Notes under the pieces: generated by a model
The model's database searches: none
Told to the model about the DNA's origin: nothing
What the model saw: the letters and a program-made list of their open reading frames with translations, nothing else
In this document: piece by piece, positions 1 through 24,000 of the stretch
How positions within the stretch are numbered: the first letter of the stretch is position 1
Layout of the letters: every line of letters begins with the position of its first letter
DNA from: Aggregatilineales bacterium
GTDB lineage: Bacteria > Chloroflexota > Anaerolineae > Aggregatilineales > Phototrophicaceae
Length of the DNA: 24,000 nucleotides
NCBI GenBank assembly: GCA_044226645.1
Contig: JBGAGR010000023.1
Span: 1,409 to 25,408, forward strand
Direction of reading: 5' to 3'
Made by a program: the position numbers and the translations under genes

Positions 1-186
1 ATGGCAATCCGGGAAGCCGCCGCCGTTCTCGCCGTTTTCCCCGTCATCGCCGCCGCCGACCCCCTCGGCGGGGCAGCGATGAGAGAAACTGCTGCCATGA
101 ATGCGGCGGTCAACATAGCACCATCGGGATCACATCATTCAAGTTCTATTCGCCTCTTTCAGGAGTCGAAAATTGCACGTTTACGG

Positions 187-1152
187 TTACTGCCCTGCCA
201 GACCGGAATAATTCACCCCTTCGACAAAGTAACGCTGGAAGAAGAAAAAGACCAGTGCCAGCGGTAAGGTTGTCACGACTGAACCTGCCAGAAAAGCATC
301 CCAGGGGAGCGCCGAGCCGAAATTGCCGCGCAGCAAGGCTAAACCTAACGGCAGATTCCACAGGTCAGGGTTGCGTTGTGCCACGATGAGCGGGTCAAGG
401 AAGGCATTCCACATGCCCTGAAAGCTGAAGATGGCTAAAGCGGTCAAAGCCGGAGTCGCCATCGGCAGGATGATGCGGAAGAACATCACATAACGGTTGG
501 CTCCATCGACCTGTGCGGCTTCTTCAATTTCTGTCGGGATCGATTCGAAGAACTGCTTCATCAGGAAAATACCGAACGCGCTGGTCGCTGCTGGAAGAAT
601 AAGCCCCTGATAAGTATCCAGCATTCCCAGCGAGCGCATGATGATAAAACGCGGGATGATGAGGACAATGCCGGGAATCATCATGGTTCCGAGAATGATG
701 AAAAAGAATAGGCGGTTGCCGGGAAATTTCAGCCGTGCCAGTGCATAACCTGCCATCGAGTCCAGCAGGAGATGCAATACAGTTGCCGATACGGAAAGGA
801 ATACGCTGTTGAACAACCAGCGCGGGATGCGTGGGTCACTGCTTTTCAGGTAGCCATCCAGACTCGGATTGAAGGATGCAGCAGTAGAGGTTTCATCAGC
901 AGGGCGCTGACCGCCTTTCTCATTCGTGCAGGAAATGCCGATGGGCGGTGCAGGAAAAAGCGCGAGCGGATTGGAATTAATAGATGGCAGGCACTTAAAG
1001 GAATTGACCACTGTAAAGACAAACGGCATGACCTGTACCAGCGCGAAGAAGATCAGGAATATCGCACCAATGATGGTCAGGATGTGACGGATATTGATTC
1101 GAAAGCCTTTGCTCTGTTGATGGTCTGGAAGGGTTGTTGCTGCTGTCGCCAT
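187..1152 (-). CDS. carbohydrate ABC transporter permease (CUT1 family, MalG/LacG-like)
   Basis: 321-aa ORF with a multi-TM hydrophobic profile. Contains the EAA-loop signature 'IPTEIEEAAQVDGANRYVMFFRIILPMATPAL'. A GGAGGAA Shine-Dalgarno lies just upstream of the ATG at 1152. Only 9 nt separate it from the preceding permease gene. Confidence 0.88.
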   Translation of the reverse strand: MATAATTLPDHQQSKGFRINIRHILTIIGAIFLIFFALVQVMPFVFTVVNSFKCLPSINSNPLALFPAPPIGISCTNEKGGQRPADETSTAASFNPSLDGYLKSSDPRIPRWLFNSVFLSVSATVLHLLLDSMAGYALARLKFPGNRLFFFIILGTMMIPGIVLIIPRFIIMRSLGMLDTYQGLILPAATSAFGIFLMKQFFESIPTEIEEAAQVDGANRYVMFFRIILPMATPALTALAIFSFQGMWNAFLDPLIVAQRNPDLWNLPLGLALLRGNFGSALPWDAFLAGSVVTTLPLALVFFFFQRYFVEGVNYSGLAGQ

Positions 1153-1161
1153 AGTTCCTCC

Positions 1162-2232
1162 CTATTCGTCCGCGCGTTCGCCAACAATGCGGCGCTGAAG
1201 CATGGTGAATGTAAAAATGATAATGAACAGCACAATCGCAGTTGCTGCTGCCAGACCCATTGCGGAATTTTTGAAGCCATTCTGGAAAACGATGTAAGCA
1301 ATCGTAACCGTCGTTTTGGCGGGGCCACCGCTGGAAATCACAAATATCTGGTCGAATACCTGAAAGCATCCGATCAGGCCGAGCGTGACGACGAAGAAAA
1401 TCGTCGGACGGAGCAGGGGGACTGTGATTTTGCGGAATATCTGCCACATTGTCGCGCCATCGACATAGGCCGCTTCATACACCTGACCGGGGATGTTTTG
1501 CAGTGCAGCAAGGAAGATCACCATCATCGTCCCGATAGTCGTCCAGGTGTTCAGTATCATGATGGTCAGCATGGTCGTGCTGGGGCCGCTGATCCAATCC
1601 CAGATGCGCAGTCCGGCGATTTCCGAGCGCACCCATTCCGGCGCACTTTTGAGAGTGATGCCGAACGCACCAAGAATGTTATGGAATAAGCCCGTCGCGT
1701 CGTCCAACCAGTTCACCGATTGGTAGTTCGGCACGATGGCTTTAATCAGGTTGTTGACCAGTCCTCCCCGTGTGAACATCCACATGAAGATGAGTGAAAT
1801 CACGACGGATGAGGTGATGGACGGGAAATAAAAAGCCGTTCGGAAGAAACCTTTAGCCCTCAACCAGCGTTGATTGACCACCACAGCTAACAGCAGGGCG
1901 AGAATGGTCTGCGTCGGAACCACGCCAAGCACATAATAGACTGTGTTTTTCAGTGATTTATAAAAATCCTGCTGGCGAATGCCGGGGTTAATGAGCAGGT
2001 CAGCATAATTTTCCAAACCAACCATCTGAAAGGCATCTTTTTCCGCTAACGGGGTGATTCCGTTCCAATCGGTAAAGCTCAAATAGAGCGAAATCAGGAT
2101 GGGGATAATCAAGAAGATCAGGAAAATAAGGAGCGCAGGCAGTAGGAAACTGTAACCCACTATGACTTCTTCACGCCGTTTGTCTGCAAGTGTCGCAGTT
2201 CGGGTGGCTGGCAAGGTCGCGGTATGCTGCAC
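1162..2232 (-). CDS. carbohydrate ABC transporter permease (CUT1 family, MalF/LacF-like)
   Basis: 356-aa hydrophobic ORF with the EAA loop '[26 protein letters not shown]'. The start is GTG at 2232, preceded by GGGAGGAAG. Confidence 0.88.
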
Positions 2233-2268
2233 GACTTCCTCCCTCTATCAATAAGCAATTTTTAGAAA

Positions 2269-2290
2269 GGGACACGTTTCGGCGTGTCCC
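2269..2290 (-). terminator. intercistronic GC-rich stem-loop between the binding-protein and permease genes (partial terminator or mRNA stabiliser)
   Basis: Perfect 8-bp stem GGGACACG (2269-2276) / CGTGTCCC (2283-2290) with a 6-nt loop. On the minus strand it is followed by TTTCTAAAAATT. Confidence 0.55.
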
Positions 2291-2307
2291 TGAGAGCAGA
2301 GTGCTAT

Positions 2308-3576
2308 TTATTTCTTCATGAGTTCGTCAGCAACGGCAGAAGCATCGCTGACAACATCTTCAGCCAGTTTATTACCGCTGAAGGCTTCCTGTAGGCTGGC
2401 GTTGAAGGTATCGTTGAACTGATTCCAACCCGCAGGCAGAATCCAGGGTACCGCATAAGCCGCACCAGCCGGGAATGAACCCAGTTCGGCTGCCAGATCA
2501 CCCATCTTCATATCGGTCAGCTTCTTCGTCCAGGTATCCTGCCATGCCTGTGTCGCGCTGGCACGAGTCGGCAGTACACCGAAGCCGCTGGTAGCAACCA
2601 TCATTTCGCCTTCTGCGCCGGTCAGGAAATTGACCAGCTTCCACGATTCATCGGGATGGGCATTGCTCTTGGCATTCACGCCGTAGCATACCGAGTAAAT
2701 CATAGTGGCCTGTCCACCATCCGGTCCCTTCGGCAGTTCGGAAACGCCCCATTGCAGGTCAGGCGCGTTATCCAGCATCGGCTGAATGACCCAGTTGCCT
2801 TCCATGACCATCGCGGCGCGGCCTTTCCAGAGGGCTTCACCACCCCAACCAGAGTCCACTGCTGAACTCGGCGCGGCGGTTCCGGCTGTGACCATATCGA
2901 GGAAGTAGCTGATCGCGCCAGTGGTCGCGTCACTGTTGAAGGTATAATTGCCATCGGCATCGAACAGCGAACCGCCATTCTGATAAACGAAGGGCAGCCA
3001 GCGGTTCAGGTCAGCAGGCAGTACCAGACCGATCACCTTATTGCCGTCCTTATCGGTTCCGGTCAGCTTTTCAGCCGCAGCCTTCAGGTCATCCCATGTC
3101 CAGTCGGCAGTCGGATAAGCGACACCTGCCGCATCGAACATGGCCTTGTTATATTCCAGGCCGAGGATCGAGTAATCCTTCGCCGGACAATAGAGTGTAC
3201 CATCCTTCGTGAACATATTACGCAGAGCGGGGAAAATGTCATCGGGATTTTCGATTTTATCCGAACCATCCGCGATTACCCCTGCGTCTGCCCATGAATT
3301 GAAGACATCGCTGTTGACATAGAACACTTCAGCATAATCGCCACTGGCAAACGCGGTCTGCATGGTGGTGGCGTATTCCGGCAGCGGATTAAACTCAACT
3401 TTAATATCGGGGTTGGCTGCCATAAAAGCATCCAACATCGTTTGCAGTGCGGCATCTTCCGCAGGGCTGGAAGCCCAACCCGCCAGACGCAGTGTAACCG
3501 GGTCTTGTGCCTGTGCCAGACCGGTGAGCGAAAGCGCCAGCACCATGACTGCTACGAATACAAAGAACTTACGCAT
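2308..3576 (-). CDS. extracellular sugar-binding protein of an ABC transporter (SBP family 1)
   Basis: N-terminal Sec signal 'MRKFFVFVAVMVLALSLTGLAQAQ' with no lipobox Cys. The Trp/Asp/Gly-rich body is typical of sugar SBPs. I prefer the ATG at 3576 over the track start at 3588, because codons 2-3 of the longer ORF spell GGAGGAG (3587-3581), an SD correctly spaced for 3576. Confidence 0.85.
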   Translation of the reverse strand: MRKFFVFVAVMVLALSLTGLAQAQDPVTLRLAGWASSPAEDAALQTMLDAFMAANPDIKVEFNPLPEYATTMQTAFASGDYAEVFYVNSDVFNSWADAGVIADGSDKIENPDDIFPALRNMFTKDGTLYCPAKDYSILGLEYNKAMFDAAGVAYPTADWTWDDLKAAAEKLTGTDKDGNKVIGLVLPADLNRWLPFVYQNGGSLFDADGNYTFNSDATTGAISYFLDMVTAGTAAPSSAVDSGWGGEALWKGRAAMVMEGNWVIQPMLDNAPDLQWGVSELPKGPDGGQATMIYSVCYGVNAKSNAHPDESWKLVNFLTGAEGEMMVATSGFGVLPTRASATQAWQDTWTKKLTDMKMGDLAAELGSFPAGAAYAVPWILPAGWNQFNDTFNASLQEAFSGNKLAEDVVSDASAVADELMKK

Positions 3577-3621
3577 ACTCTCCTCCATAATTTATATTCT
3601 CTGCGTGATTCAACAGCCTCG

Positions 3622-5844
3622 TCACGCTCTCGAGGCAACTTTTTCGGGGTTATCAACGGTAATGCGCCGTTGTTTACCCCGATAGTTCACCGTAAAGGAC
3701 ACCCGTTTCCAGTGTTCCGGTAAACGAGGGTCAAGCGCCAATTCACCATCGGTATTGATATGCAGGCCGCAAAAACCAAATGCGAGTGCCTGCCATAATC
3801 CGCCGCTGGCTGCGCCGTGAATGCCATCCCGCACGTTGCCTTTGTTGTCGTTCAGATCAATCGAGGCAGCATGTTCAAACATGTCATAGGCGGTTTCATC
3901 CAGTCCGAGGCGCGCCGCGACCCAGGCATGTACCGCTGGACTGAGGGATGAGCCATGATCGCAGCGGGGAAAATAGGTGTTCCAGTTATTCATCATCACT
4001 TCGCGCGAACCGACCTCATCGCCCAGCAAGGCCATGAGCATGACTACATCCGGCTGTTTGATGACCTGGGTCTGAATGCTGCGTTTATGTCCGATGATGG
4101 CCTGAACGCTGAGGGTGCGCGGTTCATAATGCTCGACCGGGATATATTCCTGTTCGAAGAAGCCGGGGAATTGAATATGAATCTGTTTTTCGTCATCAAA
4201 TGGGATAAACATCTTCTCAATCACATCCTGCCAGTGATCGAGGCGAGCTTCACTCAGAAAAAGTGCGCCCGCGAGCCGTTCGGCATCGGATGGCGCGTTT
4301 TGCTTCAGCCATTCCAACAGCATCAACGCCTGCTTGAGATGCCAGACGACCATACTGTTGGTAAAAACGCTGTTATCGACATTTTCATGATATTCATCCG
4401 GACCGATTTGCTGCGAAAGTTCGTAGCGCCCATTTTTAGCTTCAACACGGCTGCCCCAGAAAACCGCCGTATCCAGCACGATTTCCGCACCATATTTCAG
4501 TAAAAAGTCATCATCACCTGTCCAGCGCCAGTATTGCAGCACCGCATAGGCGATGTCCGTCGAGATATGTTGTTCGCTGTCACCTGTCCAGATGCGAATG
4601 CGCGAACCATCTGGCTGCGGGTCTGACCACTGCGGCGTAGTTTCTTCGCCTGTATCGGTACTTTCCCAGGGGTACATTGCGCCTTCATAGCCATTGGTTT
4701 TGGCTTTATTCCGTGCGCCTGCCAGCCGGTGATAGCGATACATCAGCAGGTTATGTGCGATTTTCGGCTGTGTGACGATGAGTGGTGGGAGGATAAACAG
4801 TTCGGTATCCCAGAACACGTGGCCTTTGTAGCCAGTACCGGAGAGCGTTTTCGCGCCAATACTGACATCATCGTCATGACGGGGTGCAGCAATCAGGATG
4901 TGATACTGCGTAAAGCGGATAGCAAGCTGCGCGAATTCGTCGCCTTCGATTTCTACATCGCTGCTTTGCCAATATTGCGCCCACTCGGCCTGATGCGCCT
5001 TGAGTAGTGCGTCGTAATCGGGTTTTTTGGATAAGGCCGCCAGTTCAGTAATCGCAGCATCAAGCGGCTTTTCGACATCGCGGCTAGTGTAAATGGTGGT
5101 GAATTTCAACAGTTCAATCGACTGCTCGTGACCCAGGCGGAAATGTGCTTGCGTGACAAATCCCTGTTCAGGGTCTTTTCCCGTGACGGCATTGGGCGCG
5201 ACGAAATGTGATGCCATGCCGATGCGATAGCCGGACTGCTGTGTTTTCATTTCAAGGCCGATGGTGTTGTCCCAACTGTTGATCTGCGCATCACCCCAAT
5301 GGGTAACGCCGAGATTGGTCGCATGCTGGTCAATGAAGGATTTGACTTCAATTTCCGGTTCACCATCTACGGCGATAAGTTGTACACGCTGCGCCATGAC
5401 ATGTTGATTGGCAAGGCTGGCGAAACGCTCAAAAATCAGGCGGACAATCGAACCGGACTCGGCGCGGAATAAAACTTCACGCCGAAGTACACCTTGATTG
5501 ATAAGCAGCCTGCGCTTGTAGCCTAAAACTGCGCCGCCAGTGGGTTTCAGATCGGTATTGTTCTGATTGATAAGGCGGAAAGGGGTTCTGTCAATGGTCA
5601 GATGAATGGGCAGCCAGTTTGGCGAGTTAACTAACTCTGGCACCAGCATCCCCGGTGCATGGTCAAAAATACCATGCACCATGGTTGTCGGCAGATCATC
5701 TTCATAGCCTTCTTCAAATGTCCCGCGTGTCGCCAGATAGCCGTTGCCAATGGTGAAAAGAGTCTCGTAGTGGTTCAGTTTTTCAGGATGAAACGGGAAT
5801 TCTTCTATCTCCCAGAGCTTCTGACGCACGATGAATTTCTCCAA
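3622..5844 (-). CDS. glycoside hydrolase family 65 disaccharide phosphorylase (kojibiose/maltose/trehalose phosphorylase type)
   Basis: 740-aa ORF. N-terminus 'YETLFTIGNGYLATRGTFEEGY' and the catalytic-acid region 'GYEGAMYPWESTDTGEE' match GH65 as I recall it. A beta-phosphoglucomutase gene lies nearby. The track start is TTG at 5844; a GTG at 5829 with GGAGA 8 nt upstream is an alternative. Confidence 0.85.
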   Translation of the reverse strand: MEKFIVRQKLWEIEEFPFHPEKLNHYETLFTIGNGYLATRGTFEEGYEDDLPTTMVHGIFDHAPGMLVPELVNSPNWLPIHLTIDRTPFRLINQNNTDLKPTGGAVLGYKRRLLINQGVLRREVLFRAESGSIVRLIFERFASLANQHVMAQRVQLIAVDGEPEIEVKSFIDQHATNLGVTHWGDAQINSWDNTIGLEMKTQQSGYRIGMASHFVAPNAVTGKDPEQGFVTQAHFRLGHEQSIELLKFTTIYTSRDVEKPLDAAITELAALSKKPDYDALLKAHQAEWAQYWQSSDVEIEGDEFAQLAIRFTQYHILIAAPRHDDDVSIGAKTLSGTGYKGHVFWDTELFILPPLIVTQPKIAHNLLMYRYHRLAGARNKAKTNGYEGAMYPWESTDTGEETTPQWSDPQPDGSRIRIWTGDSEQHISTDIAYAVLQYWRWTGDDDFLLKYGAEIVLDTAVFWGSRVEAKNGRYELSQQIGPDEYHENVDNSVFTNSMVVWHLKQALMLLEWLKQNAPSDAERLAGALFLSEARLDHWQDVIEKMFIPFDDEKQIHIQFPGFFEQEYIPVEHYEPRTLSVQAIIGHKRSIQTQVIKQPDVVMLMALLGDEVGSREVMMNNWNTYFPRCDHGSSLSPAVHAWVAARLGLDETAYDMFEHAASIDLNDNKGNVRDGIHGAASGGLWQALAFGFCGLHINTDGELALDPRLPEHWKRVSFTVNYRGKQRRITVDNPEKVASRA

Positions 5845-5860
5845 ACCAGCAATAAGCAGC

Positions 5861-5889
5861 TTAAACGTTTAATTCACTTAAACGTTTAA
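5861..5889. promoter_or_regulatory. two tandem LacI-type operator palindromes TTAAACGTTTAA
   Basis: Two identical, perfectly palindromic, CG-centred 12-mers at 5861-5872 and 5878-5889, each inside the 14-nt direct repeat CTTAAACGTTTAAT. Centres are 17 bp apart. They lie 17-45 nt upstream of the GH65 start, in the divergent region shared with the LacI gene at 6072. Confidence 0.65.
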
Positions 5890-6071
5890 TATAGCGGATT
5901 TGCGCGTTTTAGCCAACTATTTGCCAGAAAATCTGGCAAAATTATATAAGTTGCACAATTTCCCCTTCAGGTCAGATTGATTCAGGCATGACTTTTCTTG
6001 ACCTTTGCTGGTATTTTGGCAACACATTGCTGTATGATGGGGCTGCCACCCAGTTACACTAGGAAGATGAG

Positions 6072-7094
6072 ATGCCAACCATCAAAGATGTCGCGCGGGA
6101 AGCAGGGGTATCTATCGCTACTGTTTCATATGTTCTGAATAACAAAATGACCTTCGTGAGCGAGGAAACACGTCGCCAGGTACTGGAAACCATTGAACGC
6201 ATCGGTTATACGCCCAATGTCACCGCTCGAAATCTAAAGGCCAGTCAAACCCGGTTAATTGGCTATGCTTGGCATAAAGTCCGTGATGATGAAGTGAACC
6301 CGGTGTTAGACCGTTTCGCCTATTATCTTGCTCAGGCCGTTGAGGCGGCGGGTTATCACCTGCTGACATTTACGCACGAGCAGGATAATCCTGAACCCGT
6401 TTACGATGAATTGATTCGAATGCAGCGGCTGGATGGCTTTGTTTTATCGGGCACAGTTCGTGATGACAGAAGAATTCGCTTTTTGATGGATGCGGGTTTC
6501 CCTTTTGTGAGCTTTGGTCGCGCGAACGCCAATTGGGATTTTCCCTGGGTAGATACGGATGGTCGCGAGGGCGTGCGAAGCGTTGTCAATTATTTGACTT
6601 CTCTGGGGCATGAGCGAATCGCCATGGTCGCATGGCCTGAAGAATCCATTTCCGGCAGCTTCCGCGTTCAGGGCTATATCGAGGCGTTGGAATTGGTGGG
6701 TCTTCCTTTTTCGCCCGAATATCTGATCCGCGATGAGCACAGTGAAATGGCTGGACGACACGCCCTGATGCAGTGGATGCAGCTTCCCGCGAACGAGCGT
6801 CCTACGGCGATTATTGCGATTACTGATTTGGTGGCCATCGGCATTCTCAATCAGGCAGAAGCCTTTGGTTTGACGATTGGTCGTGATCTATCGGTTGTTG
6901 GATTTGACGATATACCGATGGGACAATATCTGCATCCACCCTTAACGACGGTTCGCCAGCCCATTGGGGAAATCGGGCAGGAGATTGTCCGTATTCTCAA
7001 TACAGGGCTGAATAAAGGTAAGTGGAATGATTGTCACAGCTTGATTCCACCAACCTTGATTATCCGCGAGTCATGTGGGGTTCCGTCGGCTTAG
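6072..7094 (+). CDS. LacI/GalR-family transcriptional repressor
   Basis: N-terminal HTH 'MPTIKDVAREAGVSIATVSYVLNN', followed by a periplasmic-binding-protein-like sugar-sensor fold ('VVGFDDIPM' motif). AGGAAG SD upstream. Confidence 0.9.
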   Translation: MPTIKDVAREAGVSIATVSYVLNNKMTFVSEETRRQVLETIERIGYTPNVTARNLKASQTRLIGYAWHKVRDDEVNPVLDRFAYYLAQAVEAAGYHLLTFTHEQDNPEPVYDELIRMQRLDGFVLSGTVRDDRRIRFLMDAGFPFVSFGRANANWDFPWVDTDGREGVRSVVNYLTSLGHERIAMVAWPEESISGSFRVQGYIEALELVGLPFSPEYLIRDEHSEMAGRHALMQWMQLPANERPTAIIAITDLVAIGILNQAEAFGLTIGRDLSVVGFDDIPMGQYLHPPLTTVRQPIGEIGQEIVRILNTGLNKGKWNDCHSLIPPTLIIRESCGVPSA

Positions 7095-7733
7095 CCAGTT
7101 TTGTAACACCTCGCGCGGGGTAATGGCCTGTAGACCCGATACTACCATATGCGCACGGGAAACATTCGCCGACCCGATGCCAATGGCATGAAAGCCTCCT
7201 GTCAAGGCAGCTTCAATGCCTGCTTCAGCATCCTCAAAAACCACGGCTTCCAATGGGGACACATTCAATCTCCCTGCCACCCATATGAACAGATCGGATG
7301 CGGGTTTAGAATTGACCACACTATGACCATCGCCAATAGCATTGAATAGGTCAAGAATTTCCAATCGTTCGAGTACTGTCCGCGCGTTCTTACTGGCAGA
7401 ACCAATACCGAGCAAAATTCCCATGCTGCGTGCTTCAGCCAAAAAATCCATAACCCCCGGCAGACAATTATCAGGTGTGATGGTTTCCAGATACTGGCTG
7501 TAATAAGAATTTTTCCGCTCCATCCAGGCTAATGCTGTTGCCTCTTCAATAATCTTCCCTTTTAGGATCCGATTCAGGCTCTCACGCCGCGAGACACCGC
7601 GAAGTTGATCATTGTCTGCACGAGTGAATGAGATGTTTTCTTCATCAGCCAGGCGTTTCCAGGCTCGGTAGTGGAATTCTGCCGTATCCGTAATAACGCC
7701 GTCCAAATCAAAAATAAAAGCTCGAATTGCCAT
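7071..7733 (-). CDS. pgmB: beta-phosphoglucomutase (HAD superfamily)
   Basis: 220-aa ORF. 'FIFDLDGVITDTAEFHYRAWKRLADE' carries the HAD DxDG nucleophile motif with the beta-PGM-typical cap. Also 'GIGSASKN' and 'VFEDAEAGIEAA'. It is genomically linked to a GH65 phosphorylase, which produces beta-glucose-1-phosphate. Confidence 0.85.
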   Translation of the reverse strand: MAIRAFIFDLDGVITDTAEFHYRAWKRLADEENISFTRADNDQLRGVSRRESLNRILKGKIIEEATALAWMERKNSYYSQYLETITPDNCLPGVMDFLAEARSMGILLGIGSASKNARTVLERLEILDLFNAIGDGHSVVNSKPASDLFIWVAGRLNVSPLEAVVFEDAEAGIEAALTGGFHAIGIGSANVSRAHMVVSGLQAITPREVLQNWLSRRNPT

Positions 7734-7776
7734 ATTACTTTAGACTTTCGTTGTAGAATGTCCTTGATGTATGATA

Positions 7777-7788
7777 TTAAACGATTAA
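7777..7788. promoter_or_regulatory. third copy (one mismatch) of the TTAAACGTTTAA operator, upstream of pgmB
   Basis: TTAAACGATTAA lies 44 nt upstream of the pgmB ATG (7733). On the minus strand it sits directly downstream of a TTGTCA -35-like hexamer (7796-7791). Confidence 0.5.
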
Positions 7789-7878
7789 GGTGACAAAGTA
7801 CAGCGGTCAACTAGGCTATGGTTCTACTAAATTTCAACACCAGAAATCCTCATTCAGCCTCTCCGATTTTCAAACTTA

Positions 7879-7907
7879 TTGACAATTCACATGATTTCTG
7901 ATAACGT
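7879..7907 (+). promoter_or_regulatory. sigma70-like promoter of the second LacI gene/operon
   Basis: TTGACA (7879-7884), a 17-nt spacer, then TAACGT (7902-7907, which keeps the TAnnnT positions). The -10 lies inside the palindromic operator. Confidence 0.5.
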
Positions 7908-7929
7908 TATCAGAAATCGTTATCAGAAA
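7893..7929. promoter_or_regulatory. 26-bp perfect palindromic LacI-type operator plus an extra half-site
   Basis: GATTTCTGATAACGTTATCAGAAATC (7893-7918) equals its own reverse complement and is CG-centred. The half-site CGTTATCAGAAA is repeated at 7905-7916 and 7918-7929. The region ends 12 nt before the ATG at 7941. Confidence 0.7.
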
Positions 7930-7940
7930 AATTATTTTTC

Positions 7941-8999
7941 ATGACCAAAAAGAATACTACTGCTCGTAGTGAAAATCGTGGTGTCACTATAGGGGATGTC
8001 GCCAAAGCTGCTGGTGTATCTATCCCAACCGTTTCACGCATCCTCAACGGCAAGGAATATGTAGCTGACGAAACACGCCAACGTGTTAACGATGCTATTC
8101 GCACCTTAGGCTATACTCCCCACACTCAGGCTCGCCGTTTGCGTGGGGGCGCGACTATGACTCTGGCGCTGCATCATCCTATCGAATCCCCTCACGATCT
8201 CAGTAACGCTATTGAAACCTCCTATTTCACTGGCACAGCAGAAGCGGCCAGCGAAAAAGAATATTTCATTAATTTTCTCGTATCACAGCTAACCCCTGAA
8301 TCATTACTCAACATGTACCGGAGCAGCCAGATTGATGGGATTATCCTGCTTCAAGTCCGTATGGATGATTGGCGTGTCAATCTCCTTCGGGAACATGATT
8401 ATCCCTTCGTCATGATTGGTCGCTGTGCCGATTTGGAAGGCTTAACCTTCATTGACCTTGATTTTGAGAATGCAATGCTTCTGGCGTTCAATCATCTGGT
8501 CGGGTTAGGGCACAGACACATTGGATTTCTAACTTACCCTGAATCCTGGCGTAAAGCTGGAATTGGCCCCTCGGTTCGCTCTCTCGACGGGTATCAGCAA
8601 GCGCTAAACCACTATGGTTTCCGTAGCAGCTACCGTGAAATTGGGTTGAACAGTGTTGAAGAAGGTTTTGAGGGAACTCACGACTTGCTTCAGGAGAACC
8701 CCGAACTGACGGCCATTATTACGGTAAGCCATTTGACAGCCGCTGGCAGTATCAAAGCTTTAGCTGCGCAAGGTCGCAGTGTCCCCCAGGATTGCTCGGT
8801 AATGAGCATCGGCTTTGGTGGTGATTTCGCCAGCGTCGTTACACCCTCGCTGACCACATTGGAATGGTCGCCATATGAGGTTAGTTACCAGGCGACTATT
8901 TTGATGACCGAGAAACTCAAACAGCACGATTTACCCGCTCAACAGATTCTTGTCGCGCCCAATTTAGTGGTCAGGGAGAGTACCAAAGCAGTGACTTAA
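7941..8999 (+). CDS. LacI/GalR-family transcriptional repressor
   Basis: HTH 'VTIGDVAKAAGVSIPTVSRILNGKEYVADETRQRVNDAIRTLGYTPH', then a sugar-binding-domain-like C-terminus. No obvious SD before the ATG. Confidence 0.88.
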   Translation: MTKKNTTARSENRGVTIGDVAKAAGVSIPTVSRILNGKEYVADETRQRVNDAIRTLGYTPHTQARRLRGGATMTLALHHPIESPHDLSNAIETSYFTGTAEAASEKEYFINFLVSQLTPESLLNMYRSSQIDGIILLQVRMDDWRVNLLREHDYPFVMIGRCADLEGLTFIDLDFENAMLLAFNHLVGLGHRHIGFLTYPESWRKAGIGPSVRSLDGYQQALNHYGFRSSYREIGLNSVEEGFEGTHDLLQENPELTAIITVSHLTAAGSIKALAAQGRSVPQDCSVMSIGFGGDFASVVTPSLTTLEWSPYEVSYQATILMTEKLKQHDLPAQQILVAPNLVVRESTKAVT

Positions 9000-9159
9000 A
9001 CCAGATTTTCTTCTAATAACCTTTAGTAATTTCATTAACCAGTGCTTGTGATGGAGGGTTAGCCTATGGTTTTATCCCGCTAGTTTAGTTTTGCCTGATG
9101 CAGGAATATCGCTTTCGTAAAAAGATCATTCCGTTAGTACATTTAGAGGAGAAGCTATC

Positions 9160-10446
9160 ATGAAAAAATTCATTCTGATCGCCGTCTTGGTGATGTCTAT
9201 GGTCGTGCTCGGCAGCGTAGCCGTCCACGCACAGGCTAATGTCACCCTGACCTATCTCGCCAGCCAGGGGTGGGTATTCCAATCCGAACAAGACTTGGGG
9301 CAAAAGTTTGAGGAGCAGACCGGAATCCACATTGATTATCAGATTATCCCGGCAGATCAATATTTTAACGTTTTGAAGACCAAATTGAACTCCGGCGAAG
9401 GCCCGGACATTTTTGGTGGGCAGAGTGGTGTCACCGACCTACAGGTGCAGTATGATGTCGAGAAAAATGCTGTCGATCTGTCTGGCGAAGCGTGGGCGAA
9501 GCAGGAAGACCCGCTCGTTCTGGCTCAGTCAACAGTCAACGGCAAGGTCTACGGCCTGACCCTCTGGAATATTTACGGAACGACCTGGGTCGTCAACTAC
9601 AACAAAACGATCTTCGAGAAATATGGGTTGAGCGAACCCAAGACGTTTGACGATTTCAAGGCAATTTGCCAGACACTGCTGGATGCTGGCATTCAGCCGA
9701 TCTATGAACCAGTCTCGGATGGCTGGCATCATGTTCTGTGGTTCCCTGAGAACGGTCCGCGTTACGAGGAAGTCACCCCTGGTTTGGCTAGTGAATTGAA
9801 TGCCAACAAGGCCACTTTTGCGGGCAACGAATCCATGCTGACGGATGTGCAGCAGCTCAAGGAGCTGTATGATGCCGGGTTCATGGGGCAGAATGCTCTC
9901 TCTGATACCTATGCGGACAGGACGAAAGTCTTCTCCAGTGGTAGTGTCGCGATGATTTTGGCGAACCTGACTTTCCCCGAACAGGTTGAAACTGACTATC
10001 CCGATATGAAGGCCGATACCATTGGCGCGTTTGTTATCCCGCTGGTGGACAATCAGAACTTGAATATCAATCCAGCCGGACCCACCAAGTTTATCTATTC
10101 AGGCTCACCGAATATTGACGCGGCAAAACAGTATTTCGATTTCCTCACACAGCCCGACAATATGCAATATCTCATCGATAACACACCTGAATTGAGCAGT
10201 CTGCCATTTCCCGGCCTGAAGAGTAAACTGTCGGACAGCGAGCAGGCATTCCTCGATGCTCATACCCAGCGTGGCACGGTGTACCAGACGGCTGTCAACT
10301 ACGTTAATCCGCAGTGGATGGACATCGGCAAAGATTTGACCGCCATGTTCACCGGGGCAATGCAGCCGGAAGATGTACTGACCAGCATTGACAAGCGACG
10401 CGCCGATCTCGCCAAAGCAGCCAAAGACCCGGCGTGGGGCAGCTAG
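9160..10446 (+). CDS. extracellular sugar-binding protein of an ABC transporter (SBP family 1)
   Basis: Signal peptide 'MKKFILIAVLVMSMVVLGSVAVHAQA' with no lipobox Cys. GAGGAG SD upstream. 428 aa, and followed by two permease genes. Confidence 0.85.
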   Translation: MKKFILIAVLVMSMVVLGSVAVHAQANVTLTYLASQGWVFQSEQDLGQKFEEQTGIHIDYQIIPADQYFNVLKTKLNSGEGPDIFGGQSGVTDLQVQYDVEKNAVDLSGEAWAKQEDPLVLAQSTVNGKVYGLTLWNIYGTTWVVNYNKTIFEKYGLSEPKTFDDFKAICQTLLDAGIQPIYEPVSDGWHHVLWFPENGPRYEEVTPGLASELNANKATFAGNESMLTDVQQLKELYDAGFMGQNALSDTYADRTKVFSSGSVAMILANLTFPEQVETDYPDMKADTIGAFVIPLVDNQNLNINPAGPTKFIYSGSPNIDAAKQYFDFLTQPDNMQYLIDNTPELSSLPFPGLKSKLSDSEQAFLDAHTQRGTVYQTAVNYVNPQWMDIGKDLTAMFTGAMQPEDVLTSIDKRRADLAKAAKDPAWGS

Positions 10447-10481
10447 CTTAATCAGATCCATCGGTCAAAATAGTTTGATCG

Positions 10482-10507
10482 CCCCAATCCGGAAACCCGG
10501 ATTGGGG
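10482..10507 (+). terminator. intercistronic GC-rich stem-loop after the binding-protein gene
   Basis: Perfect 11-bp stem CCCCAATCCGG (10482-10492) / CCGGATTGGGG (10497-10507) with loop AAAC. Only a weak T tract (GTT) follows. Confidence 0.55.
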
Positions 10508-10536
10508 GTTACTAGACTGAATCGCAGGATCAACTC

Positions 10537-11415
10537 ATGAAACCCCGAAACCACTATCCTTTCTATTTTGTGCTGGCAGCCCTTGTCCTATACATTGTAT
10601 TTCTCATCATTCCCAGCCTGAGCGGAATCGCCTATGCTTTTACCGACTGGAACAGTTATTCCGATGAGGTGAATTTCATCGGTCTGACAAATTTCCAAAC
10701 CATATTTTCCCCAGGCGAACAGTATCTAAGTTACATTTCGAATACGTTCTTTTTCACTTTATACACCAGTATATTCAAGTTAGTGTTTGGTCTTGCGCTG
10801 GCGCTTCTCCTGAATGAAGGCGTTAAGCGGTTTGTCCATCTGTACCGGACGATAATCTACCTGCCCGCCGTGTTACCTACCCTCGTGGTTGCACTAATAT
10901 TTAAATCAATCCTCAATCCTGCAACGGGTCTCCTGAATACTTTTTTGCGTGGTGTTGGGGCAGACACGCTGGCAAAACCTTGGCTTGTGGATCCACACAT
11001 CGCACTGATGTCTGTCGTCGGGGTTGATACCTGGAAAGGTGTCGGCTACATAATGGTTATTCTGCTTGCGGGTCTTCAGACTATCCCCCGCGAATATTAC
11101 GAGGCCGCGGAGGTAGACGGCGCGAATGCCTGGTCACGCTTCCGGCATATCACTTTGCCCATGATGATGCCAGCCATCGTCGTCGTGACGGTGCTCAATG
11201 TGCTCTACGGTCTGCGTGTCTTTGACATCGTTTATGCCCTGACCAATGGTGGCCCAGGTTACGCAACCGAAGTCCTTTCGACTGGAATATTCAGAGCATT
11301 TTCGCAAGGACAGTACGGACTTGGCACAGCAGTCTCCAGTATCTTATTCATCATTCTCATCGTTGCTGGCTATTTTGTGATTCGCCTCTTGCAGCGCGAA
11401 CCAACCAGCGAATAG
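10537..11415 (+). CDS. carbohydrate ABC transporter permease (MalF/LacF-like)
   Basis: 292-aa hydrophobic ORF with the EAA loop 'YYEAAEVDGANAWSRFRHITLPMMMPA'. Confidence 0.88.
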   Translation: MKPRNHYPFYFVLAALVLYIVFLIIPSLSGIAYAFTDWNSYSDEVNFIGLTNFQTIFSPGEQYLSYISNTFFFTLYTSIFKLVFGLALALLLNEGVKRFVHLYRTIIYLPAVLPTLVVALIFKSILNPATGLLNTFLRGVGADTLAKPWLVDPHIALMSVVGVDTWKGVGYIMVILLAGLQTIPREYYEAAEVDGANAWSRFRHITLPMMMPAIVVVTVLNVLYGLRVFDIVYALTNGGPGYATEVLSTGIFRAFSQGQYGLGTAVSSILFIILIVAGYFVIRLLQREPTSE

Positions 11416-11445
11416 ATAATGTGGAAAGCATGAGGTAAGCCATCT

Positions 11446-12267
11446 ATGCGGCCTAAAAGAATTCAACGTGTCAGTACCCATTTCGTTGCAATCCTCGTCT
11501 GTCTGCTGATGGTTATTCCCGTATATTTGATTGTCACGAACGCATTTAAATCCGCCGCACAGGCCAGTTCAATGGGTGTCGATCTTCCCTCTGCGATTTA
11601 TCTCGATAACTTCTCAACCGTAGTTGAGAGGGGGAAACTGGTTACAAGCTTTCTCAACAGCGTACTCTATGCTTCCAGTTCAACTATTCTGGCAACCCTT
11701 TTTGCAGCGATGGCGGCCTATGTTCTGGCACGGAATCCAACGCGCCTGAATCGGTTTCTCTACTTCTTCCTGATTATGGGTATCGCTCTTCCGCTAAATT
11801 TCTTTACGCTGACCAAAATTATGCAAATCACCCACCTGATTAACACGAAGGTGGGCATTATCATTCTCTACACCGCGACTCAGATTCCATTTTCGGTTTT
11901 TATTATGTATGGCTTCATCGACTCTGTTCCAAGGGAACTGGATGAAGCTGCCATCATTGATGGCTGTGGGCCGGTTCAGCTTTTTGTCCGGGTTATTCTG
12001 CCGCTGCTCACACCAGTGCTGGTGACGACTGGCATCCTGAATTTCCTGGGGGTCTGGAATGATTTCCTGCTGCCTCTGTACTATCTGAATAACAGCGCTC
12101 ACTGGCCGATGACACTTTCAGTCTACAACTTCTTTGGGCAGTACCAACAGAGTTGGAATCTGGTTTCTGCGGACATCTTACTCACGATTCTACCGGTGAT
12201 ACTCATCTATCTGGCTGGACAGCGTTTCATTCTTTCTGGTCTGACCACAGGAGCGGTCAAAGGCTAG
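11446..12267 (+). CDS. carbohydrate ABC transporter permease (MalG/LacG-like)
   Basis: 273-aa hydrophobic ORF with the EAA loop 'LDEAAIIDGCGPVQLFVRVILPLLTPV'. GAGGT SD upstream. Confidence 0.88.
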   Translation: MRPKRIQRVSTHFVAILVCLLMVIPVYLIVTNAFKSAAQASSMGVDLPSAIYLDNFSTVVERGKLVTSFLNSVLYASSSTILATLFAAMAAYVLARNPTRLNRFLYFFLIMGIALPLNFFTLTKIMQITHLINTKVGIIILYTATQIPFSVFIMYGFIDSVPRELDEAAIIDGCGPVQLFVRVILPLLTPVLVTTGILNFLGVWNDFLLPLYYLNNSAHWPMTLSVYNFFGQYQQSWNLVSADILLTILPVILIYLAGQRFILSGLTTGAVKG

Positions 12268-12359
12268 GCCTTTATAACTCGACCTACCCCTTGGGGAGAA
12301 TTTGTCACCTGCTGTGAAATATTGGTCATTTCAAGTAACAGAAGGTTTTCCTTTTCAAT

Positions 12360-14807
12360 ATGGAGTTTATCTTGCCATCAATCCAATACACTGTTCGCAG
12401 CAACATAGTGACTATCGAAACGCCTAAAGGATTTCTGGAGCTGACACCTTACTCAGACAACATTGTTCATGTGCGCTACGCACAAACTCAAGAGTTCAGT
12501 ACGAAGCCGAGTCTGATGATTCAGCAGTCGCCAACTGCGAATGTTGCTATTGATCTGCGTGAAACCGATACTTACCTTCTCTTTGCAACGTCGAAACTAT
12601 CCATTCGTATAAATAAGCAGACTGGCGCGTTCACCTATCTGGATCGTTCGGGTGAAATTCTGACGAAAGAACCGGATCGAGGCGGGAAAACGCTCGTACC
12701 CATTGAGGTCATGAAATCGGTATTTGACGAAAATGCTGAGGCCAAGATCAGGAAGGATGCCGATGGTGTCCATGCCTATACACCATCGGCTAAACAAATT
12801 TTTGACCGTCAGGCTTTCCATACCAAACTGGAGTTCGAATGGATGGAAGGTGAAGCCCTGTACGGACTTGGCTCCCACGAAGAAGGCATGATGAATTTAC
12901 GGGGGCAGCACCAGTATTTATACCAGCAAAATATGAAGGTGGTTGTCCCAGCTATCCTCTCGACAAGAGGCTATGGCATCCTGCTTGACAGCTATTCGCT
13001 GATGACTTTTCATGACGATGCCTTTGGTTCCTATCTCTGGACGGACGTTGATGATGAACTCGATTACTATTTCATCTACGGGCCGGAATTCGATCAAATT
13101 GTCCACTCTATTCGGCATCTTACCGGTAAAGCCACTCTGCTTCCCCGATGGGCGTTTGGCTATATTCAGTCGAAAGAACGCTATGTCTCTCAGGACGAAC
13201 TCATCAGCGTAGTAAAGGAATATCGGGAACGTGGTCTCCCGCTGGACTGCATCGTGCAAGACTGGAAATCATGGCCACAAGACCTGTGGGGGCAGAAGAC
13301 ACTCGACCCAGAGCGGTTTCCTGACCCAAAGGCATTGACAGATAAACTCCACCAGTTAAATGCTCGGCTGATGATTTCGATCTGGCCGAACATGAATCCA
13401 GGAGGAGATAACTGGTGTGAGATGCGCGATCAGGGCTATCTGCTTGGCAATGGAGGCACTTATGATGCTTTTCAGGAAAAGGCGCGTGACCTGTACTGGA
13501 AGCAGGCCAGGGAGGGCTTATTCGATCACGGCATTGATGCCTGGTGGTGCGATTGTACCGAGCCATTTCAGGCCGATTGGGTGGGTGCATTTAAACCGGA
13601 ACCGGAAGAACGCCTGCGAATCAATACTGAGGAAGCCAAACGCTATCTTGACCCGGAATATATCAACGCCTACTCACTGCTGCATTCTCAGGGCATTTAC
13701 GAGGGACAGCGTAAAACCAGCGCCGACAAGCGCGTTGTCAATCTGACCCGTTCTGCCTATGCCGGGCAGCAGCGCTACAGCACGATTACGTGGTCGGGGG
13801 ACGTTTCCGCCACATGGGAAACACTCCGACGACAGATCGCCGACGGGTTGAATTTCTGTGCCACCGGCTTACCTTACTGGACAACTGATATTGGCGCGTT
13901 CTTCGTTAAAAATGACCCGAAGCTCTGGTTCTGGAATGGTGATTTTGATCGCGGTGTCGAGGATTTAGGCTACCGCGAATTGTACGTGCGCTGGTTCCAG
14001 TACGCCGCTTTTCTGCCCATGTTTCGCGCACATGGCACCGATACACCGCGCGAAATCTGGCGTTTCGGAGAACCGGGAGAACCATTCTATGATGCTCTGG
14101 TAAAATCTCTCCAGCTTCGCTACAGGTTAATCCCTTATATTTATTCACTGGCAGGCAAGGTGACACACGAAGATTACACCATGATACGCGCTCTGCCATT
14201 TGATTTCCGAAATGACCCAGCAACTTATGATGTTGACGATCAATACATGTTTGGGCCAGCCTTGCTGGTGAATCCCATAACGCAGCCCATGTATTACACA
14301 GCGCAATCCAGTCCACTCAAGGACGGGACTAAATCCAAATCAGTTTATTTACCGAAAGGCGCTGATTGGTATGATTTCTGGACAGGGCAGCGCTACACAG
14401 GGGGACAAACCTTATGTGTGGATACAGCGCTGGACACCATACCACTCTATGTACGCAGCGGCTCCATCCTGCCGATTGGCCCCGATATTGTGTATACAGA
14501 TGAGCAGCCCAATGCCCCGCTGAGCTTACATATTTATCCGGGACAGAATGACAATTTCACCCTGTATGACGACGAAGGCGATAACTATAACTATGAGCAG
14601 GGACAATTCGCCACGATTCGCGTCTCATGGGATGAAGCAAATCGATGTCTTACGCTTCATGATCGTCAGGGAAGCTATCCGGGGATGCCGGATTCGCGTG
14701 AGTTTCGTATCATGATTGGGGACAAACCTCATAATCACCTTTTATCAGAATCGTCATCAACCCGAACTATTCGTTACGAAGGGCGGAAAATCAGTATTGA
14801 TCTTTAA
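12360..14807 (+). CDS. glycoside hydrolase family 31 (alpha-glucosidase / alpha-xylosidase type)
   Basis: 815-aa ORF. 'GIDAWWCDCTEPF' fits the GH31 nucleophile signature (W-x-D-x-x-E). 'ITWSGDVSATWETLRRQI' fits the second GH31 signature, and 'IQSKERY' is also present. Substrate specificity cannot be read from the sequence. Confidence 0.8.
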   Translation: MEFILPSIQYTVRSNIVTIETPKGFLELTPYSDNIVHVRYAQTQEFSTKPSLMIQQSPTANVAIDLRETDTYLLFATSKLSIRINKQTGAFTYLDRSGEILTKEPDRGGKTLVPIEVMKSVFDENAEAKIRKDADGVHAYTPSAKQIFDRQAFHTKLEFEWMEGEALYGLGSHEEGMMNLRGQHQYLYQQNMKVVVPAILSTRGYGILLDSYSLMTFHDDAFGSYLWTDVDDELDYYFIYGPEFDQIVHSIRHLTGKATLLPRWAFGYIQSKERYVSQDELISVVKEYRERGLPLDCIVQDWKSWPQDLWGQKTLDPERFPDPKALTDKLHQLNARLMISIWPNMNPGGDNWCEMRDQGYLLGNGGTYDAFQEKARDLYWKQAREGLFDHGIDAWWCDCTEPFQADWVGAFKPEPEERLRINTEEAKRYLDPEYINAYSLLHSQGIYEGQRKTSADKRVVNLTRSAYAGQQRYSTITWSGDVSATWETLRRQIADGLNFCATGLPYWTTDIGAFFVKNDPKLWFWNGDFDRGVEDLGYRELYVRWFQYAAFLPMFRAHGTDTPREIWRFGEPGEPFYDALVKSLQLRYRLIPYIYSLAGKVTHEDYTMIRALPFDFRNDPATYDVDDQYMFGPALLVNPITQPMYYTAQSSPLKDGTKSKSVYLPKGADWYDFWTGQRYTGGQTLCVDTALDTIPLYVRSGSILPIGPDIVYTDEQPNAPLSLHIYPGQNDNFTLYDDEGDNYNYEQGQFATIRVSWDEANRCLTLHDRQGSYPGMPDSREFRIMIGDKPHNHLLSESSSTRTIRYEGRKISIDL

Positions 14808-14932
14808 CCTGGGTAGCAAGTGTCAAACGGGTCATAATCCATAGCATGTTCGCTGCCAGAAATAGAATGGGTTAAAGTGTATATTAACCGTTCAACCGCA
14901 TTCGATGTAAAACTATTTTTGATGAGAACAAA

Positions 14933-16387
14933 ATGACCGCAATCGATCAGGTAATCGCAAATGGGCCATTTCAGGCATCATGGGACTCGCTCAAACACTA
15001 TTCAGTACCCGACTGGTATCAGGATGCTAAATTCGGCATCTTTATCCACTGGGGTCTGTACGCCGTACCAGCCTTCGGCAACGAATGGTATCCCCGCAAT
15101 ATGTATTTGCAGGGATCGGAAGAATTCAAGCACCACGTCGAAACATATGGCTCACATGCAAAATTTGGCTACAAGGATTTTATTCCGCTGTTCAAAGCCG
15201 AAAAATACGACCCCGATCATTGGGCGCAGGTATTCAAGCAAGCAGGTGCTCGCTATATTGTGCCTGTAGCCGAACATCACGATGGATTTGCCATGTATGA
15301 CTCGGCATATTCGAACTGGACTGCTGCAAAGATGGGGCCTAAGCGCGACCTTATTGGCGATCTTGCTGAGGCAGTACGCAAGCAGGGTCTCATCTTTGGT
15401 CTATCGAACCATCGCGCCGAACACTGGTGGTTCATGAATGGCGGGATGCAGTTTGACTCGGATGTTCAGGATGACCGATACCGTGACTTTTACGGGCCAG
15501 CCAAACCCGGCCCTAGAAATTGGGAGGATAAATCCTGGTACAACCGGGATTGGGAACCGAAACCGGACGAGGCCTATCTCAACGACTGGCTGGCTCGAAA
15601 TTGTGAATTGGTCGATAAATATCAGCCGCAGCTTGTCTGGTTTGACTGGTGGATTGAACAAAACATATTCGCGCCTTATATCCAGAAGTTCGCCGCCTAT
15701 TACTATAACCGGGGTGCGCAGTGGAATCGTGGAGTAGCCATCAATTACAAACATCATGCCTTCCCTGATGGAACTGCCGTCTATGATGTCGAACGTGGAC
15801 AGCTTTCTGGCATTCGTCAGTTGTTCTGGCAGACCGATACGGCTGTCTCGAAAAACTCATGGGGTTACGTCAAGAATCAGGATTACAAAACCGTTGATGA
15901 TATTGTGGATGACCTGATTGATATTGTCAGCAAAAATGGCACACTGCTGCTCAACATTGGGCCTCGCCCGGACGGAACTATTCCTGAGCCAGAGGAAAAA
16001 CTCCTCCTTGGAATAGGGGAGTGGCTGGCACAGAATGGTGAGGCGATTTACGGAACGCGCCCTTGGAAAGTTTTTGGCGAAGGCCCGACGCAGGTCAGCG
16101 AAGGTCAGTTCACCGATACTCAGCGATCTGCTTTCACTGGTCAGGATATTCGCTTCACGACCAAAGACGACGCTTTATATGCAATTGCGCTGGCGTGGCC
16201 CGGTGGTTCAGTGACAATCAATTCACTTGGCAGCACTGCCGGATTATGGTCTGCGGAAATTGCCAATGTTCAGCTTCTAGGGTACCCAGACAATTTAAAC
16301 TGGCAGCGCGATGCAAACGGACTGACGATTCAACTACCCGGTCAACCACCGGGGCAACATGCGTTTGTATTCAAAATTACGAGATGA
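14933..16387 (+). CDS. glycoside hydrolase family 29 alpha-L-fucosidase
   Basis: 484-aa ORF. 'WYQDAKFGIFIHWGLYAVPAFGNEWY' is the classic GH29 N-terminal motif. Also 'AEHHDGFAMYDS' and 'LVWFDWW'. Confidence 0.85.
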   Translation: MTAIDQVIANGPFQASWDSLKHYSVPDWYQDAKFGIFIHWGLYAVPAFGNEWYPRNMYLQGSEEFKHHVETYGSHAKFGYKDFIPLFKAEKYDPDHWAQVFKQAGARYIVPVAEHHDGFAMYDSAYSNWTAAKMGPKRDLIGDLAEAVRKQGLIFGLSNHRAEHWWFMNGGMQFDSDVQDDRYRDFYGPAKPGPRNWEDKSWYNRDWEPKPDEAYLNDWLARNCELVDKYQPQLVWFDWWIEQNIFAPYIQKFAAYYYNRGAQWNRGVAINYKHHAFPDGTAVYDVERGQLSGIRQLFWQTDTAVSKNSWGYVKNQDYKTVDDIVDDLIDIVSKNGTLLLNIGPRPDGTIPEPEEKLLLGIGEWLAQNGEAIYGTRPWKVFGEGPTQVSEGQFTDTQRSAFTGQDIRFTTKDDALYAIALAWPGGSVTINSLGSTAGLWSAEIANVQLLGYPDNLNWQRDANGLTIQLPGQPPGQHAFVFKITR

Positions 16388-16599
16388 ACGTTTCTGCCAC
16401 GCGAAAGGCGCAGAAGGTAGCAAGCAGATAATCCAGCAGTTACTTTGTCGCAGTGAGTATGCTGACTGACAAATAATCAATTACATTCAGTCTGACAATA
16501 GAGATCGAAGGTAAGGGATAAAAGCGCATTGTTGGGGTATCATAGCGAACTGACTGCATCATTTGAAGACGACATAATTTTTGATGGAGACAGTACAAA

Positions 16600-16907
16600 T
16601 TGTAAACGACCCCACACCGAAAGGTGGAGGCTTTCAATAACCCAACGTTTACCCGACTCAGGCTTGAAACAAAGCCTACGTTAGGGGCGAATAGATAGGC
16701 ACTTCGGGATGCTTCACCAGTCCCGAACCCTGCGGTATACGATTAAACAGGCTAAAGGGAATATGCCAGTGTCGTATACATGATTGAACAAGGGGACGCT
16801 ACGCGCACGAAAGTGTTTGCAATCCCCTTATTCAATCAAAACCGCTCCATAACATTGTCAAGGTGAGCTTTACTCCCGCAAGGGAAGATTATTGAGGTAA
16901 CTCAATG
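16600..16907 (+). ncRNA. candidate omega RNA scaffold of the IscB system (5' end and guide position not determined)
   Basis: Dense perfect local stems:
- 16602-08/16646-52 (7 bp), enclosing the CACC-GAAA-GGTG hairpin (16615-26)
- 16660-65/16672-77 (6 bp)
- 16703-09/16721-27 (7 bp)
- 16735-42/16772-79 (8 bp)
- 16781-96/16823-38 (8+7 bp around one C/A mismatch, tipped by CAC-GAAA-GTG)
- TCCC-GCAA-GGGA (16874-85)
- ATTGAG-GTAA-CTCAAT (16891-906)
The region lies directly upstream of iscB, on the same strand, and overlaps its start. Confidence 0.6.
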
Positions 16908-18233
16908 CAAAGAGTTCTGGTCGTAGATAAGAACAGACAGCCGCTCATGCCCTGCTATCCAGCGCGAGCAAGAGAATTGCTGCGAAAAGGGAAGGCAGCG
17001 GTACTGCGTCGTTATCCCTTCACCATCATCATAGATCGTGCAGGTGGGGATACCCAACCCGTAGCTTTCAAGGTTGACCCTGGCAGCCATCAGACTGGGC
17101 TGGCATTGGTCGCCGATTTCAAGCGCGGGAAACGACTGATCTGGGCAGCAGTGTTGGAACATCGTGGTCAGCAAATCAAGAACGCACTGGAAAGTCGCCG
17201 CGTACTGCGCCGCAGTCGCCGCAATCGGCATACGCGCTACCGTCCCGCGCGCTTCAATAATCGTCATACCGATAAGAGACACCTGCCGCCATCGCTTCAA
17301 TCCCGAATTGAGAATATTTGGACGTGGTTTTCTCGCCTCCATAATGCCTGTCTCATTACCTCTTTATCTCAGGAGTTGGTTCGTTTCGATACTCAACTGA
17401 TGCAGAATTCCGAAATCAGCGGTGTAGAATATCAGCAAGGTGAGTTGGTCGGATACGAAGTGCGGGAATACCTGCTGGAAAAATGGGGACGCAAGTGTGC
17501 CTACTGCGGCGCGAAGGATGTTCCTTTGCAAATTGAACATATCACGCCGAAAGCACGCGGCGGTACAAACCGGGTCAGCAACCTGACCATCGCTTGCAAG
17601 CCGTGTAATCAGGCCAAGAACACGCAGACAGCAGCCGAATTTGGACACCCACAGGTACAGGCGAAAGCGAAAATGCCGTTGAAAGATGCAGCGGCGGTTA
17701 ATGCGACCCGTTGGGCACTGTTTCGCCGTCTGGAAATGACTGGTTTGCCACTGGAAATAGGGACAGGCGGACGCACCAAATACAATCGAGTGCAGCAAGG
17801 CTATCCAAAAGAACATTGGATTGACGCAGCTTGTGTGGGAGAAAGCGGAGCAAGCGTGTTGATTGAGCTGAAGCACATCCCTGTGCACATCACGGCGACG
17901 GGTCATGGCTCACGGCAAATATGCCGAACCGATCCATATGGTTTTCCAATTCGCCACCGCTTGCGTCAGAAACGCCATTTTGGTTTTCAAACGGGGGACA
18001 TGGTGAAGGCCAATGTCTCATCCGGCAAATACAGCGGGAAACACAGTGGACGTGTGGCTTGCCGCGCCACCGGACGCTTCGACATCAGGACGACTTGTGG
18101 CAAAGTCACCGTCAGCCACAGGACTTGCAAGATCGTTCACCACTCAGATGGCTATAGCTACCAGAAAGGAAGAACAACGCCTCTGCGAAACGTCCCAGAC
18201 CCAAGGATCGGGGTTTCCGGCGATGTTTATTGA
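16905..18233 (+). CDS. iscB: IscB-family RNA-guided endonuclease (PLMP + split RuvC + HNH; OMEGA system effector)
   Basis: 442-aa ORF with these motifs in IscB order:
- 'NRQPLMPC' PLMP motif (aa 11-17)
- RuvC-I 'FKVDPGSHQTGLA' (D58)
- Arg-rich bridge helix 'RRVLRRSRRNRHTRYRPARFNNR'
- RuvC-II 'SQELVRFD' (E157)
- HNH 'CAYCG...LQIEHITPKARGGTNRVSNLTIACKPCNQAKN' (H212)
- RuvC-III 'KEHWIDAACVG' (H304, D307)
- C-terminal 'GFQTGDMV...GRVACRATGRFDI...HHSDGYSY'
GAGG SD sits 7 nt upstream of the ATG. Confidence 0.85.
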   Translation: MQRVLVVDKNRQPLMPCYPARARELLRKGKAAVLRRYPFTIIIDRAGGDTQPVAFKVDPGSHQTGLALVADFKRGKRLIWAAVLEHRGQQIKNALESRRVLRRSRRNRHTRYRPARFNNRHTDKRHLPPSLQSRIENIWTWFSRLHNACLITSLSQELVRFDTQLMQNSEISGVEYQQGELVGYEVREYLLEKWGRKCAYCGAKDVPLQIEHITPKARGGTNRVSNLTIACKPCNQAKNTQTAAEFGHPQVQAKAKMPLKDAAAVNATRWALFRRLEMTGLPLEIGTGGRTKYNRVQQGYPKEHWIDAACVGESGASVLIELKHIPVHITATGHGSRQICRTDPYGFPIRHRLRQKRHFGFQTGDMVKANVSSGKYSGKHSGRVACRATGRFDIRTTCGKVTVSHRTCKIVHHSDGYSYQKGRTTPLRNVPDPRIGVSGDVY

Positions 18234-20389
18234 TGACTGAATCTACCTCAACTCAACCAACCGAATTATTGCCTGCTTATCTGGATTCTTCCCGTTCCAT
18301 CGCTGAACGTGTGGAGGATCTCCTATCGCGCTTGACACTGGATGAAAAAATCGGGCAGATGTGTAACGTGACTCAGGCGATTCCACGTTTAAACATCCCG
18401 GCCTATGACTACTGGAGTGAGGCGCTGCACGGGGTCGCCGGAAATGGACGTGCAACGGTTTTCCCGCAAGCTATCGGTATGGCTGCAACCTGGGATCCGG
18501 TACTTGTCCAGAAAATCGCTTCAGTAGTCGGTGACGAAGCCCGCGCCAAATATCACGAGGCACTGCGGCGCAAAGGTTCTACAGGGATGTTCCAGGGATT
18601 GACTCTGTGGTCGCCGAATATCAACATTTTTCGTGATCCGCGCTGGGGGCGGGGGCAGGAAACCTGGGGCGAAGATCCATTTTTGACAGGCGAAATGGGC
18701 GCTGCCTATGTGCGCGGGCTTCAAGGCGATCACCCGAAGTATCTCAAAACGGCGGCCTGTGCCAAACACTTCGCAGTACACAGCGGGCCGGAAAAACTGC
18801 GCCACACGTTTAATGCGAAGGTCTCACCTCGTGACCTGAATGCGACTTATCTTCCAGCTTTCAAAAAGCTGGTCATGGAAGCTGGAGTTGAATCTGTCAT
18901 GGGGGCTTATAACCGCACCAATGATGAACCGTGCTGCGGCAGCCCGTTTTTGCTGGTTAAGACGTTACGTGGCGATTGGGCTTTTCAGGGACATGTCGTG
19001 TCAGACTGCGGGGCAGTCACCGATTTTGACCAGGGTCATAAAGTAACCGCTGATGTCGTCGAAAGCGCCGCCTTAGCGCTCAAAGCAGGCTGCGACATGA
19101 GCTGCATATGCGCTTATGAACATCTGGGAGAAGCAATTGATCGTGGGCTGATTACGGAAGCGGATATTGATCGTTCACTGGGGCGTACTCTCACGACTCG
19201 TTTTAAGCTCGGTATGTTTGATCCGCCTGAAGATGTTCCCTATACAGCGATTCCCATGAGTGTCGTCGGCAGTTCTGACCATCGTCAGTTGGCTTACGAA
19301 GCTGCTGTAAAGTCGGTTGTGCTGCTGAAAAACAAGGACAATATCCTGCCGATCCGTGAAGAAAATCAGAAAATTATGCTGGTCGGCCCGAATGCTGCGA
19401 GTATCGAGGTGCTGCTGGGCAATTACAACGGCCTGAATGATTCACTGATGACCTTTATGGAAGGTATTGTCGCACGTATACCAGAAGGCAACGAACTGCG
19501 CTACCATCCCGGAAGCCTGCTCAACCAGCCTGCTGAAGCACCAGAGTGGTTGTTGAGCGGTTCATCGAGCTTTGACGTGACCATCGCTTGTATGGGGATC
19601 ACGCCATCGATGGAAGGAGAGGAAGGTCATGCGCTCCTTTCCGCCGAGCAAGGTGATCGTGCGGAAATCACCCTGCCACCCGCGCAGGCCGAACATCTCA
19701 GGAAACTGGCGCAGAATGGTGCTAAAGTGGTGCTGGTGCTTACCGGCGGCAGTCCCATTGCCCTGGGCGACCTGGAAGACCTCATGCAGGCGATTGTGTA
19801 TGTCTGGTATCCCGGTCAGGAAGGTGGCAGAGCAGTCGCCGATGTGCTGTTCGGTGATGTGGCTCCTTCCGGCAAACTACCACTGACATTCCCGAAATCG
19901 GTGGAGCAGCTTCCGCCCTTTGAAGATTACGATATGACCGGGCGAACTTACCGCTATGCGACACAAGAACCGCTTTTCCCATTTGGCTTTGGCCTGAGCT
20001 ACACCCGCTTCACCTACAGCGATCTGAAGCTGGACAGGACTACCATCCGGGCGGGAGAATCGCTGTCACTTCACTACACCCTGACCAACAGCGGTGCAGT
20101 GGAAGCGGAAGAAGTCGCCCAGGTTTACCTGACTGATCTGCAAGCCTCAACAGTTGTGCCCCTGCACAGCCTAATCGGTTTCCAACGAGTCCATCTCAAA
20201 TCTGGAGAGCGAACCGTCCTTACCTTCACCATAACCCCTGAGATGATGAAACTGGTGAATGATGCCGGAGATCGCGTGCTGGAACCCGGCGAGTTCCGGG
20301 TAACAGTTGGGAGCTGCTCGCCGGGTGAGCGTGGCGCGCGGCTGGGCGCTTCTACGCCCCTCAGCATGACCTTCACAGTTGCCACGTAG
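18233..20389 (+). CDS. glycoside hydrolase family 3 beta-glucosidase / beta-xylosidase (BglX/Xyl3-like with Fn3-like C-terminal domain)
   Basis: 'LTLDEKIGQM', 'YWSEALHGV', 'RDPRWGRGQETWGEDP', 'GHVVSDCGAV' (nucleophile-Asp region) and 'PLFPFGFGLSYTRF'. I prefer the ATG at 18233, which overlaps the iscB TGA as TGATG. The track start is TTG at 18230. No SD is visible. Confidence 0.85.
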   Translation: MTESTSTQPTELLPAYLDSSRSIAERVEDLLSRLTLDEKIGQMCNVTQAIPRLNIPAYDYWSEALHGVAGNGRATVFPQAIGMAATWDPVLVQKIASVVGDEARAKYHEALRRKGSTGMFQGLTLWSPNINIFRDPRWGRGQETWGEDPFLTGEMGAAYVRGLQGDHPKYLKTAACAKHFAVHSGPEKLRHTFNAKVSPRDLNATYLPAFKKLVMEAGVESVMGAYNRTNDEPCCGSPFLLVKTLRGDWAFQGHVVSDCGAVTDFDQGHKVTADVVESAALALKAGCDMSCICAYEHLGEAIDRGLITEADIDRSLGRTLTTRFKLGMFDPPEDVPYTAIPMSVVGSSDHRQLAYEAAVKSVVLLKNKDNILPIREENQKIMLVGPNAASIEVLLGNYNGLNDSLMTFMEGIVARIPEGNELRYHPGSLLNQPAEAPEWLLSGSSSFDVTIACMGITPSMEGEEGHALLSAEQGDRAEITLPPAQAEHLRKLAQNGAKVVLVLTGGSPIALGDLEDLMQAIVYVWYPGQEGGRAVADVLFGDVAPSGKLPLTFPKSVEQLPPFEDYDMTGRTYRYATQEPLFPFGFGLSYTRFTYSDLKLDRTTIRAGESLSLHYTLTNSGAVEAEEVAQVYLTDLQASTVVPLHSLIGFQRVHLKSGERTVLTFTITPEMMKLVNDAGDRVLEPGEFRVTVGSCSPGERGARLGASTPLSMTFTVAT

Positions 20390-20398
20390 AATCTGAAA

Positions 20399-20456
20399 GT
20401 CTTCTACAATCCCCTGTCAACTCAAGAAAAATATCCGTTCAGGGGATTGAGAAGAC
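20399..20456 (+). repeat. long interrupted inverted repeat immediately after the GH3 stop (terminator-like hairpin without a T tract)
   Basis: GTCTTC (20399-404) ta CAATCCCCTG (20407-416), a 23-nt loop, then CAGGGGATTG (20440-449) a GAAGAC (20451-456). That gives 16 paired positions. The 3' flank is GGTATCTCC, not U-rich. Confidence 0.45.
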
Positions 20457-20568
20457 GGTATCTCCACAGCAGAAAATACCCTTATTCCTGTTAATTTGAA
20501 GCGGAGTATATGCCCTTCAACACTTGATTCAAACGCCGACACAATCCTGCCGACGAGTGTTGAATTTC

Positions 20569-20597
20569 TTGACATCTATATATGAAAGTGGTATGTT
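20569..20597 (+). promoter_or_regulatory. strong sigma70-like promoter with an extended -10
   Basis: TTGACA (20569-574), a 17-nt spacer, TG (20589-590), one nt, then TATGTT (20592-597). An operator begins 3 nt downstream. Confidence 0.55.
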
Positions 20598-20599
20598 TT

Positions 20600-20613
20600 T
20601 GCAAACGCTTACA
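20600..20613. promoter_or_regulatory. LacI-type operator TGCAAACGCTTACA (copy 1)
   Basis: It fits the LacI/GalR-family pattern TGnAAnCGnTTnCA and overlaps the predicted transcription start. It is part of a 19-nt exact repeat, TTTTTGCAAACGCTTACAA (20596-20614 = 20672-20690). Confidence 0.6.
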
Positions 20614-20642
20614 AAGAATCTGTATACTAACTGTGATGACCT

Positions 20643-20665
20643 GACGGAGAGTTCCGTCGTTTTTT
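20643..20665 (+). terminator. small intrinsic-terminator-like hairpin between the two operators
   Basis: GACGGA (20643-648), loop GAGT, TCCGTC (20653-658), then G and TTTTTT (20660-665). The stem is only 6 bp, so this is weak. Alternatively it lies in the spacer of a second promoter (CTGACG, 18 nt, TAAATA at 20665-670). Confidence 0.35.
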
Positions 20666-20675
20666 AAATATTTTT

Positions 20676-20689
20676 TGCAAACGCTTACA
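20676..20689. promoter_or_regulatory. LacI-type operator TGCAAACGCTTACA (copy 2)
   Basis: Identical 14-mer, 76 bp downstream of copy 1 and about 30 nt upstream of the LacI remnant. Confidence 0.55.
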
Positions 20690-20719
20690 ATTTAATGAAT
20701 CAGGAACACAATCCCCTAA

Positions 20720-20938
20720 AAAAGAAACGTAGCTTCAGGTGTGCCGGGCGCAACAGTACCCCGTGTCCTGAGTGGCTGCGAATTTATCAAGGAAAGCACA
20801 CGTAACCATGTCATGGAAGCGGTGGAAAACTTCGGTTATGTTGCTAATGTACATGTGCGCAGCTTGGCGCGGGGACGTACTCAGATTATCGGGCTGCTCG
20901 TACCAAATTTGGATAACGGTTATGAAGGAAGGGCCTAA
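20720..20938 (+). pseudogene. LacI-family repressor remnant (DNA-binding domain only; start codon lost, truncated after about 70 codons)
   Basis: Frame translation 'KRNVASGVPGATVPRVLSGCEFIKESTRNHVMEAVENFGYVANVHVRSLARGRTQIIGLLVPNLDN' aligns with the HTH and hinge of LacI proteins, then ends 'GYEGRA*'. There is no ATG/GTG/TTG between the in-frame TAA (20717-19) and the internal GTG at 20741. Helix 1 appears to lack 2 residues. The whole sugar-binding domain is absent. Confidence 0.6.
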
Positions 20939-21771
20939 TGCTCCCTCAATGGACACAAAACGATCTATCGGTGAACGGTGTGCGGCTGCACTACTACCGC
21001 ACCGGCCACGGGGATAAACGCCCTCTGGTGTTGGTTCACGGTTTTTCGGATAACGGACTCTGTTGGACACCCATAGCGCGCAATCTTGAATCTGAATATG
21101 ATGTGATCATGCCCGATATGCGCGCCCATGGTCTTTCGGAGCGCGTGCAGGCCGGTCAAAAGGTCGACATGGCTGCCGACCTGGCAGGACTCATCCGTAC
21201 CCTGGAATTGAGCAGCCCGGTTATATGCGGACATTCGATGGGTGCGATGATCGCCTATCAAATTGGAGTGCGTTTCCCTGAATTGCCCAGTGCGCTGGTT
21301 TTGGAAGACCCTCCCTGGTGGTTACCCCAGCCTGTTCAGACCTCGCCGTCGGATGAACCCGCTGAATCGCCCATTGCGAAATGGGCCAAGAGTCTCGCCA
21401 ACCAGACCCTGGATGATCTGCTAGTGCAATACCGCAAAGATCATCTCGATTGGCCTGAAGAACTGCTGTATCCGATGTGTGAGTCCAAAAAGCAACTCGA
21501 TCCTACAATAGTAGATACGATGGTCGATAGGATGCACTCTCAGGAAGTAAATTGGTTGACAACCATCCAAAATATCGCCCATCCCCTATTGCTCTTCGCC
21601 GCCAACCCAGAGCTTGGAGGGATCGTGACCCCGGAAGTCGTCGCGAAAGTTCGCCAGTTAAATCCCAAAGTCACCATCGTCAACATTCCCGATGTGGGGC
21701 ATCTTATCCGATTTGACAAATACACTGCCTTCATGGATGCCTTGTGGGCATTCCTGAAACAGATTGCATAA
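20938..21771 (+). CDS. alpha/beta-fold hydrolase
   Basis: 277-aa ORF with 'LVLVHGFSDNGLCW' (oxyanion HG motif), the 'GHSMGA' nucleophile elbow (GxSxG) and 'DVGHLI' (catalytic His region). GGAAGG SD upstream. Its ATG overlaps the TAA of the LacI remnant (TAATG). Confidence 0.8.
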   Translation: MLPQWTQNDLSVNGVRLHYYRTGHGDKRPLVLVHGFSDNGLCWTPIARNLESEYDVIMPDMRAHGLSERVQAGQKVDMAADLAGLIRTLELSSPVICGHSMGAMIAYQIGVRFPELPSALVLEDPPWWLPQPVQTSPSDEPAESPIAKWAKSLANQTLDDLLVQYRKDHLDWPEELLYPMCESKKQLDPTIVDTMVDRMHSQEVNWLTTIQNIAHPLLLFAANPELGGIVTPEVVAKVRQLNPKVTIVNIPDVGHLIRFDKYTAFMDALWAFLKQIA

Positions 21772-21809
21772 GCCTGTCTCGATCAATATACTCATCTAAC
21801 CAGGGGAAC

Positions 21810-23297
21810 TTAGACATCTGTGGTTTTAAAGTAGAGGCGTTGTTCGACTCCGTTTTCTAAGTAACAAATCTCCATATTTGACTCTGAAAAATCAATCTTG
21901 AGCTGCGCCCATGTGTCAGCGTTGTTCCAGCGAATCACCAGCGACGAATCTGCACATGAAACCAACGAGAAGCTCCCCTGAAATGCTGGATGTTCGTTGC
22001 GGAAGCGGATGAGCTTCAGCAGGTTCTGTACGACCGGACTGGCAACGGCTTCCTGCACTTCATCCCAACTGTAGTAATGACGATTGATCTCTCTGCCAAC
22101 CTGTGTTTCTTCCAATAATTTCATGTCATTTGCGCCTGCCAGCAAGCCTACGTAATAGACCTGTGGGATACCCGGCGCGAAGAATTGAATCGCCCGCGCA
22201 ATCAGATAATCACGATCATTTCTGCCGAGAGCATCATAATACGTGCAGTTGATCTGATATAAATCCAGGTTGGAAGCAGCATGTCCTGTCGCGCTCCGGC
22301 TTTGACCACCACTTTTTTCATGAATAGTCTCGACCAGTGGGCTTAACTCCTCCGATGGAATAAGTCCGGGCAGTGTCGATCCGTCAGCCTCAGTCACAGG
22401 GCCAATATCGATAACGCCAATCCCATCGTGTGTGTCGAGTACCGTCACCGCATTACGTGGGCTGATCTCCAGCCATCCCTTGAGATAGCGTGCGTTTTTA
22501 TTGAAGATGGCATGGAGGATCAGAGGGGGCAGCGCAAAGTCGTAGACACGATCAACCTGACGGGCAATCTCAATCTGTTTACGATAGTGGGCATGGATTT
22601 CCACCAGCACTTCCAACCCAAGCGATCTGGCGTACTGCGTGAGTTCATCGATAAACGCGAAAGTTTCGGGGATCATGAAACAGCTTGTTCCCGGTTTCTT
22701 GATCGCGTATCCTACAGCATCGAGGCGGACTGTCCTGATACCATATTCGTGAAACTTTTCCAGAATGGCCTTCCAGTACGCATCCCCTTGTGGGTTTCGC
22801 ACATTAAGATCAATCTGCTCACTCGTGAAAGTCGTCCACAGGATCGATTTTTGTCCGCTCGATAATGTTATGGGCGTGAACGGCAAACTGGGACGTGGGC
22901 GGTAAATCCGCAGGATATCTCCTTCGGTTGCGCCATCAGGGAATACACTGCCAAACGTTAGGAACATCCCGTTATAAAGCGACTGGTCGCCATTCTTGAG
23001 AAAATCCTGAAACTGGTGCGATTGGCTTGAAATGTGGTTGACAATCAGATCGGCAGTAATATCGAGCATACCACTCAAAGCTGTGATGTTGTCCCATGTC
23101 CCAATGCCTGGATCAACCGTCAAATGATCTATTGGGTCAAATCCCGCATCCGCGCCATCAATTGGGTAAAAAAATGGCAGGATATGAACCCCACCAAAAA
23201 TACCCTTGAGTGGCCCATCGAATAAATGTTGCAAATCTTCCAGATGACCACCGCCCAGACGGTTGGCATAGGTTATCAAATGAACGCAGTTACGCAT
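21810..23297 (-). CDS. sucrose phosphorylase family enzyme (GH13 subfamily 18)
   Basis: 495-aa ORF, colinear with the sucrose phosphorylases I recall. Motifs: 'LITYANRLGG', 'GVHILPFFYPIDGADAGFDPIDH', 'DLIVNHIS', 'YRPRPSLPF', 'RLDAVGY' (nucleophile), 'VEIHAHY' (acid/base), 'LDTHDGIGVIDIG' and 'QFFAPGIPQVYYVGLLAG'. The exact substrate within GH13_18 is not certain. Confidence 0.82.
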   Translation of the reverse strand: MRNCVHLITYANRLGGGHLEDLQHLFDGPLKGIFGGVHILPFFYPIDGADAGFDPIDHLTVDPGIGTWDNITALSGMLDITADLIVNHISSQSHQFQDFLKNGDQSLYNGMFLTFGSVFPDGATEGDILRIYRPRPSLPFTPITLSSGQKSILWTTFTSEQIDLNVRNPQGDAYWKAILEKFHEYGIRTVRLDAVGYAIKKPGTSCFMIPETFAFIDELTQYARSLGLEVLVEIHAHYRKQIEIARQVDRVYDFALPPLILHAIFNKNARYLKGWLEISPRNAVTVLDTHDGIGVIDIGPVTEADGSTLPGLIPSEELSPLVETIHEKSGGQSRSATGHAASNLDLYQINCTYYDALGRNDRDYLIARAIQFFAPGIPQVYYVGLLAGANDMKLLEETQVGREINRHYYSWDEVQEAVASPVVQNLLKLIRFRNEHPAFQGSFSLVSCADSSLVIRWNNADTWAQLKIDFSESNMEICYLENGVEQRLYFKTTDV

Positions 23298-23407
23298 CGA
23301 GAATTCCTTATAGGGTTGGGTGTTTTGTGTTAGTCTTTAATGCCTTTGAATGCTGTGCCGCGAATGAATCGCCTTTTGAGAACATAGGAATCCGATTGAC
23401 TCGCTGT

Positions 23408-24000
23408 TCATCCCTTGACCGAGCCTTGAAGCAGTGCTGAGATAATCTGGCGTTGAAATAATATGAAGATAATGAGGGTGGGCAGCAGAATGAGAATCGT
23501 CCCAGCACACAGCAGTGGAACATTCGTCGCATAGTGCCCCTGGAATGCCCCCAAGGCTCCTGCCATCGTTCGCTCCGTCGGGTCTTCGACCAGCACCAGC
23601 GCGATGAGAAACTGGTTCCATGTCCAGACCGACATGAGGATTCCGAGCGAGGCCATAGGTGCACGTGCCAGCGGGAGGTGAATACGCCAGAATAGTTCCC
23701 ACGTCGTCGCACCATCGACACGAGCCGCCTCCGAGATTTCGGTGGGGATGTTGACGAAATGCGCACGCATCCAGAATACGGCGAACGGCATGTACAAACC
23801 GATCAGCGGCAGCACAATCGCAAGCCGAGTGTTGTAGATTCCCATGCTGCGTTCCAGGTAGTAAAGCGGGACGATGATCCCCCCGAAAGGGAGTGTCAAT
23901 CCGAACACAAACAGAAACAGCAGCACACGCGAACCAGGGATGCGCAGATGACCGATAGCGAAACCCGCCATGGTCGAGATAGCCAGCGATATTGGAACGA
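23408..24000 (-). CDS. carbohydrate ABC transporter permease (MalG/LacG-like), 5'-truncated by the window edge
   Basis: EAA loop 'IPTEISEAARVDGATTWELFWRIHLPLARAPM' in a hydrophobic TM profile, ending 'GSVKG*'. The reading frame stays open to position 24000, and the in-window length is too short for a complete permease. Confidence 0.8.
   Translation of the reverse strand, partial: VPISLAISTMAGFAIGHLRIPGSRVLLFLFVFGLTLPFGGIIVPLYYLERSMGIYNTRLAIVLPLIGLYMPFAVFWMRAHFVNIPTEISEAARVDGATTWELFWRIHLPLARAPMASLGILMSVWTWNQFLIALVLVEDPTERTMAGALGAFQGHYATNVPLLCAGTILILLPTLIIFILFQRQIISALLQGSVKG

Follow-up and report, generated by a model that had tools for sequence, protein, structure and literature searches.

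Biochemical and structural characterisation of IscB-ωRNA (OMEGA) systems began in 2021, and their engineering into compact genome editors is already under way. The closest known counterparts of the locus described here are the systems of IS200/IS605-type ‘ISC’ elements, for example OgeuIscB (PDB 7XHT/7UTN/8CSZ), TbaIscB (9K30), HfmIscB (9K2Z) and the IscB of G. stearothermophilus (Meers et al.). Within the 24-kb stretch of DNA that we analysed (the window), one reading frame displays the same order of parts as these proteins (PLMP, RuvC-I, arginine-rich bridge helix, RuvC-II, HNH, RuvC-III and, as modelled, a C-terminal β-domain) and the same catalytic residues. As in the known systems, an ωRNA lies directly upstream, its guide would come from the flank outside the transposon right end, and a REC lobe, a CRISPR array and cas1/2 are all absent. 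Sequence identity to the solved IscBs in Foldseek alignments is only ~15–20%, the protein is shorter than OgeuIscB (about 420 conserved residues versus 496 residues), and its ωRNA carries an extra 56-nt hairpin that sets it apart from known IscBs. The putative TAM is a 4-nt RTGA abutting the target, whereas characterised IscBs use 6-nt motifs (NWRRNA, MRNRAA; PMC11666462). We found no biochemical work on the clade of this IscB in the literature.

Two further groups bear comparison. IsrB-ωRNA (Desulfovirgula thermocuniculi IsrB, PDB 8DMB) shares the PLMP/RuvC/bridge-helix core (phmmer 5.6e-14; Foldseek 1e-19, TM-score on target 0.72), and the published IsrB TAMs (NTGA, TTGA, ATGG; PMC9581776) resemble the RTGA/RTGG junction motif seen here. 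However, IsrB has no HNH domain and does no more than nick DNA, while the protein in the window has a complete HNH insertion. IS608 and ISDra2, which encode TnpA and TnpB, resemble our element in inserting 3′ of a short specific motif without duplication, in carrying imperfect subterminal hairpins at both ends and in having an accessory RNA-guided nuclease with a guide from the right-end flank. The left-end hairpin of IS608 lies 19 nt from the cleavage site, the same distance as in our element. Unlike these transposons, the element in the window lacks TnpA and has IscB as its accessory nuclease, on the strand opposite to that of the TnpA convention, and its target motif, TCAY, differs from TTAC and TTGAT.

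Table 1. Coordinates of the features of the IscB element and its surroundings in the window
Feature	Position	Strand	Basis or remark
σ70-like promoter candidate, CTGACT-17 nt-CATAAT	16550..16578	+	consensus scan; host GH3 leader
putative guide segment of ωRNA, 16 nt, GGAGACAGTACAAATT	16586..16601	+	host-derived, outside element
whole mobile element, 1,631 bp	16602..18232	+	three copies in one MAG and empty-site alignment
ωRNA scaffold	16602..16885	+	HEARO RF02033 match 16602-16873 plus covarying GNRA hairpin 16874-16885
right-end subterminal hairpin	16611..16630	.	9 nt inside element end; is the first ωRNA stem-loop; sequence reading and HEARO structure line
extra ωRNA stem-loop, 56-nt insertion	16780..16835	+	insert relative to Rfam model, at junction
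Shine-Dalgarno motif GAGG	16894..16897	+	7 nt 5′ of IscB ATG; read from sequence
iscB CDS	16905..18233	+	442 aa, ATG start, full-length ORF
IscB domains (residues)	PLMP 4-45; RuvC-I (D58); Arg-rich bridge helix 88-120; RuvC-II (E157)
IscB domains (residues), continued	HNH 198-247 (H212); RuvC-III (H304/D307); β-rich C-terminal domain 360-421; non-conserved tail 423-442
left-end subterminal imperfect hairpin, CCCAGACC-CAAG-GATCGGGG	18194..18213	.	19 nt from element end
host GH3 glycoside hydrolase gene	18233..20389	+	Pfam Glyco_hydro_3, Glyco_hydro_3_C, Fn3-like
ATGA junction motif	18233..18236	+	flanks left end; putative IscB TAM

The iscB reading frame and the protein it encodes

The preliminary description of this DNA had read the 442-aa ORF as an IscB, and by translation and sequence check all of its residue and nucleotide coordinates were correct or within a few bases, an agreement well beyond coincidence. 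The PLMP motif corresponds to residues 13–16 (nt 16941–16952; QPLMP, residues 12–16), D58 is encoded by GAC at nt 17076–78, and the arginine-rich stretch covers residues 96–120, with a helix over residues 88–107 followed by RRSRRNRHTRYRPARFNNR. The HNH motif residues are C198/C201...H212...N226...C231/C234/N235, and DGYSY occupies residues 415–419. In the profile-HMM search the ORF was assigned to IscB at the equivalog level, with NCBIfam NF040563 (‘RNA-guided endonuclease IscB’) matching residues 4–312 over model positions 1–314 of 314 at 433.8 bits against a cutoff of 175. Pfam RRXRR (PF14239) matched with an E-value of 5.5e-64 (215.7 bits, cutoff 25), and the Pfam models HNH, HNH_5 and HNH_4 all matched residues 198–247 (HNH E about 1e-12), a segment inserted between RuvC-II and RuvC-III within the split RuvC fold. 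The best PDB sequence matches were TbaIscB (1e-56), HfmIscB (4e-40) and OgeuIscB (1e-34).

An AlphaFold2 model built from a 118-sequence alignment (pLDDT 80.7) was used for structural comparison; a version from 22 close homologs reached a pLDDT of 55 and was set aside. The top 10 Foldseek matches of this model were exclusively IscB/IsrB-ωRNA-target DNA complexes, with E-values from 3e-22 to 4e-15. These results bear on the idea that the ORF encodes a stand-alone HNH/McrA-type restriction or homing endonuclease, or a group II intron HNH module, that is not RNA-guided. Several databases do name homologs in this way: the JGI and older NCBI names are HNH endonuclease or ‘5-methylcytosine-specific restriction endonuclease McrA’, much as the preliminary description had anticipated when it expected annotation to read only ‘HNH endonuclease’, although the current NCBI model says IscB. 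The HNH domain also weakly matches McrA and Gme HNH structures. However, stand-alone HNH/McrA structures match only this domain, over ~83–128 columns at E ~1e-2 compared with 3e-22 for full-length IscB, and it makes up only residues 198–247 of 442, inserted in a split RuvC. The ORF has no reverse-transcriptase domain, and it is preceded by a conserved structured RNA. With NF040563, the alignment to solved chains, HEARO and Foldseek all against it, this identity is refuted, and we give it next to no chance.

Every catalytic residue is in place, as had been supposed from the sequence. D58, E157, H212, H304 and D307 align with D60, E, H246, H and D of the solved IscB chain 11hr_A; D58, E157 and H212 are invariant across 118 homologs, and H304/D307 are at least 90% conserved. 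Of the HNH motif positions, C198, C201, H212, N226 and C234 do not vary across the same 118 homologs, and C231 shows at least 90% conservation. The PLMP region aligns with that of solved IscBs and of IsrB; none of L14, M15 and P16 varies among 22 homologs, while across the set of 118 P16 is invariant and L14/M15 are at least 90% conserved. Neither a best match to a non-RuvC HNH family nor a substituted catalytic residue, the two computable findings that the preliminary description had named as speaking against its reading, was seen.

A remnant or miniature type II CRISPR-Cas9 effector (e.g. Cas9d-like) that has lost its array was also considered. There are weak matches to Cas9d and Cas9 HNH regions (NF049971, 37 bits; TIGR01865, 19 bits), and compact Cas9 structures stand at Foldseek ranks 11–13. 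The scores are nevertheless far under the cutoffs (375 and 100 bits, respectively) and concern the HNH region only, and at 442 aa the protein is too small for a REC lobe, as had been pointed out. In line with the earlier statement that no array or adaptation genes are nearby, no CRISPR-like repeats were found anywhere in the 24-kb window and no cas1/cas2 domains in the 18 window ORFs scanned; what the locus has in their place is a pair of transposon ends and an ωRNA. The sub-cutoff family-model scores and the missing repeats refute a Cas9 remnant, the likelihood of which we regard as negligible.

The C-terminal part of the protein calls for a finer division than the preliminary description had made. 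Residues 360–421, a candidate TAM-interacting domain, are conserved in the family and form a confident β-domain in the AlphaFold2 model, as described, although in sequence they show no significant similarity to the C-termini of solved IscBs (−1.3 bits). The last ~20 residues, following DGYSY-KG, lie outside the conserved protein and are disordered in the model; they are translated transposon end. The ORF belongs to a family with thousands of close relatives, already structurally characterised; among species representatives, its nearest relatives are found in MAGs of Anaerolineae, Aggregatilineales and other Chloroflexota, with identities of 65% or less. Judged by its sequence, the ORF is a genuine, intact IscB family member and, by family, an RNA-guided nuclease.

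Element ends, empty site and host junction

The element boundaries were determined from three copies in one MAG (L003, L005 and L007) and from a rebuilt empty site compared with L081, which belongs to an element-free GH3 ortholog. In the TnpA convention, which corresponds to the window minus strand, 16602 is the transposon's right end and 18232 the left end. The rebuilt empty site aligned to L081 without gaps and with no bases duplicated, i.e. no target-site duplication was found at the 16602–18232 element. This agrees with the precise insertion, lacking terminal inverted repeats and target duplication, that marks IS200/IS605-family transposons.

The hairpins at the two ends are similar in sequence (CCYC.AYC / GGT.TGGG, minus strand), and the left-end hairpin falls within the 3′ tail of the iscB ORF. 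Related loci have a hairpin 18–24 nt from the junction with unrelated stems, for example CCGCTACC/GGTAGCGG or CTGTCGCG/CGCGACAG, which means that the left-end hairpin is conserved by position and not by sequence. Single-sequence DNA folding of the element ends gave weak z-scores (−1.2 to −1.8), and support for the hairpins therefore comes from comparison between loci. Owing to the imperfect stems, an automatic perfect-stem finder cleanly picked out the left-end hairpin in no more than about one third of the loci.

Inside 16602–18232 there are only iscB and short overlapping reading frames, and no tnpA/Y1_Tnp domain was found in the 18 scanned window ORFs (those of 150 aa or more that do not overlap, together with 23308–23766); the element is thus non-autonomous. 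Most HEARO/IscB loci similarly lack TnpA (PMC9755519). By base composition the element bears no sign of foreign origin (GC 0.51–0.54, versus 0.46–0.55 in the flanks).

The preliminary description had placed the gene inside a glycoside-hydrolase operon. This setting holds, with GH31 and GH29 fucosidase genes upstream and a GH3 gene downstream, and can now be refined: the element sits within the GH3 5′ leader, separating it from the start codon, and directly abuts the GH3 ATG. The GH3 orthologs L081 (83%) and L082 (80%) use the same start ATG and carry no element. At the junction, A18233 completes the IscB stop codon while the ATG at 18233–35 is the GH3 start codon, giving a TGATG stop/start overlap.

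The same ATGA is present at the junction in the window and in all three same-MAG copies, and on the other strand it reads TCAT, the TnpA target site. Among 55 junctions read by hand, 27 were ATGA, 21 GTGA, 5 ATGG and 2 GTGG, that is, RTGR in 55/55, a figure that is partly circular since, apart from four objectively defined cases, the junctions were read by eye while already seeking RTGR. From this conserved flanking motif we infer that the IscB TAM is RTGA, similar to the published IsrB TAMs. Insertion at a start codon recurs among related ATGA-junction loci, and HEARO elements were reportedly remarked early on to integrate next to ATGA/GTGA.

The 16602–18232 segment is, with little room for doubt, a non-autonomous IS200/IS605-type (‘ISC’) transposon with an intact iscB and its cognate ωRNA, inserted without target duplication directly 5′ of ATGA in the GH3 leader.

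The ωRNA scaffold, its extra hairpin and the putative guide

The upstream non-coding region, which the preliminary description had suggested co-expressing with the protein, contains a full-length HEARO/ωRNA. It matched RF02033 (HEARO) with 120.2 bits against a gathering score of 83, over model positions 1–211 of 211, and sits upstream of the HNH ORF in its usual place and orientation, with the match ending 31 nt 5′ of the IscB ATG on the same strand. Of 22 related loci, 21 have HEARO immediately upstream of IscB, the exception being a 5′-truncated contig. At the Shine-Dalgarno motif, GAGGTAAC is kept in most aligned relatives.

The window ωRNA departs from RF02033 in two respects, a 56-nt insertion and a further covarying hairpin 3′ of the model. 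In the 3′ hairpin (16874–16885), 98.5% of cells are paired and 21 double changes are seen compared to 4.7 in shuffles; this is consistent with the report of Meers et al. that RF02033 lacks downstream structure. The 56-nt insertion sits between model positions 173 and 174, in a multi-loop junction without model base pairs, and is missing from 16 aligned relatives, being unique to this locus; no second copy was found in the window or the compared loci. Its predicted fold has a free energy of −15.5 kcal/mol (z = −5.35), a stability that none of 200 shuffles reached. It could be a lineage-specific functional expansion of the ωRNA.

The insertion might, on the other hand, impair RNP assembly, and this is the starting point for reading the locus as an IscB element by descent that is now a stranded, inert copy: the ORF still open, the ωRNA disabled by the insertion, no transposase, neither cutting nor moving, and drifting to decay. 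The uniqueness of the insertion, the lack of tnpA in the window, the finding of the exact protein on a single contig only and a HEARO score at the low end of the relatives’ range (120 versus 109–155) are all compatible with such a fate. Decay is hard to reconcile, however, with a full-length ORF in which every catalytic and zinc-binding residue is conserved, and with transposon ends, hairpins, Shine-Dalgarno sequence and junction that are all intact. The insertion lies at an unpaired point of the model and forms a clean autonomous hairpin, more like an expansion segment than random damage. The HEARO matches of relatives are between 179 and 246 nt long, showing that scaffold size varies, and an 83%-identical full-length homolog (P0002) has the same C-terminal tail. 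We therefore consider an inert copy improbable, and retain the intact transposon with its cognate ωRNA.

Directly outside the right end, the columns of the putative guide are unconserved in 17 aligned ωRNA loci, with conservation beginning at the next base, and these positions differ among the three same-MAG copies. The guide length of 16 nt was adopted from published IscB systems. The resulting putative guide, GGAGACAGTACAAATT, shares homology with the GH3 leader at the empty site L081, and in the window it has a single match, followed by GTAAAC, which is not a TAM. The candidate promoter came from a σ70 consensus scan that returned 3 sites versus 2.1 expected, no better than shuffled sequence; the element-free orthologs L081 and L082 have TATAAT-like boxes in the homologous leader. 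A promoter at 16550–16578 would start transcription near 16585, the presumed 5′ end of the guide. The element boundaries and the putative guide and TAM are additions to the preliminary description.

The origin of the guide in the GH3 leader itself, together with the position of the element against the GH3 start codon and the TGATG stop/start overlap, invites the thought that IscB-ωRNA has been domesticated to serve the host, for example as an RNA-guided regulator of GH3 akin to the TnpB-derived TldR repressors, rather than acting as a selfish homing nuclease. Nuclease-dead TnpB derivatives acting in this manner are known (review PMC13565253). In contrast to known domesticated repressors, all nuclease residues are intact here, and the transposon ends are intact as well. 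Since the guide match in the occupied locus lacks a TAM, the RNP should not bind its own locus, and since close GH3 orthologs are element-free, the insertion is recent rather than part of a conserved regulatory module. Domestication is accordingly very unlikely in our estimate, and a mobile element carrying an intact iscB is the reading that we carry forward.

A working model and its implications

Direct observation covers the family membership, the intactness of the catalytic residues, the ωRNA, both ends of the element, the empty site and the conserved motif at its flank. From there we infer, as follows, where transcription would start, how long the guide would be, what would serve as the TAM, and how cleavage and homing would proceed. 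Transcription would enter from the host GH3 leader and yield an RNA comprising ~16 nt of host flank as the guide, the scaffold from 16602 to ~16885 and then the iscB mRNA. IscB would bind the ωRNA, and the complex would recognise a match to the 16-nt guide with the TAM RTGA on its 3′ side, a combination predicted to exist only at the element-free site (...GGAGACAGTACAAATT|ATGA...). There, HNH would cut the target strand and RuvC the non-target strand, and recombinational repair from an element-bearing copy would restore or spread the element (transposon-restorative homing). The occupied locus would be immune to cutting because the guide match there runs into scaffold sequence (GTAAAC). Transposition itself would need TnpA in trans, acting on the two subterminal hairpins.

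The 16602–18232 element is a clear example of a well-known family and represents no new biology at the level of kind. It is, however, an unusually well-defined natural example, with exact ends, an empty site, a readable native guide and a putative short TAM (RTGA), all recovered from sequence alone. As most published IscB TAMs are 6 nt long, a 4-nt TAM on a protein of ~420 conserved residues, if borne out, would be of interest to tool developers.

We also entertain, tentatively and as the less probable case, a broader generalisation to the ATGA-junction IscB elements compared here, in which RTGA would preferentially be the start codon (+1 base) of a co-oriented host gene. The element would then sit between the host leader and the ATG, borrow the host promoter and 5′ UTR for its guide, end its ORF on a target-completed stop codon and pass ribosomes on via the TGATG overlap. 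If true, insertion at a start codon would be nearly neutral yet would guarantee guide expression. Given the remark about ATGA/GTGA mentioned above, this start-codon reading may partly be in the literature already. As a background rate, ~5% of ATGA sites resemble ORF starts. Insertion at the start codon with a stop/start overlap suggests how such elements can sit in operons without killing downstream expression, and how a guide located beyond the element's end comes to be transcribed.

The IscB reading frame and its predicted fold

On re-reading, the open reading frame that the preliminary description had assigned to IscB was matched exactly, and the motif coordinates listed there proved correct or off by a few bases against the translation and the sequence. 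Using Pfam, we found RRXRR at residues 4-179 (E 5.5e-64) and three HNH models at residues 198-247. The profile-HMM check that had been proposed was likewise passed: the NCBIfam equivalog NF040563, 'RNA-guided endonuclease IscB', was covered over the whole model at 433.8 bits, versus a curated cutoff of 175 bits, while the NCBIfam Cas9d and Cas9 models matched the HNH region of the ORF only, with scores far under their cutoffs. Among all PDB sequences, the top matches were TbaIscB, HfmIscB, several OgeuIscB-type chains, an engineered OrufIscB and IsrB; in a family-profile search of the PDB, the first three gave E-values of 1e-56, 4e-40 and ~1e-34 to 1e-36, respectively. Alignment with a solved IscB chain pairs D58 with D60, E157 with the RuvC-II Glu, H212 with H246, and H304/D307 with the H..D pair. 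In a set of 118 homologs (63-83% identity), D58, E157, H212, C198, C201, C234 and N226 are invariant, with H304, D307 and C231 kept in at least 90% of the sequences.

An AlphaFold2 model built from 22 sequences was too poor for use (pLDDT 55), and one built from 118 sequences reached a pLDDT of 80.7 and a pTM of 0.74. In a Foldseek search, the ten best PDB matches of the latter model were all IscB or IsrB complexes that include ωRNA and target DNA (E 2.8e-22 to 4.2e-15), which bears out the structural comparison suggested in the preliminary description; the next ranks were taken by compact Cas9s and then canonical Cas9s. With free HNH enzymes, those of McrA type included, the match spanned only ~83-128 columns, at E about 1e-2. 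The alternative that a non-RuvC HNH family would be the best match was clearly not borne out, with IscB/IsrB coming first both in sequence and in fold. By every computable criterion the ORF belongs to the IscB family; the earlier observation is confirmed and its interpretation supported, with nuclease activity being a prediction.

The clade is very large: 8,000 scored candidates had E <=1e-10, and identity is 63% or more in each of the best 120, which come mostly from Chloroflexota and cyanobacterial metagenomes. An identical protein is already present, without a name, in NCBI-derived data, and the names given to homologs vary from McrA and HNH endonuclease to, more recently, IscB. Two long antisense ORFs inside iscB are taken to be by-products of coding-strand composition.

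Coordinates of features of the iscB element and its surroundings in the window
Feature	Position (nt)	Strand	Detail
GH3 leader	16388-16601
Putative guide	16586-16601		16 nt
Element	16602-18232		1,631 bp
HEARO (RF02033)	16602-16873	+
Hairpin, ωRNA-side end	16611-16630
Extra ωRNA stem-loop	16780-16835		56 nt
GNRA hairpin	16874-16885
Shine-Dalgarno GAGG	16894-16897		after GNRA hairpin
IscB ORF	16905..18233	+	442 aa, ATG start
PLMP	16941-16952	+	residues 13-16
RuvC-I D58	17076-78	+	GAC
Arginine-rich stretch			residues 96-120
RuvC-II Glu			E157
HNH motif residues			C198/C201, H212, N226, C231/C234/N235
RuvC-III			H304/D307
DGYSY			residues 415-419
IscB tail	18171-18233		residues ~423-442
Imperfect hairpin, 3′ end	18194-18213	+
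Antisense ORF	16902-17342	-	146 aa
Antisense ORF	17364-17906	-	180 aa
Tandem repeat	7905-7929		13 nt, x1.9

The ωRNA and the boundaries of the element

HEARO, for which IscB ωRNA is the current name (Meers et al. preprint; review PMC13565253), is the single Rfam family detected across the 24-kb window. It scored 120.2 bits (gathering score 83) with the full model covered, and its 3′ end lies 31 nt from the IscB ATG. HEARO is likewise placed upstream of IscB in 21 of the 22 related loci scanned; in the lone locus lacking it, the contig is truncated within the ORF. Immediately beyond the model is a GNRA hairpin with strong covariation in 17 loci: 98.5% of cells are paired and double changes number 21 versus 4.7 in shuffles, with control slid registers being 29-47% paired. 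This hairpin is consistent with the remark that RF02033 is without downstream structure (Meers et al. preprint). The ωRNA also contains a stable extra stem-loop (-15.5 kcal/mol, z = -5.35), an insertion that none of the 16 aligned relatives shares and of which there is no second copy in the window or the fetched loci.

The element is present in three copies in one Chloroflexota MAG (loci L003, L005 and L007). These copies and the window are alike from the base matching 16602 (GTAA(A/G)C..., HEARO model position 1) up to a common ...TTGATGA (window 18230-18236), and outside this span all four sequences are unrelated. A scan for GH3 relatives yielded two close, element-free orthologs, L081 (83%) and L082 (80%). 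When the GH3 leader of the window is joined to 18233 onward, the sequence aligns with L081 without gaps across the junction: the rebuilt window site has GGAGACAGTACAAATT followed by ATGACTGAATCT, and the L081 site has AGGATAATACAAATT followed by ATGACTGAATCC. Since the copy comparison and the gapless join agree, the element has the limits given in the table, and a target duplication is absent.

No Y1 transposase (tnpA), cas1 or cas2 domains were found in 18 window ORFs (non-overlapping, at least 150 aa, plus 23308-23766) and no CRISPR-like repeats in the 24-kb window, in agreement with the earlier statement that no CRISPR array or cas1/cas2 is nearby. The imperfect hairpin near the 3′ end is 19 nt from that end, and in related loci it is kept 18-24 nt off the junction with quite different stem sequences. 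The second, similar hairpin lies 9 nt inside the opposite end and is also the first ωRNA stem. These features match a non-autonomous IS200/IS605-type element, with the right end (TnpA convention) on the ωRNA side, as in described IscB elements (Meers et al. preprint). tRNA genes were seen upstream of the IscB element in L005 (5222-5296, - strand, about 450 nt off the ωRNA end) and in another related locus, L061 (2759-2830, + strand, about 2.9 kb off).

Putative guide and TAM, and a proposed mechanism

The putative guide is the host leader sequence preceding 16602, GGAGACAGTACAAATT. Guide positions are unconserved among ωRNA loci, conservation starting at the following base, and the guide sequence occurs once in the window, where it is followed by GTAAAC. 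After the other end of the element, ATGA is found in the window and in 3/3 same-genome copies. At the junctions of 55 related loci we read, by eye, ATGA 27 times, GTGA 21, ATGG 5 and GTGG 2, a reading that is partly circular since the motif was being sought. Where the element is absent, ATGA directly follows the guide match, the layout that would be cut by an IscB recognising RTGA as its 3′ TAM; we infer RTGA to be the motif here. TAMs in the literature are NTGA, TTGA and ATGG for IsrB (PMC9581776) and mostly 6 nt for characterised IscBs (PMC11666462).

According to the published model for IscB elements, host-driven transcription would yield the guide, the scaffold and the iscB mRNA, and the RNP would cleave the empty site, in which RTGA follows the guide match, with HNH cutting the target strand and RuvC the non-target strand. 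The element would then be restored by recombination, the occupied site, without the TAM, would be safe, and movement to a new site would require TnpA in trans. The support found here is confined to the sequence-level parts of this scheme.

Insertion at the GH3 start codon

The window, in its entirety a carbohydrate-utilisation island, carries a LacI regulator, ABC transporter, GH31, GH29 α-L-fucosidase, the element, GH3 and α/β-hydrolase, in this order, with a GH65 cluster on the other strand. To place iscB inside a glycoside-hydrolase operon, as had been done, is fair; more exactly, the element lies between the GH3 leader and the start codon of GH3. On the minus strand, 187-7733 holds a second sugar cluster with ABC permeases, a solute-binding protein and a GH65 phosphorylase, accompanied by a LacI regulator and a HAD hydrolase. 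The LacI-family regulator ORF at 7941 is closely preceded by a perfect tandem repeat (CGTTATCAGAAAT), possibly an operator-like site.

TATAAT-like boxes are present in the promoter-bearing leaders of L081 (~380-508) and L082 (~3870-4000), to which the GH3 leader of the window is homologous. Because the gene preceding GH3 in L082 is oppositely oriented, GH3 is probably transcribed from a promoter of its own; in the window, the ωRNA and iscB would now be driven by this leader promoter. A candidate σ70-like site at 16550-16578, from which the start would fall at about the first guide base, was no better than chance in a promoter scan. In the sequence that precedes the L081 leader (~100-250), one frame resembles the C-terminus of a DDE (IS5-type) transposase (...KIKHFRRIFSRFDKLA...), and so the GH3 neighbourhood seems insertion-prone in relatives too.

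The GH3 start codon is the ATG of the flanking ATGA. In two other related loci, L161 (~4310) and L163 (~4324), the called downstream gene also begins at the junction ATG. An ORF of at least 80 codons is opened by 16 of the 27 ATGA junctions, versus 18% of ATGA sites overall in these loci (p ~3e-6), and by only 2 of the 21 GTGA junctions. Given that the junctions were read by eye and that the loci are not independent of one another, recurrent start-codon insertion is a lead rather than a result.

The IscB frame passes through the transposon end, its stop TGA (18231-33) consisting of two element bases and the A of the GH3 ATG, which creates a TGATG stop/start overlap (window 18231-18236). Because the frame crosses the element end, the final ~20 IscB residues are translated transposon end, namely the left-end outer stem and hairpin; this tail differs in length and sequence among homologs and is disordered in the AlphaFold2 model. 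Database protein lengths for the family are thus inflated by a constraint that is not protein-coding. IscB-ωRNA systems are well known and the window copy is a typical one, its local peculiarities being the 56-nt extra ωRNA hairpin and the insertion at a start codon.

Follow-up and report, generated by a model that had tools for sequence, protein, structure and literature searches.

The stretch of DNA analyzed here (the window, 24 kb in length) contains an unannotated gap of 517 nt between the stop codon of a GH29 gene (16387) and the ATG of an iscB open reading frame (16905), which raises the question of what this gap encodes. A sequence-only reading had pointed to a dense series of local helices in it, and proposed a candidate omega RNA within a spacer lacking any credible ORF; just two short, unconserved ORFs are indeed present. 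The omega RNA proposal is supported by a match to the Rfam family RF02033 and by an intact IscB ORF directly downstream. With a probability of about 0.9, 16602-16906 (+ strand) is the scaffold of an IscB omega RNA, with the ~16 nt upstream as its guide, carried on a 1631-bp ISC/IS605-type element at the start of a GH3 gene. In this interpretation, an unannotated "intergenic" gap harbors the gene for the guide RNA of a compact IscB nuclease (442 aa), and the IscB unit becomes a mobile-element insertion within a glycoside-hydrolase operon. The locus leaves the concept of the omega RNA itself unchanged, and adds to it a divergent pair of IscB and omega RNA, for which no recorded relative exceeds 75% identity, in a Chloroflexota-like context.

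A HEARO-family leader and its IscB

The features of the leader and of the gene that follows it are given below.

16602-16906, + strand: predicted omega RNA scaffold, consisting of a HEARO core (16602-16873) followed by two terminal hairpins
16602-16652, + strand: guide-adaptor hairpin, with outer stem 16602-07/16647-52; helices 1, 3 and 5 covary
16610-16612, + strand: pseudoknot 5' strand CCC; its partner is GGG (16757-16759), located in the loop of hairpin 16735-16779
16655-16859, + strand: long-range stems, nexus-type (16655-57/16857-59) and central (16680-88/16844-53); helices 6-12 covary
16781-16838, + strand: extra hairpin, an insertion of ~55 nt (~16782-16836); stem of 16 positions including one C/A mismatch, tip capped by GAAA
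16874-16885, + strand: terminal hairpin 1, TCCC-GCAA-GGGA, not covered by the Rfam model; 4/4 pairs compensatory (helix 13)
16891-16906, + strand: terminal hairpin 2, ATTGAG-GTAA-CTCAAT, conserved; helices 15-16
16905-18233, + strand: iscB ORF, 442 aa, intact, with the same 442-aa product in the source record

The RF02033 (HEARO) covariance model, a search that the sequence-only reading had proposed as a check, matches 16602-16873 on the + strand with 120.2 bits (E = 1.1e-24) against a gathering score of 83. The alignment is full length (model positions 1-211 of 211) and was obtained on the + strand only, and its score of 120 is among the lower ones when compared with full-length relatives (104-150). 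In a permissive Rfam scan of 16300-18400, RF02033 was the sole significant family, the only other match being at chance level (E = 0.92, 19 bits vs 75). Of 20 homologous iscB genes, 18 are likewise preceded by HEARO, co-oriented and with the same geometry, and in every homologous locus with a match it ends ~20-48 nt before the ORF. In the window the match stops 31 nt short of the iscB ATG, and the terminal hairpins extend the structure to the ATG; the Rfam family does not include the downstream elements of the RNA (Meers et al.). The last hairpin takes in the first two bases of the ATG, which bears out the proposed geometry of an RNA encoded upstream of iscB, on the same strand and overlapping its start. 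RF02033 is an experimentally established IscB guide family (PMC9640706; PMC9755519; Meers et al.), and the structured leader is a known kind of RNA, HEARO or omega RNA, and not a new one.

The ORF matches the NCBIfam equivalog NF040563 (guided_IscB) with 433.8 bits, compared with a cut-off of 175, over profile positions 1-314 of 314. Pfam domains RRXRR (residues 4-179, 5.5e-64) and HNH (198-247) are present, phmmer matches the protein to solved IscB structures, and its RefSeq homologues carry the annotation "RNA-guided endonuclease IscB". The motifs PLMP and DGYSY occur at residues 13-16 and 415-419, and the protein conforms to the IscB architecture of PLMP, split RuvC, bridge helix, HNH and a TAM-interacting region at the C terminus. 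D58 (VDPGS), E157 (QELVRF), H212/N226 (IEHITP...SNL) and H304/D307 (EHWIDA) fall on the equivalent motifs when the protein is aligned with OgeuIscB and other solved IscBs, and we take these residues to be the counterparts of the numbered OgeuIscB catalytic residues. As judged by this alignment, the protein has all of the predicted RuvC and HNH catalytic residues.

Scaffold structure and covariation

All five of the helices named in the sequence-only reading are present:

16602-08/16646-52, + strand: helix of 7 bp, 0 mismatches
16660-65/16672-77, + strand: helix of 6 bp, 0 mismatches
16703-09/16721-27, + strand: helix of 7 bp, 0 mismatches
16735-42/16772-79, + strand: helix of 8 bp, 0 mismatches
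16781-96/16823-38, + strand: helix of 16 positions, 1 mismatch (C/A)

Its four GNRA loops were also found (GAAA at 16619-22 and 16809-12, GCAA at 16878-81 and GTAA at 16897-900). Folding of 16586-16910 (+ strand) gave a minimum free energy of -109.9 kcal/mol vs -79.9 +/- 5.3 kcal/mol for dinucleotide shuffles, corresponding to z = -5.64 with 0/100 shuffles as good, beyond the shuffled controls that had been suggested for comparison. The minus strand folds well too (z = -4.5), and folding energy alone therefore cannot fix the strand. Assignment to the + strand is based on the RF02033 match and on invariant U-G pairs in the homologous loci (columns 167/178 in 35/35 sequences and columns 202/237 in 33/35), which would read A-C on the opposite strand.

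Covariation was assessed in sets of 12 and 35 homologous loci, using MAFFT alignments, RNAalifold and pair counting. Compensatory pairs amounted to 42/62 in the 12 sequences and 43/54 in the 35 sequences, and in an analysis of the latter with shuffle and slide controls, 50/64 pairs had changed on both sides, which is the kind of compensatory change across homologous loci that the sequence-only reading had anticipated. Paired cells made up 89.8% in the 35 sequences, compared with 70.3% in shuffles (0/500 reaching the observed value) and 31-41% with slid partners. The covariation spans ~250 nt and 16 helices, pseudoknot included.

The individual parts of the scaffold can be followed in these alignments. 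The guide-adaptor hairpin, named after the corresponding part in the OgeuIscB structure paper (PMC9640706), contains the inner hairpin CACC-GAAA-GGTG (16615-26), which together with the flanking CCCC/GAGG is shaped like a transposon subterminal hairpin. The pseudoknot segments covary among 29 distinct sequences (GACC:GGTC, TCCC:GGGA, AACCC:GGGTT, TACC:GGTA and CACCCC:GGGGTG); in these, pairing of each segment with its own partner averages 4.38 bp and cross-pairing 3.82 bp, with 0/2000 permutations reaching the observed value. The pseudoknot of the window, with 3 bp, is the joint shortest of the 29 (with L101 and L129), most relatives having 4-6 bp. The nexus-type and central stems enclose the hairpins 16660-77, 16703-27 and 16735-79, and their covariation is exemplified by column pair 98/324 (CG 17, AU 10, UA 7, GC 1). 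Terminal hairpin 1 matches the terminal hairpins of the OgeuIscB omega RNA (PMC9640706). Terminal hairpin 2, which holds the iscB Shine-Dalgarno sequence GAGG along with the first two bases of the ATG, shows compensatory changes from GAG/CTC to GGA/TCC and AAG/CTT, and its pairing of 65-81% is lowered by ragged MAFFT alignment in this region.

The longest helix of the sequence-only reading, 16781-16838, exists as described, and lies outside the family structure as a lineage-specific insertion. It is an insertion relative to the Rfam model, sited at a three-way junction, after the pseudoknot hairpin and before the 3' strand of the central stem, and in the minimum free energy fold it is self-contained and leaves the neighboring helices undisturbed. 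Among the ~90 loci that have both anchor motifs correctly placed, the spacing from TTAAAC to AACNTTGNCGAGG is 50-57 nt in nearly all, compared with 109 nt in the window; the exceptions are L157 (63 nt) and L036 (110 nt), the insert of the latter being unrelated in sequence. No second copy of the hairpin was found in the window (at ≤3 mismatches) or in 160 fetched loci, and an origin as a repeat or MITE is thus not supported. As a secondary point, the hairpin may indicate a site at which the scaffold can be enlarged, a natural expansion at a junction that might accept cargo in engineered versions.

The element, its candidate guide and the GH3 start codon

The features that place this RNA within an inserted element are as follows.

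16538-16543, + strand: TATCAT, putative -10 box in the promoter of the host GH3 gene, aligning with TATAAT and TACAAT of two element-free orthologs
16586-16601, + strand: candidate guide segment GGAGACAGTACAAATT, host GH3 5' UTR, including an SD-like GGAG
16602-18232, + strand: whole IscB element (ISC2 / IS200-IS605-type, non-autonomous), 1631 bp, with 5'-GT...TTG-3' termini, located between N and ATGA
18181-18232, + strand: opposite end of the transposon, whose subterminal hairpin region encodes the IscB C-terminal tail
18233-18236, + strand: target site and presumed TAM ATGA, whose ATG is the start of a GH3 beta-glucosidase (18233-20389)

Conservation begins abruptly at GTAAAC (16602), both in the alignments of 12 and 35 loci and in nhmmer matches, and the 25 nt upstream of 16602 are unrelated among 46 distinct insertions. 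The sharp drop expected at a guide/scaffold boundary is therefore seen at 16601/16602, and on this basis the scaffold is placed at ~16602-16906 and the guide in the flank at 16586-16601, the guide length of 16 nt being assumed from characterized IscBs. The sequence-only reading had regarded the 5' end and guide as unfixable from one sequence, and comparison with other loci fixes both. Its span of 16600-16907 is structured as claimed, and the unit proves slightly larger, with the scaffold running from 16602 to ~16906 and the guide just 5' at 16586-16601. The guide segment, which adjoins the conserved scaffold on its 5' side, is unconserved among homologous loci, occurs once in the window, and is homologous to the sequence just upstream of the ATG in element-free GH3 orthologs, making the locus a clean example of a host 5' UTR captured as a guide.

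The element ends were set by conservation within the clade and by element-free orthologs. At the 3' boundary, relatives share sequence through ...TTG and diverge past ATGA. Two element-free GH3 loci (L161 and L163), whose GH3 proteins are orthologs of ~85% identity and not a same-species empty site, are contiguous over the junction, with ...AT(T/A) running directly into ATGACTGAA. The element-free orthologs and the relatives together indicate a precise insertion 5' of ATGA, with no target duplication. Related elements measure 1561-1584 bp vs 1631 bp in the window, the excess length of which thus corresponds to the 55-nt hairpin. In relatives, both element ends take the form CCCC-A-NNNN-loop-NNNN-GGGG, and the window ends keep this form with one mismatch each; at the other end, relatives have GGCGC/GCGCC as the outer stem, enclosing a hairpin of 8-9 bp that shows covariation from locus to locus. 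No TnpA was found among the ORFs of the 24-kb window, no other copy of the element was found in the window, and no IscB protein ≥90% identical is on record. The best IscB relatives are 65% identical (genomes) and 75% identical (metagenomes), and the protein forms a singleton 90% cluster. Current mobility is thus unsupported, given that neither a second copy nor a near-identical relative is recorded. Most IscB elements lack TnpA in cis (Meers et al.; PMC9755519), and its absence here therefore lowers the claim of current mobility and not the classification of the element.

The IscB stop codon TGA (18231-33) overlaps the GH3 ATG to form TGATGA. The GH3 start is supported by a 100%-identical record of its 718-aa product, by a length of 718 aa in most of the closest homologues (78-85% identical), and by GH3 orthologs, which begin ATGACTGAA. 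Taken together with the SD-like GGAG in the flank, the sequence comparisons place the element exactly between the apparent ribosome-binding site and the start codon of GH3. The ATGA target itself is already published, N followed by ATGA being the described target of ISC elements (PMC4810608), and we presume that ATGA is also the TAM of this element. Relatives in the clade repeatedly lie directly against real start codons of host genes, which the IscB stop codon overlaps.

The element, whose sole cargo is the omega RNA and iscB, lies inside a co-oriented sugar-utilization operon. IscB guides need transcription from outside the element (Meers et al.), and the co-orientation of the upstream genes fits this requirement. 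The putative -10 box TATCAT sits in a block, TTGTT..G.TA..AT.GC, conserved in two element-free orthologs, and this promoter might be a source of omega RNA transcription; a consensus promoter and terminator scan of 16300-18400 returned counts at shuffle level and did not pick up TATCAT. The IscB frame, by running through the end hairpin and taking its stop codon from, or overlapping it with, the host start codon (TGATGA or ATGA), may preserve host translation by coupling.

As a tentative and rather doubtful generalization, the (A/G)TGA target and presumed TAM might characteristically be a host start codon in this IscB clade, such that the guide would be host 5' UTR, the host promoter would guarantee its transcription, and stop and start codons would overlap. 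The association of the ATGA target with start codons is absent from PMC4810608, and was not found in a limited literature search. If general, it would amount to an operon-mimicking insertion that powers guide expression and minimizes cost to the host. Confirmation at scale would bear on how IscB elements secure transcription of an external guide and, through start-codon placement, on how they limit host damage.

The mechanism that we propose begins with transcription from outside the element, by read-through of the GH29 operon, from the GH3 promoter, or both, which would cross the boundary to give a single RNA comprising host flank, scaffold and iscB mRNA. As known for the family, IscB would bind the scaffold (adaptor hairpin, nexus and central stems, pseudoknot and terminal hairpins), with the omega RNA substituting for the REC lobe absent from IscB. 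The RNP would then recognize the element-free junction, in which GGAGACAGTACAAATT directly precedes ATGA and which may arise by TnpA-mediated excision or exist in a naive allele, and would cut it with HNH (H212) and RuvC (D58, E157, H304 and D307). By analogy with the findings of Meers et al., repair from an occupied copy would bring the element back, and the occupied site would be immune because it has GTAA in place of the TAM.

Other readings of the same structure fare less well. A chance clustering of helices within an AT-neutral intergenic spacer is refuted by the folding z-score (-5.64, 0/100), the Rfam match (E = 1e-24) and the covariation controls (0/500), nothing else favoring it than that the number of stems expected had been given as an uncomputed estimate. 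A mainly cis-acting structure, serving as a translational leader of iscB or as DNA end hairpins recognized by TnpA and not as a guide in trans, is very improbable. The hairpin 16891-16906 sequesters the iscB Shine-Dalgarno sequence and part of the ATG, the first inner hairpin shares its architecture with the hairpin at the other element end, and the minus strand folds well, all of which would suit such roles; however, ~250 nt with 16 covarying helices and a pseudoknot go far beyond the needs of a TnpA hairpin or of SD sequestration, the invariant U-G pairs tie the structure to an RNA of the + strand, and the family is experimentally established as an IscB guide (PMC9640706; PMC9755519; Meers et al.). 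Cis roles may coexist with the guide role without replacing it. A riboswitch or other leader acting only in cis, and a transposon end acting only at the DNA level, were likewise rejected.

We also consider it unlikely that the locus, while an omega RNA/IscB locus by descent, is a decaying or immobilized copy, in which the insertion, the minimal pseudoknot and the mismatched ends would have impaired assembly of the RNP or recognition by TnpA, leaving an RNA that no longer directs cleavage. In its favor, the insertion is unique among ~90 relatives, the 3-bp pseudoknot is the joint shortest of 29, each end hairpin has one extra mismatch (C-A in the adaptor/transposon-end hairpin), the protein is a singleton, TnpA was not found in the window, and the Rfam score is low in the range of relatives. 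By contrast, the 442-aa ORF has no interruption, is of full length when compared with its homologues and retains every catalytic residue, and the family helices are all intact around the insertion, which folds on its own between junction nucleotides that are retained on both sides. Moreover, an equally large insert at this junction is tolerated in L036, other relatives have expansions elsewhere in the scaffold, and the stem loops on that side of the OgeuIscB RNA make no protein contact (PMC9640706).

Comparison with known systems

The closest comparison is with the HEARO/OgeuIscB omega RNA (PDB 7XHT, 7UTN), which has the same position and strand relative to iscB. The two RNAs have in common the adaptor hairpin, the nexus-type and central stems, the pseudoknot-loop hairpin and a single-stranded linker; the OgeuIscB RNA likewise has two terminal hairpins reaching the start codon, and its 5' guide comes from the outside flank. 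At ~305 nt, the scaffold of the window is longer than that of OgeuIscB (206 nt) and exceeds the mean of ~242 nt that Meers et al. give for the part preceding the ORF, and the 55-nt extra hairpin before the 3' strand of the central stem is present in the window only. The pseudoknot partner also differs, being the 5' part of the adaptor in the window, whereas the nexus pseudoknot of OgeuIscB involves a segment downstream of the nexus stem (PMC9640706). The IscB protein described here is shorter (442 aa vs 496 aa in OgeuIscB) and distant in sequence (E = 2e-19).

The element as a whole resembles the ISC2 elements described by Kapitonov, Makarova and Koonin (2016, PMC4810608). Its 1631 bp fall within their reported size of 1341-1707 bp, and the two share a single iscB, a 5'-GT terminus, subterminal imperfect hairpins and insertion directly 5' of ATGA, as well as the lack of terminal inverted repeats, of a target duplication and of TnpA in cis. 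Unlike the published elements, that of the window is single-copy, without near-identical relatives on record, and the ATGA at its insertion site is a host start codon.

The omega RNA (reRNA) of TnpB is alike in having a scaffold formed by the transposon end ("RE" in Meers et al.) and a guide taken from the adjacent flank, and in targeting the element-free junction by a transposon-adjacent motif, with retention via recombination. However, the TnpB RNA is located 3' of its gene and transcribed inside the element, while the IscB RNA is located 5' of its gene and depends on outside transcription (Meers et al.); TnpB contains RuvC only, and the fold of its RNA is unrelated to that of the IscB omega RNA. 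With the crRNA:tracrRNA of Cas9 (type II CRISPR), the system shares a homologous RuvC/HNH core and bridge helix in the protein, and a 5' guide followed by a structured scaffold in the RNA. By contrast with Cas9 systems, the window contains no CRISPR array and no cas1/cas2, the guide of IscB is fixed by the insertion site and not acquired, and the IscB RNA is far larger, taking the place of the REC lobe.

Identity of the RNA and its protein

A whole-window Rfam scan at the gathering threshold returned RF02033 (HEARO) as its sole match, at 16602-16873 on the + strand (120.2 bits, gathering score 83; E = 1.1e-24), spanning model positions 1-211 of 211 with one large insertion at ~16780-16835, while a permissive Rfam scan of 16300-18400 yielded no further credible RNA family. 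HEARO was later demonstrated to be the IscB omega RNA (PMC9755519; Meers et al., bioRxiv 10.1101/2023.03.14.532601). The sequence-only reading had proposed a candidate omega RNA and a covariance-model search for it, and the proposal is supported by this above-threshold match, by covariation and by the intact IscB encoded downstream. The upstream RNA belongs to an already-known type, which a standard Rfam scan detects at once.

Features of the IscB element and its guide (scaffold part names from the OgeuIscB structure paper, PMC9640706)
16602-18232, +: IscB element, 1631 bp, inserted at N|ATGA
16586-16601, +: guide (length presumed), GGAGACAGTACAAATT; the 5' UTR of the β-glucosidase gene GH3, including its SD
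16602-16652, +: adaptor hairpin; outer stem 16602-07/16647-52, inner CACC-GAAA-GGTG
16655-57/16857-59, +: nexus-type stem
16660-77, +: hairpin between the nexus-type and central stems
16680-88/16844-53, +: central stem, enclosing hairpin 16703-27 and long hairpin 16735-79
16781-16838, +: extra hairpin, an insert of ~55 nt (~16782-16836), from the spacing between anchors and the insertion in the RF02033 alignment
5' of terminal hairpin 1, +: linker
16874-85, +: terminal hairpin 1; outside RF02033, covaries
16891-16906, +: terminal hairpin 2; outside RF02033, covaries; includes the iscB SD (GAGG) and extends two bases into the ATG
16905-18233, +: iscB ORF, 442 aa, intact, assigned on several independent lines

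The iscB product contains Pfam RRXRR (5.5e-64) and HNH domains, matches the full profile of the NCBIfam equivalog NF040563 ‘RNA-guided endonuclease IscB’ (433.8 bits; cut-off 175), and is similar in sequence to IscB proteins of solved structure, OgeuIscB (7XHT/7UTN) among them; its RefSeq plasmid homologues carry the annotation iscB. The key residues (PLMP 13-16, D58, E157, H212, N226 and H304/D307) line up with the catalytic motifs of the structurally characterised IscBs. The closest relative has 75% identity, and at 90% the protein forms a cluster of its own.

Scaffold structure and the extra hairpin

The gap between the GH29 stop (16387) and the iscB ATG (16905) measures 517 nt and contains just two short, unconserved ORFs. 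The helices noted there from the sequence alone (7-, 6-, 7- and 8-bp stems without mismatch, and a long stem 16781-96/16823-38 with one mismatch) are all present, as are the four tetraloops (GAAA 16619, GAAA 16809, GCAA 16878 and GTAA 16897). Folding, which had been suggested as a check, gave 16586-16910 an MFE of -109.9 kcal/mol versus -79.9 +/- 5.3 for dinucleotide shuffles (z = -5.64; 0/100 shuffles as good). Because the reverse strand is also stable (z = -4.5), folding energy by itself cannot assign the strand, which is instead fixed as + by two essentially invariant U-G pairs (35/35 and 33/35 sequences) that would be A-C on the opposite strand.

Relatives' loci (80 genome and 80 metagenome) were compared. 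HEARO lies upstream of iscB in 18 of the first 20, always stopping ~20-48 nt before the ORF; the covarying terminal hairpins beyond the model agree with Meers et al. (bioRxiv 10.1101/2023.03.14.532601), who remark that downstream elements are missing from RF02033. RNAalifold predicts 62 pairs from 12 sequences, with compensatory changes in 42, and 54 pairs from 35 sequences, with compensatory changes in 43. The structure scored on the 35 sequences (the RNAalifold consensus with the last hairpin and the pseudoknot added) has 89.8% of cells paired, versus 70.3% in column shuffles (0/500 reach this) and 31-41% with partners slid by 1-3 columns, and a covariation score of 0.525, versus 0.18 and 0.06-0.13, respectively. 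Both sides change in 50 of its 64 pairs, the compensatory pattern that the sequence-only reading had proposed looking for across homologous loci. In the pseudoknot, scaffold nucleotides ~7-12 pair with the loop of hairpin 16735-79, covarying across 29 distinct sequences (GACC:GGTC, TCCC:GGGA, AACCC:GGGTT, TACC:GGTA, CACCCC:GGGGTG); complementarity averages 4.38 bp within sequences versus 3.82 bp in cross-pairing (0/2000 permutations reach this).

The longest helix, 16781-96/16823-38, is real but is not part of the family structure, being an insertion by anchor spacing. The conserved motifs TTAAAC and AACNTTGNCGAGG lie 109 nt apart in the window versus 50-57 nt in nearly all of the ~90 loci with both anchors correctly placed, the exceptions being 63 nt in locus L157 and 110 nt in L036 (Rhizonema), whose insert is the sole one of the same size and place and is unrelated in sequence. 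Neither the window nor the 160 relatives' loci contain a second copy of the ~55-nt insert. Flanked by the pseudoknot hairpin on one side and the 3' strand of the central stem on the other, the insert adds a fourth arm to what is otherwise a three-way junction; in the MFE it folds separately, with the neighbouring structure undisturbed. In alignment A2, relatives carry their own expansions elsewhere: within the second adaptor hairpin (L027 and L040, columns ~53-79), the adaptor inner loop (L061, 25-38) and the hairpin that follows the nexus stem (L009, L023, L049 and L056, 107-120). Since these positions differ, the omega RNA has several length-variable sites.

The main alternative for the window locus is an impaired copy. 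In its favour are the ~55-nt insertion in the scaffold, a pseudoknot of only 3 bp (CCC:GGG, 16610-12 with 16757-59), one mismatch in each end hairpin, and the lack of TnpA in the 24-kb window and of sister copies. What the locus itself shows is the identity of RNA and protein, the conservation of structure, both boundaries, the origin of the guide and intact active sites. Among relatives, the IscB tblastn match spans 1.7-1.9 kb rather than ~1.27 kb in L016 (3001-4721), L025 (3001-4839) and L127 (1374-3276), suggesting interrupted or nested IscB elements; in L016, a HEARO match (3222-3434) falls within this span.

Boundaries, guide and transcription

Every alignment shows a sudden onset of conservation at 16602 (GTAAACGACCCC), the sharp drop anticipated for the guide/scaffold boundary. 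At the 3' end, relatives have in common a subterminal hairpin and ...TTG; ATGA comes next, and beyond it their sequences diverge. In two GH3 orthologs whose loci have no IscB (L161, L163), the sequence is ...GACAAGGA(C/T)(G/A)ATA(C/T)(G/A)(A/G)AT(A/T)|ATGACTGAA, and this junction is matched when window 16583-16601 is placed directly before the sequence from 18233 on. Together, these observations delimit the element as 16602-18232; relatives' elements measure 1561-1584 bp, the window's excess being equal to the extra hairpin. The guide sequence occurs once in the window. The IscB stop TGA (18231-33) overlaps the GH3 ATG (18233-35), where the recorded 718-aa GH3 protein starts, and most of its closest homologues (78-85% identical) also have 718 aa.

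According to Meers et al. (bioRxiv 10.1101/2023.03.14.532601), the transposon RE is the source of the IscB scaffold, and the guide needs transcription from outside the element. In line with their description of IscB, the window element is co-oriented with its upstream genes, within a sugar-utilisation operon (LacI, SBP, two permeases, GH31, GH29, element, GH3). TATCAT (16538-43, -10-like) aligns with TATAAT and TACAAT in element-free orthologs, suggesting a putative GH3-upstream promoter; a generic promoter scan around the element stayed at noise level. By analogy with the family, read-through transcription into the omega RNA would be followed by processing and RNP formation with IscB; the RNP would recognise the guide match and ATGA at an element-free junction, HNH and RuvC would cleave it, and recombination would restore the element.

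Several further observations concern the surroundings. Window 16520-16601 is orthologous to the GH3 upstream regions of L161 (3880-4000) and L163 (3880-4000), with a conserved block TTGTT..G.TA..AT.GC upstream of the guide that includes the -10-like hexamer. In element-free relatives GH3 stands alone beside a LacI gene (divergent in L161/L162); its window counterpart comes after GH29. A hairpin directly 3' of the GH29 stop (16391-16417, TTCTGCC...GGCGCAGAA) has no T-run and was uncalled by the terminator scan, compatible with read-through into the omega RNA. Perfect or near-perfect intergenic palindromes at 7893-7929 and 5861-5889 (GATTTCTGATAAC/GTTATCAGAAATC, and TTAAACGTTTAA twice) adjoin two LacI-family regulator genes and are probably operators. 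In relative L005, a tRNA gene (2222-2296, -) lies ~450 nt upstream of the omega RNA.

Insertion at host start codons

A recurrent feature of related IscB elements is an end placed precisely at a genuine host gene's start codon, the ATG/GTG of (A/G)TGA, with an overlapping IscB stop. In the subclade counted, the IscB ORF continues ~24-41 aa beyond the DGY motif and terminates near the end of the element; among its 38 distinct insertions, 27 have an ATG or GTG overlapping the IscB stop. Of these 27, 16 open an ORF of ≥70 aa, versus 21% for (A/G)TGA sites overall in those loci. Nine of ten such ORFs scanned have a Pfam match, with the domain mostly starting at the N-terminus or close to it (PFK, DUF5131, BatA, YidD, thymidylate synthase, MIP). 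Of 46 distinct guides, 16 have an SD-like tetramer between -17 and -5 relative to the scaffold boundary, versus 2-4/46 in control windows. Individual examples are the window (18231-18236) and loci L001, L011, L017, L026/L148, L035, L081, L082, L085, L089, L092, L093, L113, L133 and L152.

This start-codon association was not found in the literature searched, which included PMC4810608, the original HEARO and OMEGA papers lying outside that scope. The ATGA target itself is already published: Kapitonov et al. (PMC4810608) reported an N|ATGA target site and a 5'-GT terminus for ISC transposons, and the window element has both. To this known IscB type, the locus adds a lineage-specific expansion of the omega RNA scaffold and an instructive insertion geometry.
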